From Thermoplasmata archaeon (GTDB lineage Archaea > Thermoplasmatota > Thermoplasmata > Thermoplasmatales > GCA-001856825): 64,000 nucleotides of DNA. This document shows, piece after piece, positions 1 to 64,000 of the stretch. The notes below the pieces were generated by a model. It did not search any database and was not told where the DNA came from. It saw only the letters and a list, made by a program, of their open reading frames with translations. The stretch's first letter is position 1. The number at the start of each line of letters is the position of its first letter. The position numbers were made by a program, and so were the translations under genes. The DNA is taken from NCBI GenBank assembly GCA_021792255.1, contig JAJYUZ010000001.1, positions 96,001-160,000 on the forward strand, written 5' to 3'.

Positions 1-132
1 CAATATCTTTTTCTCTTTATTAGAAGATATTACCTCGCACAAATTTCTCAGAAGAGCCTGGTTTACTTTTCTATAGTTGGCTTTGTCAGTTATGACACTT
101 CCTCCGAGCTTTATCACATTCACTCTTTGCAA
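1..132 (-). CDS. Isopentenyl phosphate kinase / amino-acid kinase family, 5' part only (runs off the window start)
   Basis: Minus-strand translation from TTG at 132 gives MQRVNVIKLGGSVITDKANYRKVN..., with the IKLGGSVITDK motif typical of IPK. GGAGG RBS upstream. Not in the ORF track. Confidence 0.8.
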   Translation of the reverse strand, partial: MQRVNVIKLGGSVITDKANYRKVNQALLRNLCEVISSNKEKKIL

Positions 133-191
133 TTTCCTCCAAATAATTAAAATCATGGAAGATTGTATATTAGTGAAACAATTGTACCGTT

Positions 192-1184
192 ATGCCTTTG
201 GACGTTTCAATGTTCAGGTACGTCGAATCGATTCCTGACGGAACCATTGACCTCGCTTCGAGTGCAATGAGAGGTATGAACCCTGATGGTCTCGGTGGGA
301 CAGAAATAGAAGAACAGATTGCCAAATTGTACGGCGTCGAAAAAGAGCAGGTAATCGTCACTCCTTCGAACACATTTGCATCTTTCTTCACTCTATATCA
401 TCTGAGAAAGAAAATTTCGTCCTTGGTCACTATAACTCCAGAGTACCCCGCTTATTATTATCAAGCGAGGGAGATCGGAATAACGGCATCTCTTGATAAC
501 AGGGTTTCTTCAGAGGGTGTGGACTTATCTCCGTGGGATGTCGACGAAAAAACGGGATATTTTATTAGTAACCCGAACAATCCTACAGGCCTTTCGTGGA
601 GTGAAGAGAGCATTAAATCGATCGCAAGAGAAACGGAAGGAAATGAATCCTACCTTGTGATTGATGATACGTTTTCCTTTTTCAATGGAACATTTCCACG
701 GCGACTTGAGACAGGGAATACTATAATTCTAGGCTCGGTCTCTAAATTTTTTGGAGATTCAGGCATAAAGATGGGGTGGATAGTAAGTGGGAAACAGATA
801 ATACAAGAAATGAGGGAGCGCATCGGAATCATCGTCCCTGTCATTTCTAATAACGTAAAGAGAAGGGGAAGCTATCTACTAAGCAACATAAATGTGTTCA
901 AGGATTATAACAAGAAAAAGTTGGATGAAAATTCTAAGATTCTTTTCGAGAATTTTGATGAATATATTTTGGGTTACAGAGGAAGCGTCATAAATGCCAT
1001 CTCCGTGGGAGGGGACTCGACAAAATTTTCACTCTCTCTCATGACAGAAGGAGTGGCAACAGTTCCTGGTTATTACTTTGGTACTGACTCTCTAGTGAGG
1101 ATCGGCATCGGAACCGAAGATTCTGAGAGGACAGAAAAGGGAGTCAAAATTATTGCGAGGAGACTGTCGGACTGGTCGAGGTGA
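192..1184 (+). CDS. PLP-dependent aminotransferase class I/II family
   Basis: SNPNNPTG, VIDDTF, GSVSKFFG (PLP lysine), VPGYYFG and VRIGIG motifs. Confidence 0.85.
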   Translation: MPLDVSMFRYVESIPDGTIDLASSAMRGMNPDGLGGTEIEEQIAKLYGVEKEQVIVTPSNTFASFFTLYHLRKKISSLVTITPEYPAYYYQAREIGITASLDNRVSSEGVDLSPWDVDEKTGYFISNPNNPTGLSWSEESIKSIARETEGNESYLVIDDTFSFFNGTFPRRLETGNTIILGSVSKFFGDSGIKMGWIVSGKQIIQEMRERIGIIVPVISNNVKRRGSYLLSNINVFKDYNKKKLDENSKILFENFDEYILGYRGSVINAISVGGDSTKFSLSLMTEGVATVPGYYFGTDSLVRIGIGTEDSERTEKGVKIIARRLSDWSR

Positions 1185-2623
1185 AGATGGATCCTGTTGG
1201 AATCCTATACGGAGATATCCATCCAACGGTCGTAAATTGCTCAGTAATGGGAAAGTTGAGACAGGGAGATTATGTCAGAATAAAACACCAGGAGGACGGC
1301 TGGGTTTTAGGGAAGGTAGATTCCATTGAAGCGAAGACCAACCTTTCAATTGAGAAATCGTACAAGATAATGGAAGGTAGCAATGTAGAGATACAGCAAG
1401 CGGTCTCGGCTCAGATAGTCATAATAGGTTATCTAGATCAAAAGAGAATCCTGCAATACCCGCGAACTCCCTTCCTGGCTGGAACACCAGTGTATTTAGC
1501 AGACGACGAATTCATAGCGTCCACCTTAAACATAAGCGCCGGAAAGAAGGGAAGAGCCTACGTGGGCCTGATTTATGGGCACAGCATTCCTTTTTCAATA
1601 GACATTAATGCCATGGTCCAGAAGCACATTTCAGTGATGGCAAAGACCGGTGGGGGGAAGAGCTACCTTACGGGTGTTATAGTCGAGGAACTCATAAAGA
1701 ACGATGTGACTGTTGTAATCATAGATCCTCATGGAGAATATGGATCAATGAAGAAGAAAGCATCGGATACCGACGAAATGAAGAGATTCTCCATTCGTCC
1801 GGGTTCCTATGGAGAGAAGATAATAACGTTTGCGCCCGAACGTGGTGACGAAAAGCTCACATTCACTCTTTCACAAATCAACGTTAAAGAGTTAGTCAGC
1901 ATAATGAATTTGTCCGATCCAAAGTCTTATGTTTTGCCTCTAAGAAAAGCAATCGACGCAATCAGACTTTCGAGCAAGGACTATGATTTTGATGATATCA
2001 CAAAAGAGTTGAAGAGACAGGATGATTCGTCCTTGTCTCAGACTCTTGAGAAGGAATTACTGTACCTCAAGTCTCTCAACGTTCTGGGAAAGCGGGGATT
2101 GAGGGTGGACGAACTGGTCGTGAAGGGCAAAGTGTCGATTATCGAAATGAAGGGGCTCCCTCCAGACGTGCAGGAGCTGATTGTGCAGAGGCTCTTGTAT
2201 GCTCTTTTCGAGGCAAGAAAGAAAGATCGGATACCCCCTCTTCTCACTGTCGTAGAGGAGGCGCACAATTTTGCACCACAACAGGGAAAGGCATTCTCGT
2301 CGAAGATAATGAGGACGGTTGCTTCCGAAGGTAGAAAATTTGGATTTGGATTGCTGGTAGTCTCTCAGCGGCCTGCAAAAATTGACAAGAACGTGCTATC
2401 CCAGTGCGGAACTCAATTGATCTTAAAAGTCACAAATCCTAACGACCTGAAGGCGATAGGAAATTCGGTCGAGGGTCTTACAACTTCCTCTCTCGACGAA
2501 ATACAGAGGCTTCCAGTTGGAATCTCTCTTATCGCGTCTCCGGACCTCCCAATTCCACTCTTTGTTGAGGTTCGTCCAAGAGAGACGGACGATGGAGGAA
2601 AGAATGTGAGGGTCGTTAAATGA
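1181..2623 (+). CDS. HerA/FtsK-family ATPase (HAS barrel + DUF87)
   Basis: N-terminal HAS-barrel-like region, Walker A AKTGGGKS, IIDPHGEY, Walker B VEEAHNF, EGRKFG, SQRPA. Confidence 0.9.
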   Translation: MKMDPVGILYGDIHPTVVNCSVMGKLRQGDYVRIKHQEDGWVLGKVDSIEAKTNLSIEKSYKIMEGSNVEIQQAVSAQIVIIGYLDQKRILQYPRTPFLAGTPVYLADDEFIASTLNISAGKKGRAYVGLIYGHSIPFSIDINAMVQKHISVMAKTGGGKSYLTGVIVEELIKNDVTVVIIDPHGEYGSMKKKASDTDEMKRFSIRPGSYGEKIITFAPERGDEKLTFTLSQINVKELVSIMNLSDPKSYVLPLRKAIDAIRLSSKDYDFDDITKELKRQDDSSLSQTLEKELLYLKSLNVLGKRGLRVDELVVKGKVSIIEMKGLPPDVQELIVQRLLYALFEARKKDRIPPLLTVVEEAHNFAPQQGKAFSSKIMRTVASEGRKFGFGLLVVSQRPAKIDKNVLSQCGTQLILKVTNPNDLKAIGNSVEGLTTSSLDEIQRLPVGISLIASPDLPIPLFVEVRPRETDDGGKNVRVVK

Positions 2624-2904
2624 CGATCCAGGAGAGGTGCAAGAAATATCTGGAGATGACAAGTGAGGCACTTAGGCTGGTAAAGATCTCTCCATCAAAG
2701 GAAAGTTTTCTGAACAAGGTGGCAACGGACTTCATTGAAATGTGCAACAACTACCTCAAGGATGCCACTTTCTTTTACGAGAAGGGCGATTATGAAAACT
2801 CCCTAGCTGCAAGTTCGTATGCGTACGCCTGGCTTGATGCCGGGGTACGACTAGGAATCCTCAGCGCGACTGGTGACTATAAGCGATTTACTCAGTATTC
2901 TTAA
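2620..2904 (+). CDS. DUF357 family protein
   Basis: YLKDATFF...ALAASSYAYAWLDAGVRLG-type signature. ATGA overlap with the HerA gene. Confidence 0.8.
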   Translation: MTIQERCKKYLEMTSEALRLVKISPSKESFLNKVATDFIEMCNNYLKDATFFYEKGDYENSLAASSYAYAWLDAGVRLGILSATGDYKRFTQYS

Positions 2905-3221
2905 CGAAATGTACTATAGTCGTATATCAAATCTATTAGTCTTTTGCTGGTGACGTCGTCAATTATTCCTTCGTTCTTTTTGACCAAGACATAATCTCTT
3001 GCTTCCAGTACTCCATTTTTTGCAGCCTTTGCATAAACGGATCCTATAACTCCTCCTCTGACACTTTCTGGAAGATCTTTCAAGCACTTTCCTAAGAGAA
3101 ATCTGAACTCCTCATTTTTTCTCATGTTGAGTTTTCTTAACTTTCTCTTCGTCTCTATACCATCTGCGTTCGTAGGGGTTCGATTTACCTCCATCTGTTG
3201 GTAAAGATTAATCCGTAACAT
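2901..3221 (-). CDS. Hypothetical basic protein (true start may be downstream)
   Basis: 106-aa ORF convergent with DUF357, with protein-like composition. No family recognised. Confidence 0.6.
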   Translation of the reverse strand: MLRINLYQQMEVNRTPTNADGIETKRKLRKLNMRKNEEFRFLLGKCLKDLPESVRGGVIGSVYAKAAKNGVLEARDYVLVKKNEGIIDDVTSKRLIDLIYDYSTFR

Positions 3222-3426
3222 TTAAATATTTCTGTAATGCGTCTAAGTCTAATATCCCCTGAAATCAAGGAGTAGGGTAATCTGTATTCTCACAAGAGCG
3301 CACTTATTCACCGTCGAACGGTAAGCACTCTCCATTCCAGTTCGTTTCACCGGCAATGTGTGATTTGATAAGGCTTAAATTGGATTCACGTACTGGCAAA
3401 TAATTTATTGTAAATTGGCTTAGGCA

Positions 3427-5805
3427 TTGGTGACGGAGGCTGTAAGAAAAAGGCACATCTTCTACTCAAGCGGAGCAGCAAGAGCTTTTTCGGTCATCGA
3501 AGGAGAAGATGCTCAAGGAATAGTCGACCTAATCAAGGAGATGTCATCTTCAGTGAACGTCAAAATAATGCCTGAAGAAGAAAGTCTTGTGATCCTTCTC
3601 AAATCGGGTGCTTCGGTAGACGATCTGCGTACAATGAAGATACTCCAGAATTTTCTCAAGATAATAGGAGAGACATCAAAGGTCCATAAGCTGGTGGCAG
3701 AAGACATTTCGGAAAAAAAGATAGAGAAATATAGCGAAATAACTCTGAATTATTATAAATTAATTTCTGAGCTAGGAAAGAGTGAATTGGAAGATTTTAC
3801 CGAATTCATGAATTTATTCCCGCTGAAATACGATCTGTCAGAGGACTACATTAGCCACCTGCCTTCATTCCTCAAACCTTATTATGGGCTGTTCAAGAAA
3901 CGTGAGGACCCTCCCAAAAGGAAGAGCAAAATCTCAAAAAGAAGATTTCCCGATTATTCGACTGAAATGAGGTGGATCGCCAGAGACATCTTGTTCAAAA
4001 ATGGCACCACAGGCATCGTCGTACCGGACGATTATTTAGTGGTAGGTTTAGTCAGAGAACTGGAACTATATGGAATCAACCCCAGCGTGACTACCCCAGT
4101 CTCTGAAATATTGCTGAATGACGTGCCTTACAACTTTGTCGTTTCAGCGCTCAAGTGCATAGACGAAAATTTTTCGTACGAGACAGTCATTTCTTTATTA
4201 GAAAATCCTTTCTCAGGAATAGATCCGGTCAAGACGTACGACATAAAGGACCAGTGTTACGAAAAAAACATAACGAAGGGTATAGAAGACTGGAAGACCT
4301 TGTTCCACGACTTAAAAGTTAATGGGAATATTTTGGTAGATCTAGAATTATTATCCGAAGTAATATCTAATAAGGACGGCCTTTTTGACTTGGTCAGATT
4401 TGTCGATAAATATCTGGGAGAGAGAAGCTATCCCAGCAGAATGCTGGGTATTCTTCTTTCCGCCTACGAAGGCTATTCGAACGATGTAGCTGAGTTAATC
4501 AATGATCTCGAGTCGATGAAGTACATACCGAAGGTGAACATTGTCGGAGGTACGGATGTCTGGATTGGAAAGCCCCTCGACTTGCTGGGAATTCCGCTGA
4601 ACAACCTTTACCTTGCGGGGTTGGATGCGGCGTCGTCCCTTCGAGCATTCCCGGAAGAGGCAAGAGACTTTTTGGTGAGAACCGGGCTTGGTGGTGCCTT
4701 TGAAGACGTGGTAGAAAGTGCATACCTATCCTTAATTGAACGGGCGGAGAACGTTAACCTGAGCTATTCTACAATGGATGAAAAACTCTCCTATACGGAA
4801 TCAACTTCGTTCTATGATGGAATTGCAGCCGACGAGGAGTATATTCAGAGAGAGACGGCATTCTTGCCGCAGAGTCCAGTTACTCGATGGGAGATGGGGA
4901 AAGAAAACAGAGTTTCCAACAGATACCTGCTTGATGAAGGGCTGATAAAGTCCAGAATAGATAAACCGATTTATCCGACGCTTATAGAAAATTACGCAGG
5001 GTGCCACTTTAAGGGTTTCGTCAACGGGATGTTGAGTATAGACGATATTGACTCTCCCAGAGAATTCCTTGATCCTCGAACAACTGGAACTTTGACGCAC
5101 AGGATCCTTGAGAAGTTCTATTCCACAGAAACATCTCCGGCAGAATTTGGAAAGTCAGCAGATTCTTACATCAGAGGCGAGATCAACAAGGAAAAATACG
5201 AATCTAGAATCGAGGCACTGAAATTCTACAGGGACAGATATCTCATGAGTGGGAGATTGGTAAGATTCTTCCTGATGGATGTGAGACACTCACTTGAACT
5301 GGGAAGAAAGACTGTACAGAAGGAATTTCATTTTCCGACCGCCGAGCAACAGGTGTTTTACAATTTCGGAGAGAAAAAGATCAGCATCGGTGGTTACGTC
5401 GATAGGGTTGACGAAGATAAAGGAGGTTTTTGCATCATAGATTATAAGAGTTCGCTGTACGGCTATCCAAAGAACGATCTGTGTGACGAGAGGCACAACA
5501 AGATCCAACTTTTTTTCTACAAACTTGGAGTGGAGTCGATTCTCAAAAAGAAGGTGAGTGCCGCTGCCTACGTTTCATTCAGAGACATAAACGATGGATT
5601 CAGCACTGCGGGTTTTTTCAACTCAATTCCTAACGAACAAGCACAATTGCAGAAGTGCAGGGAAATAGTAGATCCCGTGCTTGAAGACTTCGTGAGCGGA
5701 GACTGCGATCCAGTTGTCAAGGAAGGAGAAAGCCTCTGGAAATGCGAAAACGAACTGTTCTGTTCCCTACTGAGCATTTGCAGGGTCCAGGAAAGGAGAT
5801 GGTGA
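3427..5805 (+). CDS. AddB-like protein: degenerate helicase scaffold + C-terminal PD-(D/E)XK (RecB-family) nuclease with putative 4Fe-4S staple
   Basis: NYAGCHF, GTLTHRILE, GYVDRVD, IIDYKS, QLFFY and C-terminal CENELFCSLLSIC. Lies 1 nt upstream of a UvrD-family helicase. Confidence 0.85.
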   Translation: MVTEAVRKRHIFYSSGAARAFSVIEGEDAQGIVDLIKEMSSSVNVKIMPEEESLVILLKSGASVDDLRTMKILQNFLKIIGETSKVHKLVAEDISEKKIEKYSEITLNYYKLISELGKSELEDFTEFMNLFPLKYDLSEDYISHLPSFLKPYYGLFKKREDPPKRKSKISKRRFPDYSTEMRWIARDILFKNGTTGIVVPDDYLVVGLVRELELYGINPSVTTPVSEILLNDVPYNFVVSALKCIDENFSYETVISLLENPFSGIDPVKTYDIKDQCYEKNITKGIEDWKTLFHDLKVNGNILVDLELLSEVISNKDGLFDLVRFVDKYLGERSYPSRMLGILLSAYEGYSNDVAELINDLESMKYIPKVNIVGGTDVWIGKPLDLLGIPLNNLYLAGLDAASSLRAFPEEARDFLVRTGLGGAFEDVVESAYLSLIERAENVNLSYSTMDEKLSYTESTSFYDGIAADEEYIQRETAFLPQSPVTRWEMGKENRVSNRYLLDEGLIKSRIDKPIYPTLIENYAGCHFKGFVNGMLSIDDIDSPREFLDPRTTGTLTHRILEKFYSTETSPAEFGKSADSYIRGEINKEKYESRIEALKFYRDRYLMSGRLVRFFLMDVRHSLELGRKTVQKEFHFPTAEQQVFYNFGEKKISIGGYVDRVDEDKGGFCIIDYKSSLYGYPKNDLCDERHNKIQLFFYKLGVESILKKKVSAAAYVSFRDINDGFSTAGFFNSIPNEQAQLQKCREIVDPVLEDFVSGDCDPVVKEGESLWKCENELFCSLLSICRVQERRW

Positions 5806-5806
5806 A

Positions 5807-8146
5807 ATGAGCGGCGACTACGTTTCTGCTGTCCCCGGATCTGGAAAGACCGAGACTCTCATCAACAAGTGTTATGAACTGATGGAGGAAGAAGGCGTAG
5901 AAAACGTTGTCGCAATAACATTTACCGATCGCGCATCAGAAGAACTCGTCGAACGGTTGAAGAAAAGAGCACTGAAGGAAGGAAAGTCAGAATTGGTAAG
6001 ACAACTTCCGACTTCAAACGTAGGGACCATCCACAATTTCTGCTCAAAAATCGTAAGAAAATACGGTTCAGAAATAGGTATACCGTGGAACTTCAGAGTG
6101 ATGGATGAACTTGAATCTTTTAACATGCTGGAAAGGAGCGTGAGGAACTTTATAATAAATACTAGGAATGCGAACAAAGTAACGGAGAAAGGGTTACTTC
6201 TGGGCAGAATGTTAGAAGAGTTCGGAACGGACGTCGAACAAGTCATAAAAGACTGTACTGAGGTGATGGAGGCACAGAAGGGGTACCTTGATTATATGAT
6301 GCTCACAAACCGAAGTTTCTATACAATGTACAGATTGGAATCATTTGACGAAGCCGTCATGAAGGAAGTATCTTCCAGATTGCGGATATCTTTGATACCC
6401 AGTTTGCTGTCTCTCCTCTCATCCTTCGTGAGCGAATATCAGGCCATAAAACGAAAGGCAAGACTAATGGATTTCGACGACCTTTTATTATACACCCTCA
6501 AAGTCATGGACGTGAGGGGAGAAGAGGTAGCCAAGAAGTACAAGTACATACTGGTCGACGAGTTTCAGGACACCGATGAACTACAGATCGCATTATTCAA
6601 TAAGTTCTTGGAGAACGATTCTACTTTTTTCGTCGTCGGTGATCTCAATCAGAGTATCTACTCGTTCAGAGGGGCGCACCCGGGAGCTCAACGGAACTTT
6701 TCGGACAGAATTTCCAACCAAATCACTCTGAAGACAAATAGGAGAAGTGGAAAGAATCTCATCACCTTCTTCAATAAATTTTTCCCCACATTGATAGAGT
6801 ACGAGCCGATGGAAGGCTCTTCAGATCACTTGGGTGGAGCTTATCTTCATATTGAGGATGACAAACTCCTCGCGGTAGCCGAAATTATCAAAATGAAGAT
6901 AAGGGAGGGAAAACTCCCGGGTAAGATTGCGGTCCTTAGCAGAACTTCGTCGGATTTCTTTAATTTAAAAAGATATCTGAAAAGAGAGGGTATAGATTGC
7001 GTTCTCATTTCGGGGGAGTCGATATTGAAGTCGCAGGAGGGACTAGACGTGCTCTCCCTGGTCCGGTACTTAGCTGACCCTGGAGATCAGGTCGCTCAAG
7101 CATCACTCCTTTTCTCCCCAATGTTCAGTATGAACGTATCAGACTTAATGCGATCAAAAGACAAACTTGGAGAAGTTTTGGAGACGAAGCTTGGCAAGTA
7201 CAGACAGGAAGTTAGGGACGAAAGAATCGATTTCCTGATTAACAGAATCATGCTCAAGGAAGAGTACACTTCCAACCTGCTTGGAACTATCGACGGAAGA
7301 GAAAGGGTGGATAGGCTCTACAGAATTCTTGAGCTTATCTCTTCTCACGTCTCTGCGTATGGAGGCAACGTATATTCCTTGGTAGAGTGGTTGCAGAACG
7401 CTAGCAACAGTAAGGAAAGTGGCCCGATTGAGGATCTGCTTGAGGATCAGTCCAGAGTGAAGATTATGACGATTCATCAGGCAAAGGGGCTGGAGTTCGA
7501 CTCAGTAATAATTTATGATTTGCGACCGGGAGTGGACAGGGAGAAGTACTATGCAGACGAATACGTTGGAATCGTCGCAAAGAGAGAAAAAGATTTTATC
7601 ACCTCACCCAGCAAAAAAATAATTGGCAAGAGTGAAAGACACAGCTTCTCTCTGAATGAAGAATCTAGAATACTGTACGTTGCATTTACTAGAGCGAAGA
7701 GTGATCTGCATTTCGTCTTTTCCGAAAAGGATCTGAAGGATGAGAGAAATGCGAAGAAAGCAGATGATTTGATCTCTCTCTTCCAAAGGACTATAGGTCT
7801 CTGGAAAGAAAGCGATCCGAAGGGGAGAGAGGAGGCCATTTCTAAGATGTCACTGATCTCTTCTAAGATTTCAAAGACTTCACCACTAGAACAGAAAAAA
7901 ATAGATCAGAGTGTTTCCGAATTACCGAAACTGAACGATATTCGGCCGTACACTCAAAACGACGATGACAATGAGCAGGCAATCGTACAATTTCTCAAGG
8001 GAAAAGGAGATAAGATCAAAGAGTTCAGGCTGTACTCCAATGGATCTAGAGTGACAATAACAGAAATGGGCCTAAAGATTTATGAGGATATCTCAACGCC
8101 AAACAACTATTTCGTGAAAAATGGGGAGATAAAATTCATCCTTTAG
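5807..8146 (+). CDS. AddA/UvrD-like superfamily 1 helicase
   Basis: AVPGSGKT, AITFT, GTIHNFC, VDEFQDTD, VGDLNQSIYSFRGA, TNRRS, MTIHQAKGLEF, ILYVAFTRAK. Confidence 0.92.
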   Translation: MSGDYVSAVPGSGKTETLINKCYELMEEEGVENVVAITFTDRASEELVERLKKRALKEGKSELVRQLPTSNVGTIHNFCSKIVRKYGSEIGIPWNFRVMDELESFNMLERSVRNFIINTRNANKVTEKGLLLGRMLEEFGTDVEQVIKDCTEVMEAQKGYLDYMMLTNRSFYTMYRLESFDEAVMKEVSSRLRISLIPSLLSLLSSFVSEYQAIKRKARLMDFDDLLLYTLKVMDVRGEEVAKKYKYILVDEFQDTDELQIALFNKFLENDSTFFVVGDLNQSIYSFRGAHPGAQRNFSDRISNQITLKTNRRSGKNLITFFNKFFPTLIEYEPMEGSSDHLGGAYLHIEDDKLLAVAEIIKMKIREGKLPGKIAVLSRTSSDFFNLKRYLKREGIDCVLISGESILKSQEGLDVLSLVRYLADPGDQVAQASLLFSPMFSMNVSDLMRSKDKLGEVLETKLGKYRQEVRDERIDFLINRIMLKEEYTSNLLGTIDGRERVDRLYRILELISSHVSAYGGNVYSLVEWLQNASNSKESGPIEDLLEDQSRVKIMTIHQAKGLEFDSVIIYDLRPGVDREKYYADEYVGIVAKREKDFITSPSKKIIGKSERHSFSLNEESRILYVAFTRAKSDLHFVFSEKDLKDERNAKKADDLISLFQRTIGLWKESDPKGREEAISKMSLISSKISKTSPLEQKKIDQSVSELPKLNDIRPYTQNDDDNEQAIVQFLKGKGDKIKEFRLYSNGSRVTITEMGLKIYEDISTPNNYFVKNGEIKFIL

Positions 8147-8244
8147 CACTTACTCTGGGGGACATTCATAGCCTTCGTCAAGTCCATCCAACAAATCATG
8201 TGACGAGTATGCCTGTTGGATAAGGATAACGGTCCCACCTTTGA

Positions 8245-8260
8245 GAGAGATTTTATATTT
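8245..8260 (+). promoter_or_regulatory. BRE/TATA promoter of tRNA-Glu
   Basis: Purine-rich GAGAGA followed by TTTTATATTT, about 20-25 nt upstream of the tRNA 5' end. Confidence 0.6.
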
Positions 8261-8277
8261 TTATCGAATTAGGCTTA

Positions 8278-8352
8278 GCTCCGGTAGTGTAGACCGGCCA
8301 AGCATATGGGGCTCTCAATCCCACGACCCGGGTCCAAATCCCGGCCGGAGCA
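8278..8352 (+). tRNA. tRNA-Glu (anticodon CTC), no intron, CCA not encoded
   Basis: Acceptor stem GCTCCGG/CCGGAGC. Anticodon arm TGGGG-CTCTCAA-TCCCA with CTC at 8314-8316. T arm CCGGG-TCCAAAT-CCCGG. Confidence 0.95.
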
Positions 8353-8522
8353 TTGGTGAGAAGGGATAACAATGGAGTCAGCTGTATAGTGCAGAACATT
8401 TCACTTTGGTGACTGATCTCGATAATTACAGCCTTAAGCACGATATCGAGAGACTTTGTGAAAATGTCCTGGGAGAATCAACGGGCAAAAACATTTAACT
8501 CAATAAGGGTGTTCAATGATGA

Positions 8523-9527
8523 ATGAGCGGGAGAATTGGTATAGGAATCGTGGGTATCGGTGGGATTTCAGTCATTCACGAGGCTGCGTATCAAGAAGAC
8601 CCAAGGACAAAAATTGTCGCTTTGTGCGACACCAACAAGGAAGTACTTAAAGAGAGGGCAAAACAAATCTCAGTAAAAGCGTACGAAAGCTACCAGGATC
8701 TAATCAACGATTCGGAAGTTGAGGCAATCGACGTGTGTTTGCCACACTATCTTCACCATAAAGTTGCAAGATATGCAATTGAACGTGGCAAGAATGTGCA
8801 GTTGGAAAAGCCAATTACGATGAATTACGTCGATGCAGTAGATTTAGTTAATCTGGCAAAAGAAAAAGGGGTCAAACTGTCGGTTTCAGAAAACACGCGG
8901 TTTGTCAAGTCTTACCAACAGGTTAAGAGACTTCTTGTTTCCGGGAAGATAGGTGAGATATGGCAAGTGAGAACTCTGATTGCGGGAAGCGAAGTTGAGA
9001 GACTTTCTAACAAGAATGGTTGGATTGCCAAGAAAGAATATGGGGGAGGAATTGTCATGGATGCCGGGGTTCATACCTTCTATCTCTTCAAGTGGCTCTT
9101 CGGGGGCCTGAGGTCCGTTCAGTCAATCCTCTGGAATAGAATAGAGGGAACTGAGGTGGAAGATAACGCCATAATGTATGGTATACTGGAAAATGGCTCC
9201 CAATTCCAGGCACAGCTTAGCGACACTGCTCAGAGTCCTTGGACAGAGAGACTTGAGATATACGGCAGCGGAGGTGCAATTATCAGCGATCAGTTGTCTG
9301 ATCCACCTTTAAAAATCTACAACGGATGGATGGATAGTGAGGGAGAGAAAGTTGCAGAAGTTGAATACAATCCTGCCGGATGGAAGGCTATTTCAATTAT
9401 GGATGGCATTCACGATTTTGTCTCAGCGATCGTCGATGATAGACCGCCTACGGTAGACCCATCTGATGCGGCTTACGCAGTCAGGATTGCAGAAATGGCT
9501 TATTCAAACTCATCGATGATCCAATGA
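8523..9527 (+). CDS. Gfo/Idh/MocA family NAD(P)-dependent oxidoreductase
   Basis: GIVGIGGI Rossmann motif, LEKPI, GGIVMDAGVH. Confidence 0.92.
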   Translation: MSGRIGIGIVGIGGISVIHEAAYQEDPRTKIVALCDTNKEVLKERAKQISVKAYESYQDLINDSEVEAIDVCLPHYLHHKVARYAIERGKNVQLEKPITMNYVDAVDLVNLAKEKGVKLSVSENTRFVKSYQQVKRLLVSGKIGEIWQVRTLIAGSEVERLSNKNGWIAKKEYGGGIVMDAGVHTFYLFKWLFGGLRSVQSILWNRIEGTEVEDNAIMYGILENGSQFQAQLSDTAQSPWTERLEIYGSGGAIISDQLSDPPLKIYNGWMDSEGEKVAEVEYNPAGWKAISIMDGIHDFVSAIVDDRPPTVDPSDAAYAVRIAEMAYSNSSMIQ

Positions 9528-10780
9528 ATCCTGTGGAGAACAGACCCGATATCGTAAGAGGAAAAAGGGGAATAGCTTTCCTTTTGCTGTTCAGTTCCTT
9601 CTACCTGGGCCTTAATTATTTGTGGATTTCTTACGAGTCTCTAATACTTCCTGAACAGATTTTAGTCGCATTTCCTTCCTTCGAAAGAGGACTGGCACTG
9701 GGCGCGATCGCTTCTGGAGGAGTGGCCCTAGGAGTAATCGTAAATATTATTTCGGGCGTAGTTAGTGACCAATTGCACTCTAGATGGGGAAGAAGAACGC
9801 CGCTGATCATCGCTGGAACAATCCTACTGGTCGCCGTCTTGGCTCTTGTAGCGGTCATCCCTATAACAATCCCTCTCGTCGTAACTGGTTTCGTTTTCAT
9901 GCAGGTATTCTCCAATCTCGCCCAAGGTGCATTTCAACCTTTGCTACCGGATCTCTTCCCCCATGAGAAGAGAGGTGAAGTCGGCGGATTCTTGGGACTG
10001 TACGCTCTCATCGGAGATGCGCTGGGATTTGGTATTACTGGATTGCTTGTCGGAATAGGGTATTTATCAGTCTCTGTTTTTGTAATTATTGTCCCAGTCT
10101 TGCTAACGACTTCGCTTATGTTGTTTACAGTGAGAAAATACGATGCTCCATATTTAGGAACTTCAATCGGTGTTCGGAAAGCTTTCGTCAAGATTTTCAG
10201 TCCGGAGGAGTCTGTACCGGGTTTCATATGGCTCGTAATGGGTTCCTTTCTTGTCCTCATAGGTTCAAGCGGCCTTGTATACTTCGAACTTTATTTCTTT
10301 AAATATATCCTTAACATTCCAAACCCCGCATTCGGGGTTGCTATCGCGGGAGTTGTAGTGCTCATAACCGGGATGGCCGCGGCACTGGGTCTCGGGTACC
10401 TTTCCGACAAGATAGGGAGAAAGATCATACTAATTTCTGCAGCGTTGGTGGGAGGGGTAGCAATGTTGTCCCTGCCCTTTGCAAGATCATTTTACGTCTT
10501 CCTAATAGTTGCGGCTGTAGTTGGCGCCACTACTGGCCTCTTCTTGAGCGTTGAGATGGCATATGCAAGCGATCTAGTTCCTAAACGATCCTCCGGACAG
10601 TATATGGCTTACTCCAACATTGCATTTGGTGGATCATCTTCGTTTGCACCCCTTGTCGATGGTGCTATCTTCTACGTTTTCAGGAGCAATATTTACCAGA
10701 GCTTCACGGCAATGTTTTTCCTAGCTTCCTTTTTCTATTTCGTCGGAGCGGCAATACTCTTGAAGACTCCTAAAAGATGA
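9524..10780 (+). CDS. MFS transporter
   Basis: About 12 hydrophobic segments, with motif A variants SDQLHSRWGRR and SDKIGRK. ATGA overlap with the upstream gene. Confidence 0.9.
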   Translation: MNPVENRPDIVRGKRGIAFLLLFSSFYLGLNYLWISYESLILPEQILVAFPSFERGLALGAIASGGVALGVIVNIISGVVSDQLHSRWGRRTPLIIAGTILLVAVLALVAVIPITIPLVVTGFVFMQVFSNLAQGAFQPLLPDLFPHEKRGEVGGFLGLYALIGDALGFGITGLLVGIGYLSVSVFVIIVPVLLTTSLMLFTVRKYDAPYLGTSIGVRKAFVKIFSPEESVPGFIWLVMGSFLVLIGSSGLVYFELYFFKYILNIPNPAFGVAIAGVVVLITGMAAALGLGYLSDKIGRKIILISAALVGGVAMLSLPFARSFYVFLIVAAVVGATTGLFLSVEMAYASDLVPKRSSGQYMAYSNIAFGGSSSFAPLVDGAIFYVFRSNIYQSFTAMFFLASFFYFVGAAILLKTPKR

Positions 10781-10864
10781 AAGACCAATAAATCACCGTT
10801 GTTTATTGGCAAACTCAAACTGCGAGTCGCATAGATTTAAATATAGTAGAAAAGATGGAGAGAC

Positions 10865-11983
10865 ATGAATTTTGAGGGAGAGCCTCTAGCTCTAAAGCAT
10901 GAGAAAATCTCAAAGTCCATCGCGGATCTTGGAATAGAGGGAATTTTTATAACCTCCATTGAAAATGTCTATTATTTCACTGGTGCACCTGTAATGCCAG
11001 GAACCGGGAACCCCATCCTTTTTGCACTCAGAAACAGAATCCCTTTTTTTGCCTATTTGAGCAAGAGCGGAGAAGTGACGCTTTTCGTGTGGTTCGGCGT
11101 GACGATGGGAGTGGAGTACCAAGTGGACGACGTTAGGAGTTACATGGATATGGATGGGGGGATTGCCGAATTGTCCAGTTTTATCGAAGAGAAGGAGATA
11201 GGATTGAGCAAAGTTGGAATTGAATCCAACTGTCCCTATTACGTCACAGACCTTCTACGCAAATCAGGAATCTCGTGGATCGTGATTGATTATCCTATCA
11301 AGAATATGCGCTTGGTGAAGAGGAAGGAAGAGATTCTCTTGATCAGAAAAGCAACCGAAATTGCAGAGTCTACCGTCAAAGATTTGGGTGAGGAAATGAA
11401 GATTGGAATGACAAGGCAGGACCTTGCAAGGAAGGCCAGATTGTTTATGATAGAGCACGGTGCGAACTCGATAGATCACATCACACTCGCATTCGGGCCA
11501 TCAAATCCAGAAGTAATGATTGACGAGTCTCTCAAGGCGGGACAGATAATCACCGTTGATCTCGGAGCAATCTACGAAGGATACGTTTCGGATACAAGGA
11601 GACTGTTTTACTCTGGGAAGATTGTTCCTGAGAGGACAGAGAAGTTGTACAGAACGATGGTCGGCATTGTAGATAAGATCGGAGAAGCTTTGATTCCAGG
11701 AAGGAAATTTGGTGAGATCTACGATTTGGCAGTCAGGTTATACGCCGACAACGCTCTAGAACCAATGTTTGTAAGCGCAGGTCACAGTATTGGTATTGTG
11801 ACTGAGGAAGAAATGATCACTCAAGGATGTGGAACTGAAATAGAAAACAATATGATCCTTAACATAGAGTTGTACGCACCAGATGACAACGGAGTAATGA
11901 TAGGAGATGAGGAAACATATTTGATACAGAACGGAAGCAGCACAAGGATTACGGAGTTACAGAGAAAGATTTTTCAAGTATGA
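10865..11983 (+). CDS. M24 family (Xaa-Pro peptidase/creatinase fold) hydrolase
   Basis: Creatinase-type N-domain (NVYYFTG), RLVKRKEEI, and metal ligands VDLG, YVSDTRR, AGHSIG, NIE, DEE. Confidence 0.88.
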   Translation: MNFEGEPLALKHEKISKSIADLGIEGIFITSIENVYYFTGAPVMPGTGNPILFALRNRIPFFAYLSKSGEVTLFVWFGVTMGVEYQVDDVRSYMDMDGGIAELSSFIEEKEIGLSKVGIESNCPYYVTDLLRKSGISWIVIDYPIKNMRLVKRKEEILLIRKATEIAESTVKDLGEEMKIGMTRQDLARKARLFMIEHGANSIDHITLAFGPSNPEVMIDESLKAGQIITVDLGAIYEGYVSDTRRLFYSGKIVPERTEKLYRTMVGIVDKIGEALIPGRKFGEIYDLAVRLYADNALEPMFVSAGHSIGIVTEEEMITQGCGTEIENNMILNIELYAPDDNGVMIGDEETYLIQNGSSTRITELQRKIFQV

Positions 11984-12017
11984 TAACTATAAATATCTGA
12001 TTTTTCATTGAAAAATA

Positions 12018-12806
12018 ATGGAGCCACTCATAATAACTGCCACACCCAACATAAGCTGGCTGAATCCTAAACTGAAGTTCCCCAAAACACCCGAAGAGAT
12101 TGGAGAGGCGGCAGAAAAGTGTGCTAAGGCAGGAGCATCAATAATACACATTCACTCCGATGGGAAATGGAAAGAGAGTACGAGGATGGTAAGAAGGAGG
12201 ACCGATGCAATCATTCAGTGTGGAATGTCAAGTCTTTCAATAAAGAACAGAATGGATGCGATCAACGGCGACTGCGACATGATTTCGATAATTCTTGGAC
12301 ATCACGACGAGGCCTTCGTCAACGTGGAGACTCACAAGCTTCATACGAGAGAGGAATTGAAGGAATATGCGGCACTATTGAGAAAGCACGGACTGAAGCC
12401 TGAATTTGAGGTCTGGCACAGTGGACACATATGGAATTTGAAATATCTCATAGAACGAAACTACTTCCAAAGACCATATTTTTCGACTCTTTTTTTTGGT
12501 TGGCCAGGAGGAAACTGGTCCCCTCCCATACTCGAAGAATACCTTCAGAGAAGAAGGATGATGCCGGATAACAGCATCATAAGTGTGAGTGTGATGGGCC
12601 CTGAGAACATTAAAGTCCTAACGGCCGCCATACTGATGGGAGATCACGTAAGGGTGGGAACCGAAGATCATCCTTTCATCGGTAACAAAAAGGCCAAGAC
12701 AGAAGAACTCGTTTCGTGGATTTCCGATGTTGCCAGATCCTTGGGCAGGAGAGTCGCCTCAACAGATGAGGCAGTAAATTTGATTGGCGTGAGGAGGAGA
12801 GGTTAA
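12018..12806 (+). CDS. Beta-keto acid cleavage enzyme (BKACE/DUF849, 3-keto-5-aminohexanoate cleavage family)
   Basis: LIITATP, AGASIIHIH (Zn-binding HxH), KPEFE, GDHVRVGTED, LGRRVAS. Confidence 0.9.
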   Translation: MEPLIITATPNISWLNPKLKFPKTPEEIGEAAEKCAKAGASIIHIHSDGKWKESTRMVRRRTDAIIQCGMSSLSIKNRMDAINGDCDMISIILGHHDEAFVNVETHKLHTREELKEYAALLRKHGLKPEFEVWHSGHIWNLKYLIERNYFQRPYFSTLFFGWPGGNWSPPILEEYLQRRRMMPDNSIISVSVMGPENIKVLTAAILMGDHVRVGTEDHPFIGNKKAKTEELVSWISDVARSLGRRVASTDEAVNLIGVRRRG

Positions 12807-13570
12807 TGGAGGGAAAAAAGGTAGCCATAATAACGGGAGGCGCGCGTGGTATAGGCGAGGCAGCAGCGAGAATTTTTTTAGATAACGGATACAAGGTTTC
12901 TATCCTTGACATAATTGAGGGAAGAGAGTTTACCAAACATTCTCACGATGAAAATGACTTCATATTTGTCAAGTGTGACATCTCTAAAGAAGCCCAGGTG
13001 AAGAACGCAGTCTCCAAAACCTTCGAAGAATTTGGTAGGATAGATGTACTGCTCAACATTGCAGGCGTAGTAATAGTGAAACCAATAGAAGAGATTACAG
13101 TCGATGAATTTAGGAGAGTGGTGGATGTAAACATTGGAGGAACTTTTCTGATGATTAAGCACGTAGTCCCAATAATGAAGAAGCAGAGGACCGGTGCCAT
13201 CATTAATATGGCCTCAGTATCAGGGCACGTTGGTCAGGTCAGACACTCCCTGTACGGAGCCACGAAAGGGGGGATAATTGCATTCACCAGAGCACTGGCC
13301 TGGGAGCTATCTCCTTTCGGGATTAGGGTGAACTCCGTGAGTCCAGGTTCCGTAGATACACAAATGCTTAGGGATGATGTTTCAGGTGAGGCAAAGCGTC
13401 TGGGACGGAGCTATGAGCAGGTCAAGAAAGAACGAGAGGCTGAACAGGCATTTGGCAGGTGGGCAGAACCCAAGGAAATCGCCGAGGCAATATTCTTTCT
13501 TGCAGACGAACGCGCCTCTTTTGTCACGGGGACTGACCTACTTGTTGACTGCGGGTGGGTAGCAAAGTAA
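12806..13570 (+). CDS. Short-chain dehydrogenase/reductase (SDR), probably NAD-dependent
   Basis: TGGARGIG, acidic LD after beta-2, NIAG, YGATK catalytic motif, VNSVSPG. Confidence 0.93.
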   Translation: MEGKKVAIITGGARGIGEAAARIFLDNGYKVSILDIIEGREFTKHSHDENDFIFVKCDISKEAQVKNAVSKTFEEFGRIDVLLNIAGVVIVKPIEEITVDEFRRVVDVNIGGTFLMIKHVVPIMKKQRTGAIINMASVSGHVGQVRHSLYGATKGGIIAFTRALAWELSPFGIRVNSVSPGSVDTQMLRDDVSGEAKRLGRSYEQVKKEREAEQAFGRWAEPKEIAEAIFFLADERASFVTGTDLLVDCGWVAK

Positions 13571-13571
13571 T

Positions 13572-13898
13572 TCACAGCATCAGTTTCTGTAATCTGAGGA
13601 GATCCTCCATTGATCCCTTAACTTTTATTTTTCTTGTTGAATAGGCTACCACTGGATTGATTTTTCTGTTTATTATCCCTTCCAGCACATCGCTAGTGGT
13701 ACTCACTACTACGTCTGGATTACCTGTTGATCCTTTGAGTATTCCGGCACTTCCTCTCTCTATAGAAAGGAGATATTGTTCCTTGACATCAGTAAATTCG
13801 AACTGCACCTGCTTGACCACATCCTTGAATTTTTCTTGAACGTCCGGATTAGAAAATTTGTTCCTTATGGATTCGAGGATTGATTCAACGTTCGTCAT
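13572..13898 (-). CDS. SCP2 sterol/lipid-binding domain protein
   Basis: QFEFTD...PDVVV...INPVVAYSTRKIKVKGSMEDLLRLQ matches the SCP2 pattern. TATA (AACTATAAATA) about 25 nt upstream. Confidence 0.85.
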   Translation of the reverse strand: MTNVESILESIRNKFSNPDVQEKFKDVVKQVQFEFTDVKEQYLLSIERGSAGILKGSTGNPDVVVSTTSDVLEGIINRKINPVVAYSTRKIKVKGSMEDLLRLQKLML

Positions 13899-14223
13899 CT
13901 TTGAATTGATTAGAAAGGTCGTATTTATAGTTTGGACATTGATTATGGAAGGAAACTACATTAAGATCCGATGGAGCGATACTTACCGTTTTCAACTAAT
14001 TTCCCTGCCGAACTCTTCACGAAGGGGCCGGGGAGTCAGCAATAGGGACATTCAAATTGACGACAAACAATACCAGCCCTGACACCAAAAAGAAAGAGGG
14101 AATTGATGTCTCATCAAAGCCAAAAACCCAATAGATTCTGCCCATCCTTGTAATACAAGAGCTCTTCGAGTTCCATTCTGTTACGTTACTGGTAATCAGA
14201 ACGAGAGCGGCCTTTTTCCTTTC

Positions 14224-14460
14224 CTATTTCTTCTCCGGTTTCTTCTTCTTGCTCTGTCTGACCACAACATCTTCCAAGGTTTCTTCAGCACGCTTCAGAT
14301 CGGATTCTACAGACTTCAACACACCCCGTTCCACCGGCTCTTCCCTCTTTTTCATCTCTTTCTGCAGTGATTTCTCGATTGCTTCTTTCCTCTTTCTCTT
14401 GGCATACTTGATCTCGTCTCTCTTCTCCTCCTTCTTCAACTCTCTCTTCCAGTCACTCAA
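14224..14460 (-). CDS. Small highly charged (K/E/R-rich) hypothetical protein
   Basis: 78-aa ORF with TTG start and purine-rich RBS-like GGGGGAAG. Coiled-coil-like composition. Confidence 0.45.
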   Translation of the reverse strand: MSDWKRELKKEEKRDEIKYAKRKRKEAIEKSLQKEMKKREEPVERGVLKSVESDLKRAEETLEDVVVRQSKKKKPEKK

Positions 14461-15193
14461 AGTGCTTCCCCCTACACGAAATGGAATTCACCAGGTCAAA
14501 TAATCCATTGCCCTTGTAAAAGTCTTTCAAATGTTCACGAACTGAAGGATCAGATAACATCCTTCTTCAAACCAGAGTTGTCTAATAAACGTTTCTGGCG
14601 TTAGCTATGTGCTTGATCTATCGACCATTTGCTTTATACAACAAAGCTACAAACGGCCACCCATTAGCTCAATTATTCTTAACAACCCGATTTGAGTCAC
14701 TATGATAGAAGAGCGCGTTTCCGGTCATACTATCTGACGGAAAAATACAAACTCCCGTGAGGAACCAGCATGATGATTAGTCCTATTACCCAACAGACTA
14801 GACTTGGAGGAGGAACATAAAGACTGTACAACAAAAAGGCAATAGGGGCCATGGTCATCTTTATTGCCGTCGCCTATTTCGTCGGTATCTCTGAAATTCT
14901 CTCGTCCAATAACTACCTAATTCGACTCTCTGCTAGTCCAGACCCGCACTCTGTTGGATCCAGGTCAAGTATCTTACTCACCGCGACTACGCGGCCAGAC
15001 TGCATATTCTAACTAGCCTTCAGAGGCTGGAACTTAGCCCAAATGAAGATAAGTAGCATCCTTGAAAGTCGTACATAGGCATACATTCTTCTGCCATATC
15101 CAGGAGGATCACAAGTAACTGAACTTCTTGGATAGAACCTCCGGGACCCATTCAGTCTCTTAGTACGTGCTATCTTGAGCTCGAGAACCGTTC

Positions 15194-15379
15194 TTAGAAG
15201 AAGCTCTTTTTAATGACTGAATTGACTTTCTCCATTACTTCTGGCGAAATCTCTGTCATGTTGTGGGCGGTTTTTGCGTGATTTGCGATCAACGGCATAA
15301 GTTCTTCCTTAGTAGAGGCTTTTGTCTCGAAGGCACAATTTTGGCCAGTGTCGGCGCATTTGAAGCTATATTTAGCCAT
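15194..15379 (-). CDS. DUF1059 family small metal-binding protein
   Basis: FKCADTGQNCAFE...HAKTAH pattern. Confidence 0.8.
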   Translation of the reverse strand: MAKYSFKCADTGQNCAFETKASTKEELMPLIANHAKTAHNMTEISPEVMEKVNSVIKKSFF

Positions 15380-15485
15380 GTTTATACAAATTAAGGTACA
15401 ATAAAAATTTTACGCACAGTCTGAAAAATTGAAATTTCTGAAGTCTGTTCTAAATCCTTTTTTACGAGGTGAACATACGATTTCA

Positions 15486-15995
15486 ATGGAGAGACCATCT
15501 TGGGATGAATATTTCATGAGAATGGCCTTTATGGCAGCCACCAGATCAAACTGTGTCAGAAGAAAGGTGGGGGCCGTAATAGTTAAAGAAAAGAGAATCA
15601 TGTCGACTGGTTATAACGGACCACCCAAAGGTGCGCTCCACTGTGACGAGGCTGGCTGTCTGAGAGACCAGTTAAAGGTTCCTCCCGGCGAAAGGAGAGA
15701 ACTATGTAGAGGACTGCATGCGGAACAAAATGCAATAATTCAAGCAGCTTACAACGGAACCGCGATAAATGGAAGTATCATTTATGTCACTACACATCCT
15801 TGTTCCGACTGCTCCAAGATGATAATAAATGCTGGAATAAAAGAAATTATTTTCTCGGAAGGTTATCCGGACGAACTTTCAGAATTGATGCTTATAGAGA
15901 GTGAGATAGAAACTAGACAGTACGATGTTTCTCAAGACTTCAAGGATTTACTGTTCGGATCAAACGTTGCGCTGATACATAGAGACAAGGACTGA
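15486..15995 (+). CDS. dCMP deaminase (ComEB-like)
   Basis: [27 protein letters not shown]. Start reassigned to ATG 15486, after the GAGGTGA RBS. Confidence 0.92.
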
Positions 15996-16053
15996 ATGCG
16001 GTCTCCTGAATGTGACATGCTTCGCGGGATAATTTTAGAAGAGCGGAGCCGAC

Positions 16054-16986
16054 TCAGAATGTATCCAGTTTATCTTTGATTTGGATATACTCGTCCTCTA
16101 TTCTCTTGTTCTGCTCCGGGTTCAGTCTCCATCCGTTAGATTGCAGGTTGATCGTGGCCTGATCCCTGTTCTTAGCTCCAGGAATCGGAATGACGTTTCC
16201 TCTTGAAATGAGCCAGTTCAGTGCTAGCTGAACGACCGAATGGCCCGTTTCCAGAGAAATTTCCCTGAGCACTGTGAGGAAAGAGGAAATACTCCTGATA
16301 TTGGATTCAGAAAACAACTTGTTGCTCTTCCGCACATCGCTGGGTTCAAGATTTGCGTGATCATACTTGAAAGTAAGGAGACCCTGAGCGAGTGGCGAAT
16401 ATGCTATCACGCTGATATTTTCTTTGCTGAGGTAAGGAAGCATTTCTTCTTCAATTTCCCTCTGCAGAATGTTGTATCTGACTTGATTCGATACGATGTC
16501 CATGTTTGACAGATACGATCTCGCCTCTTCTATCTGGCAGATGCTAAAATTGGAAAGTCCTATATATCTAATCTTTCCGTCGTTCGCCATCTTTTCAAGC
16601 GTCTTCATGCTTTCCTTCAAAGAGGTGTATATGTCTGGCCAATGTATTTGGTACAGATCTATGTAGTTGGTATTCAGTCTTTTGAGACTTCCCTCCAACG
16701 CTCGCTCAAGGTACTCTGGTTTCAGATGACTTCCAGACGCCTTTGTAGCGATTATAATCTCGTCACGAATGTCCTTTATTACTTCTCCTATGACCGCTTC
16801 CGAGTGTCCGTCTCCATAGACCTCAGCTGTATCTATGAAGTTGAGTCCCATTTCTATAGATGTTAAAATGGCGTTTTTTACGTCAGAATCGACAATTTTT
16901 CCCCATCCTTTCGCCCCCGCTTGCCAGGCGCCAAGGCCAATAACAGAAACTTTTAAATCGGATTTTCCTAGGTTCCTATATTCCAT
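16054..16986 (-). CDS. Aldo/keto reductase
   Basis: IGLGAW, FIDTAEVYG, IDLYQIHWP, IGLSNF, YSPLAQGLL, IPIPG. Confidence 0.93.
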   Translation of the reverse strand: MEYRNLGKSDLKVSVIGLGAWQAGAKGWGKIVDSDVKNAILTSIEMGLNFIDTAEVYGDGHSEAVIGEVIKDIRDEIIIATKASGSHLKPEYLERALEGSLKRLNTNYIDLYQIHWPDIYTSLKESMKTLEKMANDGKIRYIGLSNFSICQIEEARSYLSNMDIVSNQVRYNILQREIEEEMLPYLSKENISVIAYSPLAQGLLTFKYDHANLEPSDVRKSNKLFSESNIRSISSFLTVLREISLETGHSVVQLALNWLISRGNVIPIPGAKNRDQATINLQSNGWRLNPEQNKRIEDEYIQIKDKLDTF

Positions 16987-17040
16987 TAACCGATATAATA
17001 GGATTTATAATTAATTTTCGTCTGTGGTTTTACATTCCGC

Positions 17041-18132
17041 ATGAAAATCATAAAAAACTCCGCCGCCCTCTCACAAGATTACGTTCCAGAGATAGTTTTA
17101 GGAAGAGAGGAACAGATAAATCAGCTAAAGGAATTAATCAGAGTCAGTGACGTCTCTTCTACATTTGTGATCAGGGGAAACCCAGGAACTGGAAAGACTC
17201 TAACCGGCAAGTATCTTTTGAAAGACCTGAAGGAATTCAATGGTGTGTACGTCAACTGTTATGTCAACCAAACGGACAGGTCAATAGTATCTAGCATTCT
17301 TGATAATCCAAACATCAGGCTTCCAGAGATAGGAAACACAAGATCAGAATCTTTGTCCAATCTTTTATTCAAAGAATTGCCTTCCAAGAAAAACTTAATT
17401 GTGCTCGACGAGAGTCAATCACTAAAGCGGAGTCACGGTCAGATTGTTTACTTGCTATCTAGGAGCAAGGAACTGGGCGGACCGGATATAAAATTGGTAC
17501 TCTTGTCGATGGAAGAACCAGAAATGTATCTTGACAGAAGCACATTATCGGGTTTGGGCAGATACAACAGGATCACTTTGAAAGAATACAGTATCAGCGA
17601 GCTCTTTAATATCCTCAAATCTCGAGCAAGTATCAGCCTATATGAAGGAGCATACACGGATTCCGCAATAGGTAAGATATCTGAACTTACTGAAGAGAAC
17701 GGAAGCGCCAGGATCGCAATAGAATTGTTAAGAAATTCCGCCCTATTTGCAGAATCGAGGGGCACATTTCTAGACGATGAGACAGTCCTCAATGCTTACA
17801 GGGAATTTTCTCCACCTCTTGACGAAAGCTCGCTGATCAATCTCGAAGAGGACGAAATTCATCTGTTGAGGTCTTTATTAGAATTAACAGACATTGAGAA
17901 CGGATTCAAAGCATCAGACCTAAAGAATCTACGGCCCGACTTGAGCGACTCAAGAATGTACAAATTTTTAAAAACAATTGAACTGTCTGGACTAGTCAAA
18001 AAAAGCAGGGTGGGAAAGGGGTATTCGGGAGGAGTCGAAAATGAGTACCTGCTAAGAGTCTCGCCACGCGTACTAATCAGTAAATTGAGCCTAATTGAGA
18101 AATCAATTGGAATGTCCCAAAAGGAAGACTAG
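17041..18132 (+). CDS. Orc1/Cdc6-family AAA+ ATPase, divergent paralog
   Basis: LSQDYVPEIVLGREEQI, Walker A GNPGTGKT, YVNC, Walker B VLDE, GSARIAIELLR, and a C-terminal winged-helix-like region. Confidence 0.85.
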   Translation: MKIIKNSAALSQDYVPEIVLGREEQINQLKELIRVSDVSSTFVIRGNPGTGKTLTGKYLLKDLKEFNGVYVNCYVNQTDRSIVSSILDNPNIRLPEIGNTRSESLSNLLFKELPSKKNLIVLDESQSLKRSHGQIVYLLSRSKELGGPDIKLVLLSMEEPEMYLDRSTLSGLGRYNRITLKEYSISELFNILKSRASISLYEGAYTDSAIGKISELTEENGSARIAIELLRNSALFAESRGTFLDDETVLNAYREFSPPLDESSLINLEEDEIHLLRSLLELTDIENGFKASDLKNLRPDLSDSRMYKFLKTIELSGLVKKSRVGKGYSGGVENEYLLRVSPRVLISKLSLIEKSIGMSQKED

Positions 18133-18198
18133 AAATTCGTCCGAGTTATACGTTCAAATACCGAAAGATATATATAGTGTCATATTAATGTCATTATT

Positions 18199-18750
18199 AT
18201 GTCAGACAATTTTAGAGTACTCGGTGTTGGAGGTGCTGGGATTAATGCGGTAAAGGCTCTTGGTTATAGCAATTCAATCTATTTAGATTCTCAAAGTTAT
18301 GATTCTCTAGAGGGTATAAAGGAATTTCTCAAAAGGATCAGCAGAAATGAGAAGGTAGTCGTAATCTCATCGCCAGCTGGAGAATTTTCATCCGCGGTAC
18401 TAGAAACTGTCTGTAACGCTCTCAACTCAAATGGAGATAGCGTTTTCTTGATAGGAATAATGCCATTTCATAGCGAATCCCCTGAAAGGAAGAGGAGAGG
18501 GGACGCCGTCCTTAGAAATTTAAAAAAAGCCGTAGACTCCACCGCAATCATTGAAAACGAGAACTTTGCTTCTTCCATGAGAGAATATTCTTGGACTCAG
18601 GTACTGGCTAGGATCAACGATCACGTCGCTGACCTTGTCAAAGAATTTATCACTCTTGGAGAAAATCAATTTTCCCCTACGGTACATGAAGTTGTGGTAT
18701 CCAAAAGACAATTGGAATACTCTCCAACCGTGCCTACTGTTTCTAACTGA
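18199..18750 (+). CDS. Truncated FtsZ/tubulin-like protein (N-terminal domain only, degenerate GTPase motifs)
   Basis: RVLGVGGAGINAV (T1) and IMPFHSE...LKKAVDSTAIIENE align by eye to the FtsZ at 43324-44415. GGGTGTG and the T7 loop are absent. Has its own TATA at about 18167-18177. Confidence 0.8.
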   Translation: MSDNFRVLGVGGAGINAVKALGYSNSIYLDSQSYDSLEGIKEFLKRISRNEKVVVISSPAGEFSSAVLETVCNALNSNGDSVFLIGIMPFHSESPERKRRGDAVLRNLKKAVDSTAIIENENFASSMREYSWTQVLARINDHVADLVKEFITLGENQFSPTVHEVVVSKRQLEYSPTVPTVSN

Positions 18751-18839
18751 GATCAGTATACCTTCTTTGCAATAGCTAAAAGTATTGAGCTTAATGAGAA
18801 AAAAAGATTTAAGCGAAGGGAACATTCGACTTCCCGTAC

Positions 18840-19775
18840 ATGCAGGAAAGGTATAGAGTTCTGGGGAACACTCCTCTTATCCGCGCAGAGAAATTAGGTA
18901 AATTCCTTAATATTGAGGGACTGTACATTAAATATGAAGGATCAAATCCAACTGGGACTCAAAAAGACAGGGCGGCCTCAGTCCACATACTGGCGGCTAT
19001 ATCTGCGGGCTATGATACCATCGTAGTTGGTAGCTGCGGAAATTATGGAGCTTCGATCGCCTATTACGCTCATCTAAATCACTTAAAATCTCGTATTTAC
19101 ATTCCAAAGGAGTTCCATTCCCAACGGCTTGAGGAGATCGAAAAGAACTACGGAGCTACCTTGGTACTCGTGGAGGGCAAGTACGAAGACTCAGTCGAGG
19201 CAAGCAAGAGAGATGCCATCGCCAATTCTTGGTTTGATGGTAATGCTGGCGCCCATCCTGAACTTGGGCTTGAAGCATATTCGAAGATATCCTCAGAGAT
19301 CCACGACTCAATTGGGGAAGCGCCAGTGACGGTCTCAGTGCCTGTTGGAAATGGAACAACTCTGGCGGGGATATACTACGGTTTTGCTAATCAAAGAAAG
19401 CGGGGAGAGATTAAGAAAGTCCCACGGATGATTGCCGCAAGCACCGAAGGAGGAAATCCAGTGGTGGAGAGTTTTAAGAAAGGACTGAAGGAAATTACAG
19501 ACTTTCCCGTGGAGAAGATAAGAGAAACCGAAATCAACGAGGCCCTCGTAAATTATCATTCATACGACGGTGACTTGGCGTACAAAGCATTGCTTGAATC
19601 TGAAGGTTATGCAGAATACGTCACAGATGAAGATCTGATATCATACAAGGATATAGTGAGAGAATATGAGGGCATAGATCCATTGCCTCCTGCAGTCGCC
19701 TCCTTAGCTGCAACCGTTCGCGTGGTCGGGAAAGATAGGATATCGGGAATTCACGTTGCTATTTTGACCGGATAA
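18840..19775 (+). CDS. Threonine synthase-like PLP enzyme (fold type II)
   Basis: GNTPL, EGSNPTGTQKDR (PLP lysine), SCGNYG, VPVGNGTT. Confidence 0.85.
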   Translation: MQERYRVLGNTPLIRAEKLGKFLNIEGLYIKYEGSNPTGTQKDRAASVHILAAISAGYDTIVVGSCGNYGASIAYYAHLNHLKSRIYIPKEFHSQRLEEIEKNYGATLVLVEGKYEDSVEASKRDAIANSWFDGNAGAHPELGLEAYSKISSEIHDSIGEAPVTVSVPVGNGTTLAGIYYGFANQRKRGEIKKVPRMIAASTEGGNPVVESFKKGLKEITDFPVEKIRETEINEALVNYHSYDGDLAYKALLESEGYAEYVTDEDLISYKDIVREYEGIDPLPPAVASLAATVRVVGKDRISGIHVAILTG

Positions 19776-19803
19776 TCGATCCGGGGCCCGTGCGTAATGT
19801 CTA

Positions 19804-20502
19804 TCAGTTCTTCACTGCATCCTTGTGACTGCAACCAATAGCTCCCATCAATATTCTGTACTCGTAGGGGGAGATGGTTGCTCTCGAAATTACTCTTCTA
19901 AAGAGCAGACTAGTCTTCCCAATTCTGTGCTTTGGATAGTTATTTTCTATAAGGGACTCTTTAAACTTCTCTATCAGTCTGTCGTTCTCCTCTCTGGTTA
20001 TTGTCTCTTTACCCTTCGTCTTTTTACCTCCGAAAATTTCGTAGAAAAGGATCGCAGCAGCGCTCGAAACATTTAGTATTGGGTACTCTTCGGCTGCTGG
20101 TATGTGAACGAAGAAATCGCACATCGCTAATTCCTCGTTCGTCAGACCGATATCCTCTCTTCCGAGAACAATCCCGACCTTCCCTTTAATTTTCGACGAT
20201 AATTCAACGAATCCTCTTAGATCAAAATAATTTCGGAGAACCTCTTTCGGAGATTCACTCTTTACTCCTGAAGTACCGACAACGTATTCAAGATCGCTAA
20301 TAGCTTCATTCAACGAAGTGACCTTAGAACACTTGATCAGTATTTCATTTCCCTTCATTGAACGAAATAAGTCTTCGCTGGGAATTCTGTTGGTATTCAC
20401 CACTGTCAAATCGCTTAGTCCAAAGTTTTTCATGAGCCTTGCAATCGCGCCTAGATTTCCAGGATTCTTGGGTTCAACTACGATAATCCTAACGGACAGC
20501 AC
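19804..20502 (-). CDS. trmJ: tRNA 2'-O-methyltransferase, TrmJ/LasT (SPOUT) family
   Basis: VEPKNPGNLGAIARLMKNFG, GREDIGLTNEEL, YPILNVS. Confidence 0.88.
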   Translation of the reverse strand: MLSVRIIVVEPKNPGNLGAIARLMKNFGLSDLTVVNTNRIPSEDLFRSMKGNEILIKCSKVTSLNEAISDLEYVVGTSGVKSESPKEVLRNYFDLRGFVELSSKIKGKVGIVLGREDIGLTNEELAMCDFFVHIPAAEEYPILNVSSAAAILFYEIFGGKKTKGKETITREENDRLIEKFKESLIENNYPKHRIGKTSLLFRRVISRATISPYEYRILMGAIGCSHKDAVKN

Positions 20503-20557
20503 AATCCTAATTTTGAACGTAAATAAACCTTTTTACTTATGACTATCTTCACTTCTA

Positions 20558-21871
20558 ATGGATGGGGAGAAATTCCTATTTTCACTCTCAAGATTTGGCA
20601 TTAAGTTGGGGTTGGGCCCAACGACTGCTTTTGCCAAATTGCTAGGGGACCCTCAAAACAGATTCAGGAGCATTCACGTTGCAGGCTCGAATGGAAAGGG
20701 ATCTACCACTACTTATCTCTACAGAATTCTGAAAAAGCGTTACTTTACAGGGTTGTACACTTCGCCGCATCTGCGAAGATTTTCTGAAAGAATCATTGCT
20801 GGTGATGAAGAAATACCGTCCACTTTCATAGACGAGTTTGTGACAAAGCACAAATCGATTATTGAGTACAACGGAGAAGATACTCAGCTCACTTTCTTTG
20901 AGTACACAACTAACATGGCGTTCGACTTCTTTAGTAAAAAGGGAGTTCAGTTTGCAGCAGTAGAAGTCGGACTGGGAGGAAGACTTGATTCCACCAACAT
21001 ACTGACTCCTGACGTATCAGTTATAACGAGTATTTCTCTCGAACACGCAGACAAGCTTGGAGGGAGCATAGAATACATTGCGAGAGAGAAAGGGGGAATA
21101 ATCAAAAAAGGCGTACCGCTCGTTATCGGGAAAGTTCCTGAAGTCGCCAATGAAATCTTCCAAGGTATTGCAAAACAAAATGAATCGCCCGTTAAGCAAG
21201 TGAAGGATTGTTCTGTAAGAAATCTTGATTTCTCACTTTCTGGCACGAGATTTGAACTTGACACACAGTCCAACAAATATGATGTCGAGTTGAAGGCGCT
21301 TGGAGAGCATCAAGTGAACAACTCCATTGCCGCCATCCTGGCGTGCGAGTCCATAAGCAATCCTCCCGATGCAGGCGAAATACTTCACGGATTGAAAGAA
21401 GACCAGATATCTGGTCGATTCGAAGTCAGAAGGAGAGATCCGTTGATGATTTTAGATGGTGCACACAATTCTGAAGCTTCCAGAGTTCTCAGTTCGAACA
21501 TCAAGAAGTACTCGATAAACGATCCTCTTATTGTCCTTGGAGTACTTAGGGATAAGAATACCTATAACATTTTACAAAACTTATCAGAAGTTGCTGATAG
21601 CGTACTGATAACAGAACCAAACGAGCCAGAAAGAAAAAAAGATAGCGAAGATCTGAAGAGAGAAGCTAAGTTATTTTTCAAAGACGTTGAAGTGGAAAAG
21701 GTTCCGGCAAAAGCTTTAGATGCGGCGATTAATTCTAGGAGAAATACAATAGTAACTGGCTCCCTATATCTGGTCGGAGAGATGGAACTGTTGCTCGATG
21801 ACAAAGAAAAATCAGTTAGCCTTCCAGTGGAAGAAGAGGAACTTCGAAAGAGTCCAGAACTGATTGAATAA
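20558..21871 (+). CDS. folC: Folylpolyglutamate synthase / dihydrofolate synthase
   Basis: IHVAGSNGKGS, YTSPHL, EVGLGGRLDSTN, LDGAHN, TGSLYLVGE. Confidence 0.92.
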   Translation: MDGEKFLFSLSRFGIKLGLGPTTAFAKLLGDPQNRFRSIHVAGSNGKGSTTTYLYRILKKRYFTGLYTSPHLRRFSERIIAGDEEIPSTFIDEFVTKHKSIIEYNGEDTQLTFFEYTTNMAFDFFSKKGVQFAAVEVGLGGRLDSTNILTPDVSVITSISLEHADKLGGSIEYIAREKGGIIKKGVPLVIGKVPEVANEIFQGIAKQNESPVKQVKDCSVRNLDFSLSGTRFELDTQSNKYDVELKALGEHQVNNSIAAILACESISNPPDAGEILHGLKEDQISGRFEVRRRDPLMILDGAHNSEASRVLSSNIKKYSINDPLIVLGVLRDKNTYNILQNLSEVADSVLITEPNEPERKKDSEDLKREAKLFFKDVEVEKVPAKALDAAINSRRNTIVTGSLYLVGEMELLLDDKEKSVSLPVEEEELRKSPELIE

Positions 21872-21909
21872 GAAATCTAGCTTACCGTTTTCCAGTGGAA
21901 AGAGAGGGG
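21822..21909 (+). promoter_or_regulatory. Two ORB (origin recognition box) elements upstream of orc1/cdc6; candidate oriC
   Basis: TTCCAGTGGAAGAAGAGG (21822-21839) and TTCCAGTGGAAAGAGAGGGG (21890-21909) match the archaeal ORB consensus TTCCAGTGGAAAC...GGGG. They lie directly upstream of an orc1/cdc6 gene. Confidence 0.8.
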
Positions 21910-21999
21910 ACTGCATGAAGTGCCAGCTATTTATTCGTTTTGGTAAAAGACCTGATAAGAAACGGTTTTAATAAAGAAAATTTTTGACGGTAGTATAAC

Positions 22000-23256
22000 A
22001 TGAGCAGTTCATCTAAAAACTTATTCGAAAAGTTCACTTATGCCTCTCTAATCGTTAAGGGGCAGAGGCAAGCGTTAGAGCCTGGATTTGTCCCAGATCG
22101 GCTTCCGCACAGAGAAAAAGAAGCGGAACAACTCGCAGAGATAATTTCTCCTTCACTCAAGAATTTCAAACCATCCAATGTAATTATTTTCGGCAAACCT
22201 GGAGTAGGGAAGACTAGTGTGGTCAAGTTTGTCGAAGGCGAGATATACAAGGCAATGCAGTCAAGACTTGACGTAAGAATCAAACTTATCGACGTGAACT
22301 GCGGAGTCGTTGACAACCCCTACGGAGTCCTTTTGGCGGTCGGCGATGGTCTCCTAGAAACGTGGGAGGAAAAACTCCCATTTACCGGATGGCCACTGGA
22401 TAAACTTTACGCGACCGTGCTCGACAAAGTCAAGAACTTTGCTGGTATAGCGATCATAGTTCTGGACGAAATAGACAAGCTCGTGAAAAAGAGCGGAGAC
22501 TCAGTTCTCTATCAGCTTCTGAGGATAAACGAAGTGACAAAGGAAGGCAGAGTGTGCTTACTGGGCATAAGCAACGATCTACGGTTTACAGAATATTTGG
22601 ATCCAAGAGTCAAGAGCAGACTCATAGAGGAGACTATGGTTTTCAACCCCTACAATGCTTCCCAAATATATGACATACTTAGAGACAGATCTCTTTACGC
22701 CGGGATAGCGGACTCAATTGACGAGTCTGCCATGAAAACTTGTGCGGCGCTAGCGGCTCAGGAGCATGGAGATGCAAGAAGGGCGATAGATATGCTCAGA
22801 ATCGCGGTCGAATTGACAGAAAAGGGAAGCGAGAAGAGGATACTGGACGATACGATATATGAGGCCAAAAAGAAGCTGGAAAGGGATGTAGTAGTCGAGA
22901 CAGTCTCTACTCTACCGTTGCACAGCAAGTTAGTTCTCTTCTCAATTTCTCTCATCGACGAGATAAAGAGCGGAGGAAGTTCTACGATGGGAGAATTTTA
23001 TGACCTCTACGAAAAGATTGCTGACAGGATGGGACTCAGCAGTCTCACTCAGAGAAGAGTAGCGGACATAATAGGCGAATTGACGAATCTTGGTCTCGTA
23101 GATTCCAAAGTCCAGAGTTTTGGAAGGTATGGAAGGACCACAACAGCTACACTCAATTACAGTTCTTCTAAGATCAAGGATATCCTTCTCAGCGATGAAA
23201 TCTTGATGCAGCTCAAGGACGTTAAACCTTCACAGAAATCTCTGCCCGTTTCATAA
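22000..23256 (+). CDS. cdc6: Orc1/Cdc6 replication initiator
   Basis: PDRLPHRE, GKPGVGKT, VLDEIDKL, ISND, LDPRVKSRL, HGDARRAIDMLR, and winged helix with GRYGRT. Confidence 0.95.
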   Translation: MSSSSKNLFEKFTYASLIVKGQRQALEPGFVPDRLPHREKEAEQLAEIISPSLKNFKPSNVIIFGKPGVGKTSVVKFVEGEIYKAMQSRLDVRIKLIDVNCGVVDNPYGVLLAVGDGLLETWEEKLPFTGWPLDKLYATVLDKVKNFAGIAIIVLDEIDKLVKKSGDSVLYQLLRINEVTKEGRVCLLGISNDLRFTEYLDPRVKSRLIEETMVFNPYNASQIYDILRDRSLYAGIADSIDESAMKTCAALAAQEHGDARRAIDMLRIAVELTEKGSEKRILDDTIYEAKKKLERDVVVETVSTLPLHSKLVLFSISLIDEIKSGGSSTMGEFYDLYEKIADRMGLSSLTQRRVADIIGELTNLGLVDSKVQSFGRYGRTTTATLNYSSSKIKDILLSDEILMQLKDVKPSQKSLPVS

Positions 23257-23283
23257 ATCTATATATCTTTGGCATAATCGGGT

Positions 23284-23832
23284 ATGGTGAAGGCGAAGGC
23301 GATTCTGATAATAGGCATGCCTGGTTCCGGCAAGGACGAGTTCGCTATGGTCGCAAGGGAAATGGGCATCGAAGTAATCAACATGGGAGATATCGTAAGG
23401 GAGTTCACTTCCGGCACCGGAGTGAGCATATCGATGAGTGGTGAGATCGCCTCAAAGGAACGAAAGAATCATGGGATGGACATATGGGCCAAGCGAACGA
23501 TTGAAAAGGTAAAAAGCAACTTTGTAGTGGTGGAAGGCATAAGGAATGTCGAGGAGATAGTCAGATTTAGAAAGGACATGGAGATCGGCCTTGTGGTTGG
23601 GATATCATCTGGAAGGGACAATAGGTTCAGTCGTCTACTCAAGAGAGGAAGAGAGGACGATCCTAGAAACATAGACGAATTTTCTGTCAGGGAGAAAAGA
23701 GAACTGAACTGGGGGATAGGAGAAGCACTAGCGACTGCGGATCGCTATATATGTAACGACTCCACCATTCAAGAATTCAGAGAGAAAGTCAGAGAATTTC
23801 TCAAGGGACACATAGTTCAAGAAAGTTCTTAA
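23284..23832 (+). CDS. Nucleotide kinase-like P-loop protein (UPF0200 / archaeal dephospho-CoA kinase-like)
   Basis: GMPGSGK, MGDIVRE, EGIRN, RGREDD, RELNWGIG. Confidence 0.85.
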   Translation: MVKAKAILIIGMPGSGKDEFAMVAREMGIEVINMGDIVREFTSGTGVSISMSGEIASKERKNHGMDIWAKRTIEKVKSNFVVVEGIRNVEEIVRFRKDMEIGLVVGISSGRDNRFSRLLKRGREDDPRNIDEFSVREKRELNWGIGEALATADRYICNDSTIQEFREKVREFLKGHIVQESS

Positions 23833-24379
23833 AAATATTTTTCCCAAATTGGGTATGCTCAACCTCGGGATGAAATTGCAGAGCGTATCTCTTTTCGTAG
23901 GTATTTGCCATAGCCTGTACCTTACACGTCTCGGACGATGCGAGTAGCTGGAATCCAGGCGGGATGCTCTTAATTTCATCGTTATGACTCTCCCAGGCAA
24001 AGAACTTTTTAGGGACTCCCCTCAGTATAGAATTTTCTTCCGATATGGATATCTCCACTCTTCCAAATTCTGGGTGAATTGCTGGCATGACATTTGAACC
24101 GTAGTGCATTCCCATGAATTGTGCGCCTGCGCATATCCCAAGAATCGGAATCTTAAGCTTATCAAGATACTGGGCAGTTTTTCCCAGCCTGAAACTTTCA
24201 TATGCGATTGAAGGGGCTCCTCCTGAGAGAACGATGCCATCCGCATCGCTGATTTCATCTATTTCAGACTCGTTGCTCTTGATTTCACAATCAACCTCCA
24301 GATCCCGAAGAACTCGCCACTCTCTGTGCGTCCACTGACCACCATTGTCCATGACGTATATCTTCAAACTTTCTGCCAC
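23801..24379 (-). CDS. guaAA: GMP synthase subunit A (glutamine amidotransferase)
   Basis: DNGGQWTHR, LGICAGAQ, ESHNDE, QFHPEVEHT. Confidence 0.92.
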   Translation of the reverse strand: MAESLKIYVMDNGGQWTHREWRVLRDLEVDCEIKSNESEIDEISDADGIVLSGGAPSIAYESFRLGKTAQYLDKLKIPILGICAGAQFMGMHYGSNVMPAIHPEFGRVEISISEENSILRGVPKKFFAWESHNDEIKSIPPGFQLLASSETCKVQAMANTYEKRYALQFHPEVEHTQFGKNIFKNFLELCVP

Positions 24380-24380
24380 C

Positions 24381-25088
24381 TCATATCTTTCTGCTCATCA
24401 GCATGTCAATGTAGCTATTGATATGCTCAGCGAGCAACGGGTTGTCTGTAAAACCACACGCAGATAGATCAGGAGCTGCTATAAGCGCCCTTACCCCGTC
24501 AGAGACCATATCTGTTGCGATCAGGGAATTATTCCTGAAAACTCTCGTTCCCTGGGGTACCCGTTGGTTATCTGGGGCTACAATTGAAACGGAGACGTTT
24601 CTCGTGATTGCAGACTCGATCTCCTTTACTAGCTCCTGCCGAAGCTCCCTGAGCTTTGGTGTAGAAATCGAGGCAAACCTCTCAGCTGCGTTTAGGACTT
24701 CTTTCATCTTTTCAAGAACTCTCTCCTTTCCGTAAATTGTGTATATCAACTGCGGAAGGCCCTGTTGCGTAAGCAGTTCGCTCATATCGGTGAGCTTCTC
24801 GAAGAGAATATCTAGATTCTTGGAGAAATTTTTTCTGATTTCATAGACATTTTTTGCCTTGAAGACCTTGGGCCTTCCTTCCAAAGAGGTGATGAATCCT
24901 CTCTCCTCGAGTTTCTCCAGAACCTTATAAGTGGAAGTTCTCGGAATTTTAGCAGTCATAGCTATTGTATCCGGTGTGCTAGCACCCAATAGTATTAGCG
25001 CAAGGAACCCCCTTAACTCGTAGTCTGTCATTGCGAAACTCTCGAAGTATTTCGACACTTCCGAAAGTTCTTTTTCAAAATCTTCCAT
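24381..25088 (-). CDS. TrmB family transcriptional regulator
   Basis: HTH IPRTSTYKVLEKLEERGFI...GRPKVF followed by a TrmB effector domain. Confidence 0.88.
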   Translation of the reverse strand: MEDFEKELSEVSKYFESFAMTDYELRGFLALILLGASTPDTIAMTAKIPRTSTYKVLEKLEERGFITSLEGRPKVFKAKNVYEIRKNFSKNLDILFEKLTDMSELLTQQGLPQLIYTIYGKERVLEKMKEVLNAAERFASISTPKLRELRQELVKEIESAITRNVSVSIVAPDNQRVPQGTRVFRNNSLIATDMVSDGVRALIAAPDLSACGFTDNPLLAEHINSYIDMLMSRKI

Positions 25089-25135
25089 GGGTAATAATAA
25101 AAAAGGCTTTTATAATTTTTTTCACTACAAGGACG

Positions 25136-26047
25136 ATGAAATGTTCCTTATGCAATAATGATGCGGTGGTGTTCCTAAAGTACAGCGGGAGTCATCTGTG
25201 TGATAAACACTTCACCAAATTCTTTCAAAAGAGAGTGAACTTAGAGTTCAGGAACGAATTAAGAATTAAGAGACCTATTAAAATAGGAGTGGCCCTTTCA
25301 GGGGGAAAGGATAGTTCTGTTGCTCTTTATGAGACAGAAAGAGTATTTGGAAAGAGGAGAGATGTAAGCATCGTTGCGCTCACCATCGATGAGGGGATCA
25401 AATCTTACAGGCCAGAGACAATTCGAACCGCCGAATCCTTAACTAAGAAACTCGGTGTAGAACACCGGATCCTAAAGATAGAAGACAGTTTTGGAACAAG
25501 CATGGATTTGGTGTCCGAGGGCGGAAGGCTCTCTCCGTGCAGTTACTGTGGCGTTTTTCGGAGGAAATTGATTAACACTGCGGGGATAGAAGAAAACGTC
25601 GATTACATGGTCACTGGACTAAATCTGGATGATACTGCCCAATCAGTAATGATGAACATCGTCAGGGGAGATATCTCAAGGTTGAGCAGGATGGGCCCTC
25701 ACAGTCAGGTCAAGGGTGGGCTCGTTCCCAGGCTTCAACCACTGCGTAAGATCCCAGAGAAGGAAGTAATGCTCTATGCAATTTTACAGGGTATCGATTT
25801 CTCCCACTCAGTCTGCCCTTACGCTGATCAGGCAATTAGAAACGAATTCAGAGAGTCAATAGACAGGTGGGAGGAACGTTCTCCTGGGACAAAATACTCG
25901 ATTATCAATTCATTCGATAAGATAAGAGCCCTGATACCATCGGAGCAAGACATCAAGATAGGCAAGTGTAAAGTATGCGGATCTCCCACGCCCGGCGACG
26001 TATGTCAGAGTTGTTCCTTCGAAATGGAGATAAGAACATGGACGTGA
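25136..26047 (+). CDS. tRNA 2-thiolation protein (TtcA/TtuA/Ncs6 family)
   Basis: CxxC...C N-terminal Zn finger, SGGKDS, PCSYCGVFRR, NLDD, CPY, and a C-terminal CxxC-CxxC. Start reassigned to ATG 25136. Confidence 0.9.
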   Translation: MKCSLCNNDAVVFLKYSGSHLCDKHFTKFFQKRVNLEFRNELRIKRPIKIGVALSGGKDSSVALYETERVFGKRRDVSIVALTIDEGIKSYRPETIRTAESLTKKLGVEHRILKIEDSFGTSMDLVSEGGRLSPCSYCGVFRRKLINTAGIEENVDYMVTGLNLDDTAQSVMMNIVRGDISRLSRMGPHSQVKGGLVPRLQPLRKIPEKEVMLYAILQGIDFSHSVCPYADQAIRNEFRESIDRWEERSPGTKYSIINSFDKIRALIPSEQDIKIGKCKVCGSPTPGDVCQSCSFEMEIRTWT

Positions 26048-26520
26048 CTTTAGGAATCATCGCACTCTTTTTGGCATTATTTGTAGGTTTTTTGGCTAGG
26101 TACCTTATCCTAACTAGCAGGAAGAAAAAGTCAAACTTTCTCTACAAGGACTTGAAGGTGATAACATCAGAGGGTACAAATCCCGGTTTGATGGTGTATT
26201 TGATTTCTATAGCAACTGCTATTATCGGTCCATTTTCCTATAGGCTATACCCTTTGAACGACCTGTCTTATATGCTTGCGAACGTAATTGCTGCACTATT
26301 CTTCGTAGTTTTCTATCCTCCTTACGCGCCCGTTACAGGGTTTGCGACCATAGACGTCGTGGAGAAGGATGGAGTCAAATTTTGCATAGTGGGTAAGGTA
26401 ATGAACAGGAAGTACAAGGTTCAGTCAATCTCCGAGCAACCCAAGTTCGAAATAGTCGTTGAGTTCAGAAGAAACAGGTTGATATTCGAGGTCACGGATC
26501 AGTCCTCTTCCCAGCGGTAA
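26038..26520 (+). CDS. Hypothetical membrane protein (about 3 TM segments)
   Basis: Hydrophobic segments present. Start reassigned to ATG 26038, after a GGAG RBS. Confidence 0.6.
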   Translation: MDVTLGIIALFLALFVGFLARYLILTSRKKKSNFLYKDLKVITSEGTNPGLMVYLISIATAIIGPFSYRLYPLNDLSYMLANVIAALFFVVFYPPYAPVTGFATIDVVEKDGVKFCIVGKVMNRKYKVQSISEQPKFEIVVEFRRNRLIFEVTDQSSSQR

Positions 26521-27142
26521 GTTTGGTGATTACCCTGACGGCCGAATTCATGTATTTTTCATCCATTATGTAAGTCACATCGTTGTAGAATGAAGCCACC
26601 TGGTAAACATTTATTCCGTTTACCGCGAGGATCGATGAGACGTAAGCCACATATCCTCGCAATTTTTCGATGATTAATGGTGAAATTACTACCAACTCAC
26701 CCAGATCATCCCTGAATGAGAGAATTTCCTCAGGTGGGAATTGTTTCCTAACCTCGGGGGTATTCTTCTTGTCAACAACAATAACTATTCCCTGACTTCC
26801 CTGGACTATTCTTATCTTTCCCCCAGAACCAAAGATCTCGCTGTAAATATTTGAGACCTTCTCAAAGTTGTCGGCTGAATTTCTAACGGTCAAATTCGTC
26901 ATCGAATAGAATGCCTCAATTCTCGACTCGTTTAAAGCTGATTTATAAGCGGACTCGAGTGATGGATTTCTCTCAGGATACCTCTTTATCGCGGCCAATA
27001 CTGCATTGAAATTTTGGGTCTTCAGTTGCTTCATCAAGTACATGGCGAGAGAAGAGTAATTGACTATCCCAGACTGGAGAGCATCCATTGCGCAAGGATT
27101 AGATGATAGATATTCAGAGACCCTCCTGCTAATTCTTTCCAT
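26492..27142 (-). CDS. ACT-domain-containing protein with N-terminal helical/HTH-like region
   Basis: GIVNYSSLA N-terminus and C-terminal ACT motif GYVAYVSSILAVNGINVYQVAS. Confidence 0.75.
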   Translation of the reverse strand: MERISRRVSEYLSSNPCAMDALQSGIVNYSSLAMYLMKQLKTQNFNAVLAAIKRYPERNPSLESAYKSALNESRIEAFYSMTNLTVRNSADNFEKVSNIYSEIFGSGGKIRIVQGSQGIVIVVDKKNTPEVRKQFPPEEILSFRDDLGELVVISPLIIEKLRGYVAYVSSILAVNGINVYQVASFYNDVTYIMDEKYMNSAVRVITKLTAGKRTDP

Positions 27143-27286
27143 GATTGAAGATAAATTCCATCTTAAAAAGTTAGTTCTTCAGTCTCCTCGTCCTTCACCC
27201 GATCGTCAGAAAGGGTAAGTGATTAAGTAAAGGGCCCGGGTAAGCTGACCGTATAACTAAAATCGCTAAATTGAATTAAGATAACC

Positions 27287-27499
27287 ATGGTTGCCGAAGC
27301 AGACAAGAAGATAGTCCTACTTCACAATTTCGACAGGAACGACTATACAAGATTGCTGAATTTCCTCAAGTCGAGCGGGTTATCGAGTAAAACTATAGTT
27401 GCGGTTACAACCTCTGTAACCCTAGACTGGAAAGTGGCAGACCTCATCAAGGAACTCTTCCTCGAAGACGAAGCTCTGAGAGACCAGACAAAGGGCTAA
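27287..27499 (+). CDS. Small protein, DUF3783-like
   Basis: VLLHNF...VAVTT...LDWKVADLIKELxxE pattern. Confidence 0.6.
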   Translation: MVAEADKKIVLLHNFDRNDYTRLLNFLKSSGLSSKTIVAVTTSVTLDWKVADLIKELFLEDEALRDQTKG

Positions 27500-28003
27500 T
27501 TAGAATTTCTTAAATTTAGGTCCACTCGTTCCGCAAACTGGGCATTTCTCTGGTGCTTTACCCATCACTGTATAGCCACACACCGGACATATGAAAATGT
27601 CGCTCTGTTCGATGTCTTTTTTAGCAGTTACGCTGTCGAGTGCCTTCCTGTATAGATCTTCGTGTATCTTTTCGGCCTCGAGGGCGTACTTGGTTGAGAC
27701 CTCTGCACCCCTTTCGTTCTGGAATTTTGCTACCTCGTTAAATACTGGATACATTTCGTTCACCTCATAGTGTTCTCCTTCGACTGCATCCTCCAGGTTC
27801 TCGGCCGTACTCTTGATCATCCCGAGGTTTCTATAGTGGTTGGTTGCATGGACAGTCTCTGCGAACGAAATCGCCTTGAATAGTTTCGAGACGTTCGGGT
27901 ACCCATTTTTGTCAGCGACCTCAGAATAAATAGAGTACTTCATTGCGGCTTTGCTTTCACCGCTAAAAGCCTCTTCTAAGTTATTTTTAGTCATTGACCT
28001 CAT
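27500..28003 (-). CDS. Rubrerythrin
   Basis: AFSGES, ETVH, EHYE, EKIH diiron ligands and two CPVCG rubredoxin motifs. Confidence 0.93.
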   Translation of the reverse strand: MRSMTKNNLEEAFSGESKAAMKYSIYSEVADKNGYPNVSKLFKAISFAETVHATNHYRNLGMIKSTAENLEDAVEGEHYEVNEMYPVFNEVAKFQNERGAEVSTKYALEAEKIHEDLYRKALDSVTAKKDIEQSDIFICPVCGYTVMGKAPEKCPVCGTSGPKFKKF

Positions 28004-28213
28004 TTAAATCACTAGTTGATTACAAGGTGGTTAATTAGAGCTACTGATTCCTGAAAATTAGATCCGGTAGGCAATGCTCTTATTCCAACACGAATTATTG
28101 ATTGTGTACTCCATAAAGAATATAATGATTAGAGCTCATCGCAACTGTAGAGTGCCATTATTTTCACACAAAAGGGCCATCTCTTTCAATCTACACTCTT
28201 AGGAGGAAATATT

Positions 28214-29383
28214 TTGGGATACCTATTCAAAGCTACGTCAATAAATATTGCTAGAGCGATCTACGCGCTCAACTGGTTCGACATAGCACCCGGCCTTATC
28301 TACATCTCCAATGATCTTGGATTGAAATTTGTACAGCTCGGAATTGCGACCACTTTCTTCTACCTGGGCTTAGGTCCATTTCAGTTTGTCGGAGGCGCAC
28401 TAGCCTCGAGGATAGGTTCGAGAAAAGTCGCCTTCATTGGCCTTTTGCTATTAGGAATAGGTGCTATTTATTCGGCATATTCATTCAATCTCTTAGAGTT
28501 AGCCTTTGCAAGATTTATTGCTGGCTGCGGGTCTGCATTCTTCTTTTCCCCCGGATTATCCATTTTAAGGGACATATCGCCCCCTGAGTCATTCGGATTC
28601 CAAGTTGGAATATATAATGGAGCGTTCAGTTTGGGTGGCGGAGTGGGAGCGTTTGGATGGGTATTCGTGGACAGGGCTATAGGGTGGCAATCGGGGCTCG
28701 TACTCGGTGGGGTAATGATGATTGCAATTGCCATCGAGAATTTCATAGTGCTTAGAGGAGGCAAAGAGGTATTAGCAGAAACCACCGGATTTGCTACTAA
28801 AATGCTCTCTATTGTTAAGAATAAGTTCCTCTGGATGCTGGCTATTGGTACGATTGTTTCGACCTTTGTTGAGACAATCGGTGGCCAATTTTTGGTCTAT
28901 TTCGGAGAAAACTATCTCAAAATGTCTCCTTCAGAGTCTGGTTTCATAGATGGATTGTTCCTGATTATTGGTTTTGTCGGTGGACTCGTCGGAGGATACT
29001 TTCTTTCAAATCCCACCAGAAGGAGACCGTTTACCTATCTTATGCTTGTGATGAGCGGGCTGGCCTTCATGATAATACCGTTTTCAAAAAGCTTCATCTT
29101 ACTGACATTTGATGTTGCTGTCGCGGGATTTTCAGTCGTTTCAGGCTTCTCTGCACTGTACGTCTTTGCGACTCCACATGCACGAGACAAGGCAATGGTT
29201 CCCTTTGCTCTTTCGTTTGTCAACTTTATAGGGATTGCGATCGGCTCGATATCGCCTTTCACATTTACACTTCTGACAGACAAGATAGGACCCGCATATG
29301 GCTGGGTAATACTGGGGGCAATAGGTATTGCGCTGGTTCCTCTTCTGCTCATGGCGAAAAATCCGGAGGGGGTCAATACTTAA
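28214..29383 (+). CDS. MFS transporter
   Basis: About 12 TM segments, with GALASRIGSRK motif A and ARFIAG motif B. Confidence 0.88.
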   Translation: MGYLFKATSINIARAIYALNWFDIAPGLIYISNDLGLKFVQLGIATTFFYLGLGPFQFVGGALASRIGSRKVAFIGLLLLGIGAIYSAYSFNLLELAFARFIAGCGSAFFFSPGLSILRDISPPESFGFQVGIYNGAFSLGGGVGAFGWVFVDRAIGWQSGLVLGGVMMIAIAIENFIVLRGGKEVLAETTGFATKMLSIVKNKFLWMLAIGTIVSTFVETIGGQFLVYFGENYLKMSPSESGFIDGLFLIIGFVGGLVGGYFLSNPTRRRPFTYLMLVMSGLAFMIIPFSKSFILLTFDVAVAGFSVVSGFSALYVFATPHARDKAMVPFALSFVNFIGIAIGSISPFTFTLLTDKIGPAYGWVILGAIGIALVPLLLMAKNPEGVNT

Positions 29384-29552
29384 GGGCTGTGCAGGTGTAT
29401 CATCCTCAAACCGAGGTGCAAAGTGACATGTCAGGTTTCATTTTTTGCATGAGCCTATAAGCTCAAGCACGAAGCATAAACCAAGAACTGCGTTCTGAAC
29501 TTCTAAAATTATTCACAAGGTTTTATTACCTTCTTTTTATAAGGATAAGCGA

Positions 29553-30566
29553 ATGTATAGGTTCGGGATTGCGGGCATTCCTCTTGGTTCTAAAGGCAGA
29601 ACGGTCAAAGATGCTGTTGAAAACACCTTCCAGCTAGGGTTGGACTATCTTGAAATTCAGCTGTTTAGAATAAGCACACAAGAACGAGAAATGCGGGATT
29701 TTGTAGGAACGAAACCAAAAGACCTCGATGAGATGCTCCTCGTTGATTTGCTAAGAAGTGACGATGAGGGGAAGTACAAATCTGTGGGCCTGAACACTGA
29801 AATCGAAGAGGATGATATAGGCACCGAACTCTTCTGGAGTATGGCAAGGGACTACAAAGAACTGAACCTCGCAAGAGATATCGCAAAGGAACTGGACGTT
29901 AAAATTTCTCTTCATACCCCATACTACGTGGATTTTTCAAACGAAGAAAGAATGGTCGTCGACTCGATTCAACACACGATATGGGGTGGAGTAATTGCTG
30001 ACTCACTCAACTCGCAATATCTGATAACTCATCTGGGACTAGCCTCCGCGGAAAGGAAGAAAAGCCTGACAAAAACGTCAGCCTCACTAAAACAGATAGC
30101 GGACAAAATGGCATCCCTCAAACTCAAGCCAAAGCTTTGTATCGAGAATTCTGGCAAAAATGAAGTGCTGGGAAGCGACGAAGAAATTGATTTCCTCTTG
30201 GGTAAGGTCAAAAATATAACTGCTGTTACGAATGTTTCGCACATATACTCGTCAAGAAAGAATAGCCCTACGGAACAAGAAGAATTTTCGGAAATCGTAG
30301 AGGAGACCAAAAAGAAAAAGAGACCTCTCTACTTCGAGTTCTCTGGGGTAGAATTCTTAGATCAGAGTGAGTATAGAATTACGCCGATCAAGAAGGGCAA
30401 CCTGAAATTTGAGCCATTCGCGGATGCACTTGCGGATTTTGACAATGAAATGACTCTAATCTCCTTTTCTCCCTTGCTCGAGCACGATGCCCTTTACATG
30501 AAAGTCATTTTTGAAAGGAGCATTCTAAAGAAGATTGGAAAAACGGTAAAGCCTCTGGCCCAATGA
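29553..30566 (+). CDS. Endonuclease IV-like TIM-barrel protein (divergent, with insertion)
   Basis: RFGIAGIP, LEIQ, SLHTPYY, ITHLG, IENSGK, FSGVE, ISFSPLLEHDA. Confidence 0.75.
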   Translation: MYRFGIAGIPLGSKGRTVKDAVENTFQLGLDYLEIQLFRISTQEREMRDFVGTKPKDLDEMLLVDLLRSDDEGKYKSVGLNTEIEEDDIGTELFWSMARDYKELNLARDIAKELDVKISLHTPYYVDFSNEERMVVDSIQHTIWGGVIADSLNSQYLITHLGLASAERKKSLTKTSASLKQIADKMASLKLKPKLCIENSGKNEVLGSDEEIDFLLGKVKNITAVTNVSHIYSSRKNSPTEQEEFSEIVEETKKKKRPLYFEFSGVEFLDQSEYRITPIKKGNLKFEPFADALADFDNEMTLISFSPLLEHDALYMKVIFERSILKKIGKTVKPLAQ

Positions 30567-30650
30567 GTTGAATCAGAACGGGTCCAGGGCTTGAGGATCA
30601 GTTTGTTTCTCTAATAAAGGAATTCAAACCTCTGATACTTGACGGTCTGC

Positions 30651-31181
30651 TCAGATCTTTATTACTAACCGCGAATAGGCATGTGCGACCTTATTTACTT
30701 TGGGTCTTATTACCGCATTGCAATAGAGTGACCCAGGATTCTTCTTGAAGTAATCCTTGTGGTAAGTTTCTGCAGGATAGAAATTCTTTAGTGGTTTTAT
30801 AGCTGTTACGACTTTCTTCGAATATTCCTTCTGAACTTCTTCTACAGTTCTCCTAATAACTGACTCGTCTTCCTTATCGCTATAGAAAATAACAGATCGG
30901 TACTGTTCTCCGATGTCATCCCCCTGTTTATTAAGAGAGGTGGGGTCGTGCATTGTGAAGAATACATCGAGAATCTCTTGGAGCGATATTACATCCTGGT
31001 CGTACTCTACTCTGACCGCTTCTGCATGACCGGTACCACCTTCACACACAGTTTCGTACGATGGATTCTGAACAGTTCCACCTGAATAACCTGGCTGGGT
31101 AGAAGTGATTCCATTGATGACGGAAAACACAGCTTCAGTGCACCAGAAACACCCCCCGCCCAAGACTATCGATTTTGTCAC
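30651..31181 (-). CDS. msrA: Peptide-methionine (S)-S-oxide reductase
   Basis: GGGCFWC, GYSGG, GHAE, HDPT, QYRS, AETYH. Confidence 0.95.
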   Translation of the reverse strand: MTKSIVLGGGCFWCTEAVFSVINGITSTQPGYSGGTVQNPSYETVCEGGTGHAEAVRVEYDQDVISLQEILDVFFTMHDPTSLNKQGDDIGEQYRSVIFYSDKEDESVIRRTVEEVQKEYSKKVVTAIKPLKNFYPAETYHKDYFKKNPGSLYCNAVIRPKVNKVAHAYSRLVIKI

Positions 31182-31182
31182 A

Positions 31183-31563
31183 TTATACCTCAGTATCTGG
31201 AATGAATCTCATTGAAATGGAGTTGACACAGTGTCTCGCGTTTGTCGGAGTAAATCTCTCGCCGTAGAAAACGTGACCAAGATGGGCGTCACAGTTAGCA
31301 CATCTTATCTCGGTTCTTTCTTCATCCTTGTCCACGAGTTTTCTGATTGCCCCCTTTATTTCGTCATCAAAACTTGCCCACCCGCAGTCAGACTCGAATT
31401 TATCATTAGACCTGTAGAGTGGTTTATTGCACCTTCTGCAGACGTACACCCCCTTCTCGAAATGATCATAAAACTCTCCAGTGAAAGGTGGTTCAGTTCC
31501 TCCGTGAACTATCACCATCTCTTCTTCCCTTGTCAATTCGATATTCGACCTTCCCTCATTCAT
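31183..31563 (-). CDS. msrB: Peptide-methionine (R)-S-oxide reductase
   Basis: GTEPPFTG, CRRC, CGWASF, RTEIRC..C..HLGHVF, RHCVNS. Confidence 0.95.
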   Translation of the reverse strand: MNEGRSNIELTREEEMVIVHGGTEPPFTGEFYDHFEKGVYVCRRCNKPLYRSNDKFESDCGWASFDDEIKGAIRKLVDKDEERTEIRCANCDAHLGHVFYGERFTPTNARHCVNSISMRFIPDTEV

Positions 31564-31714
31564 TAGAGAATCAGGATGATTCGCAATAAAAACATGTTGT
31601 TGTGTCCTGAATTACTAAGTCATGGAACGAAATTTTGAATCCATCTAAAGAGCGTACTTTTAGCCGACTGAAAGAATACAAAAGAATATAAATGTCAGAA
31701 AAATAGACACCGAA

Positions 31715-32155
31715 TTGAGTGAATCTTCAAAGTACCTGGGCGACTGCATATTTTGCAGAATCTTGACTGGAAAAGAAGAGGGGACTTTCATATATAGGAA
31801 TGACAAGGTATCTGCCTTCCTGGACATTCATCCCCTGTTCGAAGGACACACGCTCGTAATTCCGAACGAACATTTTGTAGACATATCCGATGTCTCAGAA
31901 GAATCGCTGATTGAAGTCATGCGCGTAGCAAAGGTCATAAGCAGTCTAATGCTGAAAAATCTGAATGCAGAGGGAATTAACATAATGCACTCAACGGGAA
32001 GGCCCGCTGGACAGACTATCCACCACTTTCACGTTCACATCCTTCCGAGGAAGAGTGGCGACGACTCTGAATTTCAGAAGTGGTGGTTTACGAGGTCTCA
32101 TAAGGCATCTAGGTTAGAATTGAACGACTTGGCCTCAAAGCTACTCAAAAAGTAA
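31715..32155 (+). CDS. HIT family hydrolase
   Basis: DCIFCRI, FLDIHP, GHTLVIP, HFHVHILPR. Confidence 0.92.
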   Translation: MSESSKYLGDCIFCRILTGKEEGTFIYRNDKVSAFLDIHPLFEGHTLVIPNEHFVDISDVSEESLIEVMRVAKVISSLMLKNLNAEGINIMHSTGRPAGQTIHHFHVHILPRKSGDDSEFQKWWFTRSHKASRLELNDLASKLLKK

Positions 32156-32485
32156 GGCCAACTTAAGAGTAAATGTCATGGCTACTTCACAGCGGGAAGA
32201 AGGAGCAATTGGCGGCCTATATTCTTAAGGAAAGGTCAGAAATAGGATAGACGGCGCGGACTTGTAGTGAAGAAAGACGGACTGGCACGCAGAGAATCCC
32301 ATAAACATTGTTCGGAGATTGCCAATCTCAGATAGTCGCCTTCTTTGACTTCTCAGATGGCACGGAGGTAATTAAGCAGACATCAGTGAGGTGACCAAAT
32401 CGGTTTTTAGGAAACAACCACATAATTGAATCAGGGACACCTAAATCCAAAGCACCTGTTAAATATTCATAAATGATTAGGAATT

Positions 32486-33862
32486 ATGGTCAGGAAAGAG
32501 CGAGATTCACTGGGCGAAGTGGAGATCCCCGAGGGGCGGTTGTACGGACCAGAAACCGTCCGTGCGCTCTCTAATTTCCCCTATTATAGATTCATGGACA
32601 GGAGAATTATCGATACTCTTATAGTGATCAAGAGATCTTACGTCAGAGCTTTCACAAGCAAGGGAAAGATATCAAAGGAGATAGGAGAGGCAATAATCAA
32701 GGCAGCAGACGAACTGTTAAAGAACAAGAATGATTTGGATTTTCCACTGAAATACATACAGGCCGGAGCAGGAACATCCACTAACATGAACGTGAACGAA
32801 GTCATAGCGAACAAGGCTCTTGAAATGATGGGTAAAGCTCTTGGAAGCCACGATATAATAAGTCCCCACAATCAAGTCAACATCGGACAGTCGACTAACG
32901 ACACTATACCTGCAGCAATCAGGATTTCCGCCTACTTCGCGTTAAAGGCACTATCAAAAAATATTGAGAAGGCGATCGACAGATTTGAACTTCTTTCAAA
33001 TGAGAATTCAACCAAAATAAAAACGGGAAGAACTCATATTCAGGATGCGTCTGCTGTTACCTTTGGAGGGGAATTCAAGGCATATGCCGACGAGCTGAGG
33101 TCATTCTTGGACGAGAAAGACTACATTCTGACCAGACTTAAGAGGCTCAACCTCGGAGGAACCGCGGTTGGGACGGGTGCAAACCTTCCTCCTGAAGTTA
33201 AAGATCTAGTGTACAAGAACATCAACGAATACTACAAGGAGAGCTTCTTGCCAGCAGAGAATCTGATGATGGTGATGCAATTCACATCCGACTTCAATTT
33301 ACTCGCTTCCTGGCTCAGTAACTTTTCTGCTGCTCTGATAAAGATATCACGCGATTTGAGAATGATGAACTCTGGTCCAGTTGCTGGTCTTAATGAAATA
33401 GTCCTCCCGGCAGTTCAGCCGGGATCATCGATAATGCCTGGTAAGGTCAACCCTAGCATTCTTGAGGCGGTGACAATGAGCGCCCTATTTGTACGTGGTC
33501 TAGCACAGACAGTAAACGATGCCTCCTCCCAGGGAGAAATGGAAATCAACGTGTTTACTCCGATAATATACACAGCATTAATGGAGGCTTTTGACGTCTT
33601 GACAGTCACTCTGACGATCCTCGAAGAAAAGACTCTGAAGGGAATCAAGATCAACTCAGAATATGCTTACGAAATGCTACTGAATTCTCCCGGAACTGCT
33701 CTCCTCTTGAACCCAGTGATCGGGTACGAGAAGACAGCCGAAATAGTAAAAGAGGCTAAAGAGAAGAATGTACCATTCCTAAAATTGTTGAGAGAGAGAC
33801 GGATATTGACCGAAGAGCAGATAGACAAGATATTCGGTCCAGAAAATATGCTGAATAAGTGA
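32486..33862 (+). CDS. Aspartate ammonia-lyase / class II fumarase family
   Basis: ERDSLG, QAGAGTSTNMNVNE, QSTND, GRTHIQDA, GSSIMPGKVNP. Confidence 0.9.
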   Translation: MVRKERDSLGEVEIPEGRLYGPETVRALSNFPYYRFMDRRIIDTLIVIKRSYVRAFTSKGKISKEIGEAIIKAADELLKNKNDLDFPLKYIQAGAGTSTNMNVNEVIANKALEMMGKALGSHDIISPHNQVNIGQSTNDTIPAAIRISAYFALKALSKNIEKAIDRFELLSNENSTKIKTGRTHIQDASAVTFGGEFKAYADELRSFLDEKDYILTRLKRLNLGGTAVGTGANLPPEVKDLVYKNINEYYKESFLPAENLMMVMQFTSDFNLLASWLSNFSAALIKISRDLRMMNSGPVAGLNEIVLPAVQPGSSIMPGKVNPSILEAVTMSALFVRGLAQTVNDASSQGEMEINVFTPIIYTALMEAFDVLTVTLTILEEKTLKGIKINSEYAYEMLLNSPGTALLLNPVIGYEKTAEIVKEAKEKNVPFLKLLRERRILTEEQIDKIFGPENMLNK

Positions 33863-33969
33863 GCTAAGACCCTCCAGATCAGAGGCAAGCCTGGCTTTCC
33901 CGAATATCTAAGGTGCTCTTGAAAAAAATAAATACTCCGAATAAATCTGGTGGTATATAAGAGGATTAC

Positions 33970-34548
33970 ATGTATTTCATAATTGAGACTAATGAGACGG
34001 TCAGGGTCCCCCCAGAAAACCTAGGTGAAGAGTACGAAGCTACAGCAAAAACAATCGCGGTCAGAAACGTAGAAGGTAAGATAGGAGTGCTCGACCGAGA
34101 GCTCGTCAGGGATTCTAATGACAGGAAGTACATCAACCTCCTTGTGCTAGAATCTGATCTGGACGGAGAGGGAAGAATAGTACACGGAGATGGAGGGGTG
34201 TACCAAGAGGTCAAGATGAAGATTCTTGCGTTCCAACCAATGATGCAGGAAGTTGTCGAAGGGGACATCGCGGATGTGAAGAAATTCGGTGCATTTGTGA
34301 GCATTGGACCCCTCGAGGGCTTGCTTCACGTCAGTCAAGTAATGGACGACAGGATAGAGGTTGACGAGGATAATAAGAGGATGATTGGAAAGGATACAAA
34401 GAGGGACCTCAAGATGGGAGACCTTGTTAGGACTAGAATCGTAGCCCTCTCTCTCTCAGATTCAAAGTTGGAGGAAAGCAAGATTGGCCTGACTATGAGG
34501 CAAAACTTCCTCGGAAAGTTCATTTGGTTAAAGGGTGAGGCGAAGTGA
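33970..34548 (+). CDS. rpo7: DNA-directed RNA polymerase subunit Rpo7 (E')
   Basis: VRVPP, GDGGVY, FGAFV..GPLEGLLHVSQ, IGLTMRQ..LGK. Confidence 0.95.
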   Translation: MYFIIETNETVRVPPENLGEEYEATAKTIAVRNVEGKIGVLDRELVRDSNDRKYINLLVLESDLDGEGRIVHGDGGVYQEVKMKILAFQPMMQEVVEGDIADVKKFGAFVSIGPLEGLLHVSQVMDDRIEVDEDNKRMIGKDTKRDLKMGDLVRTRIVALSLSDSKLEESKIGLTMRQNFLGKFIWLKGEAK

Positions 34549-34730
34549 TAAAGCTTCGAGCCTGCAGAAACTGTAAGAATGTAACCGAAGAAATCAAGTG
34601 CGAAAAGTGCGGGGGAGATACGGTTCTCGAATGGAAAGGCTACCTGTTTATACTGGACCCGGTTCGCTCGTCGGTGGGAAAGAGGGCAGGGGTCAGTACA
34701 TCTGGTGAGTATGCAATCAAAGTTAGATAA
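34545..34730 (+). CDS. spt4: Transcription elongation factor Spt4 (RpoE'')
   Basis: ACRNC...CEKCG...W.G...I.DP..S...GEYAIKVR, in the conserved position after rpo7. Confidence 0.93.
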   Translation: MIKLRACRNCKNVTEEIKCEKCGGDTVLEWKGYLFILDPVRSSVGKRAGVSTSGEYAIKVR

Positions 34731-35220
34731 AGACGTAGTTGTTCCCTCAGAATTCAGAAAGATTTTTTCGAGAATGCCAGAGGTTCTAGTTACAAAAGAA
34801 TCTCAAATCGAATTCCTTTCCTCAAAGATACTGATCACCGTTGGAGATGTGGTCACAGCTACTGCACTTCGCTATAAGATTATTCCCAAACTTTCTATCA
34901 TTGATTTCAAAACTAAGAGGGATGAGGTTCTTCCCTCACTTCCAGAAAAGTGGGATAGGAAACTTAAAGTAAAGAACGCTCCAGGATCAATCTCCGTAGA
35001 ACTCTGGACTACCATAGATTTCGCTCTCAAATCAAAGGGGAACACACTGATAGAGGTAGACGGAGAAGAAGATCTTGCGTCCATTCCGGCAATATTGATG
35101 GCGCCAGATGGTGCGATAGTTATTTATGGCGTTCCCGATAAGGGGATAGCCGTCTATGAGATCGGAGACAATCTTAGACAGCTAGTAAGTCATGAAATTG
35201 AAAGATTAAGGGGAATCTGA
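34705..35220 (+). CDS. GTP-dependent dephospho-CoA kinase (DUF359)
   Basis: TVGDVV, IIDFKTKR, NAPGSI, VDGEEDL, YGVP. Conserved position after spt4. Confidence 0.88.
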   Translation: MSMQSKLDKDVVVPSEFRKIFSRMPEVLVTKESQIEFLSSKILITVGDVVTATALRYKIIPKLSIIDFKTKRDEVLPSLPEKWDRKLKVKNAPGSISVELWTTIDFALKSKGNTLIEVDGEEDLASIPAILMAPDGAIVIYGVPDKGIAVYEIGDNLRQLVSHEIERLRGI

Positions 35221-35541
35221 ATGAAAATTGAAATCGAAACCAGAGAAGAGAATAAACTCCTGAACAGGATGGAAATTCGATATAGAGTAATCCATCCAAA
35301 GGAAAAGACACCCAGCCGAGAAGAAGCCAAGAATCAAATTGCAGCAAACCTCCAAGTTCCAAAAGAACTTGTGATTATCGATTATCAAAAGTCAAAATTT
35401 GGTAAGAACTTTACAGAAGGGTATGCAAAGGTTTACAGGACTAAGGAAGAGGCAATAGCATTAGAACCAGATTTCTTGCTGATAAGAAATGGACTGAAAT
35501 CTAAGGAAGGAGATCAAAATGCAAAAGCGGGAAATGTATAA
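35221..35541 (+). CDS. rps24e: 30S ribosomal protein S24e
   Basis: [17 protein letters not shown]...GYAKVY. Confidence 0.95.
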
Positions 35542-35674
35542 AGTTGAGGACGGAAAGATCATAAGAAAGGGAAAATTTTGTCCCAAGTGTGGTCCAGGAA
35601 TATTTCTAGCCCAGCATGAGGACAGACTGACATGCGGAAGATGTGGATATTCGGAACTCACTACTAAGGACTGA
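35519..35674 (+). CDS. rps27ae: 30S ribosomal protein S27ae (51 aa)
   Basis: Translated by hand: [58 protein letters not shown]. Below the ORF track cutoff. Confidence 0.95.
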
Positions 35675-35820
35675 ACTGAAATCTCGAACTCTGGTGAACA
35701 TATGGTCTTATTTTTTTGAAGAAACTCTTTCAGACCAAGTGATCGAAATGAAATATTTTACTGTATATAGGAGTTCAAGGAAAAGCTTAAAAGGACGTAA
35801 TTTTTTAACTCTCGGTAATT

Positions 35821-36561
35821 ATGCTTCAGATTAAGGTCGACGCCAAGACTATAAGAGAATTTTCGAATATCATTTTGACTCTGGTTCAAGAGGCGAGAGT
35901 CGATTTCAAGCCGGACGGAATCTCAGCAAAGGTAATGGACCCAGCCAGGGTAGCGATGATTTCTGTCGAAGTCAAGAGAGAGGCTTTTCAGGAATTTGAC
36001 GTGAATGGAGAAGAGAGTCTTGGTCTAGACATCGAGAAGATGAGAAATTTTCTGAAGCTTACGGCGGCTACGGAAATAATAGATTTCAAGTACGATGGCA
36101 AGAAGATATCAATGAAACTTGGAAATCTCTCGGCGGGTATTCCCATAATAGATCCGTCAGCCCTGACAACTCCAAAGATTCCGACCATAGAACCGCAGGA
36201 CAAGATAGTGACAGATCTGAACCTTCTATCCACGGGTATAAAGGCGGCAGAAGGAATATCGGAGGTCGTGACCTTCAGTATTAAGAGCGATGAACTGAAA
36301 GTATCTGCGAAAGGGGAAACCGAATCTGAGACCATAGAAATGACAATTCCAAAGAGCCTAGCAAAGGAATTCATCTTTAGTTCAGATTCTAGGAGCTCAT
36401 TTGCTCTTGAATATCTCACAAAATTCTTAAGAGCTTTGGAAAGCACAGAAGAGGTGTCTATTGCCATAGGAAATGATTACCCCCTTAGAATGGAAGCTCC
36501 AATCATGAACGGTAAGGGAAAGGTTACTTTTCTGATAGCTCCTCGGATCGAGAACATCTGA
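35821..36561 (+). CDS. pcn: DNA polymerase sliding clamp (PCNA)
   Basis: MDPARVAMI, FALEYL, GNDYPL, FLIAPRIE. Confidence 0.95.
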   Translation: MLQIKVDAKTIREFSNIILTLVQEARVDFKPDGISAKVMDPARVAMISVEVKREAFQEFDVNGEESLGLDIEKMRNFLKLTAATEIIDFKYDGKKISMKLGNLSAGIPIIDPSALTTPKIPTIEPQDKIVTDLNLLSTGIKAAEGISEVVTFSIKSDELKVSAKGETESETIEMTIPKSLAKEFIFSSDSRSSFALEYLTKFLRALESTEEVSIAIGNDYPLRMEAPIMNGKGKVTFLIAPRIENI

Positions 36562-37234
36562 ACGCTTTAGTCCTGAGCCCCGACCTGAATCTAAACTTCA
36601 AAAGGAATAGCAAATTAGATATTCCGTCTTTCCAAGGCTTTAACTTCTTTTCGCCCATCCTTCTATCATAGTTTATTGAGATTTCTTTATAGCAATAACT
36701 AGTTGCTGCTCTGATCTTAATCTCTTCCGAAAATTCCATCCCATTTCCTCGTGGACGGATAGATTGAAGTATATCTCTTCTGAAAAGCCACATTCCCGAT
36801 TGACTGTCCGTTATATCAACCATGAAGAGCACTTTGGTAGACACGTTGAGAATTTTGTTTCCAATTCTGTGCATTAGACTCATTGCTTCGTTAGTAGATT
36901 TGGTAAGTCTTTCTCCCGAAACAAAATCGTAGCCCATTTTTAAGCTCTCGAGCATTATCGGTATCGCACTTGGAGGGTACGTACAATCTGCATCGAGTGT
37001 CACAATTATGTCACCATTAGCAACCGAAAAGCCTTTTTGATAAGCATTTCCGTAACCTAGCTTTTCTTCATTTACTACTATTGCGCCTAGTGACGTTCCA
37101 ATCTCGGCGGTCCTATCGGTCGAGTTTGAATCGACTACAATTATCTCGCCCTGGCTATCAATTTCACGTATCATCTTGATGACTTTACCAATGCTTTCTT
37201 CTTCGTTAAGAGCTGGGATGATGTAAGAAATCAA
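36524..37234 (-). CDS. Glycosyltransferase family 2 (Dol-P-sugar synthase-like)
   Basis: IIPALNEE, VDSNSTDRT, GYGNA, LDADCTY, DSQSGM. Confidence 0.9.
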   Translation of the reverse strand: MISYIIPALNEEESIGKVIKMIREIDSQGEIIVVDSNSTDRTAEIGTSLGAIVVNEEKLGYGNAYQKGFSVANGDIIVTLDADCTYPPSAIPIMLESLKMGYDFVSGERLTKSTNEAMSLMHRIGNKILNVSTKVLFMVDITDSQSGMWLFRRDILQSIRPRGNGMEFSEEIKIRAATSYCYKEISINYDRRMGEKKLKPWKDGISNLLFLLKFRFRSGLRTKAFRCSRSEELSEK

Positions 37235-37980
37235 TTCCGACCCCCAAACAAATAGCCCAACATTCCAAAAGCTAGTCTTGAAGATTCAATAATAGGATGC
37301 TTCCTCATATTGGACCTGTTGAAAGAGCTCTTAAGTCCATATTTTTTCTTTATGAGTCTTCTCCCTATTCCATCGCTGTAGCTCTGTCTTAGAAGTGATT
37401 TAAATGTCTGGCGAGGGTGGTGGGAGACGACGACACTCTCATCGTAAAAGATGTCGTATCCATTATCAATCGCCCTAATGTTGAGATCAATATCTTCAGC
37501 GGTGTTAAAGTTCTCGTCAAAAGTACCAATCTTATCGATCACAGTCCTGCTGTACATCAGGTTGTTTGAGGGGTAGGTGACGTCCTTTCCTTTATGAAGC
37601 ATAGGGACTCTCTCGAGGTCGGACCACTTCGAACTGGAGTCCTGAATAATTTTTCCAGCCAGGATGTCGTGTTCTAGCCTTGTCTTTAAAGAAACTCCCC
37701 AATTTTCTGCGACCTCCGTGTCGGAGTCCAAAAATATCAGTTTTTTTCCGCTCGACAATTTGATGCATTCATTTCTTCCAACAGCTCGATTCCCGTCCTT
37801 TCTAGTAAGGATAATTTTACTTCTTTCTCTTTCAGTCTGGAGATATTCAAACGTACCGTCTGTGGAATATGCATCAACAACGACGATTTCAAAGTCCTGA
37901 TCTGGGATGTTCAGCGAGGAGACGAGTAATTTGATGTTGCTAAGATCATTTTTTACCGTTATGAGAATTGATATCTCCAT
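37231..37980 (-). CDS. Glycosyltransferase family 2
   Basis: VVDAYSTDGT, GRNECI, FLDSD, FDENF..AEDIDL. Confidence 0.88.
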   Translation of the reverse strand: MEISILITVKNDLSNIKLLVSSLNIPDQDFEIVVVDAYSTDGTFEYLQTERERSKIILTRKDGNRAVGRNECIKLSSGKKLIFLDSDTEVAENWGVSLKTRLEHDILAGKIIQDSSSKWSDLERVPMLHKGKDVTYPSNNLMYSRTVIDKIGTFDENFNTAEDIDLNIRAIDNGYDIFYDESVVVSHHPRQTFKSLLRQSYSDGIGRRLIKKKYGLKSSFNRSNMRKHPIIESSRLAFGMLGYLFGGRN

Positions 37981-38054
37981 TTAATCCCTAATATAATAAG
38001 GAATAAAAGTTTGCTTTTAGCGGCAGTTTATCTAGCTTAATTTCATTAGGGAAT

Positions 38055-38930
38055 GTGAGAAATATTCTGGACGATGAATTTGTACTTCAAATGGAGGAAT
38101 CTCCTCCATTCAGCTGGATTAAGCAAAGTCCTGACAGATTCATGAATTGTAAGCTGAACAGGAGAATTGATTCCCTCATCGTCAACGCCACTGGCAACTC
38201 TTTCGTCATAGCAGAAATGGTGAAAGACATTCTCGGGCCAGAAAGGGTCAGGGTCGAAAAAACATTTTCACTTTCTGAAAGGGAACCCAATTGTATTATC
38301 ACTTATTCGGGTGAATTCAGAGATGCAATTAATGCTCTCGAGCGAGCCGAAAATAAGGGAATAATCATTTCGTCTGGAGGAATAATAAAGAATCTTGCAA
38401 GAAAGAAAGGCTGGGATTATATTCCCCTCCCAAAAGGATACCCAACGAGGTTTTTGTTTCCCGAGATATTCGGCTGTTTGCTCTCACTGCTTGGAAACCG
38501 TCCAGATTTCTCAAAATTAGGTGATCACCTTGAAAGTAACGCACCTTCTCAGATTACAGTCAAAAATGAGGCAAAACAGCTTGCACTGGCGCTCGCAAAA
38601 GAACCAATTTCGATCATATACGACCAGCGCTCTGAAGGGCTTGCAAGAGGATTTAATAAGATATTTCAGTCTAATTCTGGAATTGAATTTGATCTCGTAG
38701 ACGTAAGCGATCCGAAGGATTCTATGAATAGTGAACTGGGCAAGAATTCGGTCATCTCTTTCGCGAAAGATGACGAAACGCACGTGGGATGGAATGTAGG
38801 GAATTTCCCATACCCCTGTGACAGTTTGGTCGATTACGTGAAAAATGTATTGACGGGTCAGCTAGCATCTTTATATTTAGGTATCTCACACTCTATTGCG
38901 ATAGAACTTTTAGACCGAGAGTTGGAATAG
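38055..38930 (+). CDS. SIS-domain protein resembling bifunctional phosphoglucose/phosphomannose isomerase (degenerate)
   Basis: ITYSGE, ISSGG, LPKGYPTR, NEAKQLA and C-terminal LASLYLG follow the PGI/PMI layout. Catalytic motifs are altered. Confidence 0.65.
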   Translation: MRNILDDEFVLQMEESPPFSWIKQSPDRFMNCKLNRRIDSLIVNATGNSFVIAEMVKDILGPERVRVEKTFSLSEREPNCIITYSGEFRDAINALERAENKGIIISSGGIIKNLARKKGWDYIPLPKGYPTRFLFPEIFGCLLSLLGNRPDFSKLGDHLESNAPSQITVKNEAKQLALALAKEPISIIYDQRSEGLARGFNKIFQSNSGIEFDLVDVSDPKDSMNSELGKNSVISFAKDDETHVGWNVGNFPYPCDSLVDYVKNVLTGQLASLYLGISHSIAIELLDRELE

Positions 38931-38999
38931 TGGAAATATTTTATAGCGACCGGTAAGCGGATTAAAAATTTATATCAACGGAATGAATCAATATACATA

Positions 39000-39362
39000 A
39001 TGTCAACTGAATCAATCTATGAACTCCTGGACGAATATTCTAAGAACCCCTACGTTGAAAGCACCGTGCTTATGTCTAAGGTTGGTGAGCCGATAGCAAG
39101 TAATGAATCCAACAAGCTGGAACTGCAGATTTTTGCCCCCCTCGCAAGTCTGACTTACGAAGGTGCACAGGAACTGGCGAGTACAGCCGGACATAATTTC
39201 CGTCAGCTAAACCTGGAAATGAGCAACGGTAGTCAAATAGTCATCAGATCTCTAAAAGAGAAGTTCCTTCTGGCTGTTCACGTTCATAAGTACGACGACA
39301 GGGTCAGAGATGAGATAGAATCTCTGGGGAATAAGGTCTCAGAATCTGTGTACCTCCTATAA
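39000..39362 (+). CDS. Roadblock/LC7 domain protein
   Basis: V...VLMSKVGEPIAS...FAPLAS...GAQEL...QLNLE.SNG.IVI...LLAV fits the roadblock fold pattern. Confidence 0.8.
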   Translation: MSTESIYELLDEYSKNPYVESTVLMSKVGEPIASNESNKLELQIFAPLASLTYEGAQELASTAGHNFRQLNLEMSNGSQIVIRSLKEKFLLAVHVHKYDDRVRDEIESLGNKVSESVYLL

Positions 39363-39447
39363 AATGATATTTTGCGAGTAAAAAAATAGATCAATAATTT
39401 AACCAAGTTCCTAGAGCAATTCTTGTGGAAATAATGTGGAAAACCTT

Positions 39448-39497
39448 AATATCTAAATTAGATATCTATCACCGATATCTGAAATAGATATCGGTGA
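39448..39497. promoter_or_regulatory. Operator array: four (G/A)ATATC boxes at 13-bp spacing, including a perfect 12-bp inverted repeat
   Basis: AATATC at 39448, then GATATC at 39461, 39474 and 39487. TCACCGATATCT-GAAAT-AGATATCGGTGA spans 39469-39497. Directly upstream of a PadR gene. Confidence 0.8.
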
Positions 39498-39542
39498 AAA
39501 GGAACGAGGCACTACGAAGATGGTGATTGGAGACTCGGGCGT

Positions 39543-39986
39543 ATGGGGGTCATGGGATCTGGAATGGGCAAGTTTAGGGGATTTGGCCTGAGGTACTGGG
39601 TACTCAGCATATTATCAGGTGAGCCTTCGACGGGATCGATGATAATGGATAAGATAGAAGGAATTTCGATGGGCCACTGGAGACCTTCTCCCGGTCACGT
39701 ATACCCGCTTCTTAATAGTCTTACTACGGAAGGTTACCTAACTGTCGAAAGTCGCGAAGGGAAGAAATACTACTCTCTGACCAGTAAGGGTATAGAAATC
39801 ATTGAAAGAAGCTGGTTCCCTTGGCGAACAGTTGGAGGGTTTCCAGGCTTCAATGGACTTGAAGATGCACTCAAAAACATTGAGATACTAGCGGATTACA
39901 TCCTTGACAACAAAGAGAAAGCGACCGCCAACGATGAATTTCGAGATAGGATAAAGAAAGTGTTAGAACGGCTCAGTTCTATGTAA
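39543..39986 (+). CDS. PadR family transcriptional regulator
   Basis: GLRYWVLSIL, WRPSPGHVYPLL..L..EG, KKYYSLTSKG. Confidence 0.92.
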   Translation: MGVMGSGMGKFRGFGLRYWVLSILSGEPSTGSMIMDKIEGISMGHWRPSPGHVYPLLNSLTTEGYLTVESREGKKYYSLTSKGIEIIERSWFPWRTVGGFPGFNGLEDALKNIEILADYILDNKEKATANDEFRDRIKKVLERLSSM

Positions 39987-40146
39987 GTTTGCATTTTTTC
40001 GTATTATTTTGGTAGATTTTTGCATAGAAAATTCAATTAAGTAAAGGAAGCGTGATTTTGACTGTAGACGACTTTTTTTTGCAATTCTGAATTTTCAAAA
40101 TTGACAGGCAAGGAGGGGGGGAATTGAATTGATAACCACCGAGAAT

Positions 40147-40776
40147 CTAGATCCTCTTAAAACCTCTTTTTGTGTAGTCCTTGCTCAGTTTAAGATAAAG
40201 TCTGACCTGGCCATAAGAAGTCAAATCAACGCCTCCCGTCTTCACCTGACTATTCAGAATGGCTTTTCTGATCGATTCTCCATCCGACGCATCCACTTCC
40301 ATGAATACTCTACCAATTTCGTCATAAAAGTGAGAATCGCTTCCGGCTGTGATGGGTCTTCTCAATCTTTCTGCCATTTTTTGTCCTTCCAAGTTGCACT
40401 TTGTTCTGCACCTACCATTTTTACTCTCAATAGCATCGTAAATATTCTTGAATTTTGCTCCTATTCCGTTTACAGTTCTAAAAGGATGTGCACATATAGC
40501 TATTCCATTTCTATCGTGAATGATATCAACAGTCTCTTCTTGACTTAGTTTTGAGGGTATCTCACCATCAACGAACAATGCTAGAATGTGGCCGTCGATC
40601 GACGTAACTTCTTCTGCTCCGATAACGAGTAAGTCCCCTTTGTGTTCTATAAATTTGTTGTGGTCTGAAATTGCAATGAAATCCAGATTCCGTTTCTTTG
40701 CTGTTTTTATAATCTGATCTATTTCCAATCTTGAATCGGGAGAATACTTGGAATGAATATGGACGTCTCCTCTCAT
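40147..40776 (-). CDS. PHP domain metal-dependent phosphoesterase
   Basis: DVHIHSKYSPD, ISDHN, GHIL, AHPF, GSDSH. Confidence 0.9.
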   Translation of the reverse strand: MRGDVHIHSKYSPDSRLEIDQIIKTAKKRNLDFIAISDHNKFIEHKGDLLVIGAEEVTSIDGHILALFVDGEIPSKLSQEETVDIIHDRNGIAICAHPFRTVNGIGAKFKNIYDAIESKNGRCRTKCNLEGQKMAERLRRPITAGSDSHFYDEIGRVFMEVDASDGESIRKAILNSQVKTGGVDLTSYGQVRLYLKLSKDYTKRGFKRI

Positions 40777-42875
40777 TTGACTCTTAAACCCTCTTTTGGG
40801 GATCCATCTAAGACGAGTTTTCCATTTTGTATCTCTAAGAACAACTGTCGATCATCAAGAAAGAGAGCAGGAACGGTACACGAGTCACTTCTTACGGTCT
40901 TAATACTGAATTTCCTAAATTCTTCAATCGAAATCTCCGTTGAAGTGATCTGCATATCTCCGATCTTTACTTCTTCTCCAATACTTGCGGAATCCGGAGC
41001 TATTACGAGATGAATTCCGTTCTCGTCTTCAGCAGCCAATAGCATACCATATGATTTCTCTCCCCTTATTTCGGCTTGCTTTAGATTTGTGACCACAACT
41101 ATATTCTTGCCAATCAGTGCATCTTTACTATAACTGTTCTTTATTCCACTCACAATCCGTCTTTTGCTATCGCCAAGATCCAAGTCTAGGAGGTAGAGTC
41201 TCTCAGCGTTAGGGTGATCCGTAACACCTTCGACTCTAGCGATTTGCAATTTTAGGTTCAACTCTTTGTCCTCAATTTTTTCGAACAACTTCTCCGGCTT
41301 GGTCGTAAGTTTCAAAACAGGGAAATTCAGACCTTCACTTATCTCTACTGGGTGCTCGTAACCCAACCAAGACAGTATCTTCTTTGATGTATCCGGTAAA
41401 AAGATCTGTCCCAATACAGCCAACGCGAAGACGAGCTTGGCTCCGGTATAGATCGCTGCATTGCAGTTGGCATCGTCCTTCTTGCAGGCTTCCCAAGGTT
41501 TTCTCTTTGTTACGTAGCTGTTGCCAAAATATGCAAGGTCGAGCCAGACCCTAAACGCATTTCTGATGTGTACTGAGTTCATCTCGTTAATCATACTGGA
41601 TATGGAATTCCCGATCGTCCTCTCAGCTTCTAGATCGAGGTCATTCTGAGCTATTTGGTCCGCTGTGACAGTGCCCTTCTTGAAGGCCAATATTAACGCT
41701 CTGTTTACGAAGTTTCCGAACTTGTCAATGAGTTCAGTGTTGACCCTATTTTGAAATTCTTCTATGGAGAAATCTGAATCATGATCTTCAGGAAGATTAT
41801 AGAGCACTCCAAACCTTATGTACTCCGCTTTGTATTTCTCAAGCATCTGGAGCATTGAGAACCCTGTCCCCTTGCTCTTAGAAAACTTCTCTCCCTGAAA
41901 GTTAAGATACTCATTTGCAGCAATATAGTATGGTAGTGTCATGTCTCCGTGGGCGAGCAACATGCCCGGCCAAATTATGGAGTGGAAGGCAATATTATCC
42001 TTGCCCATGAAATGGTAGTGCTTGATCTCTTTATCTTTCCACAGTGCGAGCGCTTCTTTTTGACTACCAAGAACTTCAGACACACCCGTCAAGTAACCTA
42101 TAAGCGCTTCGAACCAGACATAAACCTTCTTCTGTTCATATCCTTCAAAGGGGGCGTCAACGCCCCAACTCAGATCCCTGGTAATCGGTCTATCTTTGAG
42201 CCCTTTTGATATGAAATTCCTTGAGTAGTTTAGTACATTCTGCCTCCAAGCATCCCTTGACTCTATGTACTTGAGGAGTTCATCCTGAAGCTTGGACAGC
42301 TTGAAAAAGAGGTGTTTCGTCTGCCTAAACTCCGGTGTAGTCTGGTCAAAGATACAGATTGGATTTATCAGTTCATTTGGTTCGAGGGTTTGTCCACAAT
42401 TTTCACACTGATCGCCCGTAGCAGATTCATATCCACAATTAGGACACTTCCCCTTTACGTATCGATCTGCTAGGAATAGATTTTCCTTCACACAGAATGG
42501 CTGTGTCATTTCGGCTTCAAAGATGTATCCATTCGCCATTAAGACTTTCAAAAAGTCAGCAGTTATCTCTTTGTGGAGTTTGGATGAGGTTTCAATATAT
42601 GCATCGAATTCGATGCTCATTCTATTGAATATTTCGAGGTTAATTTTGTGGTACTTCTTCGCAATATCTTCTGGAGATATTCCTTCACGTATTGCCTTGA
42701 TGGTGATTGGGGTACCGTGCTCATCACTCCCAGAGGCAGAAATGACTTCGAACCCTCTCAGTTTCAAGTATCTTCTAAACACGTCGTACGGGAGATAAGC
42801 TCCTGCAATATGACCGAGATGAAGCCCGCTATTAGCGTAAGGTAATGCTACAAATACAAAGAATTTCCCTTTCAC
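40773..42875 (-). CDS. metG: Methionine--tRNA ligase with C-terminal tRNA-binding domain
   Basis: ALPYAN..LHLGH, GSDEHG, Zn knuckles, YVWFEA, KFSKS, HPNAERL. Confidence 0.96.
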   Translation of the reverse strand: MKGKFFVFVALPYANSGLHLGHIAGAYLPYDVFRRYLKLRGFEVISASGSDEHGTPITIKAIREGISPEDIAKKYHKINLEIFNRMSIEFDAYIETSSKLHKEITADFLKVLMANGYIFEAEMTQPFCVKENLFLADRYVKGKCPNCGYESATGDQCENCGQTLEPNELINPICIFDQTTPEFRQTKHLFFKLSKLQDELLKYIESRDAWRQNVLNYSRNFISKGLKDRPITRDLSWGVDAPFEGYEQKKVYVWFEALIGYLTGVSEVLGSQKEALALWKDKEIKHYHFMGKDNIAFHSIIWPGMLLAHGDMTLPYYIAANEYLNFQGEKFSKSKGTGFSMLQMLEKYKAEYIRFGVLYNLPEDHDSDFSIEEFQNRVNTELIDKFGNFVNRALILAFKKGTVTADQIAQNDLDLEAERTIGNSISSMINEMNSVHIRNAFRVWLDLAYFGNSYVTKRKPWEACKKDDANCNAAIYTGAKLVFALAVLGQIFLPDTSKKILSWLGYEHPVEISEGLNFPVLKLTTKPEKLFEKIEDKELNLKLQIARVEGVTDHPNAERLYLLDLDLGDSKRRIVSGIKNSYSKDALIGKNIVVVTNLKQAEIRGEKSYGMLLAAEDENGIHLVIAPDSASIGEEVKIGDMQITSTEISIEEFRKFSIKTVRSDSCTVPALFLDDRQLFLEIQNGKLVLDGSPKEGLRVK

Positions 42876-42940
42876 TCCCGTTGATAAAAGATAGTATATT
42901 AAAGCTTCAGGAAAGAAACCAGAATAAAAAAAAGAAAAAA

Positions 42941-43321
42941 TTAATGGGTCTTGAGACCCAGCTTGCTCACGTTTCTATGGTAGCCATTTGCGTACGTAGC
43001 GTATGAGTAACTGATTGCAGCTATCACCGCAGTCGTTATCGCCAGATAGAGGAACATCCTTTGTCCTCCAGCCAATACAACGACCGTATACACCATTGCC
43101 AGACCAGCACCAAGATAGACGAATGGAATAGCTCTCACTATCTTGTTCACCGAGTTAGACAGCAGGAGGTAAGAAGCCATCGAATATGCTAAGAAGGCAA
43201 ATGATGTATAGAGCACTGCCTGCAGTATTCCATTAGCAACCTGGAAGACGTAGACTACCAAGAGAAGCGAAGCAAGAAATCCAAACAGACCGGAAGCCAG
43301 TCTGAACCCTTTCTTCTCCAT
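42941..43321 (-). CDS. Hypothetical membrane protein (about 4 TM segments)
   Basis: Four hydrophobic stretches. Starts 2 nt after the ftsZ stop. Confidence 0.7.
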   Translation of the reverse strand: MEKKGFRLASGLFGFLASLLLVVYVFQVANGILQAVLYTSFAFLAYSMASYLLLSNSVNKIVRAIPFVYLGAGLAMVYTVVVLAGGQRMFLYLAITTAVIAAISYSYATYANGYHRNVSKLGLKTH

Positions 43322-43323
43322 CT

Positions 43324-44415
43324 CTACATCACCGAGTCAATTTCTGCATCCAATCCCCTTGCTCCTTTTATGGCAACACCCTTGGAGGAGCTAAGGAAAT
43401 AAGGAGAGTTAACGCCCGTGAGGACTACAAGTACCTTGAACTCTCCTACGAGAGTAGGGTCCACAGAAGCCCCCCAAACTATTCTAGCCATTGGATTCAC
43501 TCTTTCTTGGACCATTCTGACGGCAGTCTCTGCCTGAGAAACGGTCATATCTTCTCCGCCCACGATTCTAACGAGTGCGCCTTTCGTGGTGGAGATATCT
43601 GCCTCGATCAGAGGGGACGAAATAGCTTCTGTAACGGCCTCTTCGACCGTCGCTTTACCGCCAGTACTTTCGCCGATTCCTATCATCGCGACTCCGCCTT
43701 CCTTCATTACTGTTTGAATGTCGGAGTAGTCTAGATTCACCAGTCCAGGCTTAGTGATAATCTCGGTCAATCCCTTTAGGGACTCCATGAGTATTTCGTC
43801 TGCGACCTTGAACGCTTGATCTAATGGTAACCTTGGAACAATTTCCAACAGCTTGTCGTTGGGTATTACGATTGTTGTATCTGAAACCTTCCTCAGTTTT
43901 TCGATTCCATAAATTGCGTTATCCATCCTAACTCTTCCCTCTGCAGCAAAAGGCAGGGTAACTATGCTTATCACTAGAGACTTCTGGTGCTTTGCAACTT
44001 CAGCAACGACGGGCGCGACTCCTGTTCCTGTACCACCGCCCATCCCTGAAGTGACGAAGACAATTTCAGAGTTCCCGAGTGAGGATTGAATATCATCGTA
44101 GTCCTCGCGCGCAGCCTCTTCTCCAATCTGAGGAATAGCTCCAGCTCCAAGTCCTCTAGTCGTTCTTTTTCCAACAAGTATCTTCCTGTTGGCCTGAACA
44201 GTTAGCAAATGTGGGGCGTCTGTGTTCATGGCTATCAACTCGGCACCAAATATCCCAGATTTGGCACAGCGGTTCACGGTATTGGTTCCTGCTCCACCAC
44301 AACCCACGATTTTTATGTTCACCTTCATCGATTCTACGATTTTTGCTAGTTCTTCATCATCCGGAGATATGAAGTTTCTCTGACCTTGATTAAAGTAATC
44401 GTTTGGCATAATCAT
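43324..44415 (-). CDS. ftsZ: Cell division protein FtsZ
   Basis: [40 protein letters not shown] (T7), WGA. Confidence 0.97.
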
Positions 44416-44462
44416 ACGTATGTCTGACGACCTATTTATAGTTTTCTTAATATTCTACGCAT

Positions 44463-45233
44463 TTACCGTTTTTCCAAGTCGTCTGACCCGAAGAAGATTT
44501 TCTGCAAAAAGTTATAAATGTCCTCCAGTCCTTCTTCCGATTCTGATGACGAAAAAATGCTCTCACCCAATATATTGAGGCTTTCACTACTCTCCAAAAT
44601 TGCTTCAGACAGTTGAACGTTCAATGTTGCCGACTGTGCTCTGAGATCGGTGATCAATTCGTTCTTGTTCCTATTCCATCTTGCAATCCTTTTCTTTTCT
44701 TCAGGCTCTAACAAATCAGTTTTCGATACCACGGTCAGAAATGGTAAGTAAAATCTGGTCATAACACTCATTGCAAGGAACCTGGAAGAAACATAGGATT
44801 CTGGGGTTTTCACCAGAACAGAGTCTAACAGGTACACAATAGTGTTAGATTCAGCACCTAGCGTATCGACCAATTGGGTCGAGGAACTCCTGAAAGCAAA
44901 AAGTTCTAACTGTCCCGGGGTGTCGATCAAGATATAGTCTGAGTCGTAGGAATCTATCAGTTCTTTGATCCTTTCAGCTTCCTGGATCATTAGGTCAGCC
45001 GCAACAATTTGGGCGCCATTTGGTCCAAGATTGTAGTTTTGCATCACGCTCTCCAGAGAAACTGTCTCCCTGATATCTATGTCTGGGGTGTACGGAAGAA
45101 ACTCTGCCCCGGGGTCTAAATTCACCGTGATTGCATCGTAATTCATGTTTTCCATCCATTCTTTGAATGAGTTGACCAGGCTCGACTTACCCGATCCTGC
45201 AGTTCCTACGAAATATACTCTAGGTATCATCAA
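44463..45233 (-). CDS. GPN-loop GTPase
   Basis: GTAGSGKS, NLDPG, LGPNGA, DTPGQLE, SKTD. Confidence 0.93.
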   Translation of the reverse strand: MMIPRVYFVGTAGSGKSSLVNSFKEWMENMNYDAITVNLDPGAEFLPYTPDIDIRETVSLESVMQNYNLGPNGAQIVAADLMIQEAERIKELIDSYDSDYILIDTPGQLELFAFRSSSTQLVDTLGAESNTIVYLLDSVLVKTPESYVSSRFLAMSVMTRFYLPFLTVVSKTDLLEPEEKKRIARWNRNKNELITDLRAQSATLNVQLSEAILESSESLNILGESIFSSSESEEGLEDIYNFLQKIFFGSDDLEKR

Positions 45234-48200
45234 AGTCCTCCAGTGTTTTGAAGTTATTGTCCCTTGCCTCGAAAATTGAATTTACAGACTCTCTCATTAT
45301 CTTTATTCTCTGCCTTATGTAGTTGCTTACCTCATACTTGTTTGTGATGTCATAACTTGTGTCGAGATACTTTGTGATGTTCCCGCGATGAACAGTTCCT
45401 ATCAGTTTGGTCCCACACTTTCTGCACTTTCCTGAGATGGGCAATCTCCTGTATATTTGGTTACAGCTGGTACACCTGAAAGTTTGAGAACCGAACTTAT
45501 TGAGATTTCCCATGATGTCCGGAATGAAATGAGACTTGAGGATTCTCTCGGCCATGTCTGAAGCATCGACAGCCCTCAACTTACGTGCTAGGTCGAGAGT
45601 GATCTCAAGTTTTTCTTCCATGCTGGGAATACTCTTGTAGCTGGAACTTAGAGTCCCAAGATTTATGGACGGAGTGTCATCGGTGAATTGACATTTTGGA
45701 AACGATTCCCCATCCTTGACCCTCATTCCGGTCGTTATTACGTATTTTGTAATTTCAGATGGATCCGGGAATGTTGCGGTCATCTCTAGCAGTTCTAATG
45801 GGTATTCCCCAGTTATATCGAGATTCAATGCTTCTTTGTCAATTTCGGTTGGGTCTATTCTTAGAGACAGAACCAGAGGTGCGTCCATCATGCTTCCTCT
45901 AGAGTTTGGTAAATAGTCCAGCGAGAAGTTCAACAATCCGTCCAAAAGTAGCATAATCGAATCCTCGTCTCCATCGCAGTTTCTTCTCTTGGCTGCGTGG
46001 AAGAAGGGATGAGCATAACATACATCTCCGTCGGTATACCCGATTATTCTACCTAGTATGCCTCCGGAAGTATGAGGCGCCAGCCCGATAATAAGAGCAC
46101 CTATGAGATCTTCCTTGCTTTTTGCTTCGTAAAATGGATTCAAAAAATAGAATTTCTGGAGGAGCTGGTCAATGTAATTTGATACTCGAAGAAGGTAATC
46201 TCCCGCCTTTTTGCTTGGAACGATGTCTTGGGGGAACAGCTCAACTATTTGGGTGACGTCGACCAGCTCATTCCCCCTGTAGTCTGAAGCATATCCGAGA
46301 ATCTTTGCCTTTTCAGTAGTCAAGCCTATCTCGTCAAGTCTAGCGTGTGTCAAGGGAACATCAGACATGTCGAATCGACACGTCCCATCCTTGAAGGGAT
46401 ATACCGAATTGATTGCCCTGAGTATTCCTTTCTCAATCGGTTCTGGCGTTTTGTGTGACGACGTCAAGCCCCTCACGCCATTGACCTTTTTTGGAATTGC
46501 TACAGATAGTTGATCCCCCTTAACGCGAAGCGACTCGGAAATGTTTATATCAAATTCTTTTGTCTTTCCAGTGGGAGTGGTGTGTGAGCCACACTTTTCA
46601 CAAATGTTTCTGAAAGAAATATTACCACACTCAGGACACTGTCTTACCTGCATTTCAGGGCCGAGTAGTTCGTTATACTGATTTAGGTCCCTTCTGTTCT
46701 TCTGTACATTCCCAATAGGGAATAATACATGAACCGGAGGATTCATCTTTCTCTCCTCCGCCTTTTCCGGTCTTCCCATCCTTGCTCCTATTCTAGTAGA
46801 TCCCTTCGGGTATATTGGAAATCCTGCAAGTGAATTTACGACCCCCATTACATCGCCTCCAGACATTTTTTTTGTGGGCGTTGGTTTACCATCTCTGACT
46901 TCAAACCCCAGAGGGACTAGCAAGCTCCTATAATTCTTTACTCTTATTTTGTCGTATAAATCGAATTCACAGAGAAGGTCAGATAGGAATCTCTTGCTGA
47001 AATCCGTAGCAGGCAATTCTAGCGAACCGTTATTGACTAAAGAATCATTTTCCAGTATTTCCGAAAAGAGCTGGAGGTCTTCCAAGCTTACGTCGTGCCA
47101 TAGATATGTAAAAGATGGGTGTAGAGGAATCTTGTGGACGAGTGACGCTTCAACCGCATCATTTTCGGAGCTGATTCCTGGGATGAATCCTACCTTTTTC
47201 AGGCAAATTTGTCTCCACCAGGATTCAGTAAACGCACCAGGAAAGATGACCTTATTATTTTCTATGAATTCACCGAAAGAGATCATAATTTCTCCAAGAT
47301 CGACTATTTCTCGTATCTTATCGCTTATCGCGTTGAACGATTGGGCGTCTTTAAGAGTGACAAGGCTTCCCGATTCTAGTAGGACTGTCGGACCCTCCAA
47401 ATTACTGTTGGCCACAACTGCGCCTGCTTTTCCAGGTCTTTCCATCTTTATTTGGGTACCCAATGCTATGAAATCGTCCAGTATCTTCATTGTAATCGGA
47501 TTTATTGCAACTGCGGCCAGGCCGGTATTTCTCGATCTTCCATATCTAAGTCTAAATCCACCTTTTCTCGATGGATATGACAAAGCAGGTCTACCCGCAA
47601 GCATTTCCTTTAGGTAGTTCGAATTGGGGGAGAGATTTTTTTCTTCCTTCTTCTCAGACGAGAAAGTCCAGCCTTCGAGACCAAAGGTTCTGACATACTT
47701 TTTGAGCTTTGGACCTTTCAATATAAGTCCTTCTGCTATGACTAGTGCCATTCCACCTCTTAACCTGTTAGTTTCGACGTCTGGAAGGTTCCGGTGTCCC
47801 GTAATTTCTGTTTCCTCTGTTCCCTCTCCAGTTATGCAAACGGGAGAACCAGCAACCGCTGTCTCAATCTCTTCTATCGTCGGGACATACTGAAGGTGTT
47901 GCACTCTAGCATACAAGGGAATTTCTTCCTTACAACGCTCGGTTTCTTCTCGGCTGGCAATGTACTTCCCAATCCCGAACTTTCTCCTGAGGAGATCACC
48001 AATGAAAACACTCAGTGCTTGCGCGGTTCCACCAGCACTACGAATAGGTCCAGAGTAGTAGATCGCAAGGAAAGAATCGCCACTTCGGTGTTTTATTTTG
48101 ACCCCAGTTATACCTTCAAGCGGTGCCACTAGAATCCCCTCAGTCAAAATCGCAAGGGCTACTCTTATTCCCTTTTCAATCCTAATCTCATCTGGTCCAT

Positions 48201-48456
48201 CGTAATTCTCTGAAACAGAAATAGCTGCTTCGATTGCTACTCTCTCCCTGTCGTACTTCTTAGAAAGATTTTTTATTATTTCTGATGCTTCAATACCAGT
48301 GAGTGCCTGAACCCTGCCGGCTAGGTCTTCGGCCTGGGGTACTTCCACTTTAGTTTCACAGTCTTTTCCCTGAGCTCTAGCCTTCCCGGCTATTTCGTAT
48401 TGGAGGCTCGACCTATTCTTAAGCGTTTTAAAATAGTTCTCGAGCTCTTCGGACAT
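45220..48456 (-). CDS. polC: DNA polymerase D large subunit DP2 (no intein)
   Basis: GPIRSAGGTAQA, GGFRLRYGRSR, RMGRPEK, KRRNCDGDEDS, and C-terminal Zn fingers. Confidence 0.97.
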   Translation of the reverse strand: MSEELENYFKTLKNRSSLQYEIAGKARAQGKDCETKVEVPQAEDLAGRVQALTGIEASEIIKNLSKKYDRERVAIEAAISVSENYDGPDEIRIEKGIRVALAILTEGILVAPLEGITGVKIKHRSGDSFLAIYYSGPIRSAGGTAQALSVFIGDLLRRKFGIGKYIASREETERCKEEIPLYARVQHLQYVPTIEEIETAVAGSPVCITGEGTEETEITGHRNLPDVETNRLRGGMALVIAEGLILKGPKLKKYVRTFGLEGWTFSSEKKEEKNLSPNSNYLKEMLAGRPALSYPSRKGGFRLRYGRSRNTGLAAVAINPITMKILDDFIALGTQIKMERPGKAGAVVANSNLEGPTVLLESGSLVTLKDAQSFNAISDKIREIVDLGEIMISFGEFIENNKVIFPGAFTESWWRQICLKKVGFIPGISSENDAVEASLVHKIPLHPSFTYLWHDVSLEDLQLFSEILENDSLVNNGSLELPATDFSKRFLSDLLCEFDLYDKIRVKNYRSLLVPLGFEVRDGKPTPTKKMSGGDVMGVVNSLAGFPIYPKGSTRIGARMGRPEKAEERKMNPPVHVLFPIGNVQKNRRDLNQYNELLGPEMQVRQCPECGNISFRNICEKCGSHTTPTGKTKEFDINISESLRVKGDQLSVAIPKKVNGVRGLTSSHKTPEPIEKGILRAINSVYPFKDGTCRFDMSDVPLTHARLDEIGLTTEKAKILGYASDYRGNELVDVTQIVELFPQDIVPSKKAGDYLLRVSNYIDQLLQKFYFLNPFYEAKSKEDLIGALIIGLAPHTSGGILGRIIGYTDGDVCYAHPFFHAAKRRNCDGDEDSIMLLLDGLLNFSLDYLPNSRGSMMDAPLVLSLRIDPTEIDKEALNLDITGEYPLELLEMTATFPDPSEITKYVITTGMRVKDGESFPKCQFTDDTPSINLGTLSSSYKSIPSMEEKLEITLDLARKLRAVDASDMAERILKSHFIPDIMGNLNKFGSQTFRCTSCNQIYRRLPISGKCRKCGTKLIGTVHRGNITKYLDTSYDITNKYEVSNYIRQRIKIMRESVNSIFEARDNNFKTLEDFDDT

Positions 48457-48489
48457 CGGAGTACTTATTTGATATTAGAATAAATAATT

Positions 48490-49104
48490 TCAATAATCAT
48501 CTAAGGTTGATGTTATCGTGTTAACGGTCTTCCATGACTTTCTTACGTGGGGTGGCAATCTCCCGTTTTTCCTGAAATAGTTCTTCAAAAACGCAATAGT
48601 CCTCTCATCAGACGGATATCCCGAACCAAAATCACCAATTTCTATTTTTATCTTCGAAATCTCTTTTTCCCTAGTGACTTTGGCGATTATGGACGCGGCA
48701 GATACGAGTGGATAGTTGACGTCTGCTTTGTGTTCAGCTATGATGTCGATGTTTCCGCTCAGTTGAGTCAGAAGCTTGGCAAATCTTTCTTCGTTTACGT
48801 CAGGACAGTCTACTATGTATTCATTATCGGGTCTAATCATTTTTGAGATGGTCTTTGCTTCCAACAGGTTGAGTTCTTTTTTTAGCGTCGACTCATCAAT
48901 GATTTCCTCATCGACGATTACGTATTCCACTGAAGCCGCCGATTTCATTATCTGATCAAACATCCGTTCTCTTATCGGTTCAGAAATAGTCTTTGAATCC
49001 TTCACCCCTATTTTCTTCATCGAATCTGGATCACCACAGACAACGGCCACTACCATCGGTCCGATCACTGGACCTCTTCCAGCCTCATCACACCCACACT
49101 GCAT
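48490..49104 (-). CDS. rnhB: Ribonuclease HII
   Basis: DEAGRGPVIGPM, KDSK, KAD...VSAASIIAKV, GSGYPSD, and C-terminal PIP-like STLDDY. Confidence 0.95.
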   Translation of the reverse strand: MQCGCDEAGRGPVIGPMVVAVVCGDPDSMKKIGVKDSKTISEPIRERMFDQIMKSAASVEYVIVDEEIIDESTLKKELNLLEAKTISKMIRPDNEYIVDCPDVNEERFAKLLTQLSGNIDIIAEHKADVNYPLVSAASIIAKVTREKEISKIKIEIGDFGSGYPSDERTIAFLKNYFRKNGRLPPHVRKSWKTVNTITSTLDDY

Positions 49105-49179
49105 CTTAAATCGTATCCACTTCTGCTCTATTATCTTAATGTAATAAGTATTCTTTTAGTATCATTGTTTAGAGACTCA

Positions 49180-50109
49180 TCACGGAATAAGTACCGAATT
49201 TTCCAAAGAAATTCCGTCATTCTCTTTGAGCTCTCGATCACTCGTAAAATTGATCTTCCCATATTCAGTCTCGACCAAATAATTATTCTTTATTCCCCTT
49301 TCTCTGTAGATTATTTTAATCTTAGTAGATCCACCTATCAAGACTTTTGAAGGGTGGATTGCATAGCTCGATTCCCCCTTTTGGTACAGGTTGTACCCAA
49401 GAATACGAGCAATACCAGCAGTCTTTGGATGATTCAGTATCTCTTCTTTCTTTCCCTCATCCAGTATCGTACCTTCGTCTAGAATTGCGATTGTGTCTCC
49501 CAGAATTTCGGCATCTGCTAGATCGTGTGTCACATAAATTATTGAGATGTTAAACTTCTGCTGAATGTCCTTAATGTACCATCTCATCACGTTTCTGAGG
49601 AAAGAATCCAGTGAAGACAGAGGTTCGTCCATCAATATGAGATCCGGTCCCGTCACCAGAGTTCGGGCAAGGGAGACCAGTTGTTTCTCTCCTCCACTTA
49701 GCTGTGAGGGAAACTTTCGAAGGTGGTCTTCAATGTCTAGAACCTTGCTAATCTCCACAACTTTTCTATTGATTTCTTTCACATCTTTAGTTCTTATCCT
49801 AAGTCCATAGGCTATATTCTCTGCTACGTTCATTGAGTAAAATAATCCCAAATCCTGGAAAACAAATCCGATATTTCTGTCCTCTATGCGCAAATGGGTT
49901 ATGTTCTTCTCGTCTTTGAATATGGAACCAGAATCGGGTTCGATAATACCCGCTATGCAGTTCAGAATACTCGTTTTTCCGCTACCGGAAGCACCTAAGA
50001 TTACTTTGATTTCCTTTTCCTTTAGTCTAAAGCTTACGTTCTTTAGGGTGTCCAACCCTCCGATCTTCTTTGAAACACCTTCGAGCCTAAGCTTGTCCAA
50101 CTGCACCAC
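49180..50109 (-). CDS. ABC transporter ATP-binding subunit (thiamine transporter)
   Basis: GASGSGKT, LSGGEKQ, MDEPLSSLD, YVTHD. In an operon with a ThiB-like binding protein. Confidence 0.9.
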   Translation of the reverse strand: MVQLDKLRLEGVSKKIGGLDTLKNVSFRLKEKEIKVILGASGSGKTSILNCIAGIIEPDSGSIFKDEKNITHLRIEDRNIGFVFQDLGLFYSMNVAENIAYGLRIRTKDVKEINRKVVEISKVLDIEDHLRKFPSQLSGGEKQLVSLARTLVTGPDLILMDEPLSSLDSFLRNVMRWYIKDIQQKFNISIIYVTHDLADAEILGDTIAILDEGTILDEGKKEEILNHPKTAGIARILGYNLYQKGESSYAIHPSKVLIGGSTKIKIIYRERGIKNNYLVETEYGKINFTSDRELKENDGISLENSVLIP

Positions 50110-51589
50110 TCTTTCCTAACTGGTTTATAACGAAAGAGGAAATAAATATTACAATAAGGAAAATCTCGGTTAGATAATAAGTATCTCTGATGTCCCTCAG
50201 GAGCAGCAATTTGTAGATGCCTACAGTAATGGTCTCTGTAGATGCAGTATAGACGGTAACGATTGACGAAAATTCTCCCAATACGGTAATGAACATCAAT
50301 GATAGAATCGTTGAAACCTCCCATTTAATGCGCGGCAGCTGAACCTTGAAGAACGTTGAAAACGTTGAATCACCCAACGTTTTGGAGGAATAAGTTTCCG
50401 ATAGGGGAATCGTGTCTACTGCTTGGGACATCATTCGGATGTTCAGCGGGACTACGATCACAGTGAAAATCAGGATGATGAGCAGGCTTGTTGGAATGTA
50501 ATCGCCATAGACCAGAAAGTACGACAATGCTAAAGTCACTGGTGAAAAGATGAGTGGGAGCAGGATTAGAAACTGATTCCTGAAAGAGAACCGGTAAACG
50601 ACTATGACGATTGAAATCATAAATGCAATGAAGGTGCTGACAAAGGAGAAAACGAGGGTATTACCCAGAAGTATGGCCATTGAAATCTGAAGTTTCCTGG
50701 TCATTTCTACAACACTGATTTGCCATAACGGGTATTTTATGAACATCCCGAGCAGTGGGGTAAGTGCGAAAATTAGAAAAGCAACGAGTCCAAGGAGAGC
50801 TATAGAGTTGTATCGGCGAAGTGGAGGAGGCAGGCTTGAGTCATTTCTTCTAGATTTTGACTGTATTGAAAGATACGCGTAGAGAGGAACCACGAGAATG
50901 ACAACTTGTAGAAGTCCGAGGAAGGAAGCAGTAGAAAACGGGAACTGAGAAAATGCAGGAAAGACGTTTTTAAATTCATAGATCATGACTTCCATCGTCG
51001 AAAAAGATGGACCTCCGATAATCAACGGAAGGCTGAAACCCTCGAATGATAATATGAAAGAAAGTATCCCTCCAAGCATACCTCCTCTAAGGGAGTTCGG
51101 GAGATAGAATCTGGTGACTACCTGTGAATCATTTGCGCCGATGACCTTTGCAGAGTAAACTTCTCTGATGCTTGTAGAATTTCCGGTTGAATATGCAAGA
51201 ACGGCAATCAACGGCGCATTATATATGACATTGCCATAGATAATCTCCCAAAATCTAGATGAATATCCAAAGAGTGAGATGATCCCGAGTGCCATTATTA
51301 TTCCAGGCAAGACGTAGGTTACCAAAAGCAGCGAGATAATGACGTTCTTAAATCTCCCATTATAGATGATCAATAGGATACCAAACAGCAGACCAGTTCC
51401 AAGTGATATCGCAGTGGATATCGAGGCCTGCAGAAAAGATTGTCTTATTGACGCTGAAAGTACACTCAAGAAAAGTCTAGAGGGGGACACGCGGATAGAG
51501 TAGTAGACCAGAAAAATCAACGGAACTATGACTACTATGACGGCATAAACGGCGACGTAGATTAAAGGAATGGACCTGTCATGCCTCAA
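50087..51589 (-). CDS. ABC transporter permease (ThiP/FbpB-like, two repeats)
   Basis: About 12 TM segments with duplicated EAA-like loops. Lies between the binding protein and the ATPase. Confidence 0.85.
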   Translation of the reverse strand: MRHDRSIPLIYVAVYAVIVVIVPLIFLVYYSIRVSPSRLFLSVLSASIRQSFLQASISTAISLGTGLLFGILLIIYNGRFKNVIISLLLVTYVLPGIIMALGIISLFGYSSRFWEIIYGNVIYNAPLIAVLAYSTGNSTSIREVYSAKVIGANDSQVVTRFYLPNSLRGGMLGGILSFILSFEGFSLPLIIGGPSFSTMEVMIYEFKNVFPAFSQFPFSTASFLGLLQVVILVVPLYAYLSIQSKSRRNDSSLPPPLRRYNSIALLGLVAFLIFALTPLLGMFIKYPLWQISVVEMTRKLQISMAILLGNTLVFSFVSTFIAFMISIVIVVYRFSFRNQFLILLPLIFSPVTLALSYFLVYGDYIPTSLLIILIFTVIVVPLNIRMMSQAVDTIPLSETYSSKTLGDSTFSTFFKVQLPRIKWEVSTILSLMFITVLGEFSSIVTVYTASTETITVGIYKLLLLRDIRDTYYLTEIFLIVIFISSFVINQLGKSGAVGQA

Positions 51590-52679
51590 TGGAACTCCAC
51601 TCTAGGGACAACGCCGCTATCTCTTTTGCAGCTACGGTCATATTCAGGAACGAATTCAGAGGGATTATAGAAGAAACGGGAGGATTCAAGGAGTAAACAG
51701 TGGGCAGAGACACATCTAAATTTGCGGGATAAGTCCATTCGTTCAGGGGAATCAGATTTTGAACATTCTTTCCTAGCAGCCAATTCACAAATTCTTCATC
51801 GATACTCTTGTATTTCGAAGAGTTTAGGATTCCAGCCCCTAGAACCTGCATCCACGCGTAGCTCCTTCCTTTATAGTGAAAAGCCGTTGTGCCTATTGCG
51901 GAGTAATTGAAATAAGCATTATACGCAGGATCAGTGGCATAAGAGAAGAACATCTGCTTCGATCCACTCTCAAACAATGAGAAGCCAGAATCCCAGTCCT
52001 GAGTAATTTGAATTCCCTTAGAGACGTTCCAGAATGAAGTCCAGTTTTGGTTCAGAATTCCTTGATAAAACGCCACCTGCCCTAACAGAAAATCCTCCCC
52101 ATTTATGCTGGTGGTCGGATTCTCAAGAATGTATTGATTCGCGATTGTTGCGTTCGTGAGGTCCGCGAAAGACAGATTTCCAAGAATCGTAGAGTTGATT
52201 GGACCTGAAAAATTGTAGTCCGTGGTCAGAGGCGAATATTCGTAGGGGATAACGTATCCAGAAGACTGAAGGTAGGTCGACAGCGTACCATTGATATACG
52301 ACTCGTTGCTTACGTTGAAACGGTACAAGAGTCCGCTGCCTGCAGCAAGGTAGGAATCTATATTGTTCAGCCCAATTACGATATCGTATCCACTACCTTT
52401 GGTCTGTAGGATCTGGTCGTACAGGTCGCCAGAAGCGTTCACAATGTTGATCTTAACGTGATACCAATTTTCAAAATTGCCGATTATGTACTTTAGCGTT
52501 TGATTTGGGTGCGCCCCATATTGGAAAAAGGAACTATAAGTCAAAACATTGATCGTCGGCTCCTTTGAAGGCGCAAACTGTGGATATACTACGTAAACCA
52601 TTGCTGCCGCAACTATTACAATTCCAACTATGATAAATACGGTATAGTTGGCCTTTTTCTTTATTATCGTGTCACTCAT
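51579..52679 (-). CDS. Thiamine ABC transporter substrate-binding protein (ThiB/TbpA-like)
   Basis: N-terminal TM anchor, VLTYSSF, DIVIGLNN, SYATDPAY, NEWTYP. Preceded by a TPP riboswitch. Confidence 0.88.
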   Translation of the reverse strand: MSDTIIKKKANYTVFIIVGIVIVAAAMVYVVYPQFAPSKEPTINVLTYSSFFQYGAHPNQTLKYIIGNFENWYHVKINIVNASGDLYDQILQTKGSGYDIVIGLNNIDSYLAAGSGLLYRFNVSNESYINGTLSTYLQSSGYVIPYEYSPLTTDYNFSGPINSTILGNLSFADLTNATIANQYILENPTTSINGEDFLLGQVAFYQGILNQNWTSFWNVSKGIQITQDWDSGFSLFESGSKQMFFSYATDPAYNAYFNYSAIGTTAFHYKGRSYAWMQVLGAGILNSSKYKSIDEEFVNWLLGKNVQNLIPLNEWTYPANLDVSLPTVYSLNPPVSSIIPLNSFLNMTVAAKEIAALSLEWSSIEA

Positions 52680-52682
52680 TTT

Positions 52683-52770
52683 TTTCCCTCCGCCAGTATT
52701 ATCTGGGTCAGGTTCGTTGGGTCGATCTTCTCGATCCTCTCAGCCCGCATAAGCGAGCTCCCCTGTAGGT
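52683..52770 (-). ncRNA. TPP (THI-box) riboswitch
   Basis: The minus strand reads ACAGGGGAGCUCGCUUAUGCGGGCUGAGAGGAUCGAGAAGAUCGACCCAACGAACCUGACCCAGAUAAUACUGGCGGAGGGAA. It contains GGGG, CUGAGA, ACCC, GAACCUGA, GAUAAU and GCGNAGGGA. Upstream of a thiamine ABC operon. Confidence 0.95.
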
Positions 52771-52890
52771 CTTTATCGAAACGACGTATAAAATTATTTT
52801 GAATTTTGGTCACAAATAGTCTCACTATATTACAACTGGAAAATGCGTACAATTTGGATAACGTTTTATTATCACATTCATTAATGTCCT

Positions 52891-54348
52891 ATGTTTCTTA
52901 CAAAGCTTGAAGATGCCAAAATGGGTTATACTTATGATGACGTTCTTTTGGTCCCTGGCCCTAGCAGAGTAGAACCCATTGGGGTGAACGTAGAATCGTC
53001 CCTGACGAGGCACATAAAGCTCAACATTCCAGTAGTCTCGTCGCCAATGGACACAGTTTCAGAGTCCGAAATGGCGATCGCTCTTGCCAGACTTGGTGGA
53101 ATTGGCATTATACATCGCAATAACAAAAAAGAAGTTCAGGTGGAAATGATTAAAAGGGTGAAGAGGGAAGAGGCCCTGATCATTAAAGACCTGTACACAG
53201 TGAGTCCGGACACTTCAATCCATGACGCAATCAAGCTGATGAGAGAGAAAAGAATTGCAGGACTTCCGGTAATTCTCGACAATAAACTAGTAGGGATCCT
53301 GACGAACAGGGACATAAGGTTTCTGAAGGGAAATGCACAGAAGGTCATGGATGTAATGACTAAACAAGTGATAACAGGAAATATCAATCTCTCCATGGAA
53401 CAGGCGTTAGATATAATGAACCAGAAAAAAATAGAAAAACTTCCACTGGTGGATGGTTCTGGAAATCTCGTGGGTCTTATAACTGCAAAGGATATACTAA
53501 AGAGAGAACAGGACCCCTTGGCGGTTAGAGACGAGGAGGGAAAACTCTTGGTGGGAGGAGCCATTGGTGCGTTCGACTTGGAACGTGCGAAAGCCCTGCA
53601 AGACGCTGGGGCTGACGTCATTGTCGTCGACAGTGCTCACGGTCATAATCTGAATTTAATAGACTCTGTCAAGAAACTGAGGAAGGTAATAGACATCGAT
53701 ATAATCGCGGGGAACATAGCGACTTCACAAGCTGCGGAAGACCTCATTTCAGCTGAAGTCGATGGTCTTAGAACAGGAGTTGGCCCAGGGTCAATATGCA
53801 CCACGAGGATAGTTGCTGGAATTGGGGTCCCTCAACTTACTGCGGTCGCTCAAGTGGCAGAGATGGCAGAGAGGCACGGTATTCCTGTCATAGCTGATGG
53901 GGGCATAAGATATTCTGGAGATATAGTGAAGGCAATAGCAGCCGGTGCGAGTAGTGTGATGCTAGGCTCCTTACTTGCAGGGACTGACGAGGCTCCTGGT
54001 ACAGAAATAAACATTTCAGGAAGGAGATACAAAACTTACCGAGGGATGGGCTCTCTTGGAGCGGTAATGGGAGGGGAGAGCGACAGATACGGCAAACTAG
54101 GCTCCGGCAAATTCGTACCGGAGGGAGTAGAAGGCGCAGTTCCGTACAAGGGTAAAGTAGCAGACACTGTTTTCCAACTAATTGGGGGGGTGAAGTCTGG
54201 CATGGGGTACACAGGGTCGCCAACAATCGCAAAGCTACGAGAGAACGCAAGATTTGTGATAGTGACGCAGGCAGGCATAATGGAGAGTCATCCACATAAT
54301 GTGATGCTTCTCAGTGAGCCACCAAACTACACTAACAGGAATTTCTAA
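52891..54348 (+). CDS. guaB: IMP dehydrogenase
   Basis: SSPMDTV, CBS pair, [32 protein letters not shown]. Confidence 0.97.
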
Positions 54349-54515
54349 AGGAATCTACTTCTGGCTAAAAGAACAGATGCGGAAAAAGCCAATGTTTGAG
54401 CGACACCTCGAACCTAAGACTCAAGGTTCCCCTACGTATCGACTTGTCCGGGGTTTTTTGAACAAAGCAGGCGGTAAGAGCTATATTTTAAATTCCAATA
54501 GGTGACCCCAAAGAT

Positions 54516-56606
54516 GTGATATTTCTGAAAAATATTACGGGTAAAATTGTGACATTGTGTGTAGTCATCGTCGTGCTTTTATCATCCGTTTTGGTTATTT
54601 TGATCGAAAACAATATAACAGGATCAGTCGTCCCAGGTGCTTCCGACCCAATGCCCAGTCTGAGTGAAATCAGGGGGCAATTACTTTCTACGAGGGAACA
54701 AATCAACCCATATAATTCTTACAGGAGCGAACCTGCGCCTATAGGAATCGCCGACTACGGACTTGGGAATAATGGGAACCCTTACAATTATTCGACCTCA
54801 TCGTTCGTAGGAAACGTCACTGTAAATTCCATTTCATTTTACAATAGTTCTATGAGTTCTTACAATATGACGTTCCAACTGAATCTGAATTTCGTATTCA
54901 AATATAATTCGATTAGCTACGACTACTGGGTCCAGAACGTGGCTTATCTGAATACTTTCAATATGCAGATCACTTTTATAGACAATATCTGGAATCTTTC
55001 CTCCAGCAGAGCAAACATGGCAAACTCGACGGTAACTGGGAATGGAACAGTCACAAACTTCAACTCGACGGCCTTCTACTATGACTTTTCTAACTCTTCG
55101 CTTGCAGGTAACAATATCACGTTGTCAAAGAATGCGTCCTTCCTGTTGAAAATGAACGCTATCCTTGGACCTACTGGTGCTCCAGAAGTTGTCTTTTTGT
55201 ACGATGATGGTTATGGCTGGGTAGCCTATGATAGGGCGATTTTTCACTTTGCAAATAATTTGAAGCAGAGTCCTTACTTTTTTGTCAGTGGAAACTCTTA
55301 CAATCCAGCAAATACGTATTATGATGCAGAACTTGTGATGGGTGGTCCAGGAAATGGCAGCTCAAGCAACGACATCAACTCTTCAGTACTGCTAATGCTG
55401 GAATACTATAATGGAAACAACTATCAAACGATACAGAATGCGTACAATTTCGGGGGTGACACAGGGGAGACAGTTTACAATGCGCTGAGTAGAGGGATAT
55501 ATGGCAGTCTTAGCGGAAGACTAGGGGCCCACGTAACAAACTCGACTGGATCAAATCCTATAGGCCAAATTTACAATTCTAGCGAAGTATCTGACTTGAA
55601 GGTCATATCGAACATTTCCGAAGGAGCGCTGTATGTCAGCAGGCTCGGTTCCACGGGAAAAGTTGGTAACTTTGTAAATGTTACGAATTTCGTCGGGGGA
55701 TCCTTCAACGTCACACTGTATAACGGCACTTATTCAGTAAAAATTCTGGATTATTCGACCGGAAAGTTTCAGAGTTTGGGCGACATCACCTTGATTAAAG
55801 GCAAGGAAACGACTTTTTTTAGTAATATCTATCAAGTCATTTTCCTGGAAAAGGGGCTTCCTTCGGGCAGTTCTTGGTATCTCAACCTGTCTGGAACAAC
55901 TCCATTATTAATTAATGGAAATAAAGAGACACTCTACTTGCAAAATGGGACTTACAACTACACCTTGTCTGCTACCAACAGGGATTATTTCCCCGTAAAT
56001 GGCACCGGAACTGTATTCGTCAATGGAACTTCTCAAAATATGGATGTTCAGTTCTCGTTAGTGCACTTCAACGTAACCTTCACTGAGGTTGGTCTCCCTC
56101 CTGGATCATCTTGGACCGTGACTCTAAATGGAAGGGGTCCTGCTGCAACTTCCGGAAGTTCCATCATCTTTTCAGTCGGAAACGGCACTTATGACTATGT
56201 TGTCCAAAGGGCGGGCAGCTATGTGCCTTCTCAATCCACCGGGGCGGTCACCGTAAATGGTAAATCAGAAACGGTGACAGTATCGTTTGCCATCCTTGAT
56301 GGCTACTTAGTGGGATCAATAAAACCTTCAGAGGCGACTCTAGTAATAAATGGAACATCCTATTTCATAACAAATGGTAGTTTTAACATCTCTCTCAAAC
56401 CGGGGAATTATTCAGTAGTTCTATCGGCAGCAGGTTATGTAACATACACCGCCAACGTTACTATTACCCCGCTCAACGTCACTCACTTGCAGACGAACGG
56501 GTTGGTAAAAGAGTCAAAAACGGGGTTCATAATTGAGGTTATCATATTTCTGCTCTTGATGACGGGTGCAATTGGCAGCATGATACTTTCAAGAAGACGA
56601 AGGTAG
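54516..56606 (+). CDS. Thermopsin family acid protease with C-terminal beta-sandwich/PEGA-like repeats and TM anchor
   Basis: PAPIGIADYG, QLN, YWVQN, FIDNIWN, DAELVMGGPGNG, GGDTGE. Two F.E.GLP.GSSW repeats, many N-x-S/T sequons, and a C-terminal TM + RRRR. Confidence 0.88.
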   Translation: MIFLKNITGKIVTLCVVIVVLLSSVLVILIENNITGSVVPGASDPMPSLSEIRGQLLSTREQINPYNSYRSEPAPIGIADYGLGNNGNPYNYSTSSFVGNVTVNSISFYNSSMSSYNMTFQLNLNFVFKYNSISYDYWVQNVAYLNTFNMQITFIDNIWNLSSSRANMANSTVTGNGTVTNFNSTAFYYDFSNSSLAGNNITLSKNASFLLKMNAILGPTGAPEVVFLYDDGYGWVAYDRAIFHFANNLKQSPYFFVSGNSYNPANTYYDAELVMGGPGNGSSSNDINSSVLLMLEYYNGNNYQTIQNAYNFGGDTGETVYNALSRGIYGSLSGRLGAHVTNSTGSNPIGQIYNSSEVSDLKVISNISEGALYVSRLGSTGKVGNFVNVTNFVGGSFNVTLYNGTYSVKILDYSTGKFQSLGDITLIKGKETTFFSNIYQVIFLEKGLPSGSSWYLNLSGTTPLLINGNKETLYLQNGTYNYTLSATNRDYFPVNGTGTVFVNGTSQNMDVQFSLVHFNVTFTEVGLPPGSSWTVTLNGRGPAATSGSSIIFSVGNGTYDYVVQRAGSYVPSQSTGAVTVNGKSETVTVSFAILDGYLVGSIKPSEATLVINGTSYFITNGSFNISLKPGNYSVVLSAAGYVTYTANVTITPLNVTHLQTNGLVKESKTGFIIEVIIFLLLMTGAIGSMILSRRRR

Positions 56607-56687
56607 CCTTGAGAATAATTACCAGACGCTTTTTTAACAATTTAATGGCGTCGTCATTTCCCATCCAAGATAGGAAATCTGAGGACA

Positions 56688-57353
56688 GTGGATTTCAGAG
56701 TGCACGAAAGAATTTTCCAGAAATTCCCAGAGTTTAGGTATGGTGTGGTAATATGCAAGGGACTTGAAGACACGGGGGTCGACGAAAACCTTCTGAAGGA
56801 GTTCAGGTACACTGAAGGCGGAATCAGGCAAGATCTTTCACTTGAGAGTTGGGTCAGTTCATTTTTTTTGAAGGATGAGGAGAGCGTACTCCTCTCCTGG
56901 TGTGGATTCGACGAAATTTAAATGCTCAAACGAAGCTACCGCAAGAAGAGTGCTCAAAGGTGACGAAATCCCACACAAAAACAGGTTTGTTTACTCCTAC
57001 AGTTTCATATCTCTCAAATATCATACTCCCCGTAGAGGAGAGAATGTAGACAAGCTGAATTGAGATATTGTACTGAAGCACGCTGAGGACCATGAGAAAT
57101 TCACACCGCTAGGCTCCAAGGAAGAGACAAGGGTGAACGAGGGAGAAATCGTCAACACTTCCGGCTCTGAGGTAATATGTAGAAAATGGAACTGGAGGTA
57201 ATCTGAAAAACTGCACTTACCGAAGACACTAGGAACTCATTCCTCATCGTTGAAATTCTTCCATCATTATTTCACATGGAAGTAAAAACGGCTAAGGGTG
57301 AACTGAAAGATATAATACCAATATTTGCAGAACTACTCCTCACGAAAAATTAA
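56688..57353 (+). pseudogene. B3/B4 (tRNA-editing) domain protein, disrupted
   Basis: Fragments across frames: IFQKFPEF / RRAYSS...CSNEATARRVLKG...SLKY / FTPLG...GEIV...CRKWNWR / TEDTRNSFLIVE. There is a frameshift near the T8 run at 56862-56869, in-frame TGA 57061-57063, TAA 57199-57201, and a second frameshift near 57210. Confidence 0.8.
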
Positions 57354-57458
57354 TCACTAGGGAAAATACCTAATACCAATTAATCTGAAGACCTACCTAT
57401 CGTCTCTACGTGTCTGTCTTCTGGCAATAATTATTATCCATTTTACCATACGATTTGT

Positions 57459-58211
57459 GTGAACTTCAAAGAGATTATTGTCAGAGAGGGGGAGATATCT
57501 GAAATTATCCTGAATAGACCTAAGAAACTGAACGCACTGAACGCATCAATGAAGTCAGAACTCATCGAAGCGCTCAAGACACTAAATGAAAATGATTCCG
57601 TGAAGGTCATAGTCGTGAGCGGAGAAGGTGGAAACTTCTCTACTGGCCAAGATATCAATGAGACAGCATCATTTTCGGGTGAGGACGTGGCTAGTTGGGT
57701 CGATGGGCTGGAAAGACTGTTTGATGCATTCAGAAATGTCGATAAACCAATGATAGCGTCCATAGAAGGGTATGCTGCCGGTGCAGGATTTCAATTATCT
57801 CTACTCTGTGATATGAGAATCTGCTCGTCTACAGCTAAACTAGGTCTCCCTGAAATCAATGTGGGGCTCCCGTGCATTACGGGTAGCCAAATTTTGCACA
57901 TGCTTGGTGTTCCACTTTCAAAGATAGCAGAGATGATCATGACAGGTGATTTTATAACTGGTACAGAGGGAAAAGAGCTTGGAATAGTCAACCACGTCGT
58001 CTCAGCAGGACATACACACGCTGTTGCAGTCGACATTGCTGGGCAGCTCGTCAAGAAGTCATCGGCTGCACAGAAAGTCCACAAACGGTGGCTCAGAAGC
58101 ATGACAGAAGACCTTTTTAGGAAATCGTTTAAGTTCGCAATCGAAGCTGATACGGAAGTCTTTAACTCGGGAGAACCATCTAAGGCTATGGACTCCTTTT
58201 TGAAAGAGTGA
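57459..58211 (+). CDS. Crotonase (enoyl-CoA hydratase/isomerase) superfamily protein, CarB/ThnE-like features
   Basis: LNRPKKLNAL, FSTGQD, KPMIASIEGYAAGAGFQ, LPEINVG. Confidence 0.9.
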   Translation: MNFKEIIVREGEISEIILNRPKKLNALNASMKSELIEALKTLNENDSVKVIVVSGEGGNFSTGQDINETASFSGEDVASWVDGLERLFDAFRNVDKPMIASIEGYAAGAGFQLSLLCDMRICSSTAKLGLPEINVGLPCITGSQILHMLGVPLSKIAEMIMTGDFITGTEGKELGIVNHVVSAGHTHAVAVDIAGQLVKKSSAAQKVHKRWLRSMTEDLFRKSFKFAIEADTEVFNSGEPSKAMDSFLKE

Positions 58212-58745
58212 GTACATACATTCTCTGAAACTCATGTGGAGATTGCAATTTTTCCGATATAGTCTCAGGACAACAAGGGAAGCAATGTATGAGCCTGAGC
58301 ATAGACAATTTATCCACATTCTTTTTTAGCAACCACATTATGATGCAAATGATGAGATACGGGAAACAGCTCAAAGCAGGACTAGAATCGCTAAGTGCAG
58401 AGATCCTCCCTATTAGCACGAACTCAGGCTTCGTGCCGGCAACCGGAGACGATCTAAGCCATGTCGCGTCTCGAAGGACGGAAAAGGAGACTAAGTTCAC
58501 ACGACAGTCTCGGTATGTCTCATTTGCGATTTGGTCGAGCATTGCGATCTGGGAAGACTTTGGAGCTTACACTGGAGATCATCTATTGTGTTAGCCTTTG
58601 GAATGAAGACTGTCAAGGGAAAGGTTGGCAAGTTCGCCGATCACGCTGGCCCAAGAGTTATCGAATTCGAACTTAAGGTTGAAGGTAAGCTCTGAGGTCA
58701 CATTTAAGAGATTGAGGAACCGAACAGTCTTACAGGAGATATAGA

Positions 58746-59684
58746 ATGAAACGGATAGTTGTCAAGTCTCCAGCATCCTCCGCAAATCTAGGGTCTGGAT
58801 TCGACGTATTCGCTATAGGTCTGAAAGACCCAAAAGACACCGTTGAATTACGGGCATCTAAGTCCCACGAATTAGCGGTGAGAGTCACTTACGCAGAGAA
58901 CAGTAGTGTGCGCGGTTTTGAAGATACCGCCATGCGTGCTGTGATAGAGGCAATGGCAACAGAATTTGACCTCGCATACAGGATAGACGGCGTCATTGTA
59001 AGTCATATACCAATTGGAGTAGGTCTTGGAAGTAGCGCGGCCTCTTCAGTTGCTGCGGCAGTTGGAGCAGACAGACTTTTTCAGTTGAATCTTGATAGCA
59101 AGAGTATTCTCCGATTTGCTGCAGAAGGAGAACTTGCTGCTTCCGGATCTAGACACTATGACAATATTGCGGGAGCCCTTCAGGGAGGATTCGTAATGGT
59201 GCATCTCGACTCGCTTGAGACCATCAAGTTTCCCTCGCCCAAAGGAATGAGAATAGTGATCGTAACACCCGAACTAAAATTACCAGGAAAGAAAACTAAA
59301 TATGCCAGGTCCCTGCTTCCAAGGAACGTGGGGCTTAAAAAGATGACAAAAAATGTATCTTTTGCCTCAAGAGTAGTCGCAGGCTTTGCCAATGATGATA
59401 TTGAAATGATAGGTAGCGGACTGGAGGACTCGGTAGTTGAACCGGCCAGAAAAATGATGATACCCTGGTTTGACGAGGTTAAAGACGCCGCTCTGAAATC
59501 CGGAGCAGCAGGCGTGTGCATTAGCGGTGCGGGGCCCAGCATGATGGCTATCGTCAATAGCTATAAAGTTGACCCAGAGAGAGTACGAAAATCCATGGAG
59601 TACCACTTTGGAAGCCATGGCATTTCAGCCAATAGTTTCGTAACGAGCATAGGGGAGGGAACTAAAATTGTTAGAAAGTTTTAA
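58746..59684 (+). CDS. thrB: Homoserine kinase
   Basis: PASSANLGSGFD, PIGVGLGSSAAS, HYDNIA, ISGAGPS. Confidence 0.93.
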   Translation: MKRIVVKSPASSANLGSGFDVFAIGLKDPKDTVELRASKSHELAVRVTYAENSSVRGFEDTAMRAVIEAMATEFDLAYRIDGVIVSHIPIGVGLGSSAASSVAAAVGADRLFQLNLDSKSILRFAAEGELAASGSRHYDNIAGALQGGFVMVHLDSLETIKFPSPKGMRIVIVTPELKLPGKKTKYARSLLPRNVGLKKMTKNVSFASRVVAGFANDDIEMIGSGLEDSVVEPARKMMIPWFDEVKDAALKSGAAGVCISGAGPSMMAIVNSYKVDPERVRKSMEYHFGSHGISANSFVTSIGEGTKIVRKF

Positions 59685-60870
59685 GGATTGGTCTATGCAC
59701 TGTTTCGAGTGCGGTAAAGAGTACGGAGAAGAACCAGCTTCATCACTGTGTGATTGTGGAGGAGTGCTGGAGTTGGTTCTAAATGAGAATTTTCCGACCA
59801 TCGACGATTTCCGTGGGGTGGGAGTGTGGCGTTATTCCAGCGCTCTCCCGATCTCAAGACGAATCCAATCGGTTACAATGGACGAAGGGAACACTCCGCT
59901 GATAAGAACGAAAAATCTTGTTCCTGAACGGGAACTGCAACTATTTGTCAAGAACGAGGGGCAAAATCCGACCGGTTCATTCAAGGACAGGGGGATGACT
60001 GTTGCAGTCACGAGAGCAAGAGGGATTGGAGCAAACACTCTGGTGTGTGCCTCGACCGGTAACACTTCTGCGTCTGCCGCAGCTTATGCAGCGAGAGCAG
60101 GTATGCGAGCTATGGTCTTTGTCCCCTCTGGAAAGATTGCTGGAGGAAAGCTGGTTCAGGCAATAATCCATGGTGCCAAGGTCATAAGGGTAAACGGCGA
60201 TTTCGACGCTTCGTTGGAAATAATGATGGAAGAAGCAGGCAAAAGGAAAGACCTTTATGTGGTCAACTCCCTAAATCCGTTTAGAATAGAAGGGCAGAAG
60301 ACTGGCGCATTCGAAATATTCGAACAGCTCGGTAAGAAGGTTCCTGATTATGTGATTTTGCCTGTTGGAAATGCAGGCAACATCAGCGCATACTGGAAGG
60401 GTTTTTCCGAACTTAAAAAATGGGGGATAATAGAAAGAACTCCTAGAATGATCGGAGTTCAGGCAGCTGGAGCTTCGCCACTCGCTGAGGTATTTCTCAA
60501 AGGAAAGGATGATCTAGTCAAGTGGAAAAATCCGGAAACGGTTGCATCTGCCATTCGTATTGGTAACCCAGTTTCTTGGAGAAAAGCTCTAACTGCCGTG
60601 AGGGATTCGGGCGGACGGTTGTTGACAGTAACGGACAGTGAGATTCTCAAGGCCCAGAGGGATCTTGCTTCCAAGGAGGGTATATTTGTGGAACCTGCCA
60701 GTGCCGCACCAATAGCTGCACTTAGACACTTGAGAGACGTGATTGAGAAGAATTCATCGGTTGTATGTATAGCAACGGGAAATGGGCTCAAGGACCAGGG
60801 GGTCGTGCCAGTCGATTCTGAAAATCTTCCGCTGATTTCTAGCTTAAAAGAGTTAGAACAGTACCTTTAG
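59668..60870 (+). CDS. thrC: Threonine synthase
   Basis: N-terminal CxxC..CxCGG, EGNTPL, NPTGSFKDRG, ASTGNTSAS, PVGNAGN, EPASAA, TGNGLKD. Confidence 0.93.
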   Translation: MLESFKDWSMHCFECGKEYGEEPASSLCDCGGVLELVLNENFPTIDDFRGVGVWRYSSALPISRRIQSVTMDEGNTPLIRTKNLVPERELQLFVKNEGQNPTGSFKDRGMTVAVTRARGIGANTLVCASTGNTSASAAAYAARAGMRAMVFVPSGKIAGGKLVQAIIHGAKVIRVNGDFDASLEIMMEEAGKRKDLYVVNSLNPFRIEGQKTGAFEIFEQLGKKVPDYVILPVGNAGNISAYWKGFSELKKWGIIERTPRMIGVQAAGASPLAEVFLKGKDDLVKWKNPETVASAIRIGNPVSWRKALTAVRDSGGRLLTVTDSEILKAQRDLASKEGIFVEPASAAPIAALRHLRDVIEKNSSVVCIATGNGLKDQGVVPVDSENLPLISSLKELEQYL

Positions 60871-61025
60871 AGGGTTGGTGTTATCATCTTTCTTATAACG
60901 ATTTTCTCTTTGAAAAGGATCGTTCGCAAATTACTCTTGTCGTCTAAATTCTACACTTCTAAATCAGACAGGATTGTAAGAATATTTTTCTTTTTAGAAG
61001 TCATTTCTCTTCAGGAGTCACTGAA

Positions 61026-62090
61026 ATGCACGTAAAGTTATTTATTCCGGGTCCAACGGAAGTGAGAGAGGACGTACTGAAAGAAATGTCAAGACCGATT
61101 ATTGGTCACAGAACGAAGGACATGTCCGATTTATACGAGAGAATTCATAACAACTTGCAGAAATTTTTTAACACCCAAAACGAAGTGATGGTGTTCACAG
61201 CTTCCGGGACAGGTATGATGGAAGGGAGCATTAGGAACACGGTACAAAACGATGTTCTGCATTTGACTAATGGCTCGTTCAGTGAAAGATGGTTTGAAAT
61301 ATCAAAGGCAAATGGAAAGAATGCTGAAGCGATCAAATACGAATGGGGGAAAGCGGCGAAGACAAAAGATGTAGAAGAAAAATTCAAGTCCATGAATTAT
61401 GAAGGTATTGCGCTTACGCATAATGAAACGAGCACGGGAGTCAGAACTCCGATAGACGATTTTTCTAAACTATCCCATGAGTACAACTCTCTGTTGCTGG
61501 TAGATGCCGTCAGTTCACTTGGGGGCGACTTGATAGATGTGAACAAAGCAGACGTTATCTTCGCTCCTACTCAGAAATCATTCGGACTGCCTCCGGGATT
61601 GGTCATAGTTTTCATCAGCCCTAAAGCAATGGAAAAGGCAAGGAGCGTTAAATCAAGGGGATACTATTTCGATTTCATATCAATGAAGAAATATTACGAT
61701 GAAAAGAGGCAGATTCCGGCGACCCCCTCTATTTCACTCTTCTATGCGCTTGATTATCAGCTCGAGAAAATGATAAAGGAAGGTATGGAGGCAAGGTACA
61801 GGCGCCACAAACAAATGGCCTCAATGGTACAGAAATGGGCATCGGACAATTTTGCTCTCTTTGCTGAACCAGGATACGAGTCGGTAACGGTTACGACCGT
61901 CTCAAATTCAAGAAATATCAATGTAGACGAAATGAACAAAGCATTGAAGGCAAGGTGGATGTCTATTTCAAATGGTTACGGGAAGCTAAGAGAGAAGACA
62001 TTCAGGATCGCGCACATGGGTGACATCACCCCAACAGAAATTAAGGAGCTTCTGGAAACTATTGATGAGATAATTACGGTGAAACCATGA
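61026..62090 (+). CDS. Class V aminotransferase (serine-pyruvate / phosphoserine aminotransferase-like)
   Basis: FIPGPT, IGHR, SGTG.ME, HNETSTGV, VDAVSS, TQKSFGLPPG, FRIAHMG. Confidence 0.9.
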   Translation: MHVKLFIPGPTEVREDVLKEMSRPIIGHRTKDMSDLYERIHNNLQKFFNTQNEVMVFTASGTGMMEGSIRNTVQNDVLHLTNGSFSERWFEISKANGKNAEAIKYEWGKAAKTKDVEEKFKSMNYEGIALTHNETSTGVRTPIDDFSKLSHEYNSLLLVDAVSSLGGDLIDVNKADVIFAPTQKSFGLPPGLVIVFISPKAMEKARSVKSRGYYFDFISMKKYYDEKRQIPATPSISLFYALDYQLEKMIKEGMEARYRRHKQMASMVQKWASDNFALFAEPGYESVTVTTVSNSRNINVDEMNKALKARWMSISNGYGKLREKTFRIAHMGDITPTEIKELLETIDEIITVKP

Positions 62091-62995
62091 AGATACTCGT
62101 AACCGACCAGCTTCACACCGAGGGGATATCCTACATCAAGAGTCAAGGCATTGAAGTCGACGAGAGACTAGATCTTACGGGCGAGGATCTGAAGAGAATC
62201 ATAGGCGACTATGAAGGACTTATAGTGAGGAGCAGGACAAAGGTCACAAAAGAAGTAATCGAAGCTGGTAAAAAGCTACTCGTAGTAGGTAGGGCAGGAG
62301 TAGGGCTTGACAATGTAGATACGACTTTTGCTATTGCAAGGAATATAAAGGTTCTAAACACTCCAAATGTAAGCACCACATCGGTCGCTGAGCTAGTGAT
62401 TGGTTACATGATTTCGGCAGTAAGACACATTCCGCAAGCAACAGTCTCAATTCAGGCAGGTCAGTGGGAAAAGGAAAAATTTTTTGGAACCGAACTGGCA
62501 GAAAAGACTCTCGGAATAGTTGGACTTGGTCGTATAGGTAATGCAGTTGCTATCAGGGCACGGGCCTTCGAAATGAAAATAATTGGCTTCGACCCATTCG
62601 TTGCGAATTCTGAGTACGTCAAGGTCGTGGACCTTGATACGCTTGTCAGAGAATCCGATTTCATTACAGTTCACGTCCCTCTTACGGAAAACACCCATCA
62701 CATGATATCGAGTAGAGAGGTCAAGAAAATGAAGAGAGGAGTAGTACTCATAAACGCTGCGAGAGGCGGGATATTGGATGAAGACGCAATAGATCAGGGG
62801 ATGAAAGAAGGTATAGTGAGTTCTGTAGCTCTCGATACGTTTGAATCAGAAAAACCTTTCAAGACGATCCTGCGTGGACAGGAGAACCTGATAGCAACCC
62901 CTCACGTCGGCGCGCAGACAGAGGAGGCACAAAGGAGAGCAGGTATAGAGGTGGGAAAGGTCGTAGTTGAGTACCTCAAGCAAGCTGTGAAGTGA
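62087..62995 (+). CDS. serA: D-3-phosphoglycerate dehydrogenase-like 2-hydroxyacid dehydrogenase (no ACT domain)
   Basis: [43 protein letters not shown]. Confidence 0.85.
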
Positions 62996-62999
62996 GATC

Positions 63000-64000
63000 A
63001 TGGTCGAGGTCTTACCTTTTAAGGGAATAATGTACACCACGGGCGATATTAAAGATGTAATAACGGAACCTTACGACAAAATCCCGAAGGAACTTCAAGT
63101 CAGATACTACGAAAGGAATCCACACAACTTCATTAGACTGAACCTTCCAATGGACGGTGACCCATACGGTTCCGCGAGAGCCACACTGAATGAATGGCTT
63201 AGGAAAGGAATCCTCGCGAAAGATCAGACGCCACATTTCTATGAGTACGTCGAGAAATTCACAATATTTGGTTCAACCAGAAGGAGAACGGGTGTGTTTG
63301 CAGCTGTAAAGATTGAAGATTATTCGGAAAAAAAGATATATCGACACGAGCGGACTTTCACCGGTCCAAAGGAAGACAGACTAAAAATGCTCAGGGCGAC
63401 CAACGCAGATCTGGAACCAGTCTTTTTTCTTTACGACGACCCTTCAATGGAAGTCGAGAAGTTGCTCGATTCCCTCCCTAAGATTAGGAATCTGGATTTG
63501 ACAGATGATGGTGGGGTAAGACACATCATCTATAGGTTGAATTCTCAGGAGATAACTGATATATTCAAAAGCAAGAAACTGGTCATAGCAGACGGGCACC
63601 ACAGGTACGAAACCGCACTCGCTTTTAGCAAAGAAAATAACCAAGCAGGAAACACCGGGTACGTTATGGCGGTGCTCGTGAACAGATACGACCCGGGACT
63701 GGTGATATTACCATCCCACCGAGTGATAGTCAATAGTAAATTCAATCCTCAGCAAGTGCTGGAAAAACTAGAAGAAAAATTCGAAATAAAGGAAGTTCCA
63801 ATTGAATTCATCAATGACCCCTTAAAAATGGATATGGTTTTCTACTTCAAAGGACACGGGTTTGACCTGAAGCTGAAGGAAAACCTTCCAAAAACAACAT
63901 CTACTGTGGAAGATATCAACGTATCAATTCTAAACAACCTTGTAATTTCAGGTGTTCTCGCCATTACAAACAGGGAAACGATAAAATTTACCAGGTGGGC
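63000..64000 (+). CDS. DUF1015 family protein (ParB/Srx-like), runs off the window end
   Basis: Translated by hand from ATG 63000: MVEVLPFKGIMY...EPYDKI...NPHNFIRL...RHERTF..PKEDRL...IADGHHRYETA...LVILPSHRV. Not in the ORF track. Confidence 0.88.
   Translation, partial: MVEVLPFKGIMYTTGDIKDVITEPYDKIPKELQVRYYERNPHNFIRLNLPMDGDPYGSARATLNEWLRKGILAKDQTPHFYEYVEKFTIFGSTRRRTGVFAAVKIEDYSEKKIYRHERTFTGPKEDRLKMLRATNADLEPVFFLYDDPSMEVEKLLDSLPKIRNLDLTDDGGVRHIIYRLNSQEITDIFKSKKLVIADGHHRYETALAFSKENNQAGNTGYVMAVLVNRYDPGLVILPSHRVIVNSKFNPQQVLEKLEEKFEIKEVPIEFINDPLKMDMVFYFKGHGFDLKLKENLPKTTSTVEDINVSILNNLVISGVLAITNRETIKFTRW

Follow-up and report, generated by a model that had tools for sequence, protein, structure and literature searches.

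A conserved FtsZ derivative reduced to the N-domain and encoded beside an orc1/cdc6 paralog in a Thermoplasmatales family

Gene content of the locus

The window, meaning the whole stretch of 64,000 nucleotides that was analysed, comes from the assembly of a Thermoplasmata archaeon and contains a gene, designated miniZ, that encodes an FtsZ-derived protein consisting of an N-domain only. The lineage hosting miniZ is uncultured. The features of the locus and its surroundings are as follows.

17041..18132, plus strand: cdc6p, a divergent orc1/cdc6 paralog of 363 aa directly upstream of miniZ (Cdc6_lid 52.4 bits)
18145..18204, plus strand: conserved promoter and putative operator of miniZ (alignment of 17 loci; 22 ungapped loci)
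18145-18153 (-54 to -46), plus strand: GTTATACGT element, followed by an A-rich stretch (conserved promoter alignment)
18169-18176 (-30 to -23), plus strand: TATA box (promoter alignment)
18178-18182, 18189-18193 and 18200-18204 (-21, -10 and +2), plus strand: three TGTCA boxes with 11-nt spacing (promoter alignment)
18199..18750, plus strand: miniZ coding sequence, 183 aa, FtsZ-derived N-domain-only protein
18199..18663, plus strand: predicted folded core of miniZ, residues 1-155 (AlphaFold secondary structure, pLDDT)
18664..18747, plus strand: predicted disordered C-terminal tail of miniZ, residues 156-183 (pLDDT below 50)
21822-21839 and 21890-21907: two ORB-like boxes, TTCCAGTGGAA, 68 nt apart and upstream of the canonical orc1/cdc6 gene (22000-23256)
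43324..44415, minus strand: full-length FtsZ, 363 aa (PF00091 161 bits, FtsZ_C 94 bits, TIGR00065 393 bits)

The list of open reading frames confirms that 18199..18750 is an intact frame of 183 aa, as the original prediction had it, and the orc1/cdc6 paralog that was said to precede it is indeed present at 17041-18132. The product of cdc6p has a Walker-type AAA+ core, a Cdc6 lid and a weak winged helix, scoring only 14.7 bits against Cdc6_C (cut-off 25.1) and 133 bits against TIGR02928 (cut-off 181). ORB boxes had been placed about 3 kb away, and two ORB-like boxes were located 3.1 kb downstream of miniZ, the first within the last codons of the preceding frame (20558-21871). With at most one mismatch allowed, the window contains seven ORB-like matches against 1.97 expected, and the two boxes probably mark a replication origin. 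The window FtsZ is one of three in the genome, and FtsZ was found in 25/25 genomes of the family, typically in three copies.

The gene order akr (minus), cdc6p (plus), miniZ (plus), trmH (minus) is kept in all four genera in which miniZ was found, with cdc6p directly upstream of miniZ in 20 of the 21 other loci and a PLP enzyme gene within the block in the window and in 11 of those 21, all belonging to the window's genus. Orthologues of cdc6p (43-77% identity) occur in the same 21 genomes as miniZ. In the genome G335 (C28:114400-121000), three open reading frames of 217, 230 and 359 aa stand between cdc6p and miniZ, and miniZ is intact there with its full conserved promoter. The linkage to cdc6 that was to be checked across Thermoplasmata thus holds as adjacency, however the akr and trmH genes are conserved as well and the G335 insertion separates the pair. 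Adjacency is therefore weak evidence of a function shared by cdc6p and miniZ, since synteny extends over the entire block and each gene has a promoter of its own. A coupling of replication to division, for which the position of cdc6p is the one argument, is speculation.

Beyond the window's family (f1), cdc6p-like matches of 25-34% identity were detected in 85 of 103 genomes of family f3, while no cdc6p orthologue was found at E<=1e-20 in families f2 (0/21) or f4 (0/16). An origin of miniZ from a full tubulin gene beside cdc6 was considered and rejected, since no such gene lies next to the f3 cdc6p-like gene at 5/5 loci.

Sequence relationship to FtsZ and predicted structure

Comparison with Pfam PF00091 gave miniZ 36 bits (cut-off 33, E 1.1e-8), with residues 36-125 aligned to positions 95-187 of the 190 in the profile, so that the match spans the second half of the profile only. 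Against TIGR00065 (ftsZ), miniZ scores 34.3 bits and stays below the equivalog cut-off of 295.2, and a Pfam search returned no match to PF12327 (FtsZ_C). The three stretches first aligned by eye between miniZ and the window FtsZ were all recovered by BLASTP and hhalign; BLASTP gives 9/18 identities in the T1 stretch and 12/38 in the PF..ENE stretch, and hhalign with the miniZ family profile aligns residues 49-150 with FtsZ 114-216 (probability 91.7%, E 7.7e-7). When this profile was compared with all PDB sequences, 51 chains were matched at E<=1, of which 50 are named FtsZ, the best being T. maritima FtsZ 1w5f (E 6.3e-7); the sole chain not so named, 3zid, which we take to be CetZ, has an E of 0.39 versus 6e-7 for FtsZ. 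The exact miniZ sequence is present in the ESM Atlas, where a feature search ranks first an unnamed cluster of bacterial tubulin-domain proteins of 168 aa (score 0.92).

The PDB profile search aligns miniZ residues 4-21 with T. maritima FtsZ 23-40 and residues 42-150 with 97-207, revealing an internal deletion in which 20 miniZ residues stand against 56 in FtsZ. Downstream of this deletion, SSPAGEFSS aligns ungapped with the Gly-rich FtsZ signature GGGTG(S/T)G of loop T4, in keeping with the proposed replacement of the signature by SPAGEFSSA: miniZ has SPAGEFSS where FtsZ has GGGTGTG. The form SSPAGxFSS is invariant at this place in 28/28 sequences, except for A60, which is conserved at 90% or more.

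AlphaFold2, run on the 28-sequence alignment of the miniZ family, produced a model with a mean pLDDT of 79 and a pTM of 0.75, in which the blocks covering residues 1-155 lie mostly between 80 and 94 with a dip to 69 at residues 121-130. The modelled core consists of five strands (5-10, 26-29, 52-57, 81-88 and 114-119), not six as in FtsZ, and six helices (11-21, 37-46, 62-77, 95-108, 120-124 and 132-153, the last being H7). All 40 Foldseek matches listed (to rank 48) are FtsZ, with E of 4.9e-7 to 8.2e-6. VIA-align places residues 1-163 of the model on about the first 215 residues of FtsZ, with Z of 18-20 and rmsd mostly of 2.2-2.6 Å across about 160 residues; the best alignment has a Z of 19.9 and an rmsd of 3.3 Å over 173 residues.

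The N-domain fold with core helix H7 that characterises the tubulin/FtsZ superfamily is thus recognised in miniZ by PF00091, Foldseek and VIA-align, which answers the concern that no such fold might be predicted. These three comparisons and the PDB profile search all point to the FtsZ N-domain, upholding the derivation from FtsZ. According to the model, miniZ is an FtsZ N-domain with H7 that lacks T7, H8 and the C-subdomain. The five-strand model and the alignment of 20 against 56 residues together indicate that helix H2, edge strand S3, loop T3 and part of H3 are absent. The T2/T3 region was accordingly correctly described as largely deleted, however a T2-like pair, D30-S31, follows strand 2 and may be a remnant of T2. 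Similarly, homology does end at H7, with no T7 and no C-domain, but the protein does not stop there: a 28-residue tail follows H7, which is variable in sequence and mostly finishes in a short recurring S-x-N type end.

Promoter of miniZ

The TATA box attributed to miniZ was located at 18169-18176, within a near-invariant promoter. Across 22 loci the 55 nt preceding the ATG can be aligned ungapped, and 31 of these 55 columns are at least 90% conserved, as compared with 5/55 columns in the cdc6p promoter (16 loci). The third TGTCA box overlaps the start codon, where ATG-TCA-GAC encodes the invariant M-S-D of miniZ. In the 1.59-Mb genome the triple TGTCA pattern is found a single time, and five shuffles gave none. 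The position of the TATA box agrees with a leaderless mRNA, which the miniZ transcript probably is. Lying between TATA box and start codon, the TGTCA boxes are interpreted as a putative repressor operator; expression of miniZ would be tightly gated, with the three boxes sitting at the position expected for a repressor. The near-invariant promoter with its phased TGTCA boxes offers a concrete handle toward the regulator.

Outside the window, the only other joint occurrence of TGTCA-N6-TGTCA and GAGTTATACGT in the genome is at G000:C3:345979-346005 (L049 2480-2506), flanked by a 157-aa membrane protein frame on the minus strand and a 476-aa frame on the plus strand; the same putative regulator may have a second site there. 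Two ftsZ promoters (window 44416-44460 and G000:C3:57780-57825) share a similar stretch after the TATA box, CGTCAGACATACGT-ATG and CGTCATACATATAG-ATG, whose faint resemblance to the miniZ boxes may be due to chance. Upstream of the 396-aa ftsZ, at a distance of about 120 nt, there is a near-palindrome, TGACAATTGTCTGACA.

Conservation and selection

A search of a large protein database identified 27 relatives of miniZ with 39-90% identity, 24 of them 173-183 aa long and three of 251-252 aa; those with names are all labelled "hypothetical" or automatically named FtsZ and come from Thermoplasmatales-type assemblies. The miniZ profile obtained five matches below 1e-30 among 1.84 billion cluster representatives, with scores dropping from 144 to below 67 bits apart from a 65-aa fragment at 107 bits. 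At the genome level, miniZ is present in 21 of the 24 other genomes of family f1, distributed over four genera, and the three f1 genomes without it are 61-76% complete. No match was obtained at E<=1e-15 in the other six families of the order (0/143 genomes), and in a class-wide sample 3 of 301 other genomes gave partial matches (E about 1e-11) in frames of 286-300 aa.

Among the 28 miniZ sequences, 26 columns are invariant, including M-S-D at the N-terminus, and the core carries the invariant motifs GGAGxN, SPxGxFSS, PFxxES..R..R and NxNFxSxM. The invariant columns follow strands 1, 4, 5 and 6 of the model, corresponding to the old nucleotide ("top") face of FtsZ. Finite dS values were obtained for only 79 of the 231 pairs of 22 coding sequences, and the dN/dS figures are taken from the two least-diverged, unsaturated pairs (dS 0.56 and 0.72): 0.144 and 0.145 overall, 0.089 and 0.084 for the core (residues 1-150), and 0.44 and 0.52 for the tail. 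Across the same genomes, miniZ proteins share 36-68% identity and the window FtsZ 80-96%, miniZ evolving much faster. The proposed conservation and dN/dS check thus came out in favour of purifying selection, with miniZ in 21/24 f1 genomes and a core dN/dS of about 0.09. A decaying fragment is ruled out by the 22/22 intact loci across four genera, the core dN/dS of 0.08-0.09, the 26 invariant columns, the promoter and the confident fold; miniZ is a working gene and not a relic.

Long forms, compact FtsZ and ancestry

Long miniZ forms of 245-251 aa are encoded in three sister genera of f1. The best AlphaFold model of the long form has a pLDDT of 85.4 (the other four of five models, 62.6-68.1) and adds a strand-helix-strand-helix-strand-strand unit after H7 with only eight residues between. 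Foldseek aligns the long form with whole FtsZ over about 300 columns (E 3e-13, TMt 0.53-0.65), compared with a TMt of 0.40-0.43 for the short form. The AlphaFold model and this alignment suggest that the extension is an FtsZ C-subdomain in reduced form that leaves no space for T7 or H8, a link drawn from the structure model only: Pfam finds no FtsZ_C match in the extension, nor does hhalign reach it when the long forms are compared with individual sequences or with the three FtsZ copies of the window's genome.

Weak PF00091 matches in other families led to a further group, "compact FtsZ", of 257-270 aa (about 260 aa; for example L126:1507-2283, minus strand, among the f2 and f4 loci L110-L134). 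It occurs in 21/21 genomes of family f2, in family f4 with full-length or near full-length matches listed for at least 11 genomes (E 1e-37 to 1e-16), and as 28 unnamed clusters in the protein database. Compact FtsZ retains the GCGGAG and AGLGGxxGT loops and a small C-subdomain, its consensus lacks the NxDxxD motif of T7, and from its sequence it probably binds GTP. It resembles miniZ in a T1-S4 segment shorter than that of FtsZ and the long miniZ forms in the small C-subdomain, and some members share the ESPER motif with miniZ. However, compact FtsZ has about 24 more residues before S4 than miniZ, and its neighbours are different: it directly follows a DUF6015 gene in f4 (L132, L137, L139) and a GCD14 tRNA methylase gene in f2 (L110, L118), with no cdc6 beside it at the f2 and f4 loci.

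The long miniZ profile aligns with compact FtsZ (alignment A7) at a probability of 98.0% (E 1.6e-13, 168 columns) and with true FtsZ at 95.2% (E 2.8e-8, 101 columns), an advantage that the greater diversity of A7 may partly explain. Searching the f1 genomes with the A6 profile returned only classical FtsZ among the top matches listed, and miniZ (f1) and compact FtsZ (f2, f4) have complementary distributions. A maximum-likelihood tree of 41 sequences, built without an outgroup, contains three well-supported clades (miniZ, compact FtsZ and FtsZ), does not tell the sisters apart and leaves the root between the long and short miniZ forms unplaced.

We read miniZ as the last remnant of a lineage of reduced FtsZ paralogs. 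The earliest stage would be represented by compact FtsZ in two sister families, with GTP loops intact and the T7 motif absent from the consensus. The f1 form of about 250 aa would then have lost the tubulin signature, replaced by SSPAGxFSS, together with the H2-S3-T3 segment, and in the window's genus the disappearance of the C-subdomain would have left a five-stranded N-domain with H7, a disordered tail and a short C-terminal motif. The direction assigned to this series follows from the homology of the C-subdomain and not from the tree.

Possible function

In the miniZ model the bottom face is absent, so head-to-tail polymerisation and GTPase stimulation should be impossible for this protein. 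GTP binding as in FtsZ has probably been lost as well, because T3 is gone and T4 has been rebuilt with an invariant Phe. It is therefore probable that miniZ regulates something and builds no filaments. Few regulators are known for archaeal FtsZ-based division.

Tentatively, miniZ is proposed to be a reduced FtsZ paralog whose top face caps or sequesters FtsZ and whose expression is gated. Its conserved top face would act as a protein-docking surface for the T7 or bottom side of one of the three FtsZ proteins, the FtsZ encoded at 43324..44415 being a candidate partner; small amounts of miniZ would then cap or sequester FtsZ, and the tail would hold a second partner. Among possible partners the T7 side of FtsZ is the leading candidate; such a role corresponds to the filament cap or division inhibitor first suggested for the gene, and truncated bacterial FtsZ paralogs that block division offer a parallel (PMC13732431). 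Loop T3 is part of the longitudinal top interface of FtsZ, and the case for a simple cap appears weakened by the deletion of T3 from the putative docking face and the rebuilding of the phosphate loop. With T3 deleted and an invariant Phe in the phosphate loop, the classical GTP-mediated contact between FtsZ subunits is unlikely. The proposal of an FtsZ partner is also weakened because miniZ evolves far faster than FtsZ, and because the compact FtsZ of f4 pairs with DUF6015 and no division gene.

The same observations bear on a second possibility, that miniZ serves a non-FtsZ partner (cdc6p, or a membrane or divisome protein) as adaptor or regulator, docking through its nucleotide face and tail without any direct effect on FtsZ filaments. 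The heavily rebuilt FtsZ-type interface elements and the fast evolution relative to FtsZ favour such a partner, and the pairing with DUF6015 in f4 suggests that the clade may have partners other than FtsZ. The position of cdc6p directly upstream in 20/21 loci and the presence of both genes in the same 21 genomes would single out cdc6p, however adjacency tells little within a neighbourhood conserved as a block together with akr and trmH. In addition, three genes intervene in G335 where miniZ is still intact, the two genes have separate promoters, and the compact FtsZ of f2 and f4 is not beside cdc6 in families without any cdc6p orthologue (0/21 and 0/16). Overall, a partner other than FtsZ is considered a live though less likely alternative.

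The old pocket itself could still be in use, miniZ being a switch whose mode of binding a nucleotide or related small molecule is new and which signals the level of that ligand. The pocket keeps T1 (GGAGxN), the Glu and Arg of T5, the Asn of T6 and an Asn on H7; residues G11-G14, N16, E93, R97, N120 and N140, presumably the ribose, base and phosphate contacts in FtsZ, are invariant or nearly so, and a dead pocket would be unlikely to retain them. However, T3 is deleted, the Gly-rich T4 has given way to a loop in which F63 is invariant and residue 62 variable, and the pocket residues are equally explicable as a protein interface, so a ligand switch is regarded as unlikely, though still a live rival. 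A non-dynamic, GTP-independent scaffold that assembles with itself as a homo-oligomer or in lateral sheets would be in line with membership of the tubulin superfamily and strong surface conservation, but it is very unlikely given that T7, H8 and the C-subdomain are missing and leave no second surface for head-to-tail assembly. The truncated architecture and the lost catalytic motifs would also be expected of a decaying, functionless gene fragment; contradicted by the intact loci, the core dN/dS, the invariant columns, the promoter and the fold, this explanation is hardly credible.

The proposal that miniZ caps or sequesters FtsZ could be extended to a checkpoint-type division brake, an analogue of SulA built from FtsZ. 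Such a brake would be silenced by a factor on the TGTCA boxes and released on replication or DNA-damage signals, possibly with cdc6p serving as a transcription factor in the manner of Orc1-2 in Sulfolobales; once released, it would restrain FtsZ by capping or sequestration for as long as the chromosome is not ready. This fuller scheme is improbable as it stands.

Should they cap or sequester FtsZ, these proteins would be the first division regulators of archaea to derive from FtsZ, and would correspond in nature to the "bottom-face" FtsZ mutants that have been engineered; if another partner is bound, a tubulin N-domain would have been reused as a non-polymerising module. The series read here presents FtsZ as pared down stepwise in nature, from the full protein to a compact form without T7, then to a dead signature and finally to the N-domain alone, with purifying selection at each step.

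Comparison with known systems

Canonical FtsZ (PF00091 with PF12327; TIGR00065) shares with miniZ the N-domain fold with H7 (Z 19.9) and recognisable T1 (GGAGxN), T5 (PF..E..R) and T6 (N) elements. It differs in possessing H2-S3-T3, the GGGTG(S/T)G signature, T7 and the C-subdomain, none of which miniZ has, and in evolving far more slowly. A literature search yielded no description of the miniZ family or of the compact FtsZ clade, the available portions of PMC10058229 and PMC7159879 containing nothing relevant. The FtsZ/tubulin survey PMC9871819, in the part available, dropped sequences with less than 60% alignment coverage, and its supplementary trees might hold members.

Besides miniZ, the genome encodes a second N-domain-only relative of FtsZ without a C-subdomain, an RHH-linked half-FtsZ outside the window (G000:C3:254480-255650, L004 1297..2467, minus strand). 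Unlike miniZ, this protein of 271 aa has an intact GGGTGSG signature, matches PF00091 with 69 bits over the whole profile and is linked to an upstream RHH gene in four families; in profile comparison it matches miniZ less well (81%, E 1.2e-5). It overlaps the upstream RHH-like frame of 139 aa, and the pair is also found in f2 (L104, L105), f4 (L106) and f3 (L094).

Many other N-domain-only tubulin-like proteins of 146-161 aa have a short T2-T3 region and keep GLGG..GS (P0034, P0039, P0043, P0050, P0058, P0064, P0095, P0109 and P0132). They are labelled "hypothetical" or automatically named FtsZ and include bacterial examples from Aliarcobacter butzleri and Paludibacteraceae. Genomes that are at least 90% complete carry 4-5 tubulin-family genes in f1, 5-9 in f2, 6-9 in f4 and 0-3 in f3, where three genera are without such genes (0/9, 0/3 and 0/1 genomes).

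FtsZ mutants altered in the T7 bottom face poison filaments, and SulA and MciZ are inhibitors of FtsZ. The proposed logic of miniZ would be analogous to theirs in blocking one end or face of the filament, however SulA and MciZ have no homology to miniZ, and unlike the T7 mutants miniZ is altered at its top face as well. The PDB titles 1ofu and 4u39 appear among the Foldseek matches of miniZ.

In Sulfolobales, Orc1-2 is an Orc1/Cdc6 paralog that acts as a transcription factor in the DNA-damage response; according to the available part of PMC6061795, it is a non-initiator paralog that binds promoter motifs, and the division stop after damage depends on it. Orc1-2 belongs to another phylum and recognises a motif (ANTTTC) other than TGTCA (PMC6061795, available part), and the best solved relatives of cdc6p are, in contrast, initiator-type Cdc6/Orc1 proteins.

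Agrobacterium FtsZ1 and FtsZ3 are truncated FtsZ paralogs of the Hyphomicrobiales, and continuous expression of FtsZ1 blocks division, an effect that depends on its enzymatic activity (PMC13732431, available part). These proteins are bacterial and of independent origin, and in miniZ half of the fold is gone, as is the signature loop. As far as the available part of PMC13732431 describes them, they share with miniZ the condition of conserved, shortened duplicates maintained alongside a full FtsZ.
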